This document shows, in pieces, positions 1-64,000 of a stretch of DNA of 64,000 bases. This DNA is from Paraphysomonas bandaiensis. Taxonomy: Eukaryota > Protista > Chrysophyceae. The stretch lies in assembly GCA_965644295.1 (NCBI GenBank), contig CBFFRP010000373.1, positions 275,522-339,521 of the forward strand, in the 5' to 3' direction. The position numbers and the translations under genes are program-made. Positions within the stretch are counted from its first letter, which is position 1, and each line of letters opens with the position of its first letter. A model generated the notes under the pieces. That model ran no database searches. It was not told the DNA's origin and saw nothing but the letters and a program-made list of their open reading frames with translations.

Positions 1-2807
1 CATTTCAACAATAACTGAACAACCTCTGCTGTAATATTCGAACCTGGGTCTGAAATTAACACTTCCGATATTCCGTACGTCACGAAATAAGAAAACAACG
101 CTCGCGCTACTCCAACCGCCGTGTAATCAGTTGCTGGATACAGACCAACCAAACGCGATGGCAATTGCTTTACAACATGGATACAACAATGCCCTTTCTT
201 GTCAGGAGGAGACACAGAGAGTGTGTCAAATCCTACGTAATGTCTACAATGCTCGGAGTCTAAAGCTCTGATAGGTGCCTGCAAGGAAGCACTCATTCCC
301 GCATTAAATTTCTGACAAATGGGACACCGATCTATGAAATCTTGTATCACCTCTGTGGTTAACTTGTGACCTGGAAATACCTTACTCAGCTTTAACCATG
401 TTCGTTTAACTCCATGGTGACCTATCCGACCATTGTGTACTAAGTCGAACGCCTCTTTGGGTGAACTAGGTTTTATACCTTGAGCCGCTAGTTCATCTAA
501 AGCTGCAAGTATCTCAGCTGGAAACGCTGCATAACAAGCTACATCGTCGGTTTCTGAACTCCATTCCCCTACTTGGTTAAGCTCAATAAGCTGATCATCT
601 GGTAGTAAGTCCGTATTTTCAAACATAACTACTTCACCACATGCGACACTTTCTTCTGGAAAACATTCCATACAAACAGACAATAACATAACATGAGCCA
701 CAGCCGATTCCTGATCCTTACGAGATAACCAATCAGCAAATCTATTTAACTTTCCCTTGAAGTGAAGCAAGTCGAAATTGAAATTCTGTATAAACATCCG
801 CATGCGTACTATTCTGTCAACAACCGAAACTTCCATCCATTTAAGATTGGCGTGATCCGTCATGATCGTGAACTTTTTACCTCTCAAATAATACGACAAG
901 GCATATACACAAAAGAATATTCCAAAACACTCCTTGTCAATAGTGGACCACTTCAATGTTGGTTCCGAAAATTTCTTCGACACCATTGCAATTACTTGAT
1001 AGAATTCTTGACCATTGGCATCAATGAAAATTTGTAATAACACACCTCCACATGCATAAAACGAAGCATCTGTCATCAAGATCCATCTTAAAGAATAGTC
1101 GGGATGATACAGAGTAAGAGATTTTAGAATCGCCTCTTTAAATCTACTAAATTCCTCCCTGTAATTTACTTTCCAACAATTCTCATTCCAGTCAAAATTC
1201 TTCTTCGTCATGTCATGTAACTTATGAGTAAGGTCACTATATAACGGAATAAAAGGTTTAAAATATATTGCCGCTCCAAGAAATCTCTGCATTTGTTTTG
1301 TCTTGTTTTTCCCTTCTGGAAATTCAATTGCAGTTACTGATAATTTTCGGGCCTCAGTTAATTGGTAAGTGTTGTCCTTGCAAAGATAGCCAAAAAATTC
1401 CACTGATGAATAGCCAAATTTGCTTTTCGACAATTTCAACACGACATTATAATAAGTACATTTTTTAATGACCTTCTTGAATTTCTCAATAGCATCCTGA
1501 TAATCATACGCTAACACCAGTAAGTTGTCAAATATCACCACCATCCACTCTGAGAATTCGTTGAAAATATCAGACACTACATGCATCAAAACTCCACTTG
1601 CCGGAGAAACTCCCTCTGGCATAAACTTTGGTTCGAACTGACCCCATGGAGTTTGAACTGACAACAGTGCTGAAACTGATTCATGAAGTCTAATACCATG
1701 GAAAGCATTACATATGTCTAAATCAATAAACACCTTATACCCAGCTGCTTTATGTAATTCTTTTATAACATCTGGTATGGGATAATGCGGACTTTCAATT
1801 TCTAAATTAACACGCCTGTAATCACCACATATTCGAATAAAAGGTTTCGTAGCCTTGGGTGCTACTACTATTGGTGATGCATAAGGACTCGTACTGGGAC
1901 GATAAAAGTATCCACACATCCTATTGAACTCCTCCTTAGTACGTTCATATAACATAGGTGGTATCCTTCTCATATTCTTTGGTTTAATTCTATCAGGAAT
2001 AGTACTTTTCACCTTTAATTTTAACTCAGGAACATGCTGAATTCCAGTCCACTCTCTAGGAACAAAGACGTCAACTGCATCCTCTCTCAAAACTCTTAAT
2101 ATATCAGTTTGTTGAGCGAAATCAGGATGTACTTTTGATTCTAGTTCACTAAAATATTTCTCCCTAGCCTCATCCACTGACTGTTCCAAAAAAGTCACTA
2201 AACTTCCAAAACTACATGGTTCGGGAATCATATCATCTTCCTCTGACTGTTCCGGAATTGGATTTTCCCAAGGATCACACACTGGTCCTGACGACATATA
2301 TCTCCTAAGTTCGTCAATGTCTTCACCAATATTGGCAAGAACTTCTATCTCATTTAAATTAACTGATTGCCCCGCACTCAGTGATGCTTTCTTAATCATA
2401 TTCATAAATAACTCGGAAAAATGCTCACAGATTGCCGGTAATCCTATAATAATATCCTTTGCCAAACCGTCCAAAACATACAGTGAAAGTTGTGCTTTGT
2501 AGGTCTTACCCTCATCTTCAAAAGCAATTGTAACAGGAATATATCCTTTAAGTTCAATCTGATGTCCGTCTGCTACTTTAACCCTCAACTTTTTATGTAC
2601 CATATCTTTTAACAATTTGTCCCCACACTTCTTAACAAAATTTGATGAAATAAAATTATCCGAAGATGATCCGGAATCAAATAAAACCATTTCCACATTA
2701 ATCTTATCACCACAATTATTTATTATCATTCCTTGCCTATGTACGGCATTGCGAAATCTGCTGGAAGTATCATTGTAATCTCGCATAGCCGCTATCAGTG
2801 ATTGTGC
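1..2807 (-). CDS. pol: Gypsy Pol polyprotein (partial, open to the window edge)
   Basis: Manual translation gives protease VLFDSGSS; RT FIDLDICNAFH, PWGQFEPKFMPEG and VIFDNLLV; RNase H LMTDAS and WSTIDKECFG; integrase H-NGRIG-H...CPIC and LISDPGS. It is in frame with gag after a TGA. It is absent from the ORF track, consistent with no stop before base 1. Confidence 0.92.
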
Positions 2808-4382
2808 TCAAAGGTCATCCAAAGGATTGTCATCCCCTTGTTGAACCTCTTCAACATCAGGTTGATCTCTGGTAAGAATACGTACATCACCAGGACGCTT
2901 TCTATCCCCAGGATATCTTTTCAATTGAGCTGGAGAATTACTGTATCGACGTTGAGGTGGTGCATTAATACTTGGTTTGGGCATTACTGTTAACCCCACT
3001 CTTTCAGTCATCTTCTTAAGAGCTTCAGTCAAAACAGCTTTATCATGTGAAAATTTACATGACTTATCTTTGCACCCACCATCTTGCGTCAATTCTCTAA
3101 AACATGGGGAAGATTTCAATACCTCAGCCGCATACAAATCTTCTTCATGTTTCAGCACGTTTTGCTCCTCATCACTCACAGATTCTGAGTCAGAAACTTG
3201 TTGCTCAATTTGGTGTAGTCGCTTATCTACAGCAGACGATTTTGTTCGAAAATTAAAACGACTTTTGAATTGATTATATTTTAACGACAAATCCCTAGTA
3301 ATCTTCAACTGCTTAAAGAATTCTTTCAGAAAAGCTTTTACTGAAGGGAAATTTTCCGACCTCATAAGTCTCTTAGTAGTATCTCTCATACACGCAGGAA
3401 TAAGACTCATCCACTGTTCCAACGAACCACCTCTCTTAGTCGTTACTAAAGGTATACTCTCATCAAGTTTGTTCATCTTAGCAGCCTCCTCCAAGAAATC
3501 ATACCGCTGATTGAACTTCGTTTCCAAAATACAAAGATCCTCATCGACACGACGAAAATCCTCCAACTTGTCCATTGTTACTCTGTACGGCAAACACGAC
3601 TCAAGCAACATCGAATTAAAATCCATCATATCCAAAGGTCTGAACTGATACTTCGCTGCCTCAATAACTCGCGTTACACTTGCATCTATGCATTCCAAAG
3701 GTTCAGTATAATCATCAGGATATAATTCCATCAACGTAAACCTAATCATTTCCTTAGCCCTGCCTTCCAACAATGTAAACACAGAAGGAATTGGTCCATT
3801 ATCACGACATTTCTCAAACTCAGCAATTCGTTCCAAGAAAACCAAAAACCCATCCAAAGTAATTTCCGACAACCTTATCTCCAAGTATGAATCGTCTTCT
3901 TTGGTCAACGTAACTTTAGCCTTCGGTTGACGATCGATTTCACGAAGTGCTTCCTGAATAGTCTGACGTTTAGGTCTGACAGGTGGTCGCTCCTCTTCAC
4001 TCCTGAGAGCTTGAGTAGCATTCAATACACCCTCACGCACAGCATTCTCTATACGCGTATGCAACAACTCAGGGTCAATATACTGCTGCTCACGTCGCTC
4101 AATAGTTGCGGCTACAGGCTGTTCACCATTCCCATGACCATCTGATTTAGACTCTTCAAACGGTATCTCCGAAAGCTGATCAGCTTGTATAATTTCTGAA
4201 TTAGCTCTCGATGACCTTCCAGATCTCCTCTGATTGATCTCCTCAAGACTCCGTTGAACATGCTCATTGAACGCCTGTTGCTGATGAAAACGCTGCTCCA
4301 TATACTCACGTTGCTCACGCATATACTGCATCAAGTCTTCCAGAGTAAGCTCTGTCTTCGCATCTCCTTCTGCAGGCTCCAT
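2808..4382 (-). CDS. gag: Gypsy Gag-like protein (524 aa) with N-terminal coiled coil and a C-terminal CCCH-type zinc finger
   Basis: The ORF lies between the LTR and pol and contains CFRELTQDGGCKDKSCKFSH (C-x9-C-x4-C-x3-H). Confidence 0.85.
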   Translation of the reverse strand: MEPAEGDAKTELTLEDLMQYMREQREYMEQRFHQQQAFNEHVQRSLEEINQRRSGRSSRANSEIIQADQLSEIPFEESKSDGHGNGEQPVAATIERREQQYIDPELLHTRIENAVREGVLNATQALRSEEERPPVRPKRQTIQEALREIDRQPKAKVTLTKEDDSYLEIRLSEITLDGFLVFLERIAEFEKCRDNGPIPSVFTLLEGRAKEMIRFTLMELYPDDYTEPLECIDASVTRVIEAAKYQFRPLDMMDFNSMLLESCLPYRVTMDKLEDFRRVDEDLCILETKFNQRYDFLEEAAKMNKLDESIPLVTTKRGGSLEQWMSLIPACMRDTTKRLMRSENFPSVKAFLKEFFKQLKITRDLSLKYNQFKSRFNFRTKSSAVDKRLHQIEQQVSDSESVSDEEQNVLKHEEDLYAAEVLKSSPCFRELTQDGGCKDKSCKFSHDKAVLTEALKKMTERVGLTVMPKPSINAPPQRRYSNSPAQLKRYPGDRKRPGDVRILTRDQPDVEEVQQGDDNPLDDL

Positions 4383-4447
4383 GACTCTTAGAACAGTTCA
4401 AAGGGCTCAATAACAGAATGAATGTTCTTATCAACTAGTAATATTAC

Positions 4448-4909
4448 TGTAGTTGTTCTTAAGAACAACGTATGCTCAAGCAAAAACAACACTGATCTAC
4501 AACGTTTTAAAAAGATTTTAAGTGCACGCCAGCGGGCTGCTACACTGTTGAACTCACCAGCGGGTGATGTTCCTCAACTCAGACGCAAACCGCGAAAGAA
4601 TTTAAATAAATCGTTATTTAAAACGTGTAATAGAAAAGTGAGTAACACTGCTATACAACTCTACAGTAACACACACATACAACATCATGTTCAGCATTTC
4701 ACTTCAGCACACAACACACCAGATCAGAAGTATTTTATCCGGTACGTATCTACAGCTTCAACACTCCGTGTATACACTGAAAGAGTAGAAACTGAAAAGT
4801 GTAACTGAAACTGAAAATACAAAAACACTCTGTACGTGTTAGAGAGTACAACAGAAGAGTAACATATCATACTACTACCAACGCAGAAAATAACCAGTAC
4901 TGCGTTACA
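4448..4909 (-). repeat. 5' LTR of the Gypsy element (462 bp)
   Basis: TG...CA ends on the - strand; homologous, inverted, to the solo LTR at 5311-5766. Confidence 0.85.
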
Positions 4910-5310
4910 AAAGATCGTTTATACTCTACAGAACGATCACCCAATTGAGCCTGCAGCAGGAGAAAACTCAGATGACGAGGACTACCAGTATCGACTCGAA
5001 CAGTATCAGGATGCGAAACGATATTATGATGAAGGTAATAACTACCTATGGTCAGTCATTTCAAGCTCTATCATTGGTCAGAATGAAGAGGCTGAAGGGA
5101 TTTTGGAGAACGTCCCCGATGGAGACGGTAAAACCGCCTGGACGGACTTGCTCAACCACTTCAAAGAAAAAACGACTAACGATGTAATCACCGATCTGAT
5201 TGGCCAGTTTCAGAGCATAAAAATCAAAAAAGGTCAGTCGATAATCAACTTTCTTGACGCTGTCGAAAAGCTCCGAAACAAGCTGATTAATTATGGTCAT
5301 CGGATAAGTG

Positions 5311-5766
5311 TGTCACGCAGTACTGGTTACTTATACTGCGTTATTAGTAGTATGATATGTTACTCTTCTGTTGTACTCTCTAACACGTACAGAGTGTTTT
5401 AGTATTTTCAGTTTTCAGTTTTATTTTCAGTTTCTACTCTCAGAGTGTTGAAGCTGTACATACATACCGGATGAAATACTTTTAATCGGGTGTGTTGTGT
5501 GTTGAAGTGAAATGCTGAACATGATGTATGTGTATGTGTGTGTTACACTGTAGAGAGGTATAGCTGTGTTACTCATTCTTTTCTATATAACGTTTTAATA
5601 ACGATTCAATTAAGCTCATTCGCGGTTTGCGTGTGTGTGGAGGAGTTCTACCCGCTGGTAGACTTAACAGTGTAGCAGCCCGCTGGCGTGCACTCTAAAT
5701 CTGTTAAAACGTTTTTAGAGAGAGCTTTCTGTCATTCACGTGTTTCTAGTTCTCAGAAACATCACA
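5311..5766 (+). mobile_element. Solo LTR of a related Gypsy family (456 bp)
   Basis: TGTCAC...ATCACA flanked by a 4-bp TSD AGTG (5307-5310 and 5767-5770). Removing it restores Copia gag GHRISDQDLISR. It is homologous to 4448-4909. Confidence 0.92.
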
Positions 5767-6236
5767 AGTGACCAAGATCTTATATCACGCATTCGACAAG
5801 GCCTGGTATCCAAAGAAAATATGACGTATCGTGAACTGGCGATCAACCTGCAGATGCACCCTATCGATGACTACAAAACACTCATACGCAGACTACGCGG
5901 ATTAGGAAGCTCGTCTGTTGGAATGCTCTTGTCAAGCAACGAAGAATCAAAAACCGACAGTATTCAGCTTGCAGCTTCAAAACCCCCATTTTCCCGAAAT
6001 AAAGTGAATTCTAAACGCAAAAAGGGGACATCTTTCAGAAACCGTTCCAATAAACCGAAACATGACAAGAGAGCTGACAAAGACATTAAGTGCTTCCGAT
6101 GCGATGGAAAAGGACACATCGCTTCAGAATGCAAACACTCCTGGGAAAGGATCCAACAAATGAAGAGTTCCTCCGGAAACAAATCAACCAGTAGGAAATT
6201 CAAAAAAGTTAGATTCCAGATCCACCAGAGCACTGA

Positions 6237-8185
6237 AAGCTGTTTTCTAGAACTCAATGGTGCCTCCTCTTCACAACTGCTGCTGGAGTGCCCATCATCA
6301 ATGCATACAGGCAACTCCTCAGAGCTCTCCATCTCTTTCATCCGACGACTCTTTCTTAAAGTAGACTTAGAATTAGTCAGGTCATGCACTACAGAAGCTG
6401 AAACTTGATATTTTTTTCCAGGACTAGGAACGTCGGTAGCAGCAACAGCAGTAGCTGGAAGCTTACTTGCTTTGTCCCGCTTTAGTGTCTCAATTTCCCG
6501 CTTCATAGACTGCACCAGATTCCTCATTTCATCAATCTGGGCTTGCTTATCCTCCTCTTCTTCCTCCTCCTCTTCTTCCTCCTCCTCTTCTTCTTCCTCC
6601 TCCTCTTCCTCCTCTTCCCCCTCCTCCTCCTTATTAGCTTTCATAATACTGGCGTATCTGGACTTGCACTGGCGCCGATTAGCTTTACCAAACTTCTTTT
6701 CAACATCTACCCAAGATATCCCCCCTCCACGAGCTGAACCGGTATATCTCTTTACTAGAACAATAAGTCTTTTATCGAGCTCATCGGTCCAGAGAACACA
6801 AGCAGCTCTCTTAGTAGCAGTCCCTGTAGATGCTTTCTTGTTGCCAGCACTTCGTGGATTAGGAGTTATCGGCGGAGAAGAAATAGTAGATACATCGCAC
6901 TCACTGTCCGCCTTCTCATTGTCTACGGCATTCATCGCGGTCTGCGATGCTCGTATAGCAATTCTCGTAGACCGAAGTGCCCCAGTCTCATCAGACACAC
7001 GACCGCCCGCGGCAACACCAGACAAGTCGACCACACTGGCTGCTCGCTTTGCTTTCTCTTCGAGATTTCCTCGTCGATCGCGGGCTTTCTGTGGATTTTT
7101 ACAATTCAAAGAAAGTCCACGACTAGGATTGTACTCCCAGCGATTGACTTGTATGTACTGCTGATACTGTTGAGATACGAAGTCTTCGTCGAGCTTGAAG
7201 TTGTCCTCTAAAAAGCTCTCCAAGCAATGTTTCTGTAGCCACTTCAACCCATGACGGATAAGATGAAACGAATTCGTGTCTACATCAAATAGTTGAATGT
7301 CTACCCTGGGTCGGTTGCAACGCGTGTGCCAGATCTCCCACAGTACCAGACGATGTGACAAGTTAATGTCTGTCTCAGCATCAGTACTTAATTCCGTATC
7401 ACCATCAGGAAGAGTGCGCTTTAGGGTACAGTGACAGATCCAACCCACATTGCTCCTTCGGTCTACCACTGCATGCGCATGGCTGTATCCATAGAGAAGT
7501 TTAGTAGGGTTCGGAAACAACTCAAAATATTTCTTCCTGTTTCCGGTGATATTGTCCTGATGGTTGACCACGGGCACAAAAACTTGTTCAACTCCATTGA
7601 CTTCGATGTCTAAACGAGCTCCCGCTTCCTTTGGAAATGGTGTGTCCAAAACATTACTTAGTATAGCACCCACTGTGTGCCCAATTCTGTGTCCACTATC
7701 CAGCAGCTGCTCACCGCTGTTCTCCTCCTCTTCTTCGTTTTCACTCCACACCTCTTCCTCCTCGGTACCAGCAGAATGCAAAGCAACCGGCTGTGTATGG
7801 TCTTGAAAATTAATGGAAGGAGTGGGAGAGCAGGGGGGATTGTAAGCCACATCTTCTTCTGGACCTGCAGGAGGTGTATGCTCAGGTCTCATACATTGCG
7901 CGCAGAGCTGGGCATAGCGATAGTCTGATCCATATTGGTCTTGTGGAAACTCTTTACCACAACCGCCAACTCCACTACAAACTACCATCGTGACTGAGGG
8001 AGTAGTCAAAGGATCAGCTGCGTCGTCAGATCGGTCCTCATCATCTGATATACACGCAAATCCCATTAAATACAATTAAGCGTGAGTTTTTGACAGGTAA
8101 CACCTGACAAATCACTGTAATGGGTGGTATCTTGGAGCAGCTGCTGGAATTGTTCTGCCTGTTTGTCATTGCTGGACTCAATCAT
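6237..8185 (-). CDS. Transposon accessory protein with a Cys4 zinc-finger-like motif, a Myb/SANT domain and a poly-Glu tract; C-terminus cut off at the element end
   Basis: ORF 5964-8075 has WTDELDKRLIVLVKRY...ISWVDVEKKF...RRQCKSRY (Myb-like) and CSGVGGC...CAQC. A probable first exon 8185-8104 (MIESSND...) joins in frame through a GT-AG intron at 8103-8045. Confidence 0.75.
6551..6630 (-). repeat. (GAG/GAA)n poly-glutamate tract
   Basis: Run of tcc/ttc triplets on the + strand. Confidence 0.9.
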
Positions 8186-8672
8186 AACCACAGTTGGGTT
8201 TACTTTTGCACACAACAGTTGTATGTTAACAATATTTCAAATTACAGTGACATTGATGACATTGCTCACAGGATGCGTGTTTTTGCTCGTTGGAATGCAC
8301 CTATCAAAAAAACATATGCAATCTCCTGCAGAAATTCAAAATACCGAGTGTGGGTGTATGTGGGTATCATCATGGATGACCATCGTATACCAATGTATGT
8401 ATATATAATAACAATGACAACTCCACAACAATATAGCATTGCCATTACATTACTGGCATGCTTTATGCATCTATTCCTACCTCATGTCGATAGTGTATTC
8501 TAGCAGCAGTTCGACAGCAGATGTCTTTCCTCGACAAGGTTAGTTTGCTGGTACTGTGTATTCATCTGTGTGTTCATGCATTACCAACCCACATTCTATG
8601 TGTGCATGTGTCTGATCAACACTGTGCTCATTGATGTAAGTTGAATGATACGTGTGAGTCGCTGGGGGCACA

Positions 8673-11667
8673 GTGGGGGTTCATCGCTTTCTTCGTGGAA
8701 AGGAGATTGTATTGAGATGCTTGACTGAGAGAGAGGAGATGACTAGGCGTGAGCGAAAGGATTATCTTCGAAACCTGGTTCGCAATTCCATTATCAGTAT
8801 TGACAGGACTGGTAGTGGAGCGCTATACTCAAAGTTTAACTGGAAAGTTGGTGATGTCTCTCAAGGTCAAGTAGAGGGCGTGTGCAAGAATTGTTTCTGC
8901 AGCTGCTATGATGTCTCGTCGTCTCATATTGATACATTGATAAAGTGAGGTGAAGAAGGGCGTCAGCCAAACAGCCCGCAAGCTAAGCGACAGGACGTCG
9001 TGTTTGCAGATTTTACCTCAATTGCGCCGTGTTGCTATGGCTCATGGTATTCATCTGACAAAGCAACAAGTAGCTGCGGCTGCATTACCTAACAGCCCTC
9101 ATGTGTTGACTTGTTATGGGTGGTTATGCACGTACTTTCGACTGACCGGGGACTACATTCCCAACAGTGGGGGAGAGATTCACCTGGAGCCCATTAAAAT
9201 AGTCCATGTATACGATGAGTACCACACTGATATGATGAATGCGGGAATTTTTCCTGTACATGTTGACATGTTTGCCAATATTTGGATGAAGTGCTTTGAT
9301 TATGTTAAGATCCGGGAGTTCAAGTCTGTATCTGGAAAGTGCAAGACCTGCGAGGCTCTTAGTTCACTGCGTCGAACTTTTAAATCGGAGCGCGAGCGGG
9401 AGTACGTCACCATGATGCATGCCCTCCATCGCACTGGATATATGGGAGAACGGCAAATGTATGCCGAGCGCCGGAACCAAGCCATAATGCAGAAGTCGAA
9501 ATTTATTTCCACGATTTCGGACGGCATGGCACAAGGACACAACCAGCTGCCCCATTTAGCCAACACAAATCAGTGGGCCCCGAAGGAGGCACTGCCTCAG
9601 CACCTCCAAGGTATACTCAATCATAATCGCGGGATGACTATTTATCGCACTTTCCACACGATCAACAACTGTGCAAATGTGGCGGTACATTCGTATCTCC
9701 TCCAGCTTGAGCAGATTATAGAGGTGGAAGGGAAGCTTCCAGACACAGTGTATCACCAAATAGACGGTGGATCGGAGAACACTGCTAAGGCATGGTTTGC
9801 ACTGTGTGAGCTCATTGTGGCAAGGCGGTTATGCAAGCGACTGGTGCTGACGCGGCTAATGGTCGGCCACACCCACGAAGATATAGATTCTAAGTTTGGA
9901 ATTCTCTGGAAGCGAATACGGAATCGCTTTGTGTACTCTCCGCAGCAGTATGAACACCAGATTATTACCGGACTGTCCACTAAGAAGCACAAATGCAACG
10001 TAGTGGATTTGATAGCTATTCCCGACTACAAGGCGCTTTTAGATAATTATGTTGATCCTTCGTTTGCCCCCATGACCAAGAACGATAAGACTCAGCTGCA
10101 GTGGGTATTTGAGGCAGTGACACCAGATGACACTTATTTTACCAATGGTGTCCGTGTGATGTATCGTGCCTATGCTGCAGAGGAGCATGTCAGCGTGTTC
10201 AAGGATTCCACGAAGCAATGCGGAATACATGCAAAGGTGGCAGATGTTTTCTGGTATCCCCACAAGAATCGCAAAGAAGGCATTATGGTGGACGGAATGA
10301 AGATATTGACTGCAATGCCAAACCAACGTCCGGCGCCTTACCCCTTTGTCCCAGGATCTCGTGCCTTACTTGATGACGTTATGGTTAAAGTTGAAACTGA
10401 GCTGAAGTCTATACATCCGACTATATTTAATGAGTGGAAGTTGTGGGAAGCAAGGATGCCTAAGTCAGACAATGTAAACGAGTACCTTGCAGATGGACAC
10501 CCCATGCGTTTTCCGCTGGGTCATATACTATTCAGTGATGAGCCTCCAGACCCTGCTCCAATAGAACCCTTACACGAGTCAGCTTTTTCAGAGCTACAGC
10601 GCATGCGAACCACTGATTGTGTTAAGTGGTCTCGTTGGGGGCATGACCGAGAGGATCACTCCACTGAAAACCATGCTCGTGTGGAATGGTGTTATATTGG
10701 TGGGGAGCGAATAGAGCAGAACGCGTTACCGTTACAGCCGAAGGTCTTTCGCAAGTGGAAGGAGCGGTCCATGTTGAAAGACGACGAGTTGCCAGGTGCC
10801 ACGTTTGTCCTAGCAAGACGTCGCCCCCACGACCCCGCTTCGCTATTCGACAGAGAGGGGCAGGTTTTTTCTCTGCGAAATGGCACGCAAAAGCGAGTTT
10901 ACTGGAAGTTTAGCCGAAATTCTATTGTTATCAATAACGACTCCGCTAACTCACTGCAGTCAAATTTGGATGCTGGACTTTGGAAACTTGGTAGATTGGA
11001 AGCCCCGTCGGATCAGGTCCCTGTCGACTATGCTCTAGATGATACAGAAGTGAATGACGCGGCCGCCGGGCCTCCTGTTGTGCCACTTGCTGCTGATAGT
11101 AATCGTGGAACTGGTCGCGAGGGAGTCCAACGAGGAGGTGGTAGAGGCCGTGGTAGAGGGCGTAGAAGGAATCGGCGTGTTGTGGAGTCGGACTCCAGTG
11201 ATAACGAAGAGAGCGCCGAGGAGGTGCCGGAAGACGACGCAGAGAGTGTGCCGGAAGACGACACAGAGAGCGAGCCGGAAGACGACACAGAGAGCGAGCC
11301 GGATAGTGATAACGTAGACAACTGCAGTGGCTCAGCGAGTGATGCTAGCAGTTCGGATGATGAAGTCGGAGTATCGTTTGAAGTAGGCAACAAAGTGAGG
11401 AATATCAGAGGTCTGAATGGTGTAGTTACTGCTGTTGTTGGTAAGTTGTATGATGTGAAGTACACTGATGGGCGCACCGATAGATTAAAGCGCAATCAGT
11501 TGAAAGCACCTGTAGTTAGAAAGAGTTCTGCGCCTAGATTGTCGTCTGCTGGGAACTACTCAATAATTGCACATGCAGACCAGTGGGTTGATAGTAGTAG
11601 TATTAGGGCAGACAACGTAGTTACTGGTAAAAGGAAACGTGCTGTTGGTGTGTCCTATAAAACCTAA
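8673..11667 (+). CDS. DDD-type transposase (GHTHEDID family, possibly Sola-related/DUF7869-like); 1-nt frameshift near 8943
   Basis: 905-aa ORF with CKTC...H, ISDGMAQ, QIDGGSEN and VGHTHEDID motifs, an RGRGRGRR basic patch, acidic repeats and a C-terminal SH3/Tudor-like segment. The upstream ORF 8673-8948 (CKNCF) joins it if one A is removed from ATAAAGTGAG. Confidence 0.8.
11220..11302 (+). repeat. 21-bp coding minisatellite (about 3.5 copies, E-S-[VE]-P-E-D-D)
   Basis: gccggaagacgac(g/a)cagagag repeated in tandem. Confidence 0.85.
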
Positions 11668-12387
11668 ATATTTATTAACACTACTGTACTAGTGCATTCA
11701 AGCACTTTTAGAACCATTCTACAAAAATTCTTAAAAGTCTAGTAAAATCTACTAGATTTTCCCAAATTTTTGAAAATTTCCCACGTTTGCATATTGTTTA
11801 CTTTGAAAACGACGACTCCGACCAGTTTACAGATTATAAAGACACTGGTCCACTACAACAGAAAGGACGAGACTTCGGAGGAGTCGGATATCCAACTAAC
11901 GACGAAACGAACTTCGCTTTTGATCAAGAAGCCGGAATGGGAACCCTTGATTCTGGCTGCACAGTCTCCATCACACCTGAAGCCGGATACATCACCAATT
12001 ATGAGGAATGCCTCACCGACATTCAAACAGCTAAGTCAGGATCGACTATGACCTCTTCACATGGAAGACTTGGTATTATCCCCAAGTTCAAGCACGTGGA
12101 CCATGCTTCAAGGACACTCGTGTCCATCAGCCAATTAGATGACCTAGGGTATAAAATCTTGTTCGGAAACCAATCAGTTGAGATATATAAAGATGAAATA
12201 CTGCTATCAAAGGGTAAGAGAGTTGGAGGCCTATACGAAATTCCGCTAACAGACCTCGGAACTCCTATTGACGAATCCCACCTTGCTTCAACTGCTTCAG
12301 GCCCACTCGCAACTCTAGCACATAAGAGATTGGCACATTCTTCAATTGGACTCATACAGAAAGCTGTACAATCGAAATTAGTAACGG

Positions 12388-12981
12388 AAGTAAACATTAT
12401 GCAATATCGTGGGATTTTTTTTTCCCACGTTTTTAGGAGTATTTGAGGAGTATTTCTCGTATACCGGTATATTGTACTATACTATACTGCTGCAGTATTG
12501 TGTATGTATTCGTTTGTACGAGTAGTACTCTATGCGCATAGAGGTGTATGTATGTGTGTGAGGAGGATATTTGAATTCTTGTGCACAGATCAGCACACAC
12601 ATACTCACACCACAGCACATGACATACATATACATGATACCATCATAGCACAGACTCCTCTGGTACGTAAGTTGTATATTAAATCACAAGTGGCTAGAAA
12701 CAATGTAGCTACGACTAGAGGGCAATGACTGCTGGCATCATGATGATCAATGGGTTGACAGTGGTAGTATGAGGGCAGGTAACGTGGTTGCTGGTAAGCA
12801 AAAAGGCGCTTCTGTTACATCCTATGAGACTTAAAATTATAATAAAATTAATATTTTTTGTTGTCTCTAACCCTAATACCACAAATAGAATTGTTTCTTT
12901 AACATTTCTACTTAAATACTGTAAATACTCCTAAATTTCCCAAAATATCGTAAAATTCCCACGTTTGCATAATGTTTACTT
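12388..12981. mobile_element. MITE / deletion derivative (594 bp) of the AAGTAAAC transposon family
   Basis: Perfect 17-bp TIRs AAGTAAACATTATGCAA and a 3-bp TSD CGG. Removing it restores Copia LVTGIKLT. The right part encodes a diverged transposase C-terminus (DQWVDSGSMRAGNVVAGK versus DQWVDSSSIRADNVVTGK). Confidence 0.95.
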
Positions 12982-13613
12982 CGGGTATTAAGTTAACGAA
13001 GTCGGAGATGAATGCTACTTCTTTACCGGGTGGCCTATGTGATGGTTGTGCTAGTGGTAAATCTCATCGCCGAAAACATAGACACGCTATCAGACAAATG
13101 CTGCTCAAGCGTGTAAGAAGAGCAAATGAGCTGGGGGAGCTAGTAGTAGCCGATTTTTCTGGACCCCATGCACCAGAGGCAATCATTACTGGCAACCGTT
13201 ACATACTCGGGATGACAGATGTAGCTTCCAGACACCAATGGGACTCCTACGGACCAACGAGAGATGAAGATTTTGTCATCCAATCCATCCAGAAAGTTGT
13301 TATGTATCTACATAGTAAAGGCAAACGCCTACAACATTATCATGCGGATGGCGGGAAGGAACTGGTATCAAGAAAAGTTCTAGAGTATCTTCAATCAATA
13401 GGGGCTACATGGACTTTCAACTCCCCGTATACCCCCGAGGATAACCCATTCCAAGAGCGATCATTGCGGACAACAAAAGAACGAGCACTCAGCAGCCTTA
13501 TCGACTCTGGACTCCCACCGAATTTCTGGGAACAAGCCTCAAAGGCGACAATACACATCAAGAACAGGTTACCGTGTCAAACAGCTAAAGGATTTATGTC
13601 TCCACTTCAGTTT

Positions 13614-16600
13614 ATCGAAAACGAAATACCAGACTTGAGTTATGCCAGAATATGGGGATGTAAATGCTTTGTGAATATCGATTCCAGTCTCCGAAAGAAC
13701 AACTGGGACAGACATAGCTGGCCTGGGTATTTTATGGGCTATCGAGAGGATGGTCCTGGATATATAGTCTTTGTTCCCGCATTAAGAGACTTTTTGTTAT
13801 ATATCAGGACATGCATTTTTCAACGAATGTGTTCCACCTGCGGATAAGAGATATTTTAAGGAGATAAATGAGACCTTCAGAGAGAATGAGACCTCCAGGA
13901 CAGTAGGAAGTTTCAAATATCTCATAGGTCTAGCACATGATGTAGATCCAGACGATGGATTAACATATGTAACGACTCAAATAAAGCTCAGAAAAGGACT
14001 AATCGCAGCGTATCGTGGTCTAGTGGACAACAGCGGTGACACTACACGCCTCATCCAGCTCACGACCCCATTCATGCTGCAGACGTCGAAAAGTACACTG
14101 AAGAATACATAGAACTCAAAGAAGTTGGTCTCAAATGTAGTAATTCTCGATCGAAAACCCCAATAAATAAATCCAGCAAATCAGATCGAGACCCCGATAC
14201 AGTTAATGGATCTCCAGCGCCAGCCGCTACTTCCAGGGGGAGTTGCGTGAATCTAAGACATCATGATGCCGCGCAGGAGAGAATCAGCAGCCAATGTCAT
14301 CGGAATGAACCTACCCACTCCGATGCAAAGATAGCGAAGACTCGCCCTTCGAAACAATTCAATGGGAATCTAGTGCCGAATCCGGCACCACACAGTCAAG
14401 TGGATCGTGTGTGTCAGCGTGTGGCCAAACGCTGTTACAAGCCTGCTGATTCATCGGGAGATTGGGAAAATCAAGATACACCTGAAGGGCCAAGTAAGGT
14501 CCGTGCTACAGCAAAACAACAATTTTTAGCTGGTAAAAAGAGTGTTCTCCGAAGCAAGAGAATGGCCAGGAAACGGGTAATTGTAAATATACACAAACTA
14601 GGTGATGGTGTATATACATGTGATGTAAATGCTAAACATGTAGTAAATCATATGGCACATGACACACAATGTATATTATCAAAATTACATACAAACAATA
14701 TTGATATTGTTATGCATGCTATCAGTAATTGCGATGACATTGACGAGCTAACCGATACACCAAAGAGTGTTCAAGATGCTATTTCAGGTAAATATATAAA
14801 CAGCAGTGGATCGATGCTATTAACAGAGAAATATCCACTCTTCAGAGGAAAGGATGCTGGAGATACACTGCGTTACCACCTGGAGCAAGAGCCATAAAGG
14901 GGAAACTCATATTCAAAATAAAAATAAAACAGAATGATATCAAAATCAAGGCTCGACTGGTCGCACAGGGTTTTACTCAAATCCAAGGCATCGATTACAA
15001 TGATACATAATACAGCCCCGTCGCGAAGGCTACATCACTACGTACAATTATTGCCCTATCGACCATTATGAGACTCAAATTGCACCAAATCGATTTCACA
15101 ACTGCGTACATCAATGCTGATCTCGAAGAGGACATATACATGCATCCCCCTCCTGGCATGGACGTCCCTGACGGAAAAGTCCTCAAACTGATGAAAAGCA
15201 TCTATGGTCTAAAGCAAGTAGGTCTTAACTGGTATAAGTGCTGTACAAATTTTATGCTAGATATGGGTTTCACCAGACTAATATCTGACCCGTGTATATT
15301 CAAAAAGCAGATTAATGGCAGGATTATGCTAATAGCCATGTATGTGGATGATATTATTATAGCATCCACATCCGACACTGATATTCAACAATTCAAAGAC
15401 CATTTATCCAAAAAGTTCGAAATTACGGATCTCGGACTCTTAGATTACTACTTGGGCATTTCTATCCATCAAGACTTTGACAAGAATATCACGACTCTCA
15501 GTCAGGAGCAGTATGTCAGAAAACTACTGGACAAATTCAATATGTCCAACTGTAAACCCATGTCAACACCTATGTTACTGTCTTTCAACTATGATTTACA
15601 TGAATACAATCATCTTTCAGAGTCAAATCAAAGTTATGTTCAGAATTTCCCCTACAAGGAGCTCATAGGTTCCCTGATGTATCTAGCTGTATGCACTCGA
15701 CCGGATATTGCCTACGCAGTCAATACTCTTGCCAGATTTTCTGATATGCCTAATCTAACTACCTGTGTAATGCTGCGTTACATGTTCTTAGCTATCTCAA
15801 AGGCACTGCTAAGCAAGGATTGATATATTCTGGATCCCACATAACATTGTCAGGATACTGCGATAGCGATTGGGCACGATGTCACCTCACTCGACGGTCC
15901 ACTACAGCTTTTACATTCTTCATAGGTAATTGTCTTATATCATGGCAATATCTCGATTACAGACAACTGTGGCATTGTCATCTACTGAAGCTGAGTATAT
16001 GGCTTTATCGTCAGCAGCTCAGGAAGCTCTTTATTATCAGAAATTGGTTTCAAACTTCCATTCTCAACAACTATTTGGTGCGATAATAAAGGTGCGGTCC
16101 AATTATGTTACAATCCTACTCATCATCGACGTACAAAACATATCGCGATTCGATACCACTTCATCCGTGAACACATTGCGGAGAACATTTTGACTGTGGA
16201 TCATATATCCACAAAGTCAATGTTAGCCGACCTCCTTACGAAACCACTAGGAACAAATAACTTCCGCACATTGCGAACTACATTGATGGGGGGAGCTGGG
16301 TTCGACATCCCATCCAGCAGCAACAGGAAGCGATCAACAACCTCAGAGACACCTAAATCACAATTACCAAGCCACTAGCGACCTAGGTGGCTAGTTTGAG
16401 TTACACGGAGTTTTTACCATTTTTTTTCTTTTATTCAATACATGATGCTGGACTAGAAGGATGGTCTCACAATATGGCATCTCTGCAGTTCGCTTATTAT
16501 TGGCTAGTGACTGCTACTCTGGTTTTTACTCTCAGTGTGTATATAAGTTCATATTCTCTCTATTATCTACGGTTCACTGATTATTTCATTGTGGGGGCGT

Positions 16601-17475
16601 ATTAGGATTCAGCTTAATACATGATTGTATCTGTGAATGATAATATTCAATGAAATATACCATGAGCTGAATTAGAGAGGGTATCTGTCGAAGATACGTG
16701 ATCGTCATCATAACGTCGTCATTATCAGTTACACTTCTAACTATTCCGTTGTGCATGATAGTACGTTCTATATTGTTATTCATAATTTTTACTCTATCGT
16801 GTTCATTACTTACACTCTAATAATCACAACATTGTTTTACTATTATAAAGATCAATTCTTTATTATATATCAATTCATTGCAGTATATTGTTATTGGCCT
16901 TTAAGATATTATTATCATCTATTTTTGCTGGTAATAAATTGTTACCGCCCCCTGCTGTTGTGTATACATACTAATGAAATTCTTTCTATGAAAGATATGA
17001 GATATTAATATATCACTATTGCTCGTTATCGTTAAAATTAAGAAACATATGTAATCTAAAGCAAATTAACACAGACATACATAAATAATCTATTTTACCA
17101 TATCAGACCGCAATATAGCTATCATATATATATGAGTTGACATAAACAGGGGGAAGTCACAGCATGGTCTTGTTTAGAGACAGAGTGCACATATGTTCAT
17201 GTAGTGGATATAGGAGGGGAAGCATCATTCATTTGTGTATATTACGAAAAGTTGATGGTTCGCTTTTCAAGAACATCCATAAGGATACGTCACTTTGGTG
17301 GCTTTACTTAATAAGTTAGGGTTAATTACAGAATCTATCATCCGAGATATCAATACTAGCGATGGAGATGTCTGTCGAAGCTTAGAATTCCAACTTTATT
17401 CCTTCCATGTAGATTTGCTATAGTGTTTAAGTTTATAAGCTATAGTCGATTACTAACATACTGTTCGCAACATTA
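13614..17475 (+). repeat. Arm 1 of a near-identical inverted duplication of about 3.9 kb (partner 46832-50697)
   Basis: The Copia INT C-terminus, RT, RH, 3' LTR and about 610 bp of non-LTR flank match the reverse complement of 46832-50697. Confidence 0.93.
16600..16862 (+). repeat. Copia 3' LTR
   Basis: Follows the PPT; matches 47458-47722 and 52967-53229 (both reverse complement). Confidence 0.88.
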
Positions 17476-19362
17476 GTATCACCTATAGCGTCGTTCACCA
17501 TTCAATCTCGAATTAACACATCAATCAAAAGAGAAATTACCTTACTTGAACAGCTATGATTAATTGGACACTTTCAAATCAGGTGAGACTTCAGATAGAC
17601 CTGTAAAGAGTATACAAAAAATTTTCTATGTCACGTTTCAACCACAGTCAGAAGACAATACAGATACAAATAATATTTGATCCCACACCAATGCTCTAGG
17701 TTTTACGTACAAAATAATTAGGCTCAGTGTTTGCTTCATCATGAGATATCAGAGATCAACTGTAGTTACACATCACTGCCCAGCATTCAGCACTCAGAAA
17801 GAACACAGACCACAAACAACCTAGAAGTGGTGTCAGTACAGCGCAATCATCTCGTAATTTGAGTATCATATTGCTACAAAGCAATCCGAAGTATCCGAGA
17901 GTAATCATTTTGCGCATCTGTACCACCTCGCAAAAATACAGGAGAACAGACATTGCATGCATGCAGCATCGTGAATTGACACCCAACGGCTGCTTAGCAA
18001 ATGCAACGTGCTTTTAATCCCTGTGTTATTGCATGTTGTGCTTGGTCAAATAATCAATTATGTACTGGGTAAAAGACCATAAACCAGCCAAATCATGAAT
18101 GATGGTGGATGCTCTTGGTACCTGCTGTGTTATGAACTTCTTGGTCAGAAAATCACTGCAAAAAAGGCTTTTTGGAGGTTTCATTTCGGTGTCTATTGTA
18201 CTACCGTCTGTAATACTGCTGTACTGCACGAGAAAATGATACAGAGAAGTGATATACAGCAGAGTATCCAGATAGAGAGTTCAGATGCAGGTTCATTAAC
18301 GCTGTTCATATCAATATATATTTTGGGTAAACTAATTCCCATATATGCCTTGTGTATCTTTGTCATCAGTAGTTGTCTCGGTTTAAGGTCAGCACTTCTT
18401 ATATGCCACATACCGCAGAGTGACTTGTGTTATTGTTTTGGATTGAGAGTAGTGCTCTGAGGGTGTAATGCGCAGGTAGCCAACACTGGCCAACGGTGGT
18501 GCCCCATCCAGAGCTAGACTTCCAGCGAGTTGATAGCTAATGTGGAATAACAATATCATACATAGCCTTCATATATAAAACTTATATGTATATATTACAT
18601 CCCCTCGTATAGTAAATTGAAGGGTGGGCGTAGCCGCTGCAAGGCTACTACTGCAGAGATGAAGGCCCAGGAACTGGTCTATATGCGCTTTCCTAATGAT
18701 TTAACACAAGTAATTGCATGTTATTGCTTTTTACCTGTGGCGTTGTGTTTCTAAGCCTCTTTCGGCTACATTTGTATTTATTTTCTTGACATCATTTTTC
18801 ACTTCCAGAAACACATTACTGTCCTTTGGAATAAGAATTATCAATCAGGTGAAAATGTTAAGCCTTCAATTTTTGAGCGTTTATTTATTTATGTTGTTTC
18901 CAACAGGAACTGCAGCGCTGCACGAACTTTTGATGATTTATCCTTTGCATGGTGTGTGATATATTATGTATAATGTTTGATATATATGTGTTGCTTTGAC
19001 GTATGTTTTGCATTTGTATCCATGATCACCGACCGCAATTACAGTACATTTATAAATTCACTATTATATTTTGTGCTGATATAATAATTATTACCACATT
19101 AATTAATAAAACTAGAAACGGCTCAACAATGAAAAAATAGTTGGTATATATTATTACGGTATAGTGGCTAGATGTTATTTTCAATAACAGCTGCTTCAAG
19201 CATTTGCAAATGAGATATCATCACATCTACTAAATGAACTCCTTCTGGATTGTCAGAATTCCTAAAATATTACCACGCCATTTTAGGATCTGATAAAATT
19301 ATCACCAGGTTTATATTCCTTTGAAAAAACCAAGTCAATTCCAGTAATAAAAAGGAAGACAA

Positions 19363-20397
19363 TTAGTAACCTTTCGCCCTATCAACAAGATACAACAGCG
19401 TGCTGTTCAAGCATTTCATGAAGTCATATTTATCATCAACGCTATTTTGGCGCATACCAACACATTGCATGTACCTTTCAAAGTTGTCAGCAAATACCTC
19501 TGCCACCAAACTGGGGTAAGAGACTGCGCTTATGTGCGGGGTGATGCTCACAGCAGGATGAGTCCAGAGTGGGCTACTACTAGGTAGTGGCTCATCTTCT
19601 ACTACATCTAAAACAGCGTGGGAAATTATATTCTCTTCCAGGGCTATCAGCAGTGAAGTCGTCGATATCACATCACCCCTTCCAATATTAATGAACACTG
19701 GCATACGGGAAGAACAACATGACCTCAATAAGTCCAGCGACAGCAAGCAGCGAGTATGCGGTGTGCTTGGAAGACAGTTCACAATGATATCGCTCGCACG
19801 AAGTACTTCCTCCACAGAATCGGAAAGAACGTCGAAAGGGCCAATATTTTCTCCACAGCATTCTCTGGCACACAACCCATAGGGTCTTAGCCCTACGCAC
19901 TTACATGCTTCTGCTATAGCTGTGCCTATTTTACCTGCACCTAATATACCTATGTTTTTCCCAGCTAATATTCCTCTGGAAGTGAAGGGCGTCCCATTCC
20001 ACTCACACTATCGCTGCTGATCTAAGGAAATAGGGATCTGGAGTTGCAATGCTAGAATCCATCCAAGTACATATTCTACCATCTGAACGCCAAACCCACG
20101 ACCGATGCGCGTAAAAATAAAATCTGACCGTGTGGTGTCTTCAAATATACGATTGACTCCAGCAAACGTGCACTGAAGCCACACGAGGCCTGGGAATCCG
20201 TTATCCAAATACTTTGAAACGCAACCAGGGTCGGCTAGCACGACTTCACAGGTTGGACTAATCGTATCTGTGCTTTCTTGAGATATTGCAATGTCACCAT
20301 TTTTGATGAGGGTGGCGAGGGCAGGTCTCGACAAACACTCACGGGAAACAGCATCATGGATGTCCTTTATGTCAGAAATGATGGCCACTGAAATCAT
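19363..20397 (-). CDS. D-isomer-specific 2-hydroxyacid dehydrogenase (GhrA-like) with one in-frame TAG at 20008-20010 (possible pseudogene or sequence error)
   Basis: WLQCTFAGVN, NAD-binding GILGAGKIG, INIGRG, AVLDV..EPL and ITPHISA motifs. ORFs 20008-20397 and 19363-19875 are in the same frame, and the 44 codons between them are open. Confidence 0.88.
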
Positions 20398-20814
20398 TCT
20401 TAAATTACTATGATATTTTCCACAGAGCCAATGTGAGAGTTGTACGTATGGAATGTCCTCCCTGCGAATGTGTAAATTGATGATACTTTTCTACGAAGTC
20501 GTAGCCGTGAGCATTTGCAGGATGTGGGGAATACTGCTGTATTCCATGGTATTCCGAATATAGTTCAACCGATATGATACTCTAGGATTATATCAGGCGC
20601 ACAATGCCAATGCATGAAAAACTTCTGGTGGTGGATGTGTGTTTTTTCTGCATACAGATACAACAGAATACAGAGCACTTGCAAACATATGAAATCCCCA
20701 GTCAGAACATTCGATTTCAGCATCAACTCTTGCCGCTACACGGGAGCTCCATTCGGCGCTTGCAAGAACTGCTACAACAAACCCAATCTGACTTCAACGA
20801 ATATTAACTGAGAA

Positions 20815-21941
20815 ATGCGCCGCACAATCGGTCTTCTGAACCCCCGTCGACTTTCTCTGCTGCCGATCCCTATGCACCTTGGGCAAAAGCATGCAGGCAC
20901 TGATCTCTCTCCGCAGTTGTTGCAAAATCTAGGCCTTATGGATATTCTGAGAGAGAATAAGTGGGAGGTTACCGTATCGGAAAATTTATGCGATCCAAGT
21001 AAATATTCCTCAGAACCTACTGACGAGGACAAACTTCATAATGCCAAAAATTGTCGAGAAATTGGACTCGCATGCCAGAAAATTGAAAAGGGAGTTTATG
21101 AGCATGCGAAGACTGATAATTTTTTGCTGATGTTGGGGGGTGATCACTCCATACCAATTGGCACAATACCTGCCATCAAGAGAGCCCGTCCGAACACTGG
21201 GATTGTGTGGGTTGATGCCCACGCCGACATCAACACACCTTCCGGCTCCGAATCCGGAAACATCCATGGCATGGTAGTATCTGTGATAATTTAGGCAAAA
21301 CTGCAGTTGATAAGTCTTAACAGCCTTTAGGGTTTCTCCTGGGGCTGGTTGATAATGTGAACTCCCTTCCGTCGTTCGACTACTTCAAGCCATGTTTAGA
21401 CCCCACCGATATTGTGTACATTGGGTTACGTGATGTCGACGACTTTGAGAAAGACACTATTCGCCGCCTCGGCATTAAGGCTTACTCGGTGAGTGGCCTT
21501 TATGTTGATTAAATACTCTACTGAAGTGAATAATACAATTGATGAGTATAGATGTACGATATCGATAAGAAAGGAATTGGACGGGTCATGGAGGAAGTCG
21601 GAGAGTATATGGCCGGTAAGGACATACACTTATCCTTTGATATCGATGCATTGGATCCGTTATTTGCACCCAGCACTGGCACTGCCGTCCGTGGAGGACT
21701 CACGTTTAGAGAGGTCAGTGGAGTGGCGTTTTCTTCCGTTTTTTGACTGACTTGACTTTGTGTGCGTGACAATATGGTGTAGGGAAACTACATATGTGAG
21801 ACCCTGTATGAAACAGGACGGCTGAAATCTATGGAGATGGTAGAAGTAAATCCTATGCTTAATAACCAAGCGGATGCCAAGCAGACCGCGGAGATGGCAA
21901 TCATACTGATACGAGCTGCAATGGGGCGCACTATTCTTTAG
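20815..21941 (+). CDS. ARG: Arginase (4 exons: about 20815-21273, 21324-21488, 21552-21713, 21783-21941)
   Basis: [53 protein letters not shown] and VEVNP motifs; GT-AG introns. Confidence 0.95.
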
Positions 21942-22251
21942 AATCTCTACCGCTTGAAAACGAGCCTCATAAATCGCTTAATATACGATATATATTACTA
22001 TCTAAATGAAAATTATTCTTTTTCTATCATGAATTCAATTGAACGCGGTTGTGATTTCAAAGTAGCAGTCGCATGACTTTAACTCATGCTCCAATCGTTT
22101 GAGAATATCATTGTTTGGACTCCGCACATTGCACAGCCATTTAAATTTTAATGTTCAATGTGTGGTGTTTAATATTTGATGCCCTAGTCATATGATGTAA
22201 TGTTTGCAATATAGCAAAATTGTATATAGATTTTGCTTCAATTCTAGCTAT

Positions 22252-23584
22252 CAGGCTTGCGTAACAATTAATTGGTTTTAAAAGTGATAATTTCAATTAT
22301 TATTATTGGTAAATGTTGCCAATTAATTGCAATTAATTGGCTGGCTAAATTATATATAGCATCTTACGATACTAGCTACTGATCTTAGGTACACACCCAT
22401 TATATGCTAGTATAGTAGTGTGGATTATGGATGTATGATGTGCAATGTGTACAGTCACGTTATTTATTAATCGTAATTAGGGTTAGTGTACACTTTAACC
22501 TCAGTATGCCAGAGTAATATATCATGTCAAAGATCGTTGGCAAAGAACAAACTGAGCACCTCCATAACGATGGTCTAGATACATAGCATATAATGTGATA
22601 GCATATTCAACTGCTTCGAAATATTCAAGTATATAGTAGTAGTGTAAATAATGACGTTGTCCGTTAAGTACCACTATCAGAGGAGGATCCGTAGTGTGTG
22701 TGTACAACAATAATAATAATGGACTAGAAGCATTATTGGATAGCCATACTTATCATTCTTATTTCTTCATCAGGATGGCATTGAATGAATTTGATTATTT
22801 AATTCGTCAGTACCCTGGGATGAAATTTCACCTGGGTGCAGACGCAGAAATTGTTCAAAATGCAGATTTCGAGAGAGAAGTAGTCAAAATTCAGCGCGGT
22901 AGAGAGGAAGAACTGAACCGCGCTGAAAAAGCGCAGGTGCGACGCTTTTTGATAAATGCTGTACCTGCACACGAAGGTGAACCTGATGAAGAGAAAGATG
23001 AGTAGGAGGACGACGAGGCCATTCGTTTACTTAAAGACAACCGAAAGCGCCAAAAAGCACGCATCAAACTTCCAACACGATATCGCTGCATAAAGTATTT
23101 GTATAGCACTACAAATGTTTGCGAGAGGTTGTTTAGCAGAGCTGAGATTGTTATGTCTATATATATGCAAGAGAATGGCACCTAAAGTAAACAATATGCA
23201 AACGTGGGAAATTATCAGAAATTTGGGAAATTCTAGTAGATTTTACTAGACTTTTAAGAATTGTTGTAGAATGGTTCTAAAAGTGCTTGAATGCAATAGT
23301 ATAGTGTTAATAATTATTTTTATTAATATTTAGGTCCTATAGGACACACCAACAGCAGTAGTAGACACCTTGAAATGTTGAATTTTCTGCGTGAAATTAT
23401 TAATGTTTCTTTGGGATGAGATTATAGTTGAGTAAGTAATTCAATAGAACCAAAGGCAATAAACTGGCAATTATTGCTAATTAATTGCATTTTGCCAATA
23501 ATTGGATGCTTGATTAATGATTGCAATTATTATTGGTAGACACCTGTCACCAATTAATTGCCAATTAATTGTTACGCAAGCCTG
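22252..23584 (+). mobile_element. hAT-superfamily deletion derivative
   Basis: 24-bp TIRs CAGGCTTGCGTAACAATTAATTGG; perfect 8-bp TSD CTAGCTAT (22244-22251 and 23585-23592); remnant of the hAT dimerisation domain (STTNVCERLFSRA...LEML) with stops. Confidence 0.93.
23185..23357 (-). mobile_element. Single-ended 173-bp fragment of the AAGTAAAC transposon inside the hAT element
   Basis: Matches the reverse complement of about 11640-11803 and interrupts hAT codons RMAP|RHLEML. Confidence 0.88.
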
Positions 23585-25223
23585 CTAGCTATATCTCGTA
23601 TCTTTCTTACAGAGTTTGCAGTGGTTTAATATATTTACGTTATCGCTTTATGTTTCGCAATAATATTACTTAGTTTTCAGTTTATCTGAATTTTAGTAGG
23701 AGTGTTACTTAATTAGCAAATTACCGTGTTATGAACAATACAACATAATATACATTTTACATTATATTATATTTAAATACCTTAAGGTGTTGAGTTATTC
23801 ATTTTGTAGGCAATTAAAGATGCATTTTAAGGTATTTGAATTATGACCATGACATAATATTATACCTACCGAATACAGTGTACTTGTAAACAGTATCATA
23901 ATAATATATATGAACTACTAATGACATGATATATATATATATCGACTGTTTAAGTTCGTGATTACCTAAGTCTACAATAGTTCTGACTCGTACACGCCTA
24001 TATTGCTAATAATAAGATAATAAGACAATATCATTCACTACGATCTAAGTATAAGAAAATATTGTTGATTTGTAGTGAGAGATGACATAAATTTAGTGAA
24101 TGACAATCAATGATGAGAGTTGCTGATCACTGTTTTTTATAATTTCTATTCATTTATTTACTTCAACCCTCTGCTGAGTTTTTATACTAAATTAGAAAGG
24201 ACGTAGAAGAGAGTTCAACGTTTGATGAGTGTGTGGAAAGAGTTGTTACTAGCTGGACTAAATGTTTCAACTTGTAGAAGTAAAAAACGAACATTTAAGC
24301 CTAAAGCTAAGAGCTGCTTTAACAATTAGATCCATTCTTTGAAATCCATTGCTATCAAAAGAAGACCTTGGAAAAGAGTATGAGTGGTAAAACACGTCTT
24401 TATGACCACAGTACAACAGTCAGTTCCGCTAATTTTTATCAGAAATTGACATTTTTGATGGTTTAAACTAGTTTACTCAACGCTGAACTAAATAATTGTG
24501 AAATATATTTCTTATCATCATTCATTGTCACAATGATTTTTACGATCTTAGGTGAACACGATTTTACGCAGTCATATTAAGTAAGTTTTTGTCTAAAAAG
24601 TAAAAGTTCTAAAAAGTTATGATTTTAAAACCATTAAATGCAGCTTTCCAATATTAGAAGGCTGGGTGTGAAACCTACATTTTAAAGCAAAAAATATCCC
24701 AATAACATGTATGTAATAGAACTTATCCTATAATATATAAGGTTATAAACAAATATTTAAAGGTTTGCTGCAATAACATGTTATATATATATTACTTAAG
24801 TTTTTTGTTTATAACCAGCGGTAGCGCGTTTAACAATTTGTTTAACAAATCTAAATATTAGTGCGAACATACTTTTCTATATCAATATAATATATTGCTT
24901 ACTAATAAGCAACACTACTTGACACCACCTCTCAATTCAAAATTCATACAACGAGACATAACGCACGAATTTTCTGTAATAACTTTTGTTGAACTTTTCT
25001 TTCAATTCTTCCTTATGTGACTCTAAAACCTCAAAAGGCAGCTATATCAACTGCTTACGAACGCTGTAAAAAACACACTCTGCTATATATATGATGATAT
25101 ATTATATATATAATATATATTATGTATGTATAATATTATTACATTGTGTAATTAATGTGCAGTGAATGTGTTATATTATTAGCAAGAGGCATTTATTAAG
25201 AGTCAGTGCTTAACTCTGATGTA

Positions 25224-25538
25224 TCCTACTATTTAACGCTACGGAAGCTGCTTATATGTGTCACCACAAGTGCATCCACTTTCGCTCTCTGTCCTTATGA
25301 CGAACAGCCCAGGTGCTTGACTTCAGCAGGCAGCCTGATACCCCGGATGTCTGTTTATTCGTCAAGGCCCAAAGAAGACGTCTACACAAGTGCATCACAC
25401 AAGCATTAGGCTATGAGTGGGCAAAATATTATCTGCTGACTATATATATGCGGCTCACGTTAGTTTCCCGTAAAAATATCCGGTACTTATCCCCCAGAAC
25501 ACCACGAAAAGGTGCATGGCCGACTTTGTTGAGGGTAA
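25224..25538 (-). mobile_element. Bipartite non-autonomous retroelement (SINE-like), copy A
   Basis: Homologous to 31279-31750 and 45058-45490; shares its 3' segment with the LINE. Confidence 0.7.
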
Positions 25539-25741
25539 TTAATGTGGGTTATAATATAGTGTGCAATATGCAATAGTAAGTGAAACCAACATGCAGCACT
25601 GAAGGGTGAATTTAGTTACAAGGGAAGTAAATTTAGATACATACATATATAATATATGTCTATATATATAAGGATATTATAAAGTATATATATGGGGGGT
25701 GGGATGAACTGGTAAACATACATATATTGTATATGAAAATC

Positions 25742-26250
25742 TTATTATTAGCAATAAGTGTCAATAATCACCACCAGATACCAGATACCAGATAAGTAGT
25801 TAGATGAAAACTAGTCAAGCTAGATAAACTTCTACGAGCAACTAACTATAGTGCAAACTCTACTATCCTACTACTATGTATCACTACAAAAGCTATTTGT
25901 GCGTTGCTGCAAGCACCAAGGTGCGACAACTTCCGTTCTTGTATGTGAGGGAGAAGATCTCTATGGACGTGAGTCCTTGCAGTACAGATGAGATTGGTCT
26001 GGGGGCACCCCTTGTGGTTTCCTCTACAGGATTTTGTGGAGACATAGGATTCTGAAATTGTGAGTCGAGTGTTCCTAACCTATGAGACATGTGGGCAAGG
26101 TGGTGGATTGGGACTCCTGCATGTCTTGAACTGGCGCGGGAATGAGGCGAAGGAATAGCTGACGGAAGTAGCACCGTGGCATTTTCGCTGGTGCGGAGAT
26201 ATAGTGGAAGAGGGAAACGTGTGGGGTGAGCTAGGGTTCTTCGATGCATC
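25742..26250 (-). mobile_element. 5'-truncated LINE 3' end
   Basis: ORF terminus CRTLVLAATHK, then a 3' UTR and TAA-rich tail; homologous to 45826-46010. Confidence 0.65.
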
Positions 26251-28067
26251 TAATAAGGTTTCCGCCGTGTGTTGCTACGTTTCAATTGTGTGTTACTACG
26301 TTTCAATTGCGCTCTGGGGGGATGTCTATGTGGCCCCTAGGGTGTGGTAACGTGACGACAACTGCGATCTTGAATCAAGCGTATTGAGGAGATGTTAATA
26401 TTTAATATGTGCGTCGCCGTCTGATCACCAGGTCTAACAAAAAGCACTGGTGCAGTATTGAACGGACCGGTCGGAAGATGGATATCATATCTGCTTATTA
26501 GTAGATAAGTATCAATACCAAGTGCAGTACATTAGTATCAGTTCACCATGTGGTGCTGGGTCTGTCGATGATAGTTAACTATTAACTATATAGGCATAAT
26601 ATAATAGCATTAAAGTGTGAATATGACTACCTTGTCGATTGTGATTGCGATAGTAAATGTAAGCATCGAGGAGAACTTATGAAATATATTGCTTATATAT
26701 ATCTGCTGCGAGCGCAAGCACGATTCATCTGAGTAGTCAAACGAGCCGTAGACTACTAGCTATTTTCAAGCATATTAATCAAACTGCGGCATCCTGACAT
26801 CAAAAATCGACATGCACTACAGACGACAAGAAGAGTTTCTTAACCAAATAGGAACATCCTTAAATACCTGACATGTGCACAGCAGTATTGTTTCCCCTAT
26901 TTATCAGACTTCAGACACAACTTTCTTCTCACCACCCACTTCTGAGAACTGCGCCTACAAATTGGCCAAGCGCTGCTCATTCTTCTTACGCTTATACTTA
27001 TCGCTGTCTCAGATTGTCGCCACGCTTTCTATCCATAAGTTTCTTCATATAAACGCTAAGAAAGGACGAAAGTGATGACGTAACCACAAAGTTTGCTTTA
27101 TTCCTTCTTCTCGACCTATCCTCCACTTTTTCGACTTAGTCAAGGGAAATTCTGTATATACCGGTGCTGTATGAGATTTTTTTCGATTAACCGACCTTCA
27201 CCTAGCACCAACACTCACCACAAGAGTTTCTGATAGTCCACACCGGAACGATAAAACTAATTACTCCGGCACCATCCATTTCCTTCTCCAATATTCATGG
27301 TTGTGGTTCATAAAGGAGCTTCTGAAAATCCTTCGTTGTCTATGGATTCTGGCATGCCTCCAGCCTGCTTGAAGTGTTCACCCCTCATTTTCTTTTCTTT
27401 CCAAGTCTGAACAATCTTTTTATTTAGCCAACAATAGTCAGCACATATTTGAGATGCACAAACATCTTCTAGTGTCATGAAAGGAGCTATATTCTCCTCT
27501 CATCAATCGGAAGAGATGCCCATTCTTTTCCTTCGCAATGGGTGCCGCTGTTTCATCTACTTCTGTCCTGCTGTCCACACAGACGACAAAGAAATATCTC
27601 AAGGCTTGAGAATAGTTCCTGACATTGTTACGCAATGCAAGAACAGCTCCAATACTGTGTCTGTAAACTGAAGACTTTTCAATGATGGCTTTGAATTTGG
27701 TTGCTTGTGTGGGTACCACAGCCAAGGACTTACAGGTGGAAATCCCTGTCGCTCAAGAGCCAAAGCACATCGTTATCGATAGCACCGGCTTAAAAAAGGA
27801 AGAATTCCTTGTGCTGTGTACCGTATACCCGTATACACAACTACTACAGCGTATCAGTACGTTACTTTTTCCTTTTGAAAAGAGATTTTTTTCTCTCCTC
27901 CTCCATGAGACGCAGTGCGATACAGTGACAATAAAGAGCAGTTTTACATGTGCCTGCATTGACTACTAAAAACTGACCAACAAAATACTGGAACATATAC
28001 TACTTTCCAAGTTGTTGTGAAACAAATATTGTTGCGTTCGTGTAGTATAGCGTGTAAAGTAATCACA

Positions 28068-29273
28068 ATGGCTGACGCAAAGGAGCAGGCTCGTTTGAAA
28101 ATGAAGGCAGATGCTAATTTCCAGCGAAATTTGCGGTTCAAAGATTCCAGATTGCGTACAATCGGAGTTGATGTGAATGCTCTAAATATGCAAGTAGCAG
28201 AAAAAAAACGTATAAAGGAGGAAGAAATAGAAGCCGCTAAAATCGAACGTAAACTCTCTATTCTCGTCAAGTACCATGTCACTCTCTCTTCTGTTATATA
28301 GGAATGCGAAACGAGGAAATCGAGTCTGTTCTCGAAGCGGTGGCACAAGAAGAAAGGCATTTACGCGCACTACAAACTGCTGATATCAAAAAAGGGTGGG
28401 ATGAGCAGATAAAAATGAAAAGACAAGCCAAATCTGATGGCAGAGCTAAAGAAATAGATGATTTTCATAATGTGCCCACTATGCAGTTCGCTGGTGAAGA
28501 TAGACTTCATGATGAAAGAAAAAAGGCCCAACAAGAACAAATGCGGCGATGGACTCAAGAAGATATTGATATGAGAGCTTACAACCTTGCAAAAGAAAAG
28601 GAAGAAGACATGGCTCGAGCTGAACTGAATCGTGCCATAGATGAGTTCAGAGAACAACAAGCTCGAGAAGAAGCGATCATGCGAAAAGAGTTAACTCGGC
28701 AAATTCTCGCAGAGAATAGTGAGGTGAACGCCTTTGTATACTTTATTTTGAGATTACGTTTGATTTTTGTCTTTTAGTTGGCCGAGATTCGTGCAAAGTT
28801 ACGAGAGGAAGAAAGATCTGCTAATGACAAGGATCTGAATAATTCTATTGTGCTCGATGCCGACGCGGTGCTCGATGAGAATGGATATGTTGTCGGAAAG
28901 GATGGCTTTCGAGGTTACACACCTGGACAGCGAAGACAAATTTTATTGGAGAATGAAGAGCTCATCAGATTAAAAAGGTACCTGCGTAATGCATGTTATA
29001 ATGTAACTTAGATCACTATTATTAAGGGAACAAAAGGAAAAAGAGCGATTGGAGGAGGAGAACTGGTATCGCGAATCGATACGATTACAACGCGTCATGG
29101 CACAAGCTGAGGTGGAGGAACGCAGTATGCGCGCAGCTCTACAGGAAGAGCAGATGGCAACGCTCAGAGAGCAAGTTCATGAAAAACAGGAGAGGAGAAA
29201 TAAGGAAAAAGAAGATCTTTATGGCAAGATTTCGGGTGACTTTTATTCGAAATTCGGAACATCGTGTCGTTAG
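28068..29273 (+). CDS. RIB43A-like coiled-coil ciliary microtubule inner protein (4 exons)
   Basis: RFKDSRLRTIGVDVNALNMQVAEKK, FAGED, KDGFRGYT and FYSKFGTSCR match the RIB43A pattern; three short GT-AG introns. Confidence 0.85.
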
Positions 29274-31175
29274 GTTCATTGAACCACAATAAAAGCTTTG
29301 GTTTATGATATTGTGTTGGTAAAAGTGTGAGCCCTACTATTAGCGGGTTTTTAATTTCTGCATCATAATGTGTTTCATGAGTTCGTACACGCGTGTTAAC
29401 AGGAATAAATAATCGAGATGTTTTGATATGTTTGGTTTTTGTTGTTAACTTGAAGTTGTGAGTCGTAGATACGCTAAGATCATATCTAACCTCTTGAAAC
29501 TATCGTATGCGTCCACAGCTTTCTTCCCCTCCATAATACACCATGGCTAGTGTTCACATTTCAGACTAGGTTGGCTTCAGCTTTGGCAGATTATATTTAT
29601 ATACAAGCAACATACTCCTAGAAGCATCTGTCCTAGACGACGGAAATCCCCCCTTACCAAACTCAACCCGTAAATCCTATACCTGCTTCGAGTCTCATTC
29701 ACGACAAGGCTCCCCTTAATCATGTTTTGTGTTGCACTATATATTAAAGTAACAATTAAGATTCTAATGTAGGCCGTATTACTTACAATGAATAATACAG
29801 CAAAATACATATAGTTTAGTTAGAATTAATATTAGGTAAAAACTGATTTACTAAGATAGGGGTTAGCGGTTAGTGTGTTGGAATACGTATGTTTCTCTAC
29901 GATAGTACTCTAGAATACGTTAAATACAATGAGAAAACAGTAATACGTAGTCAAAGATACTATATAGCTATAACTGTGAAACTGAAGTATTGTATTATGA
30001 CAAGTCAAGATACGGAAGTTGAGCAGTGGATGACATGAACGAAATAAATAATCTTGTTATTGACATGTTTTACATGACAACACAATTATTGTGTATGCAA
30101 TATATTATAATAAAAAAGTCTGTCTAGTTTGATTACAATAAATTTCTCGTAACGATCTAAATTGTGAAAAATGACCAATATAGTCAATATAGTGTGTGAA
30201 GATTTACACTACTAGCCGTAAATGTTTGAATGTGAATGGTACAACTTGAAGTGCGTAATAGAGTACAATATATACGTATATCGTAGTTAGAATGGATATG
30301 GACGTGTGCACATACCTGCACACACCATTTTTATTCTTGGAATAGCTCGTGTGATCTTCCTAAACTTAATTTGACCCTTAGCTCGCGGTCATACCTTCGA
30401 CACATACTTATATATATATAGTGACTATTTTATTGAAAAGTTCATCACTTTCTTCTTCGTAGTATATAATGACCCTATCTGTAAATCGACTTTTAGCGGC
30501 ATTGATTCATAAATCGGGGTCCCCTAATTCCGCCATTTATTGAATAATACCGTTGAGCTATTTTGTTAAATTTTGGAGCTAATTCTCAACTCCTTTTGGA
30601 GGTACTGTGCTTCACCTCGAAACCGCTCAGTAAACATAAATATCAGGTCACTGGCCATCCGGTTGACCACACCAAACTGATGAATCTTAGGTAGCTGTTT
30701 CAGTAACCCCAATTCTCACCCGCTACCATATCCGAAATGAACATATAGAGATATGAATTAAAGTAAATATAGTAACTGACAGAGGCACTTATTGTCAGTT
30801 ATTGAAATTGGGACATTAAATCATCATAACAACTTATTCAACAATTAATTGATCAAAAAATACCATCTCTTTACACTGAATAGTTGTTAAAATATTTTTG
30901 TTGCAAAAATCCAATTTTTAAGATAATAATCAAAGATTGATGAAAGAATATTATGATGACATAATAGTTCTTTTAATATTGGCGATATGAGCGATAAAAG
31001 CTGGTATGAGAAGTCATTGCACGATTGTTCTTCGAGAAAATAATGATAATAACGAATAGATTAATAGATAATAAATAATGATGATAAATTAATAGAGATT
31101 TATTTGGCAATAATATGGCGAGAGTGTCCTGAAGGAAAAAGTTTTCTCAAGTGAAAGAAGGGTTACCGTATGGGT

Positions 31176-31850
31176 CCCTCAACAAAGTCGGACTCGCACC
31201 TTTTCGTAATGTTCTGGGGAATAAGTACCGGAGAGATTCTCTCTTGGAAAGAAATGCCGCAAACATAGTCTGCATATACCCTCAACAAAGTCGGACTCGC
31301 ACCTTTTCGTGGTGTTTTGGGGGATAAGTACCGGAGTTATTTCTCTGGGAAACTAACGTGAGTCGCAAACATAGTCAGCGAATATTCTTCTGCCCACTCA
31401 TAGCCGAATGCTTGTGTGGTACAAGGGACACCAATAAGTGTCACTTGTGTAGACGTCTTCGGGCCCTGACGAATAAACAGGCATCCGGGACAGGGCCCAC
31501 ATGAAGGGTAACCGGGGTATTGGGCTGCCTGCTGAAGTCAAGCATCCGGGATGTTCACCTTAAGAACTCAGAGCGGAAGTGGTCGCACCTTGGTGCTTGC
31601 GGCGACGCACAAGCAGCTTCCGTAGCGTTAAATAGTAGGATAAAAAACGTGTGTACTGATTAGTTACAGGTAGAGGTCTAACTAGTTTGTCTAGCATTCA
31701 TCTAGCTACTAAGTTAGTGCAGAGGTTTTTAACGCCTATTGCCAATAATATGACTTTCAATATATAGTCTGCATATATTCATCTGCCCACTCATAGCCAA
31801 ATGCTTGTGTGGTACAAGGGACACCAATAAGTGTCACTTGTGTAGACGTC
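31176..31850 (+). mobile_element. Bipartite non-autonomous retroelement copy B (31279-31750) flanked by partial tandem repeats of its 5' segment
   Basis: CCCTCAACAAAGTCGGACTCGCACC occurs twice. The segment 31370-31457 is repeated at about 31764-31850. It carries the LINE ORF end GRTLVLAATHKQLP* and a 3' UTR ending GCCTATTGCCAATAATA. Confidence 0.72.
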
Positions 31851-32543
31851 CATGGGCAAGACTTGGTGTCCCCGATGACACTATCAAATGGCCAAGCGAC
31901 CTCGACGATGGGGGTCGCACCTTCATCTGGACCCCACACATGGCCGACAACATCGATCCCCGATCACTCGAAGAACTGCTTGGCTCAGATGGCTCCTTTA
32001 TCCAGCACCCTGACATGGGATTCTCCGCGGAGAGAGGGGTCACACACAAGGTGGAACTGAATCCACAGTTGCATGGATTGTCATCTTTGACATGATCCTA
32101 TGCTGGTCTGACCTACATGATGATAGCCAAGATGAGGCGTACCAGATGACCTCTCCCAAATCACAACTTCCATTGAGGCCACTCAGCTCAAGGCCGACAA
32201 ACTCTCATCCTTCTGCGCCTTCTCCGGAATGCAACTAAACATCCCCAATACTGAATGCATTGCCCTGGGAGCCCCATTTGCGGTGACGGCCATGTTAGAA
32301 TCAAACCCACACATCATCATAAGAGACTGGAACTGGTGCCCACACCCCATCCCCATCCGAAGAACCACCAATTCCACCAAAAGTATCTCGGCGTACAACT
32401 TCCATTCTCAGTAAAGGACACTGACTCCCACAGCTGGTGCACCACCTACATAGCCACATCCACGGCAGTTCTACGATCCAAATGCGCGACACCTGACTGC
32501 AAGCTACTCGTCCTCAACACACAAATACTCCCGACCCTACTAT
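31851..32543 (+). pseudogene. LINE reverse transcriptase fragment (degenerate)
   Basis: WARLGVPDDTIKW, FSAERGV, a frameshifted TY-DD and KYLGV motifs. It ends ILPTLL|Y and continues in the inverted block 32810-34700. Confidence 0.8.
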
Positions 32544-32809
32544 AAGTAAGTAAACATTATGCAAACGTGGGAATTTACGATATTTTGGGAAATTTAGGAG
32601 TATTTACAGTATTTAAGTAGAAATGTTAAAGAAACAATTCTATTTGTGGTATTAGGGTTAGAGACAACAAAAAATATTAATTTTATTATAATTTTAAGTC
32701 TCATAGGATGTAACAGAAGCGCCTTTTTGCTTACCAGCAACCACGTTATCTGCCCTCATACTACCACTGTCAACCCATTGATCATCATGATGCCAGCAGT
32801 CATTGCCCT
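32544..32809 (-). mobile_element. Right half of a split MITE
   Basis: Reverse complement of about 12719-12981. It is preceded by the TSD copy TAT and a duplicated AAGT. Confidence 0.93.
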
Positions 32810-34700
32810 AATAGTTCGTGGGGTGGATGTCGCCTGGAGTAGCTGGAGTACTTTTGGTGTCGGGTGGGTATCCTGGGGCTGGCGTTGCTTTGCGTGTGTC
32901 GGGACCGGTGTCGCCGGTGCCGTGTCTACGTTGTGGTGTCTGTGTTCCCTTTTGCGAAGCATGCGGAGCCCTCCATCATATAGGGGAAGTAGGATAGAGG
33001 CGATGAATTTTTCTAGGGCGAGGAATTGATGTTCGAGCAGTGAGCTGGATATGTGGCGTCCGAATGCGTCGGCCATTTGTGTGGCAGTAATGTGGCCGGT
33101 CCAGTAGCGCTCAACCTGGGGGGTGGTTGGGTTCCATGCGGCTTTGGCTAGTTTGGTTATGGCGGTGTAAAACCAGGGATGGGGGAGCGTGCGTGTGCGA
33201 AGTTTGTCAAGCTTATTGTGGTGTGCTTGGTGGACATCTTCACGTATGTGAATGATGTCAGGGTGAGTGCAGGTGAGAAGCATGTGCGCCATGTTGTCTG
33301 TGGGGTGTGCACAGTCTGTGCATGAGGAAGCCGTTGTTGTGCGATCATGTCCGGATTTTCCTTTGGCTCGGTTTCTACCCATTGCATAGGATTTGTCCCA
33401 TACGTGTGCCGTCTCGCGTATACGCTCTGCGAGGGGGATGTAGTGTTTGGAGGAGTTATGGGTACGGAGGGTATGTGTGGGAGCCTTGTTCCGCTGCGTG
33501 TCCAATACTGCGGGTCTCGCTTGGCCGTTTGTGCAGCATACATGATGCTATCTCGTCGGAGGGTGTATTGATGGAGGTCCCACTGGTGGTGGAGATCTGT
33601 AACGTCTCCTAGCATATAGAACCGAGGTCTGTGAGGAGGTGTGTATCGTATCTACGCCAGTGCCATTGACCCGTGGTGAAGAATTCTTCCAGTATGTGCG
33701 TAGCGTCAGTTGTGACAACACTGTAGTTGGAGGCTCCGAGCACTTTGTCTAGTGTCTTCCAATCGCCGCTGGCGGCGGTGTCAGCTATATAAATGCCGTG
33801 GTCAGTGTAGGTCCAGTTGCTTTGATCTTGTGTTCTACGTTCGGGGTGCGAGCGCGTCCATTGTATTGGACGCTGTTTAAGAGCTGTGGTGGCGAGGCAT
33901 TCGTAAAATATTCCCTGGGGCTTTGTTCCGAGGGCGCGCCGTCTGTATGAGAGGGCCTCTTTGGTCCGCGTCTGTACCGCCTGGCAGTCAGTCCAGATTG
34001 GCACGGAAGAGTGGAGTACATTGGAGAATGTCAGTGCTGCTGACATTGCAAGGGTTTCGTAGGTGTATGCGTTGAGGCCAGGCGCTGTGTGCTGTGGTGC
34101 CGTAAGTTGTAGGATTTTGGTTTGTCTGTGACCCCAGGTGTTCTTGGGCGGGAGCCATACAATTGCAGCTCCTCCGTCGTGAGAATTGGGCTGTGTGTGG
34201 GTGTTGCCGAATAGGTGAGCAGGGTTGAGGTGTGTGCGTGTGAAGGATCCATCCGTGAAGATGGCTTTGTAAGCATATTTGTGATCATGGTACAGTTGTA
34301 GCTGTGATTGGACTTTGTCAATAGTAGCTCGGAATTGTGGCGTAGCTGGGGAGGGAGGCTGTATTCTGATGCCTAGTCGTTGCCCCCATTGTACCAGACT
34401 GGTGATGTACGTGTCAACGTCCTGGGGGGGGTGCTCGTAGCGTTGCAAGAGCGATATGGCCGCACTCTTGGGCTGTCCTCCGAGTGTGAGGGCTCGTTGA
34501 AGAGTATGCCATTTCTGAGAGTCTGGGCGTGGGTTGAAAATTTGCGCAGTCCAAGCCCTTTGTATTTCGGGGGAAGGTAGATAAGATCCGTGGGATATCC
34601 AGGGGGGAGACGGAGTATTTTCCTAGCGGCCTGCGCGAGTAGTTTGTCTATATGGCGATGTATTTAGCATATGTCCAGGATGCTTTGGTGGCCTTGTATA
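32810..34700 (-). pseudogene. LINE ORF2 C-terminal part: post-RT region, RNase H and CCHC zinc knuckle (inverted block)
   Basis: LPPGYPTDLIYLPPKYKGLGL; RNase H IFTDGS, ETLAM, WTDCQ, WTRSHPE and ADTAA; CTDC...AHMLLTC. Confidence 0.85.
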
Positions 34701-35029
34701 AAGTAAACATTATGCAATCGTGGGATTTTTTTTTTCCCACGTTTTTAGGAGTATTTGAGGAGTATTTCTCGTATACCGGTATATTGTACTATACTATACT
34801 GCTGCAGTATTGTGTATGTATTCGTTTGTACGAGTAGTACTCTATGCGCATAGAGGTGTATGTATGTGTGTGAGGAGGATATTTGAATTCTTGTGCACAG
34901 ATCAGCACACACATACTCACACCACAGCACATGACATACATATACATGATACCATCATAGCACAGACTCCTCTGGTACGTAAGTTGTATATTAAATCACA
35001 AGTGGCTAGAAACAATGTAGCTACGACTA
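34701..35029 (+). mobile_element. Left half of a split MITE
   Basis: Nearly identical to 12388-12717; preceded by ATA, the reverse complement of the TSD TAT. Confidence 0.93.
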
Positions 35030-36498
35030 TATCCAGGTACACTCGTTCATCTCCAGTTTCAGTCAGAAGTACTTCACCATCATCTATCATGTTGGTCTCC
35101 TCTCCAGATGAAACGTCATCATCTACATATTTGGACCACCCCACTGATGAACTCTTCTTAACCTTCTTGGAGCCTTTTTTCTCATATTTTCTATCGATCT
35201 TCCTCTTGTTCCCTCTTTTGCACTCAGCAGCCTTGTGTTCTTTGCTACCACAATGAAAACACCCTGTATATGCTTCTGAACCCACTTGTTGCGCTCCTTT
35301 CCTCATATTCTTTGCTTTAGCCTTCCCATTTCGCTTGAACTTCTGGAAAATTTTATTTTTGTGTTTGACACGACACACACTTGCAGTATGCCCTTTTTTC
35401 ATACAGAATGAGCATTTGACATTTTCCACACCTCCTTGTGGTCCGAGCATATTGACCTGTTCTCCTTGTTTGTCAATTTCGAACTCCTCCAGTTGTTGTT
35501 TAGCCTCATCAAATTCTTCGCACGCGTCTTTAACTATCTGATACGTGGTCGTTGCTTTAGGCAGCATTGCAATAGCTAACCACAACTCCTTCAGCTCTGG
35601 AGTATGTATGGACTTTTTGATCTTTGCGAGCTTGCTCTCCTCGGTTGGCGGTTGTCCCAACTTTGTCAATTTCTGTATTATCCCATTCAACCTATCAATA
35701 CCAATAGCGACCTTTTCATTGGCTCTAATTTTAAAGCTATGGTATTCCGCTGTAGTCTTCTCGAGTACATTTCCCAACTCCCCCCTAAACCTATCCACCA
35801 GCGTCTGAAGCATTTCATTGGACAAAACTTCCTTATTGGGATCATCATCTGGAAGTAACGCCTTCGCCTCCATGTATTGATTGGCAACCTCCAATACATC
35901 AGCGTCATGTTCACAAGCCTCCCAAATCGTTGCAACGCACGTGTCATTTCGCTCATGCCATAATTCTCGTGCTCTGCCTCCTCCAGCAGGTTTCGGCTCT
36001 AACCCCAGATGGTTCCGATTTTTCTTCATCAGATGAATCCTTATTTTTTTGAGCAGACGCCTCCGCCTGATACTTGTCGAACTTCAGCACCTTGTTGTAC
36101 TCCTTCGTCTCTTCAGTGCTACCACTCGCTACCATGTTAACAATGGACATTTCACTGAAGTTAACTTTGCTCTACGCGTAAACCGTAACCTTGCTGTTGA
36201 ACACAATGCACTTTCAAGTAAGTAATTATGATTATTATTCTGAACACTTCACTACATATTCGTGTAACATATGTTGAAACATCTGTTCTTATAGCAACAT
36301 CTGTTTATCATATGTTCATCAGTCAGTTCTATATCTTGTATAGTCACACATCAGTAACTGAATTTAATTCCTTTGTAACTATAATAATCACCCGTTACAC
36401 CTATGAGTTGACTTTACCTATAATTGCACACTGTTAACTCACTTCAATTGCACAATATATATCACATCATATTGCAGAACTCAACACATTGCTCAACA
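35030..36498 (-). mobile_element. Third (different) Copia-like element: 5' LTR plus gag, truncated at the protease motif
   Basis: LTR about 36195-36498 with TGTTGA...TCAACA ends. Gag starts near 36150 (frameshifted), has two CCHC knuckles (CSFCMKKGHTASVC and CFHCGSKEHKAAEC) and is cut at VYLD. Confidence 0.8.
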
Positions 36499-36713
36499 TT
36501 GTTTAGAGTTTCTTCGGAGTAAAGAGGAGATACTAGACCTTAAGAACACTTAATTCTATATATAACATATATACATATATCAAGGACCAGTAATGCCATT
36601 AATGAAAAATGACCCGACAATTATAACGGCATTCAAAGAAGAAATAAGTAATTCGATTATTGTTACTACTACCTCGAATAGGCGACTTGAAGTAGTACTG
36701 CTTAATATTAAAA

Positions 36714-39305
36714 TTACATTACCATATTCTCTTGGCGTTCCTTGATGGTAGCCTTTAACATTCTGATTCGTTCGGTCCTACTGAGAGGGTGATTTCCACC
36801 AAAAACACAACTACTTCTAGATGAGTTGTACGAATTTTCTGCATCTCTATCTTCTTCTTCACGGGCTCTTCTGCGAATATCTAGTGCCCTTCCCTCGTTA
36901 AAAAAATCCTTCGGTCCCAATAATTCTACCGTTTCTTCTGCACTGTCCAATTCGTTACTAACAACGGCAGTCTGTATATTTACTAATTTGTCAATCATAA
37001 CATCGTATTGTCCAATCTCCTGGAGCCCTGGTGTATGCAAACCTTCCGGTTTAACAGTTCCTTTAATGTCGTGGGAAAACGCGAACTCGTATGGATCCAC
37101 ATTGAGATGACCCCCATCGGCGCAATCAGCATAATCTTTGGTTGTATCTGGGGAATGTATGAAATCAGTGGTTCCACGCTCCCCCCCTTCATTGTTGTCA
37201 TCCACAGATTGTCGACTCACCTGCTGCGACCGATCGAACTGAACGCTGATCTGTCCTTCATGAAGTGTGGAATATACAGAGTTGGATGACATTGGCCTAT
37301 CTTCGACTGTATCCCCACGATTGCGTTCTTGATTTTCGAGCTCAGCCATGTCCTGTAACGACTCATTACTGATGCTATTATTGTTCTCCTGATTAATGCT
37401 ATTGTGTTGTGTCATATCATGTCGAGCTTCTACGGCGGCAACCTGCCTCATTTTCTTCTCTTTCTTGAGCCGAAGTGTTTCCGCGTTTTTTTTCTTAATC
37501 TCTGCATCTATTGTAGTCACCACATGCCGAACCCCAATTGTTTTCAGCAGCTCATCTGCAATTTCACGAGCAACCTTCTTCCAACCCGTGACACGACGTT
37601 CTACCATGCGCTCGGTAACACGGTGGATACCAGCATCATAAACTTTCTGTTTCGTAACGATCAGCTAAGTGTATACATAATGGATGCAATAACCGCCACA
37701 CCTCAATCAAATCATGAAGTGTGTATACAACTCGCTGTGCCAAAACTTTCTCATATGCTGCCTCAGAGGTAGCTGCTGCAGCAGGAAGCTGAGGACGAAG
37801 AATAGTTCGCCTCAATACCTTCCTGTTGAGCGCACTGTTGCTGTCTTCTTTATCTCCTTCACTCGCTGCGTTGGCATGACTATTAACCTGTATAACAGAC
37901 TGACGACGAAAAGTAATGATCCGCCTCTCCTTATCGACAGGCAGAGTTTCAGGTGTGCTGACACATCGTCCACTGTTATCAGTGTCACTCATCTGCGACT
38001 TTAGAGGGCTTGCTTTCTCAGGTGTCATATCCTTCTCCGTTCGCGAATAGCATGGACATTCCGAATTCTCTCCATCCTCATCTGAAAGTATCCACTCTCT
38101 GTCACTATCGTCAAATGGATCTTCGTTTTCCTCCATTCTTCCTAGCCAAACGGAGGAACTCTCTTCGCACTGTTGGATCTACGTCAGACACACAAAAATT
38201 GCAAAGGCAATATATAACCTGACCCGCAGCGATGTGCGCTAGACTCTCTTTAGAATTGAATAAAATTGCCACATGGGCTCCTGCAGGCCTGTACTCCTCT
38301 TTTGGAGACTGGCAATCGAAGTACACTGTGGATCTCTTGCAACGATTAAGATAGTAGTAGGTGAAAAGCTCCAGTTCTTGTAGACTCGCCCGCATATTAA
38401 CATCCTGACCATCCCACACCATCTTGCGAACTGTCTCGTGGTCATTATTTATAATACTTTCAAACCATTGCACCCTTAAAAAGACAAGGGTTACGCCAGG
38501 GAGTACACAATGGGATACTAGACCCACCTGCGTGGTTTTGTCATTATCGAGGCAGTCGGTGGTAATAGCGGAGCAAAGTTCTTCAGACCCTTTTCCAATG
38601 CACTATCGCCAATATTAAGCAATTTTAAATTTTCAAGCTTTTCAAAGCATCTGGCAGCTCCAGGAATAGACCCCAGGGTCATTTTGGGCGTCGAATCGAG
38701 CATTAATAGTTCCAAACGTGTAAGATGTTCTAGATTTTCCACAGTGTCAATATGTGTGTGTCCAAGATCCAATGATCGAAGCAAAGAAAGCTCCCTAAGA
38801 GGGGACAAGTCAGAGAAACTTGAAAAACTTGCACCAAGTAACTCGAGGGAGTACAACCACTTAAGGTCTTCAAATGAAGAGCACTGTAGACCACTAATAT
38901 TCAATGTTCTCAAAACAGTGCAATGTTTTATGGGAGATATATCAAAGATATTGGTATACGACAGATTTAAATGTTGCAATCCTACGCACTTGTGTAAATT
39001 GTTTAAAGAAGAATTTGTGAGTCGAAAACATCGCGCGACGCTGATTGCCCTTTCATGTCCTCCACATATGGCTGTTAGTCGGAGAAAAACCTGGTCTGTT
39101 ATTTCGTCAGGTTTTTCAGGAACCTGAAGGTTCAGCTGTTTGGACTGGTGAACAATGAACCTTTGAGTCAAAAGCATCTCAGATATCCAACAAGTTACAA
39201 AAGAATGTACTTCCTCTCTACTGCGAAGGAGTTTGCATCCCAGCACGAATATAATACTGAAATTGTTGGACAATGTACTTGGCACCTCCTTTCTGATTTA
39301 TTCAT
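36714..39305 (-). CDS. Multi-exon protein with leucine-rich repeats, an ankyrin-like segment and a charged low-complexity C-terminus
   Basis: LRR consensus (LQHLNLSYT, LRTLNISG, LRSLDLGHT). ORFs 38518-39285, 38111-38527, 37636-38136 and 36714-37607 join through short GT-AG introns of about 37-55 nt. The start is uncertain. Confidence 0.75.
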
Positions 39306-39736
39306 GAATCTATAAAGTTGCAACTGTTGTTGAGCCGTTGTGAAGAGTGTAACAATATGCATGTATTCGCCCGCCATCATGACCGTATACCGTATTCGTA
39401 CCGTATACCATCATGACATGTGTGGCATCCTGAGACGTATACCTACCTACCATCATGGTATACACAATCCAAAAACGTGCTACAAAGAAGTTATATACAT
39501 AGGAATTCCTACTACTCTGTAGGTACAACATTGTGCATGTATTTCCCAAAATCCTGCATTTCTAAATAATGCAGAGCTTGGTGGTAAACAAAGCAGATTA
39601 TGCTTCCACACTATTACTAATGCAGAAATCCGTACCTATTGCAGATGCACCAGAAAGGAACAGAACGGTATTAAATTCCGATTCTATATAGCAGTGAATC
39701 GTAACTGATCATCTACTATACGAACTTGAAATTTTG

Positions 39737-42705
39737 ATGGCTAAAATATCTGAGTCCGTAAATGTGCGTTTGATTCCTCTTCTCGGTGGACGCGAATATG
39801 GAGCTGTGTCTTCTATTTTAGAAATTGGATATCGCCGATTCCTTCTAGATTGCGGATGCCTGCCTTCTACTGATGTGGCTACTATAGAGAGTATACGAAA
39901 ATATCTTACCCAGTCTCCCCCGTTGGATGGAATTTTACTGAGTCATGCCGATTTGGACCACATTGGCGGCTTACCCTACCTATTCGGAACTAATGGTACG
40001 ACATCCAGATTATGTAAACTTTTTAATATATTTTCTAGGTATCAAGAATGTTCCAGTAATATGTACACTCCCTGTGTTAAAAATGGGACATATGGTTTTG
40101 TATGATTTGTATTGCAATCGTGAATATGAGGGATGGGATGATTCTGCTTCTCCTCGTTTTACCCTTGATGATGTCGATTGTGCCCTATCAATGACGCAAA
40201 CAGTAAAATTTAATCAGTCTATTGATCTCTGTGCAGCAGGTGGTAGTGCAGCAGACACATCGTTGTGTGCGTACCCTGCAGGGCGTACAATAGGTGGTTC
40301 GTGCTGGCGCATTCGTCATGGCACAACCGAGGTAGTGTACGTGATGGACATGCATCTTCGCAAAAGTGCTGTGGTTGACGGGGGTGTCTTGTCTTTACCG
40401 TCCTCTCCTTCGCTTATGATTGTTGAAGGGGGTTGTGCTAGTCCAGAACGAAACGTCAGTGGTGGGCTTGTAACAGGTCGCAGAAGGAAGGGTATCGTAG
40501 ACGAGGGTGTGATCGCTGCTGTAATGGAGACCGTTAGAATGGAAGGAAATGTTTTAATCCCATGTGAAACTGCTGGGAGGACCTTAGATATGATCTATTC
40601 TATCGGAAAACACTGGGCAGAGAATAAATATTCTGGTCTCTATCACCTTGTCTACCTGTCCCCTATGGGCAACAATGTCATGGAATTCGCGCGGTCTCAG
40701 CTCGAATGGATGAGCGATTCTCTGTCTAAGGGCTTTTATCTCGGCAAAGCCAACCCCTTTGCAATGCCTCATATGAGTGTATGTACGAATTTGAAAGAAC
40801 TACAGCGTCTCGGTCCCGGACCTAAGGTAGCGTCATTTTTGCCATGAATTATCACAATAATAATGATTGAATAGGTAGTATTAGTAACGGATATCTCACT
40901 TTCCCTCGGCATGTCAAAAGAACTTTTACTTCGGTGGGGAGGGGATCCGAGATGTCGTGTTATTTTTACAGACCAACCCCAGCATGGTTGATATCGATAT
41001 ATCTCTGGCATCTCAGATAATATCATGTATGTAGGAACTCTTGCTGCTGAGATTCGACTGCTGTCACACAGCCCTCCTATAATTGCTACTGTTGACCGTC
41101 CTGAGAGAGTTTTGCTCGAGGGCGAAGAGCTTAGCAGCTACATGGCTAAGCAAGTGGAGGGGGCCAGACGGGAAGATGAGGCTGAGCACCGACGTATGAG
41201 AGAGAGAGAATTAGCCCAGGTAGTATTACAGTAGAAACATTGTAATTTCGTGGTTCATTATTTGTGAGCAGCTGATAGGAGGAACAACTGTAACTGAAGA
41301 AGTTGATGGAAGCGATCAAAGTGGAGATGATGAAGAGCCTGATGTAACCGAAATTAAAAGCGACAGTGATGCCGTAACTCTTGCCACTCCTACAAAGAGG
41401 TCGCTCTCTGTAGAATCTAGTAATTTTAATTCTGGGTTTAAAAGGGCGCGTATATCGAATGGTGCTTCTAATTCATCCAGTATAGGTAAGAATAAATCTT
41501 TTGCTGTCTTTTTTTTTACTTACATTGTGCAGGAAGGATTTCACAATATGCCAAACCAAGGTTCAATATGTTTGAAACGAAGGAAATAGAGCCAACTGTA
41601 GATGATTACGGTGCAGCGAATACAGACTTGAAGTTTACAAGTGTAGTTACTTCTAGCATATTAGTTCCAAGGTAGGTATATTGTATACGACGACAGCACA
41701 CCATTGACACAAATGTCACGCAGACAAGGGGGTAGTTTACAACTTCCTTCATCATCGTTACACATCCAGCAAAATAGCGGGGATGTCCCTAATCGTGGTC
41801 AGGGATCAGATATCAGTCCCGTTTTACCTCTAACCCCAAGCATGGATCGTATTGCTGACGAGCGAGTTGATAGCAGCTTGAACGAAGATCAGCAACCTCC
41901 TTTTAAAATTATTTCGAAGAAGGTAAAGATTCAGTTTACGTGTGGCTTCAAAGAGCTGCCTTCAAACACTTGGGGTCGCTCTGATTTCAAAGGTGTCAAA
42001 ACTATAATTAGCACGTGTGGGCCGCGCCGAGTTGTTGTTCTCCGGGGAACTGGTCACGATTGTGATGCTGTTGTTCAGTATTCTCGCCGTAGCTCGAAAG
42101 CGGACGCGTTTGCGCCTTCCAATTTTGAAGCTGTTGAATTTTCTGTTAAGCCTGACAGAATTCGAGTCATGATGTCCCACTCACATTTGAATCCTAACGA
42201 TACCCGAGTTATTAATGGTAATAACCGAGGACATGACAGTGGAAGTCATGTTGTGAAAACGTGTTCAGTTTCTACTGTAAAAGGAATTTTGGGTGATGTC
42301 TGTAGTTCTCAAGTTGCGACCGCGTATGCAGCTGATTCAAATGGGATCCAAGTCGTACATCTTAAAGAAAAATCAGATTCTAATGTAGACCCAGCGGTGC
42401 AATTGCACCTCTCACTTCCTCATTCTCTCATATGCGAAAAATTGCAGAATCGTTTCACCAATTTGCCCGTGACTGTAGGTGCTATCAGTGTCGGAGAAGT
42501 CCTGTTGAATACCCTTCAGTTGGACCTTACCAGTAGCGGCGTAATTGTGGAGTCAAAGCTTGGATTTGGAGGGGCAATGTTGGTTTGTGCTGGCCAAGTT
42601 ACAGTGAGGAAAGAAAATGAAAATGATTTTATAGTGGAAGGGCCACCTTGCACCACATTTTTTCAAGTGCGTGATGCAGTTTACAAACAGTTTGCCTTTA
42701 TATGA
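39737..42705 (+). CDS. CPSF2: Cleavage and polyadenylation specificity factor subunit 2 (CPSF100), multi-exon
   Basis: MBL/beta-CASP motifs LLDCG, LLSHADLDHIGGLPY, TLPVLKMG, PAGRTIGG and ARSQLEWMSD; C-terminal FIVEGP...VRDAVYKQF. Confidence 0.92.
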
Positions 42706-42939
42706 TATCAGTTAGGAGCATATTGATCTGAATGAGTCGTATTCATAGTTGAGGTGATGTAGTAATAGTAATAATTTTTCAGTATTACACAGTGAGAGAT
42801 TTTATTTAGTTTTTTGTCTTTTGTTCCTCTAAATTAGAAATTTTGTTTCGAATCTCGTGAGTAGAAATAAAGTAAAGCGCTACATAATGACTTAATTTGA
42901 CGTACGAAACTAAGATTTATAGCTAGTCTTATAGTATAT

Positions 42940-42990
42940 CAGGGCCGGGTAACCATTAATGCCATTACCATTAACGGTTACCAGGCCCTG
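42940..42990. mobile_element. 51-bp TIR-only palindromic mini-element (hAT-like CAGGG termini)
   Basis: CAGGGCCGGGTAACCATTAATG and its 20/22-matching inverted partner, separated by 7 bp. Confidence 0.6.
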
Positions 42991-43059
42991 CTTAGTATTA
43001 GTGAAGATGCACTTAGAGTTAAAGATTGACTCTATAAACTTCAAATGCATCTATTGTAC

Positions 43060-44880
43060 ACATGCAATGCATCACATTTCGTCTTCGCAATCGAACGAGA
43101 AATGCGCAGTTTCTTGTGACCAAGTCTGGTGAAATTCGACAGCCTCCTTCATTTCATGGACATCGAACCCAACAATCTTAGGGTGTGGAAGTATGTCATC
43201 AGGGGGCATCCGAGAACCGACACTGCCAACGAAGGAGTTCTTGATTCTTGTGATTCGACACTACGCGGTAATCTACGCACATACCATTCAGGTACTGGGG
43301 GTGGCGAACGTACGTATTCTTCCAGTTCCTGGCTTGAGGGCCATGACATCAATGGATTCATCATTGATTAAAGCTTTGGCTGCATTGCGAGGCCGGCCGC
43401 GTTTCCTAGCAGGCCTGATTGAGCTGGGCATGTGCTTCACATCAATGTCCCGGTGGTAATATTAAGAAATAAATGTACTACCCATACCTCTCAAGTGATG
43501 CAGTATCGACCATTGTCCCTAAACCTAGGTACAGGTCTTGCGCTTCACTTTGTAGGGAACCTCTCGAACAACATACATACTGAGAAATCTGTTACAGAGA
43601 ATGATTAGTACTCTATTCAGACGCATAAGTACAATATACTACACCTCTCCCTATATTCCCCCAGTGAAAGTCGATCTTTCCTTTTGACGGAACGAAACAT
43701 ATCTATATAAGATTTTCATATTCTGTTCTCCCTCGTGTGCCAATGAACAAGTTCCTCTTTGAGTTCACGTACCTATAAAAATTATTCGCTGTAAAAGATG
43801 AATAATCGATAAGTTGTTATACTTACCAGTAAACCTCATTTTTAGCCTGGATTAAAACATCCATGCGCTTACAGTTTTGAGGACCGAGATCTACAATTGC
43901 GCATGCGCCAGTGAGACAGTCTCGATGCACATGACCATGTTGCAGATAAGACAGCTGGTCACTACATAGGAAATTAATCCTACTGACCCGGTACTGCTCT
44001 CGAAGATGCTTCAACATCGCAGGTAGATGCTTCAGATACTTCGAGAAAGTGTGACATCACAGCCCTCTCCTGAATTAAACTGACCTGAACAGGGATTCCG
44101 AGCTATATTCTAGGGGCATATCCGAGTATCCACTCCCGAATAACGGCATCTCGCACTAAAATTAATAATCGTCTATCGGAGATTACACGCAGCATCTGTA
44201 TTGTGGTAAAGTATATTCATACAGTACATAATATACATTTACCTTAACATTACTTAGAGCTGTGTTCAAATACAGCTTGTCTACAAGCCTATACTTGTTC
44301 CTAGCCATGCCCCTAAGGAAATGGATGTTGCAGTCCACAGGCGTGGCAGAGAGTACCCAAGCTGCTTTGCCACATCTTTCAATACGGTGAATAGGGCGAC
44401 AAATACAGGACTCGCTTCCGTTCTACTGCAGGCGTGGAAAAAGGGCACAGGTTTTCTGCTCAAATGGTTTTCTATAATAATAGATAGTATAAATGTGTTA
44501 CACCGATACGTATATAGTGAAGGTACTCTTACCTACACGTGACTCAATCAGGTTATCAGCAATTAAGGCAGTCAATGCCCACCCATTATTTGAAACCTTA
44601 TATGTCGAATCCACAGATAAGAATAGACACGTCTCCTTGTGGGCATGAAAAGTACACTGCGTGTATCAGAGAACACAAGTCCAGTGGGGAAAGAACTATA
44701 ATGAAGGGCATAGGTGAATACATTATACATCGGGCATCTGATATCTCCGGTAAGTGGACATACTTTAGAACTGAAGAAGTATTCATTGTACAATCTCTCT
44801 TTGGTTTTCACGTTTGCTGCTCTTGGTCGGGTGTACCACTCTTACTATAAATATATTTATATTGAGAGGCCATAGCCTTC
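43060..44880 (-). pseudogene. Highly degenerate coding remnant, possibly a MULE-type transposase
   Basis: Broken frames; AT-hook-like RKRGRPRNAAKAL after a degenerate KTCT segment resembles a MULE C-terminus. No TIRs identified. Confidence 0.3.
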
Positions 44881-45057
44881 CCACCATATTATAATAGCCA
44901 TGAAATTGGGTGATGTCCATTATGGGAAATAAATGGCTTCCAAGTTCTAATTCTAATAATAATTTTGCAACTGGTACAACAAAATCCCGTATTTATCCTA
45001 TGTGAGAGGACCAAAAAAATGAAAAAAAGCCGCTTGTGGTTAGCCCTAAATATTCGC

Positions 45058-45490
45058 TAGCAATAGGCGTGTAAGAATCAGACCTCTAGTTTAGAATTGA
45101 AATTTAACTAACTAGTGCTTAACCTTGATATCCTACTATTAAGCGCTACGAAAGCTGAGCATTTAAAACACTTTCGCTCTTCAGCACTCAAAGCAAACGC
45201 AGTGAGCAAACATAATGTTGATATACTTGACATCTGCTCAGCAAATTCAGGATTTTTGAGTCCTTAAGGTAAATAGTCCGGGTGCTTCACTTCATCAGGC
45301 AGCCAATGTTTATTCGTTTGGGCCCTACTATTGACCCTTACTTATTAGTGTCCCTTGTACCATACAAGCATTTGGCTATGAGTGGGCAGAACAATATCTG
45401 CTGACTATATGCTAGTTTCCTGGAGAAATATCTCCGATACTTACCCACAAAACACCACGAAAAGATGCAATTCCGATACTGTTGAGGGTA
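45058..45490 (-). mobile_element. Bipartite non-autonomous retroelement, copy C
   Basis: Reverse-complement homology to 31279-31750 (GCCCACTCATAGCC, GTACAAGGGACAC, GCCTATTGC). Confidence 0.7.
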
Positions 45491-45821
45491 GCTAGAGGTG
45501 GCTATGCAGTGTATATACGGATATACGTATATATATATCGTACTTAGAATAGTATATTGCTGTATTCTTTGTGATGCGTTACTTAAAATAATGTTGTGGT
45601 GGAAGCAGTTTATAGCCATTTGAAAACCCAAAATTATTGCTAATTATTATTATATAAATATATTACGAGCTATTATTTAGTGTTCATTATATAATCAATT
45701 CAAAATTCATAATGCTCTATTCGAATATACAAAGAATTGATATTACGAGGAATAAGCCTAATGTATGTAAATGTAGAATGTAGAGCTACTTCTAAGTCTA
45801 GTAGGGCTTTTGAAAGCCTTG

Positions 45822-46520
45822 TTATTTAGCAATAGGCGTTAAAAACTCGTGCCAATTTAGTGGCTTGTTGAATACTAGACGGACTAGTTAGACCTCTATC
45901 CATAACTAATCAGTACAAATTATATTATCCTACTATTAGCGCTCCAGAAGCTGCTTGTGCGTCGCAGTAAGCACCAAGGTACGACCTCTTCCGCTCTTAA
46001 GGTTGATCGAGAGTTTCGCCCTGATCGTGTGTCCTAGGACTACTGGCGCGTGTTGTTAGGGGTCTCCCCTTGGGATGAGATTCCACCAGGCTCTAAGGTA
46101 CAGGGTTCTGTATTTAGGTGTTGAGTGTACCGAGTGCTAGATGTGTGTGCTGAGAGGTGGGTGGTGTGGTGGAATGTGGCGTTGTTTCAGTGCACCGTTT
46201 GGGCGTCAGGCATAGGTGGACTTGCCTGAGAAGGTTTCATGCGGGCCGGTGATATGTTCCTGTGTGTATGAGTGGTGGGGTTCGTGTGTGCGGTCGGCGG
46301 TGGTCCAGTCTTGGGTCGTCTGTGGACTCCTAGTAATCGTAGCACCCTTGGGCGTTTCCATTTCTGTCTACGTTTCTTAACGCGGTCGCGGGAGTGTAGC
46401 CTAGGAGGTCCTTTGTGTAGGGTAATGTATCGTCGACTTCGATCTTGGATCATGAGCTTTGGATCATGTTCCTCATGGTGCACGTATTGGCCGTCGCGAT
46501 GCTCTCGCGGAAGATTCCTT
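45822..46520 (-). mobile_element. 5'-truncated LINE 3' end
   Basis: ORF end SGRGRTLVLTATHKQLLER*, then a 3' UTR. A short inverted copy of the 3' UTR lies at about 46661-46721. Confidence 0.65.
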
Positions 46521-46831
46521 TAGCACGATGTCCTAGTGTGCGTCGTCGTGTGGAGAGTGCTTTCCCAGTTTTCATGCATGCAGCCTTGCAGTCTGCATTG
46601 GTAGGAATGTGGTCTAGAGCTTAATAGCAAGAGGTAAGACACAAAGAAACAGTACAAAAGTATGTCTAGCATTCAACTAACCACTATATTGGCACGAGTT
46701 TTTAAAGCCTATTGCTAAAAAACTCAAAATGTAAAGACTTTCAATGAAAAATTAGTACATCTCAAAAGGTAAAGATATTTGTAATGAGAGGCCAACCTTC
46801 ACATCATTTTAATACCATTAAGGGCAATAAA

Positions 46832-49800
46832 TAATGTTGCGAACAGTATGTTACTAATCGACTATAGCTTATAAACTTAAACACTATAGCAAATCTACAT
46901 GGAAGGAATAAAGTTGGAATTCTAAGCTTCGACAGACATCTCCATCGCTAGTATTGATATCTCGGATGATAGATTCTGTAATTAACCCTAACTTATTAAG
47001 TAAAGCCACCAAAGTGACGTATCCTTATGGATGTTCTTTAAAAGCGAACCATCAACTTTTCGTAATATACACAAATGAATGATGCTTCCCCTCCTATATC
47101 CACTACATGAACATATGTGCACTCTGTCTCTAAACAAGACCATGCTGTGACTTCCCCCTGTTTATGTCAACTCATATATATATGATAGCTATATTGCGGT
47201 CTGATATGATAAAATAGATTATTTATGTATGTCTGTGTTAATTTGCTTTAGATTACATATGTTTCTTAATTTTAACGATAACGAGCAATAGTGATATATT
47301 AATATCTCATATCTTTCATAGAAAGAATTTCATTAGTATGTATACACAACAGCAGGGGGCGGTAACAATTTATTACCAGCAAAAATAGATGATAATAATA
47401 TCTTAAAGGCCAATAACAATTTATAATATAAATATACTGCAATGAATTGATATATAATAAAGAATTGATCTTTATAATAGTAAATCAATGTTGTGATTAT
47501 TAGAGTGTAAGTAATGAACACGATAGAGTGAAAATTATGAATAACAATATAGAACGTACTATCATGCACAACGGAATAGTTAGAAGTGTAACTGATAATG
47601 ACGACGTTATGATGACGATCACGTATCTTCGACAGATACCCTCTCTAATTCAGTTCATGGTATATTTCATTGAATATTATATAATTCACAGATACAATCA
47701 TGTATTAAGCTGAATCCTAATACGCCCCCACAATGAAATAATCAGTGAACCGTAGATAATAGAGAGAATATGAACTTATATACACACTGAGAGTAAAAAC
47801 CAGAGTAGCAGTCACTAGCCAATAATAAGCGAACTGCAGAGATGCCATATTGTGAGACCATCCTTCTAGTCCAGCATCATGTATTGAATAAAAGAAAAAA
47901 AATGGTAAAAACTTCGTGTAACTCAAACTAGCCACCTAGGTCGCTAGTGGCTTGGTAATTGTGATTTAGGTGTCTCTGAGGTTGTTGATCGCTTCCTGTT
48001 GCTGCTGGATGGGATGTCGAACCCAGCTCCCCCCATCAATGTAGTTCGCAATGTGCGGAAGTTATTTGTTCCTAGTGGTTTCGTAAGGAGGTCGGCTAAC
48101 ATTGACTTTGTGGATATATGATCCACAGTCAAAATGTTCTCCGCAATGTGTTCACGGATGAAGTGGTATCGAATCGCGATATGTTTTGTACGTCGATGAT
48201 GAGTAGGATTGTAACATAATTGGACTGCACCTTTATTATCGCACCAAATAGTTGTTGAGAATGGAAGTTTGAAACCAATTTCTGATAATAAAGAGCTTCC
48301 TGAGCTGCTGACGATAAAGCCATATACTCAGCTTCAGTAGATGACAATGTCACAGTTGTCTGTAATCGAGATTGCCATGATATAAGACAATTACCTATGG
48401 AGAATGTAAAAGCTGTAGTGGACCGTCGAGTAAGGTGACATCGTGCCCAATCGCTATCGCAGTATCCTGACAATGTTATGTGGGATCCAGAATATATCAA
48501 TCCTTGCTTAGCAGTGCCTTTGAGATACCTAAGAACATGTAACGCAGCATTACAGGTAGTTAGATTAGGCATATCAGAAAATCTGGCAAGAGTATTGACT
48601 GCATAGGCGATATCCGGTCGAGTGCATACAGCTAGATACATCAGGGAACCTATGAGCTCCTTGTAGGGGAAATTCTGAACATAACTTTGATTTGACTCTG
48701 AAAGATGATTGTATTCATGTAAATCATAGTTGAAAGACAGTAACATAGGTGTTGACATGGGTTTACAGTTGGACATATTGAATTTGTCCAGTAGTTTTCT
48801 GACATACTGCTCCTGACTGAGAGTCGTGATAGTTTTGTCAAAATCTTGATGAATGGAGATGCCCAAGTAGTAATCTAGGAGTCCGAGATCCGTAATTTCG
48901 AACTTTTTGGATAAATGGTCTTTGAATTGTTGAATATCAGTGTCGGATGTGGATGCTATAATAATATCATCCACATACATGGCTATTAGCCTAATCCTGC
49001 CATTAATCTGCTTTTTGAATATACACGGGTCAGATATTAGTCTGGTGAAACCCATATCTAGCATAAAATTTGTACAGCACTTATACCAGTTAAGACCTGC
49101 TTGCTTTAGACCATAGATGCTTTTCATCAGTTTGAGGACTTTTCCGTCAGGGACGTCCATGCCAGGAGGGGGATGCATGTATATGGTCCTCTTCGAGGTC
49201 AGCATTGATGTACGCAGTTGTGAAATCGATTTGGTGCAATTTGAGTCTCATAATGGTCGATAGGGCAATAATTGTACGTAGTGATGTAGCCTTCGCGACG
49301 GGGCTGTATTATGTATCATTGTAATCGATGCCTTGGATTTGAGTAAAACCCTGTGCGACCAGTCGAGCCTTGATTTTGATATCATTCTGTTTTCTTTTTA
49401 TTTTGAATATGAGTTTCCCCTTTATGGCTCTTGCTCCAGGTGGTAACGCAGTGTATCTCCAGCATCCTTTCCTCTGAAGAGTGGATATTTCTCTGTTAAT
49501 AGCATCGATCCACTGCTGTTTATATTTACCTGAAATAGCATCTTGAACACTCTTTGGTGTATCGGTTAGCTCGTCAATGTCATCGCAATTGCTGATAGCA
49601 TGCATAACAATATCAATATTGTTTGTATGTAATTTTGATATACATTGTGTGTCATGTGCCATATGATTTACTACATGTTTAGCATTTACATCACATGTAT
49701 ATACACCATCACCTAGTTTGTGTACATTTACAATTACCCGTTTCCTGGCCATTCTCTTGCTTCGGAGAACACTCTTTCTACCAGCTAAAAATTGTTGTTT

Positions 49801-50697
49801 TGCTGTAGCACGGACCTTACTTGGCCCTTCAGGTGTACCCTGATTTTCCCAATCTCCCGATGAATCAGCAGGCTTATAACAGCGTTTGGCCACACGCTGA
49901 CACACACGATCCACTTGACTGTGTGGTGCCGGATTCGGCACTAGATTCCCATTGAATTGTTTCGAAGGGCGAGTCTTCGCTATCTTTGCATCGGAGTGGG
50001 TAGGTTCATTCCGATGACATTGGCTGCTGATTCTCTCCTGCGCGGCATCATGATGTCTTAAATTCACGCCACTCCCCCTGGAAGTAGCGGCTGGCGCTGG
50101 AGATCCATTAACTGTATCGGGGTCTCGATCTGATTTGCTGGATTTATTTATTGGGGTTTTCGATCGAGAATTACTACATTTGAGACCAACTGCTTTGAGT
50201 TCTATGTATTCTTCAGTGTACTTTTCGACGTCTGCAGCATGAATGGGGTCGTCGAGCTGGATGAGGCGTGTAGTGTCACCGCTGTTGTCCACTAGACCAC
50301 GATACGCTGCGATTAGTCCTTTTCTGAGCTTTATTTGAGTCGTTACATATGTTAATCCATCGTCTGGATCTACATCATGTGCTAGACCTATGAGATATTT
50401 GAAACTTTCTACTGTCCTGGAGGTCTCATTCCCTCTGAAGATCTCATTTATCTCCTTAAAATATCTCTTATCCGCTGGTGGAACACATTCGTTGAAAAAT
50501 ACATGTCCTGATATAACAAAATCTCTTAATGCGGGAACAAAGACTATATATCCAGGACCATCCTCTCGATAGCCCATAAAATACCCAGGCCAGCTATGTC
50601 TGTCCCAGTTGTTCTTTCGGAGACTGGAATCGATATTCACAAAGCATTTACATCCCCATATTCTGGCATAACTCAAGTCTGGTATTTCGTTTTCGAT
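46832..50697 (-). repeat. Arm 2 of the inverted duplication
   Basis: Reverse complement of 13614-17475. Confidence 0.93.
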
Positions 50698-53229
50698 GAA
50701 TTGGAGTGGGGACATGAATCCTTTAGCAGTTTTGCAAGAAGGTAGCCTGTTCTTCATGTGTGTGGATGTCTTCATGGCTTGTTCCCAGAAATTCGTTGGA
50801 AGACCTGAATCCATCAAGCTACTAAGTGCTCGTTCTTTGATGGTTCTCCATGGTCGCTCTTGAAAAGGGTTGTCCTCGGGAGTATAGGGAGCGTTAAAAG
50901 TCCATGTTGCTCCAATGTATTGGAGATATTCCAATACTTTTCGTGAGACTAGTTCCTTCCCTCCATCGGCATGGTAATGTTGTAGTCGTTTACCTCTACT
51001 GCGTAGATACGTGACGACTTTCTGAATGGATTGGATAACGAAATTTTCATCTCTCGTTGTTCCGTAGGAGTCCCACTGGTACCTTGATGCTACATCGGCG
51101 ATCCCAAGTACATATCGATTTCCGGTAATAATTGCATCGGGTGTATGTGGTCCTGAGAAATCGGCTACTATGAGCTCCCCCAGCTCCTTTGCCCTTCTCA
51201 TTCTTTTCAACAACATTTGGCGGGTGGCATTCCTGTGCTTGCGTCTATGTGATTTCCCAGTTGCACATCCATCGCATAAACCGCCAGGTAGAGAGGCAAC
51301 ACTCATCTCCTCCTTTGTCATCTTGACACCAGTTATTAGAAGTGATTTTATTGCCTTCTGTATGAGTCCAAGTGATGCATGTGCTAGTCTCTCTTATGTG
51401 CTAACAGTGCAGGTTGACCTGAGGCAGTTGATGCGAGGTGAGATTCATCAGTGGGAGTACCGAGGTCTGATAGTGGAATTTCGTATAGGCCTCCAACGCG
51501 CTGGCCTTTCGATAGCAATATGCCGTCTTTAAATATTTCCACTGACTGGTTTCTGAATATGATTTCATGTCCGAGGTCATCCAGTTGGCTAATAGAAATG
51601 AGGGTCCTAGACGCTTGGTCCACGTGTTTGCACTTGTTGGGGATGATGCCTAGTCTTCCATGACCTGAGGATATCATTGTAGACCCTGATTTGGCTGTTT
51701 GAATCTCGGTGGGGCAATCAGTGTAGTCCGTAAGGTAGCTTGCTTCAGATGTAATTGATACTGTGCACCCCGAGTCAAGAGATCCCATTCCTGCCTTTTG
51801 ATCACTAACGAAGTGTGATTCATCGCTCGGTGTGTAAGCAACTCCTCCGTAGTCTCGTCCTTTTTGATAATCTGACGATGGGCCACTGTCTTCATAATTT
51901 GCAAGTTGATCAGAGTGGTCGTGGAAATATTCGTTACTCTGAGTCTGGAATTTCACTCTCTTGAACTTCGGTTTTCCTCTTGTTGATGACTTGTTGTCGG
52001 AGGAGCTTTTCATCTCTTGAATCTTCTCCCAGGAGTGCTTGCATTCCGATGCAATGTGCCCCTTTCCTCCGCATCTGAAGCACTTAATGTCTTTATCGGT
52101 TCTCTTATCATGTTTCTGTTTATTGGAGCGATATTTGGAAGATGTCCCCCTTTTTCGCTTAAAATTGACTTTGCTGCGGGAAAATGGGGTTTTTGATGCT
52201 GCGAGGTGACTACTGTCAGTGTTTGTGTCTTCATTGTTGGATGATAGGAGCGTTCCAACAGACGAGCTTCCTAACCCGCGAAGTCTGCGAATCAATACTT
52301 TTTATAATCATCAATTGGATGTAGCTGCAGATTAATTGCCAATTCTCGGTAAACCATGTTATCTTCTGAAACAATTCCCTGTCGTATTCGGGATATTAAG
52401 TCTTGGTCGTTGATCCGATGACCATAATTGATAAGCTTGTTTTTGAGCTTTTCGATAGCGTCAAGAAAATTGATTATTGACTGACCTTTTTTGATTTTTA
52501 GGCTCTGAAATTGACCAATCAGGTCGGTGATATTACATCATTTGTCGTTTTTTCCTTGAAGTGGGTTAGCAAATCGGTACAGGCGGTTTTTCCGTCTCCA
52601 TCGGGGACGTTTTCCAAAATCCCTTCGGCCTCTTCATCCTGACCAATGACAGCGCTCGAAATGACAGACCATAGGTAATTATTACCTTCATCATAATATA
52701 TATCGTTTCGTTTCGTGATACTGGTCGAGTCGAGATTGATAATCTTCGTCATCTGAAATCTCTCCTTCTTCAGGTTCAGTTGGATGATCGTTTTGTAGGG
52801 TATAAACGATCTTGGGTTTTCTGTAAAACCATGCACGGCACTTCTTCTGCCACTTGGAGAAGTTCTTCGCGTCGAACTTTGGCATTGAGTCTTTCTGTTT
52901 TTCGGTTGTTGAATCCGAGTCGGTTGAATCGTAGTTTGTAACTTTAACTGACATCTCGCTACCAAATAAAGAATTGATCTTTATAATAGTAAAACAATGT
53001 TGTGATTATTAGAGTGTAAGTAATGAACACGATAGAGTGAAAATTATGAATAACAATATAGAACGTACTATCATGCACAACGGAATAGTTAGAAGTGTAA
53101 CTGATAATGACGACGTTATGATGACGATCACGTATCTTCGACAGCTACTCTCTCTAATTCAGTTCATGGTGTATTTCATTGAACATTATAACTCACAGAT
53201 ACAATCATGTGTTAAGCTGAATCCTAATA
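47458..53229 (-). mobile_element. Ty1/Copia retrotransposon copy 2, full length with both LTRs, frameshifted
   Basis: 5' LTR 52967-53229; PBS TGGTAGCGAG at 52955-52964; gag from 52954; CCHC knuckle; SLDSGCT; integrase; YVDD; RNase H; PPT; 3' LTR 47458-47722. Confidence 0.95.
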
Positions 53230-53844
53230 CGCAACACTGATAAAATATGTTTAGCTGTGCTGAACAGACGTTCCCATGTATTGGAAGTACATACCAGGGC
53301 CAGGCAACCGTTAATGACTCGTGGATCTGTACGTTTCTTAATTTTTTGAGCTGACTGAAGATTTTTAGTCGCATAGTCAACATCAGCTTCATTACCCTTT
53401 GTAATGTTGTATTATCAATTTCTCGGTTATTTATATCCATTTTGCACCCTACAGTTGAGAATCTTCTCTTATATGACTATCATAATATTGATTGCAATAG
53501 TATTGTGAGCTCTTTAACAGAAACACTATTGATGGAATATTTGACCAGTCCACCAATCAATATATTTTACAATAGCAATATATTGTTCCCTATCCCTGAT
53601 TACATATATTCCCTTCAATTAAATTGCAATTACAACTAATTGTTACGCAGGAAGGAAATTTATTAGGGATTTTCGGCCAAAAAAATAATACTAATGTGAA
53701 ATATCTGAAGTAGGTTGAAATAACAAGCGCACACAATTGGGTTGAAATGTAAACACTATAAAATACTATAGCTATCATTATTATCTACATATAACTGCAG
53801 AACGTGCATATCTAGCCGCGACATCCCACAGTATGTAGATGCAG

Positions 53845-54815
53845 TTAAAGAGTCATACTCCCAAGCCATGAGTCCATCGCATTCTCAACAAGGACGGCGA
53901 CTTTGTTAACATCAACGGTACCGCTTGTCAACTTATCATCAAAAGCAGTCACAGCAGAATGATTCTCTGAGTTTCGATTCGCGGTGCACGGTTTCAGAAC
54001 ACTACTTCCAGCATGTATTCCATGCACCCCCGTGGAGTGGATAAGAGCAGAAGCGTTAGTAATGTTCACTCCGGCGGCTGCGATTATTTGTAGGGAACAG
54101 TTCGGCCGGGCGGAGATGTGGTCCACCATTTTTTTCAAACGCTGTGCCCCCTCTTTAGATCCAGCGGATAGTGCCCTCCCACTAGTTAGAAGCCGGTCAC
54201 ACCCAAGTGCTATAATCTCTTCTAAGGCCTCCACTAGATGTGTTGAGCAGACGTCGAAGGCACGGTGGAAAGTTAGTCGCATAGGGTGTGATATCGCTCG
54301 CACAATAGCCATCCGGACAACATCAATGCTTAGGTCCGACCGAAGAATACCAACTACAACGCCTGTCTTATGTATTTTATAACACTTCATATTTACGCAA
54401 GTTACGTACCGTCTGCTCCAGCGCTTTTAGCTGCAATTATGTCACTAATCATGACATCGAATTCGTCGTCAGTATAAACAAAGTTACCTTGTCGCGGGCG
54501 TATAAGTACGTTCACTTCAATAGAAGCATCAACAGCATATCTACAGCACTCCGATATAAACCCATACGACGGAGAGACACCACCTGCGGCTCGGTCCACA
54601 CATAATTCAACAGAGTTAGCGCCTCCTTCTAAGGCATTGCGAAATGATTCGATATCTGAGAGGCATATCTCCACAACATTAGTCGCCACTCTCTTTCGTT
54701 TTAAACACGCGTCACATAGATAAGAGTCGTACAGATACTTCAGGATGACCCCGAGGAGCACGGATCCGCCGCAAATAAGGGCTGTGCTTCGGAAGCCGGA
54801 TAGAGAAAACCCCAT
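53845..54815 (-). CDS. CUTC: CutC-family (copper homeostasis) TIM-barrel protein, 2 exons, with a hydrophobic N-terminal extension
   Basis: VEICL, GGANSVELC, GGVSPSYG, VLIRPRQGNFVY, GADG|VVVGIL, LTFHRAFD and RLLTSG motifs; intron about 54367-54409. Confidence 0.93.
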
Positions 54816-56540
54816 AAAGTTATTTTATATTATGGGCGTCTGAGAAGCAAATGTGCCGATGAGAATATAAATAACTCACGAACCAGAATCATACTGCCAC
54901 TGAACTGAAGAATTGAGATATTGTGACTCTACTTAGAGCGAAATCAATCTAAATAACAACAATAGCAACCACATTCTGTCACATGCATACTGGGCCGTAC
55001 ACTATCCTACTTCCAGGCAGTACAAAAAAAACTACCCAAGTCCAGAAAAAGCATCCCACTTCTATTGTATCACTGTGCGTGTTGTTCACATATTTTAGAG
55101 GAAAGGCAGGATTTTGGGAAAAGTATAGCCACTTCGTACGTACATGTATAATGGTATGTATTACATAATACAGTGGTATGCGTTTCTGGCTTGATGCATA
55201 TATTACATCACTCTGACATTGCCCGCATTGATGATCTATACAGCAGTATCATCAGGAAGGCAGTGGTCTCAGCTCTTCCGTAGACGTATTTCGACGGCGT
55301 TGTGTGTATGGATCATAACCATAGGCGAGGTGTCCCTCCCTATGATCTCAGAGACAACAATACAAGATAAAATAAAGAGGTACACACAGAAAGGCTCAGA
55401 GCGCCCTCATTGCCCTCTCTCTTATGTGTGTGGTACGACGACACATAGGATGGTGGAATATGGTGAACACAGAGCTTAAGCCATTGCAGCTACCGGTACG
55501 GCTATGTATAATATATATATGGGATAGGGAATATACGCCCTATACGAATGCATGTATAGTCTGTAAACTGAAACCTCCGGGCGGATGCATATATGATGAT
55601 CATGATTGCTGTAAATATATTTCTATATCCAGAGTCAGTCCATTAGACTGGAATATTTCAATGATGTGTTGTCTTGAAACTGCACTCATCTACCTCTATA
55701 TTCATGTCTTCAGAATTAAATTCAGATAGCGCATTATTATATTAAAGCTCTTTATACGACATCCTTCATCTTAATGTTTTGAGCTGTAGTTGTCCCTACA
55801 GACCACAGACAAAGAAGGTAGCCACATTAAATCACTGTAAAGTTTGTGTGTAACATTATTTGTCTAATGGTCTTGCTGTAGTTGTTGATGTATCATCGTA
55901 TGTTAGAGTGGGGTATGTGAGGTCGACACATCAACCTGCATATATTACACACGATATCTTGTATCAGCCGGTCCGAGTGCACAACATACTCGGTGACAGG
56001 AACCGAATGCATAGTGCTATTGAATGTATCGCTGTTTTCCCGACATTACAGTGGAATACTACCATATGGTTCATCTATCGGCATTGGGTCATAGTGCACG
56101 TTCCAACTTCGTCGCCGACTTCAACAGATGTGCACCTTCTACTGGTGGTGTCAAGTGGTGTGATGAAGCTAACTGGATCACTGACTACCTCATGAACCTC
56201 GTCTACAAGATCTGTTCTCATATACAAGGCCTGTAGGCAGTTGAGTGCTCTGTACGAAGTGGTCCTGGTACCTGGTGCGTCGGACCGGTCCAGTCACGGA
56301 GGGGAGACTTGGATATTCAATCTGAACGCCAGTGCAATGAGGTAGATCTACAAGAAAATTAACCTCCCGAATGCATAATTACTCTTTCTATAACCCTGGA
56401 TGCATTCTATGTCCCTATTACCCTGGCCTCATTCATAGAGAGCATTTTTCATCAGGAAAATCACCTTATGTTTCTCCAGTATATGAGGTAAGGAGTATTA
56501 CTACGTATCCTACTATGCAGTAACCCCTTAGTGCTCTGCC

Positions 56541-59500
56541 CAATTCCGCTCAGGGTTGACTTATGATAACTATCCTCATGTTTATCAGAGGTGTAGAATA
56601 ATAACACATCACTGCGGAAGGTAATACTTACATAGAAACACAGTAGTAGCATACACATGCCACATCGACATACATTATAACATATATTACATATACTGTC
56701 CTGCAATTCCGCTCAGGGTTGACTTATGATAACTATCCTCATGTTTATCAGAGGTGTAGAATAATAACACATCACTGCGGAAGGTAATACTTACATAGAA
56801 ACACAGTAGTAGCATACACATGCCACATCGAGATACATTATAACATATATTATATATACTGTCCTGCAATTCCGCTCAGGGTTGACTTATGATAACTATC
56901 CTCATGTTTATCAGAGGTGTAGAATAATAACACATCACTGCGGAAGGTAATACTTACATAGAAACACAGTAGTAGCATACACATGCCACATCGAGATACA
57001 TTATAACATTTATTACATATACTGTCCTGCAATTCCGCTCAGGGTTGACTTATGATAACTATCCTCATGTTTATCAGAGGTGTAGAATAATAACACATCA
57101 CTGCGGAAGGTAATACTTACATAGAAACACAGTAGTAGCATACACATGCCACATCGACATACATTATAACATATATTACATATACTGTCCTGCAATTCCG
57201 CTCAGGGTTGACTTATGATAACTATCCTCATGTTTATCAGAGGTGTAGAATAATAACACATCACTGCGGAAGGTAATACTTACATAGAAACACAGTAGTA
57301 GCATACACATGCCACATCGAGATACATTATAACATATATTATATATACTGTCCTGCAATTCCGCTCAGGGTTGACTTATGATAACTATCCTCATGTTTAG
57401 CAGAGGTGTAGAATAATAACACATCACTGCGGAAGGTAATACTTACATAGAAACACAGTAGTAGCATACACATGCCACATCGAGATACATTATAACATAT
57501 ATTATATATACTGTCCTGCAATTCCGCTCAGGGTTGACTTATGATAACTATCCTCATGTTTATCAGAGGTGTAGAATAATAACACAACATCACTGCGGAA
57601 GATAATACTTACATAGAAACACAGTAGTAGCATACACATGCCACATCGAGATACATTATAACATATATTATATATACTGTCCTGCAATTCCGCTCAGGGT
57701 TGACTTATGATAACTATCCTCATGTTTATCAGAGGTGTAGAATAATAACACATCACTGCGGAAGGTAATACTTACATAGAAACACAGTAGTAGCATACAC
57801 ATGCCACATCGAGATACATTATAACATATATTATATATACTGTCCTGCAATTCCGCTCAGGGTTGACTTATGATAACTATCCTCATGTTTAGCAGAGGTG
57901 TAGAATAATAACACATCACTGCGGAAGGTAATACTTACATAGAAACACAGTAGTAGCATACACATGCCACATCGAGATACATTATAACATATATTATATA
58001 TACTGTCCTGCAATTCCGCTCAGGGTTGACTTATGATAACTATCCTCATGTTTATCAGAGGTGTAGAATAATAACACAACATCACTGCGGAAGATAATAC
58101 TTACATAGAAACACAGTAGTAGCATACACATGCCACATCGAGATACATTATAACATATATTATATATACTGTCCTGCAATTCCGCTCAGGGTTGACTTAT
58201 GATAACTATCCTCATGTTTATCAGAGGTGTAGAATAATAACACATCACTGCGGAAGGTAATACTTACATAGAAACACAGTAGTAGCATACACATGCCACA
58301 TCGAGATACATTATAACATATATTATATATACTGTCCTGCAATTCCGCTCAGGGTTGACTTATGATAACTATCCTCATGTTTAGCAGAGGTGTAGAATAA
58401 TAACACATCACTGCGGAAGGTAATACTTACATAGAAACACAGTAGTAGCATACACATGCCACATCGAGATACATTATAACATATATTATATATACTGTCC
58501 TGCAATTCCGCTCAGGGTTGACTTATGATAACTATCCTCATGTTTATCAGAGGTGTAGAATAATAACACAACATCACTGCGGAAGATAATACTTACATAG
58601 AAACACAGTAGTAGCATACACATGCCACATCGAGATACATTATAACATATATTATATATACTGTCCTGCAATTCCGCTCAGGGTTGACTTATGATAACTA
58701 TCCTCATGTTTATCAGAGGTGTAGAATAATAACACATCACTGCGGAAGGTAATACTTACATAGAAACACAGTAGTAGCATACACATGCCACATCGAGATA
58801 CATTATAACATATATTATATATACTGTCCTGCAATTCCGCTCAGGGTTGACTTATGATAACTATCCTCATGTTTATCAGAGGTGTAGGATAATAACACAA
58901 CATCACTGCGGAAGATAATACTTACATAGAAACACAGTAGTAGCATACACATGCCACATCGAGATACATTATAACATATATTATATATACTGTCCTGCAA
59001 TTCCGCTCAGGGTTGACTTATGATAACTATCCTCATGTTTATCAGAGGTGTAGAATAATAACACAACATCACTGCGGAAGATAATACTTACATAGAAACA
59101 CAGTAGTAGCATACACATGCCACATCGAGATACATTATAACATATATTATATATACTGTCCTGCAATTCCGCTCAGGGTTGACTTATGATAACTATCCTC
59201 ATGTTTATCAGAGGTGTAGAATAATAACACATCACTGCGGAAGGTAATACTTACATAGAAACACAGTAGTAGCATACACATGCCACATCGACATACATTA
59301 TAACATATATTACATATACTGTCCTGCAATTCCGCTCAGGGTTGACTTATGATAACTATCCTCATGTTTATCAGAGGTGTAGAATAATAACACATCACTG
59401 CGGAAGGTAATACTTACATAGAAACACAGTAGTAGCATACACATGCCACATCGAGATACATTATAACATATATTATATATACTGTCCTGCAATTCCGCTC

Positions 59501-62500
59501 AGGGTTGACTTATGATAACTATCCTCATGTTTATCAGAGGTGTAGAATAATAACACATCACTGCGGAAGGTAATACTTACATAGAAACACAGTAGTAGCA
59601 TACACATGCCACATCGAGATACATTATAACATATATTATATATACTGTCCTGCAATTCCGCTCAGGGTTGACTTATGATAACTATCCTCATGTTTATCAG
59701 AGGTGTAGAATAATAACACATCACTGCGGAAGGTAATACTTAGATAGAAACACAGTAGTTGCATACACATGCCACATCGAGATACATTATAACATTTGTT
59801 ACATATACTGTCCTGCAATTCCGCTCAGGGTTGACTTATGATAACTATCCTCATGTTTATCAGAGGTGTAGAATAATAACACATCACTGCGGAAGGTAAT
59901 ACTTACATAGAAACACAGTAGTAGCATACACATGCCACATCGACATACATTATAACATATATTACATATACTGTCCTGCAATTCCGCTCAGGGTTGACTT
60001 ATGATAACTATCCTCATGTTTATCAGAGGTGTAGAATAATAACACATCACTGCGGAAGGTAATACTTACATAGAAACACAGTAGTAGCATACACATGCCA
60101 CATCGAGATACATTATAACATATATTATATATACTGTCCTGCAATTCCGCTCAGGGTTGACTTATGATAACTATCCTCATGTTTATCAGAGGTGTAGAAT
60201 AATAACACATCACTGCGGAAGGTAATACTTACATAGAAACACAGTAGTAGCATACACATGCCACATCGAGATACATTATAACATATATTACATATACTGT
60301 CCTGCAATTCCGCTCAGGGTTGACTTATGATAACTATCCTCATGTTTATCAGAGGTGTAGAATAATAACACATCACTGCGGAAGGTAATACTTACATAGA
60401 AACACAGTAGTAGCATACACATGCCACATCGAGATACATTATAACATATATTATATATACTGTCCTGCAATTCCGCTCAGGGTTGACTTATGATAACTAT
60501 CCTCATGTTTATCAGAGGTGTAGAATAATAACACATCACTGCGGAAGGTAATACTTAGATAGAAACACAGTAGTTGCATACACATGCCACATCGAGATAC
60601 ATTATAACATTTATTACATATACTGTCCTGCAATTCCGCTCAGGGTTGACTTATGATAACTATCCTCATGTTTATCAGAGGTGTAGAATAATAACACATC
60701 ACTGCGGAAGGTAATACTTACATAGAAACACAGTAGTAGCATACACATGCCACATCGACATACATTATAACATATATTACATATACTGTCCTGCAATTCC
60801 GCTCAGGGTTGACTTATGATAACTATCCTCATGTTTATCAGAGGTGTAGAATAATAACACATCACTGCGGAAGGTAATACTTACATAGAAACACAGTAGT
60901 AGCATACACATGCCACATCGAGATACATTATAACATATATTATATATACTGTCCTGCAATTCCGCTCAGGGTTGACTTATGATAACTATCCTCATGTTTA
61001 TCAGAGGTGTAGAATAATAACACATCACTGCGGAAGGTAATACTTACATAGAAACACAGTAGTAGCATACACATGCCACATCGAGATACATTATAACATA
61101 TATTATATATACTGTCCTGCAATTCCGCTCAGGGTTGACTTATGATAACTATCCTCATGTTTATCAGAGGTGTAGAATAATAACACATCACTGCGGAAGG
61201 TAATACTTACATAGAAACACAGTAGTAGCATACACATGCCACATCGAGATACATTATAACATATATTACATATACTGTCCTGCAATTCCGCTCAGGGTTG
61301 ACTTATGATAACTATCCTCATGTTTATCAGAGGTGTAGAATAATAACACATCACTGCGGAAGGTAATACTTACATAGAAACACAGTAGTAGCATACACAT
61401 GCCACATCGAGATACATTATAACATATATTATATATACTGTCCTGCAATTCCGCTCAGGGTTGACTTATGATAACTATCCTCATGTTTATCAGAGGTGTA
61501 GAATAATAACACATCACTGCGGAAGGTAATACTTAGATAGAAACACAGTAGTTGCATACACATGCCACATCGAGATACATTATAACATATATTATATATA
61601 CTGTCCTGCAATTCCGCTCAGGGTTGACTTATGATAACTATCCTCATGTTTATCAGAGGTGTAGAATAATAACACATCACTGCGGAAGGAAATACTTAGA
61701 TAGAAACACAGTAGTAGCATACACATGCCACATCGACATACATTATAACATATATTACATATACTGTCCTGCAATTCCGCTCAGGGTTGACTTATGATAA
61801 CTATCCTCATGTTTATCAGAGGTGTAGAATAATAACACATCACTGCGGAAGGTAATACTTACATAGAAACACAGTAGTAGCATACACATGCCACATCGAG
61901 ATACATTATAACATATATTACATATACTGTCCTGCAATTCCGCTCAGGGTTGACTTATGATAACTATCCTCATGTTTATCAGAGGTGTAGAATAATAACA
62001 CATCACTGCGGAAGGTAATACTTACATAGAAACACAGTAGTAGCATACACATGCCACATCGAGATACATTATAACATATATTATATATACTGTCCTGCAA
62101 TTCCGCTCAGGGTTGACTTATGATAACTATCCTCATGTTTATCAGAGGTGTAGAATAATAACACATCACTGCGGAAGGTAATACTTACATAGAAACACAG
62201 TAGTAGCATACACATGCCACATCGAGATACATTATAACATATATTACATATACTGTCCTGCAATTCCGCTCAGGGTTGACTTATGATAACTATCCTCATG
62301 TTTATCAGAGGTGTAGAATAATAACACATCACTGCGGAAGGTAATACTTAGATAGAAACACAGTAGTTGCATACACATGCCACATCGAGATACATTATAA
62401 CATTTATTACATATACTGTCCTGCAATTCCGCTCAGGGTTGACTTATGATAACTATCCTCATGTTTATCAGAGGTGTAGAATAATAACACATCACTGCGG

Positions 62501-64000
62501 AAGGTAATACTTACATAGAAACACAGTAGTAGCATACACATGCCACATCGACATACATTATAACATATATTACATATACTGTCCTGCAATTCCGCTCAGG
62601 GTTGACTTATGATAACTATCCTCATGTTTATCAGAGGTGTAGAATAATAACACATCACTGCGGAAGGTAATACTTACATAGAAACACAGTAGTAGCATAC
62701 ACATGCCACATCGAGATACATTATAACATATATTATATATACTGTCCTGCAATTCCGCTCAGGGTTGACTTATGATAACTATCCTCATGTTTATCAGAGG
62801 TGTAGAATAATAACACATCACTGCGGAAAGTAATACTTACATAGAAACACAGTAGTAGCATACACATGCCACATCGAGATACATTATAACATATATTACA
62901 TATACTGTCCTGCAATTCCGCTCAGGGTTGACTTATGATAACTATCCTCATGTTTATCAGAGGTGTAGAATAATAACACATCACTGCGGAAGGTAATACT
63001 TACATAGAAACACAGTAGTAGCATACACATGCCACATCGAGATACATTATAACATATATTATATATACTGTCCTGCAATTCCGCTCAGGGTTGACTTATG
63101 ATAACTATCCTCATGTTTATCAGAGGTGTAGAATAATAACACATCACTGCGGAAGGTAATACTTACATAGAAACACAGTAGTAGCATACACATGCCACAT
63201 CGAGATACATTATAACATATATTATATATACTGTCCTGCAATTCCGCTCAGGGTTGACTTATGATAACTATCCTCATGTTTATCAGAGGTGTAGAATAAT
63301 AACACATCACTGCGGAAGGTAATACTTACATAGAAACACAGTAGTAGCATACACATGCCACATCGAGATACATTATAACATATATTATATATACTGTCCT
63401 GCAATTCCGCTCAGGGTTGACTTATGATAACTATCCTCATGTTTATCAGAGGTGTAGAATAATAACACATCACTGCGGAAGGTAATACTTACATAGAAAC
63501 ACAGTAGTAGCATACACATGCCACATCGACATACATTATAACATATATTATATATACTGTCCTGCAATTCCGCTCAGGGTTGACTTATGATAACTATCCT
63601 CATGTTTATCAGAGGTGTAGAATAATAACACATCACTGCGGAAGGTAATACTTACATAGAAACACAGTAGTAGCATACACATGCCACATCGAGATACATT
63701 ATAACATATATTACATATACTGTCCTGCAATTCCGCTCAGGGTTGACTTATGATAACTATCCTCATGTTTATCAGAGGTGTAGAATAATAACACATCACT
63801 GCGGAAGGTAATACTTACATAGAAACACAGTAGTAGCATACACATGCCACATCGAGATACATTATAACATATATTATATATACTGTCCTGCAATTCCGCT
63901 CAGGGTTGACTTATGATAACTATCCTCATGTTTATCAGAGGTGTAGAATAATAACACATCACTGCGGAAGGTAATACTTACATAGAAACACAGTAGTAGC
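56541..64000. repeat. 163-bp tandem satellite (about 46 units, some 166 bp), continuing past the window edge
   Basis: Near-identical units CAATTCCGCTCAGGG...ATACTGTCCTG at 163/166-bp spacing, with no spacers. Confidence 0.99.

Follow-up and report, generated by a model that had tools for sequence, protein, structure and literature searches.

What kind of DNA transposon occupies positions 6237–11803 of the window, the 64 000-nt stretch of the Paraphysomonas bandaiensis genome analysed here, and does it belong to a described group? A first-pass annotation had placed two divergent genes there, one for a transposase with three acidic motifs and one for a Myb-type protein, between AAG ends with variable 3-bp target-site duplications, and had concluded that the combination fits no described group. 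The two divergent ORFs are indeed present. We consider that the element is probably best explained as a disabled copy of a two-gene DDD transposon family, forming a divergent branch of DUF7869 transposases that is closest to Sola1.

The boundaries of the element and its neighbour of the same family are as follows.

6237–11803, + strand: transposon copy, from genome-wide DNA matches, flank comparison and the Copia empty site
6234–6236: TGA target-site duplication, left copy, from flank and empty-site comparison
11804–11806: TGA target-site duplication, right copy, from flank and empty-site comparison
11757–11803, − strand: right terminal inverted repeat, starting with AAG and holding TGGGAA twice in direct orientation, at positions 21 and 40 counted from its tip
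12388–12981, + strand: non-autonomous relative (MITE, 594 bp) inserted in the same Copia, complete with its two inverted repeats and flanked by a CGG duplication, from terminus and flank comparison

The host of the insertion is a Copia element. That the insertion is real and carries a TGA duplication, as first annotated, is supported by the matching flanks and by seven paralogous Copia copies that have the empty site, CACTGAAAACG. The right end is complete, and the left inverted repeat and ~500 bp are absent. In eight other copies, homologous sequence continues leftwards past the equivalent of 6237 for ~500 bp, up to a proper inverted repeat; position 6237 (AAGCTGTTTT...) is therefore no family terminus, although it had been annotated as one. 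The terminus that had been proposed for the family, AAGTAAACAWTATGCAA, fared better, with six occurrences in the window against 0.07 expected. The background of TGGGAA in the window is 0.15 per 260 bp.

Complete copies of the family measure ~6 kb, with inverted repeats of at least 27 nt that begin with AAG, TGGGAA repeats ~20–45 nt from the tip, and variable 3-bp duplications; they support the annotation of a DNA transposon that ends in AAG...CTT. Across three families or species, both the AAG start and the layout of the TGGGAA repeats are conserved. Tabulating duplications at eight end pairs elsewhere in the genome, a check that the first-pass annotation had named, gave varied sequences of 3 bp at six of them. 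Within the window the TGA and CGG duplications were verified, but the third annotated duplication, TAT, was not found: the copies at 32548 and 34701 belong together as the halves of a single rearranged MITE, flanked by AGT and ATA. Five more duplications (AGT, TAG, CTA, ATG and AAA) come from other complete copies in the genome, TTT from an intact metagenomic relative and CCA from another family. No target preference is evident among these nine. Derivatives of the family include internally deleted forms that contain filler DNA, and many short non-autonomous copies. A second element family of the same genome is designated by the sequence AAGTTGATGTG....

The transposase gene lies in the right part of the element.

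8739–8948, + strand: N-terminal part of the transposase gene, a conserved CxxC-containing region, from by-eye alignment with the N-termini of homologues P0003, P0005, P0009 and P0149
8942–8944, + strand: A-run with one extra A relative to another strain's contig (run X6 lacks one letter at 8942; run X1 is the same as the window)
8950–11667, + strand: main transposase ORF, 905 codons
9127–9330, + strand: candidate winged-helix (RFX-like) DNA-binding region, from weak Pfam and structure matches
9520–9888, + strand: catalytic core with D191 (9520–9522), D272 (9763–9765) and D313 (9886–9888), from invariant columns, an AF2 model and a fold match
9580–10056, + strand: stretch matching Pfam DUF7869, residues 211–369 (E 5.8e-23, 81.9 bits, cut-off 26)
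11371–11511, + strand: small C-terminal domain past an acidic tail, possibly Tudor-like from weak Pfam hints

The extra A shifts the frame by +1 and splits the gene, the 8739–8948 part ending in TGA, so what had been annotated as a single transposase ORF of ~900+ aa is separated from its N-terminal part. The three annotated motifs, ISDGM, QIDGGSEN and GHTHEDID, are all where they had been reported, at residues 189, 270 and 306, but in the last of them the invariant acid is the final D and the E is variable. All 55 relatives have D191, D272, H307, H309 and D313, and they vary at E310; the three aspartates are likewise invariant in a 50-sequence set. A spacer of 40 residues separates the second acidic residue from the third. 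In the AF2 model the catalytic core (pLDDT 91) has a mariner-like RNase H fold, with Mos1 and Metnase as the best matches among solved structures (Z 10).

The Pfam search that the first-pass annotation had recommended assigns the transposase to DUF7869 at the score given above, and the same model matches all 55 aligned relatives; no other transposase family in Pfam matches the window protein at E ≤ 1. RFX_DNA_binding matches 7 of the 55 relatives (best E 2e-4), and residues 1–68 of the structural model match an RFX DNA-binding domain (Z 4.9). For the C-terminal domain the hints are Tudor families, matching 2 of the 55 relatives, and DUF7141 at E 0.007. Put together, these parts would make a transposase of ~975 aa with an N-terminal DNA-binding region, an RNase H-fold DDD core, an acidic tail and a small C-terminal domain.

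The second gene, here called the accessory gene, points the other way.

8186–8738: intergenic region between the divergent start codons, presumed from its position to be a bidirectional promoter
8104–8185, − strand: accessory gene exon 1, with ATG at 8185–8183, from a spliced contig of run X6; its N-terminus is conserved once spliced
8045–8103, − strand: 59-nt GT..AG intron, seen as the joint 8044/8104 in run X6, with CT..AC ends on the + strand
6237–8044, − strand: accessory gene exon 2, its 3′ end cut by the truncation of the element, from the ORF and flank comparison
7890–7982, − strand: Cys-rich motif C-x4-C ... C-x2-C, a putative zinc ribbon, conserved in the L069, L073, C125 and C210 homologues
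7077–7619, − strand: conserved core domain, from homologue alignment
6606–6809, − strand: Myb/SANT-like three-helix domain, from Pfam, AF2 and structure matches

The intron is supported because its removal restores an N-terminus that is conserved in homologues; the RNA label of run X6, the source of the spliced contig, is a guess. At the other end the ORF runs past the element into Copia antisense sequence, to 5964. No Pfam family matches the Cys-rich motif, so we only infer its zinc-binding role. AF2 confidence is low over the core domain, and an Atlas feature search with that domain gave no usable match. Pfam Myb matches to the accessory protein reach E 0.001, below the cut-off. Over the Myb/SANT-like domain the AF2 model has a pLDDT of ~90, and its best structural matches are Myb/SANT domains, among them Cdc5 (Z 7.2, rmsd 1.2 Å over 50 residues); the model was built from six sequences and is unreliable outside this domain. 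This fold and the Cdc5 match support the annotated second gene with a Myb/SANT-like domain, and the gene is conserved. The protein also has a coiled coil. A complex prediction with transposase residues 1–640 and accessory residues 1–340 returned 'no answer' (score 0.00), which is evidence neither way.

The window element is a slightly decayed, nearly full-length but disabled copy of a two-gene cut-and-paste family, autonomous in type and belonging to marine protists. It is immobile by itself, having no left inverted repeat, an accessory gene cut at its 3′ end and a frameshifted transposase. No fully intact copy of the family was found in the P. bandaiensis genome. An intact metagenomic element of 5844 bp carries both genes and both ends.

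The Myb-like ORF might be a fragment of a host gene, or a chance neighbour outside the element, a reading to which we give almost no credence. Its Pfam Myb score does fall under the curated cut-off, and no homologue was detectable in the examined flanks of more distant DUF7869 elements (L077, L080 and family 2). Yet the ORF lies within the inverted repeats in the complete copies C117, C297 and L069, and homologues adjoin related transposases in L069 (E 1.6e-42), L073, L081, C125 and C210. The pairing recurs within this genome and also in three lineages known from metagenomes; in other organisms the partner transposases are 43–62% identical to ours, and the two genes stand in both divergent and convergent arrangement. 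A one-off capture of a host gene, which the first-pass annotation had listed as an outcome that would overturn it, is not what this recurrence indicates. Searching a large protein collection with the L069 accessory protein returned only the query itself, low-complexity words having crowded the candidates, and is uninformative on distribution.

Where, then, does the family belong? The DUF7869 family is probably closest to Sola1 and more distant from ISAzo13/Zator and from IS630-Tc1-mariner. Curated Sola1 cores are printed in the supplement of PMC3985635. Our transposase shares with Sola1 the DDD triad and a GH[TS] motif just upstream of the third D, and with Sola1-1_AP the position of the GHT motif 34 residues after the second D, the comparison being made by eye and by motif. 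The second-D motif is DGGSEN here as against DNCGGQN in Sola1. These two types are bridged by a DUF7869 relative that has a Sola1-type DNCG motif at its second D, and it is on this relative that the DUF7869 model scores highest (E 1.6e-34). Both groups have long elements of about 5–6 kb, a mean of 5445 bp being given in PMC10294476. Sola duplications are 4 bp, AWWT for Sola1 (PMC3845634, PMC10741241), whereas all nine duplications here are 3 bp and show no AT preference; the AAG-first ends and the conserved Myb-like accessory gene are further differences from Sola1.

On our preferred interpretation the family is a divergent sub-lineage that stands near Sola1, differs from it in the length of its duplications and carries an accessory gene; we do not take it for an unrelated new type. 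The earlier claim that the element fits no described group is not supported, in view of the DUF7869 match, the Sola1-like triad, GHT motif and spacing, the DNCG relative and a weak similarity to ISAzo13. What is likely to be the core of Sola is still listed in Pfam as a domain of unknown function. To our knowledge, Sola has been described as being without similarity to other transposases.

Membership in the Zator superfamily, the eukaryotic kin of bacterial ISAzo13/TP36 that is defined by a 3-bp duplication, we regard as unlikely. Zator and ISAzo13 do make 3-bp duplications (PMC10045372, PMC12905397), and in our family, as in both of them, only a short spacer precedes the third acidic residue and the second-D motif is of the DGG type, DGGSEN resembling the DGGPDEN of Zator-1_HM and the DGGGSN of ISAzo13. 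The NCBIfam ISAzo13 model matches 3 of 50 relatives (best E 1e-4), and hhalign against six ISAzo13 transposases gives a weak similarity (E 0.007) in which the second D and D313/E line up in the correct register. Among predicted structures the nearest named clusters are ISAzo13 (TM 0.5 by query, up to 0.74 by target), which rank after DUF7869 clusters and three clusters without a common Pfam family; one Atlas cluster has DUF7869 in 95% of its members and PF07592 in 11%. However, PF07592 (TP36) matched nothing in the window protein, its 55 relatives, the window's genome or five MAGs. In the ISAzo13 alignment D313 falls opposite the E of KIEHR, the third residue being D here and not E. By eye, the first-D (FLSQDDKARVPIG) and third-motif (NAPGRSAF) regions of Zator-1_HM are unlike ours, which have the Sola1-like GHT and third D, and the best DUF7869 score falls, as noted, on the relative with the Sola1-type motif. 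Amphioxus Zator-1 has TAA/TTA targets and 33-bp repeats (PMC12905397). In the literature surveyed, Zator is nowhere said to have a second gene, while the present family has one. A more radical alternative is an unnamed lineage at superfamily level, neither Sola nor Zator, whose resemblances to both would be those common to all short-spacer RNase H-fold transposases. The mixed motifs suit it (the second D is Zator-like, the third Sola1-like), as do a duplication length unlike Sola, a third residue unlike Zator, and a clade that is large, motif-uniform and mostly marine and metagenomic; DUF7869 is, besides, mentioned in no paper found by our literature search. We still find such a lineage quite improbable, given the strong match to DUF7869, a model that also covers relatives with Sola1-type motifs, the spacing equal to that of Sola1-1_AP, and some diatom repeats that standard pipelines have already labelled Sola (PMC7466962).

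PIF/Harbinger and CACTA elements both have 3-bp duplications and a second protein, and PIF/Harbinger pairs its transposase with a separate Myb/SANT-like protein, as our family does. An element of either type is nonetheless excluded with near certainty, and we rejected this identity on the Pfam profile, the duplications and the spacer. In Pfam searches the window transposase matched neither the IS5-like DDE_Tnp_4 (E ≤ 1) nor the Transposase_21 of CACTA (CMC), but only DUF7869. There is no TWA preference, none of the nine duplications being TAA or TTA; the ends are AAG and not CACTA; the 40-residue spacer and the mariner-nearest fold are a misfit; and the accessory protein is much larger than that of PIF/Harbinger, with extra conserved domains. 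The first-pass annotation had also kept the element apart from PIF/Harbinger, CACTA and canonical Zator, a separation that the Pfam, end, target and third-residue evidence upholds. The Myb/SANT partner shared with PIF/Harbinger is a parallel in design and no evidence of shared ancestry. The likeness to IS630-Tc1-mariner lies in a compact RNase H fold that lacks an insertion domain, matched best among solved structures by Mos1 and Metnase, and in the ~40-residue spacer between the last two acidic residues; Tc1/mariner elements, in contrast, make 2-bp TA duplications and show no sequence-level match, and our protein is much larger and its element two-gene.

For a DUF7869 family near Sola1, the following mechanism may be proposed. 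The transposase would bind the subterminal repeats and cleave at the AAG/CTT ends, and insertion would proceed through 3-bp staggered cuts. The Myb-like protein may aid end recognition or nuclear delivery, by analogy with the Myb-like partner in PIF/Harbinger; we propose this helper role only from co-occurrence and domain type.

It is possible, though on balance doubtful, that the DGGSEN/GHTHEDID clade is an unnamed two-component lineage, widespread in marine protists, which links Sola1 to ISAzo13/Zator and acquired its Myb-like partner independently of that of PIF/Harbinger. If this is true, a dedicated Myb-like partner would be needed, and 3-bp duplications would be made as in Zator/ISAzo13, not the 4 bp of Sola. 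If a transposase has thus been paired with a Myb-like protein a second time, independently, the two-component design of PIF/Harbinger would be a solution that has arisen more than once. Since Sola1-like and Zator/ISAzo13-like features meet in one enzyme with 3-bp duplications, the family offers a handle on superfamily kinship and on stagger length. Material to examine the two-component design is available in the intact 5.8-kb relative, which retains the two genes as well as both ends.

On the transposase side, matches at E ≤ 0.001 amount to 2719 representative clusters. Most of the 'bacterial' matches to the family, which come from short MAG contigs or an oversized 16-Mb bin, are probably eukaryotic contamination and not bacterial homologues. 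Both the family and its many short derivatives occur abundantly in the P. bandaiensis genome and in marine metagenomes, where annotation should treat them as transposons, not as host genes.

For the two-gene DNA transposon, the analysis shows the ends and 3-bp duplications, the invariant DDD triad and RNase H fold of the transposase, and a conserved, spliced partner gene. The first-pass annotation had placed two genes at 6237-11803, and a pair of divergent ORFs is indeed found there.

Features of the window copy
8950-11667, + strand: main transposase ORF, 905 codons
8739-8948, other frame than the main ORF: missing N-terminal part of the transposase, from comparison with homologues
Accessory protein, − strand gene: Cys-rich motif; conserved core; basic stretch; three-helix domain; poly-Glu run; coiled coil

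The host of the insertion is a Copia element. Its uninterrupted site, CACTGAAAACG, is found in seven Copia paralogues and TGA stands on either side of the insert in the window; the insertion and its proposed 3-bp duplication are therefore real. For the 17-mer reported at the right end of the element, the window holds six occurrences where 0.07 would be expected.

The left end at 6237, taken earlier for a family terminus, has to be given up. The whole 62.6-Mb assembly was searched with the element DNA and the flanks of the copies were compared. Leftwards of the window's AAGCTGTTTT, eight other copies (on contigs C92, C405, C412, C297, C255, C117, C167 and C288) extend further, and these extensions are homologous to one another; in four of them, C297, C255, C117 and C92, the added left part is ~500 bp long and closes in a proper inverted repeat. 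Thus the window copy is without the left inverted repeat and ~500 bp. With it, the 3′ end of the gene on the − strand is missing: in full copies the ORF of this gene goes on there, in frame; in the window copy the long − strand ORF extends beyond 6237 into the flank. Despite the missing inverted repeat, a perfect TGA duplication has been kept. Two readings of this left end fit the data: the element may have mistaken an internal AAG for its end when it transposed, or a later deletion, helped by microhomology of 3 nt, may have run from the terminal AAG to the internal one.

The reading frame of the transposase is interrupted as well. Homologues are longer than the 905-codon ORF by ~40-100 N-terminal residues. 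Compared with a contig of public sequencing run X6, where the frame runs through unbroken, the A-run at 8942-8944 is longer by one A; run X1 is the same as the window. The extra A is either a real frameshift of this strain or an assembly error in a homopolymer. As it stands, the window copy is disabled three ways, having no left inverted repeat, a cut accessory gene and a frameshifted transposase.

Genome-wide, the ends of complete copies start AAGTAAACAATATGCAAACGTGGGAAA; six of the eight end pairs are flanked by 3-bp duplications (AGT, TAG, CTA, CGG, ATG, AAA). The same genome has a second DUF7869 family, its transposase merely 40% identical to that of the main family, with ORFs open over 718-728 codons at C346, C93 and C132. 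Its end, AAGTTGATGTGATG..., read as AAGTTGATGTGATGAACAAACCTGG e.g. at L024:4108-4132 (DNA of this assembly), occurs 98 times genome-wide versus 0 for a control pattern. A complete, apparently intact relative of 5,844 bp lies in a JGI metagenome contig (L069:2488-8331). It ends in AAGCAAACAATACGCAAACGTGGGAAA, with both inverted repeats present and TTT on each side, it carries convergent genes for an 892-aa transposase and a 662-aa accessory protein, and its insertion is common to four samples. On metagenome contigs L073-L076 a further family is bounded by AAGTGAACAG... and ...GTTTGCTT; the contigs carry its flanks in shuffled combinations, yet these match up as CCA.

All families examined have TGGGAA near position 21, counted from the tip (background 0.15 per 260 bp). 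At one end a second, directly repeated TGGGAA follows near position 40; at the other end the second copy is inverted and lies near position 34. The ends differ in a conserved way, two direct TGGGAA repeats versus a short palindrome GTGGGAAA...TTTCCCAC, as read in C297 (L056:1959 and 7268), L069 and L073. Though gene orientations vary by lineage, the accessory gene is always beside the palindromic end and the transposase beside the direct-repeat end.

A third duplication claimed for the window, TAT, was not found; the matches at 32548 and 34701 are halves of one rearranged MITE. These halves (32548-32809 and 34701-35029) belong to a single 594-bp MITE and lie 1.9 kb apart, positions 332-594 being inverted and followed by positions 1-330, so placed that both inverted-repeat tips face left; the flanks, AGT and ATA, are mismatched. 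This layout suggests that the MITE was rearranged or transposed aberrantly. A lone family end of 173 bp at 23185-23357 shares 87.5% identity with the main copy's right end; it is flanked by CTA, and no partner lies close enough to pair with it.

Homologues of the accessory gene adjoin related transposases at C117, C125 and C210 of this genome, and its Cys-rich N-terminal part has matches near transposase fragments at C77, C20, C336 and C73. On metagenome contigs L069 (E 1.6e-42) and L073 the homologue is downstream of the transposase and convergent; on L081 it is upstream and divergent, the same as in the window. The Myb partner of the first-pass annotation is thus a conserved component of a sub-clade and not a one-off capture. 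No homologue was detected in the examined flanks of the more distant DUF7869 elements L077 and L080 or of the second family of this genome.

The gene is spliced: an X6 contig omits 8045-8103, the skipped ends being GT..AG on the − strand, and this shifts the start to the ATG at 8185, with an N-terminus (MIESSNDKQAEQFQQLLQD...) conserved in homologues. The three-helix domain is modelled at pLDDT ~90 and its best structural matches are nearly all Myb/SANT domains (Cdc5: Z 7.2, rmsd 1.2 Å over 50 residues); Pfam Myb scores are under cut-off. AF2 gave no confident model of the conserved core. The poly-Glu run corresponds to a long GAG/CTC repeat at 6544-6637, which interrupts contigs in all four runs.

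DUF7869 is the sole Pfam match of the 905-residue ORF (E 5.8e-23, 81.9 bits against a cut-off of 26). An exhaustive search for the family gave 2,719 representative clusters at E<=0.001, and a literature search found no mention of it. The closest relatives, 59-63% identical, come from metagenomes. Across an alignment of 55 related transposases D191 (ISDGM), D272 (QIDGGSEN), H307, H309 and D313 are invariant; E310 is variable and D313 is the final residue of GHTHEDID, and the triad is therefore D-80-D-40-D. Additional domains occur in a few of the 55: a Ulp1 protease (Peptidase_C48, E 1.6e-17) in three, weak RFX DNA-binding matches in seven and Tudor-type matches in two.

The AF2 model of residues 60-470 (pLDDT 91) has its best solved matches in Mos1 and Metnase/SETMAR (Foldseek E 8e-4; VIA Z 10, 173-176 residues). 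Retroviral integrases score a similar Z and Sleeping Beauty a lower one (7.7). Predicted-structure neighbours are, in order, DUF7869 clusters, three clusters without a common Pfam family, and ISAzo13, the nearest named group (TM ~0.5 by query, 0.74 by target for a 256-residue cluster).

Curated cores of Sola1-1_AP, Sola2-1_HM, Sola3-1_HM and Zator-1_HM have been printed, and that of Sola1 has DNCGGQN at the second D and GHT 34 residues on, GHS in an aphid relative (PMC3985635). In the window family GHT likewise lies 34 residues past the second D and the DDD triad is as described for Sola; the second-D motif, however, is DGGSEN, closer in look to DGGPDEN of Zator-1_HM and DGGGSN of ISAzo13. A relative on MAG contig L088 joins the first-D motif of the window family (IIDGMDQ) to a Sola1-type LDNCGRENKN and scores 1.6e-34 on the DUF7869 model over just 96 residues; the Pfam model therefore seems to be centred on Sola1-like sequences, with the window clade as an apparent divergent branch. 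The MAG itself is labelled Nitrospirales, and its 16-Mb bin is far oversized for that label; its DUF7869 fragments with the Sola1-type DNCG motif are in pieces, beside proline-rich tandem repeats. Eukaryotic DNA binned as bacterial is the probable explanation, here and for the short MAG contigs L083-L087.

Towards ISAzo13, the NCBIfam model matches three of 50 relatives (E 1e-4), one Atlas cluster has both DUF7869 and PF07592, and a profile comparison with six ISAzo13 transposases (E 0.007, 105 columns) sets second D on second D and D313 on the catalytic E. PF07592 matched neither the window transposase, nor its genome, nor the 55 relatives. Duplications are 4 bp in Sola, AWWT for Sola1 (PMC3845634, PMC10741241), in contrast to 3 bp in the window family, and 3 bp in Zator and ISAzo13 (PMC10045372, PMC12905397), as here. 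Our reading, with Sola1 cores compared by motif, is that the window element would belong to a lineage related to Sola1 that duplicates as many target bases as Zator; we think it rather unlikely that a rigorous phylogeny would set it apart as a separate lineage. Sola has already been reported in a diatom by standard pipelines (PMC7466962). No description was found in the literature of elements in which AAG ends and 3-bp duplications go together with a DGGSEN-type DUF7869 transposase and a conserved Myb-like partner.

In the mechanism we propose, the transposase would recognise the TGGGAA repeats and cleave at AAG/CTT, with the cut staggered by 3 bp, and the Myb-like protein, on the model of PIF/Harbinger, may aid end binding or nuclear import. 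Filler at internal deletions is a typical sign of gap repair following excision of cut-and-paste elements. One internally deleted derivative, in contigs of two DNA runs, joins 8270 to 9912 with filler AGAGAT; another, in a contig of a poly-A metatranscriptome, joins 7987 to 10557. Parts of the element are present in marine metagenomes and poly-A metatranscriptomes.
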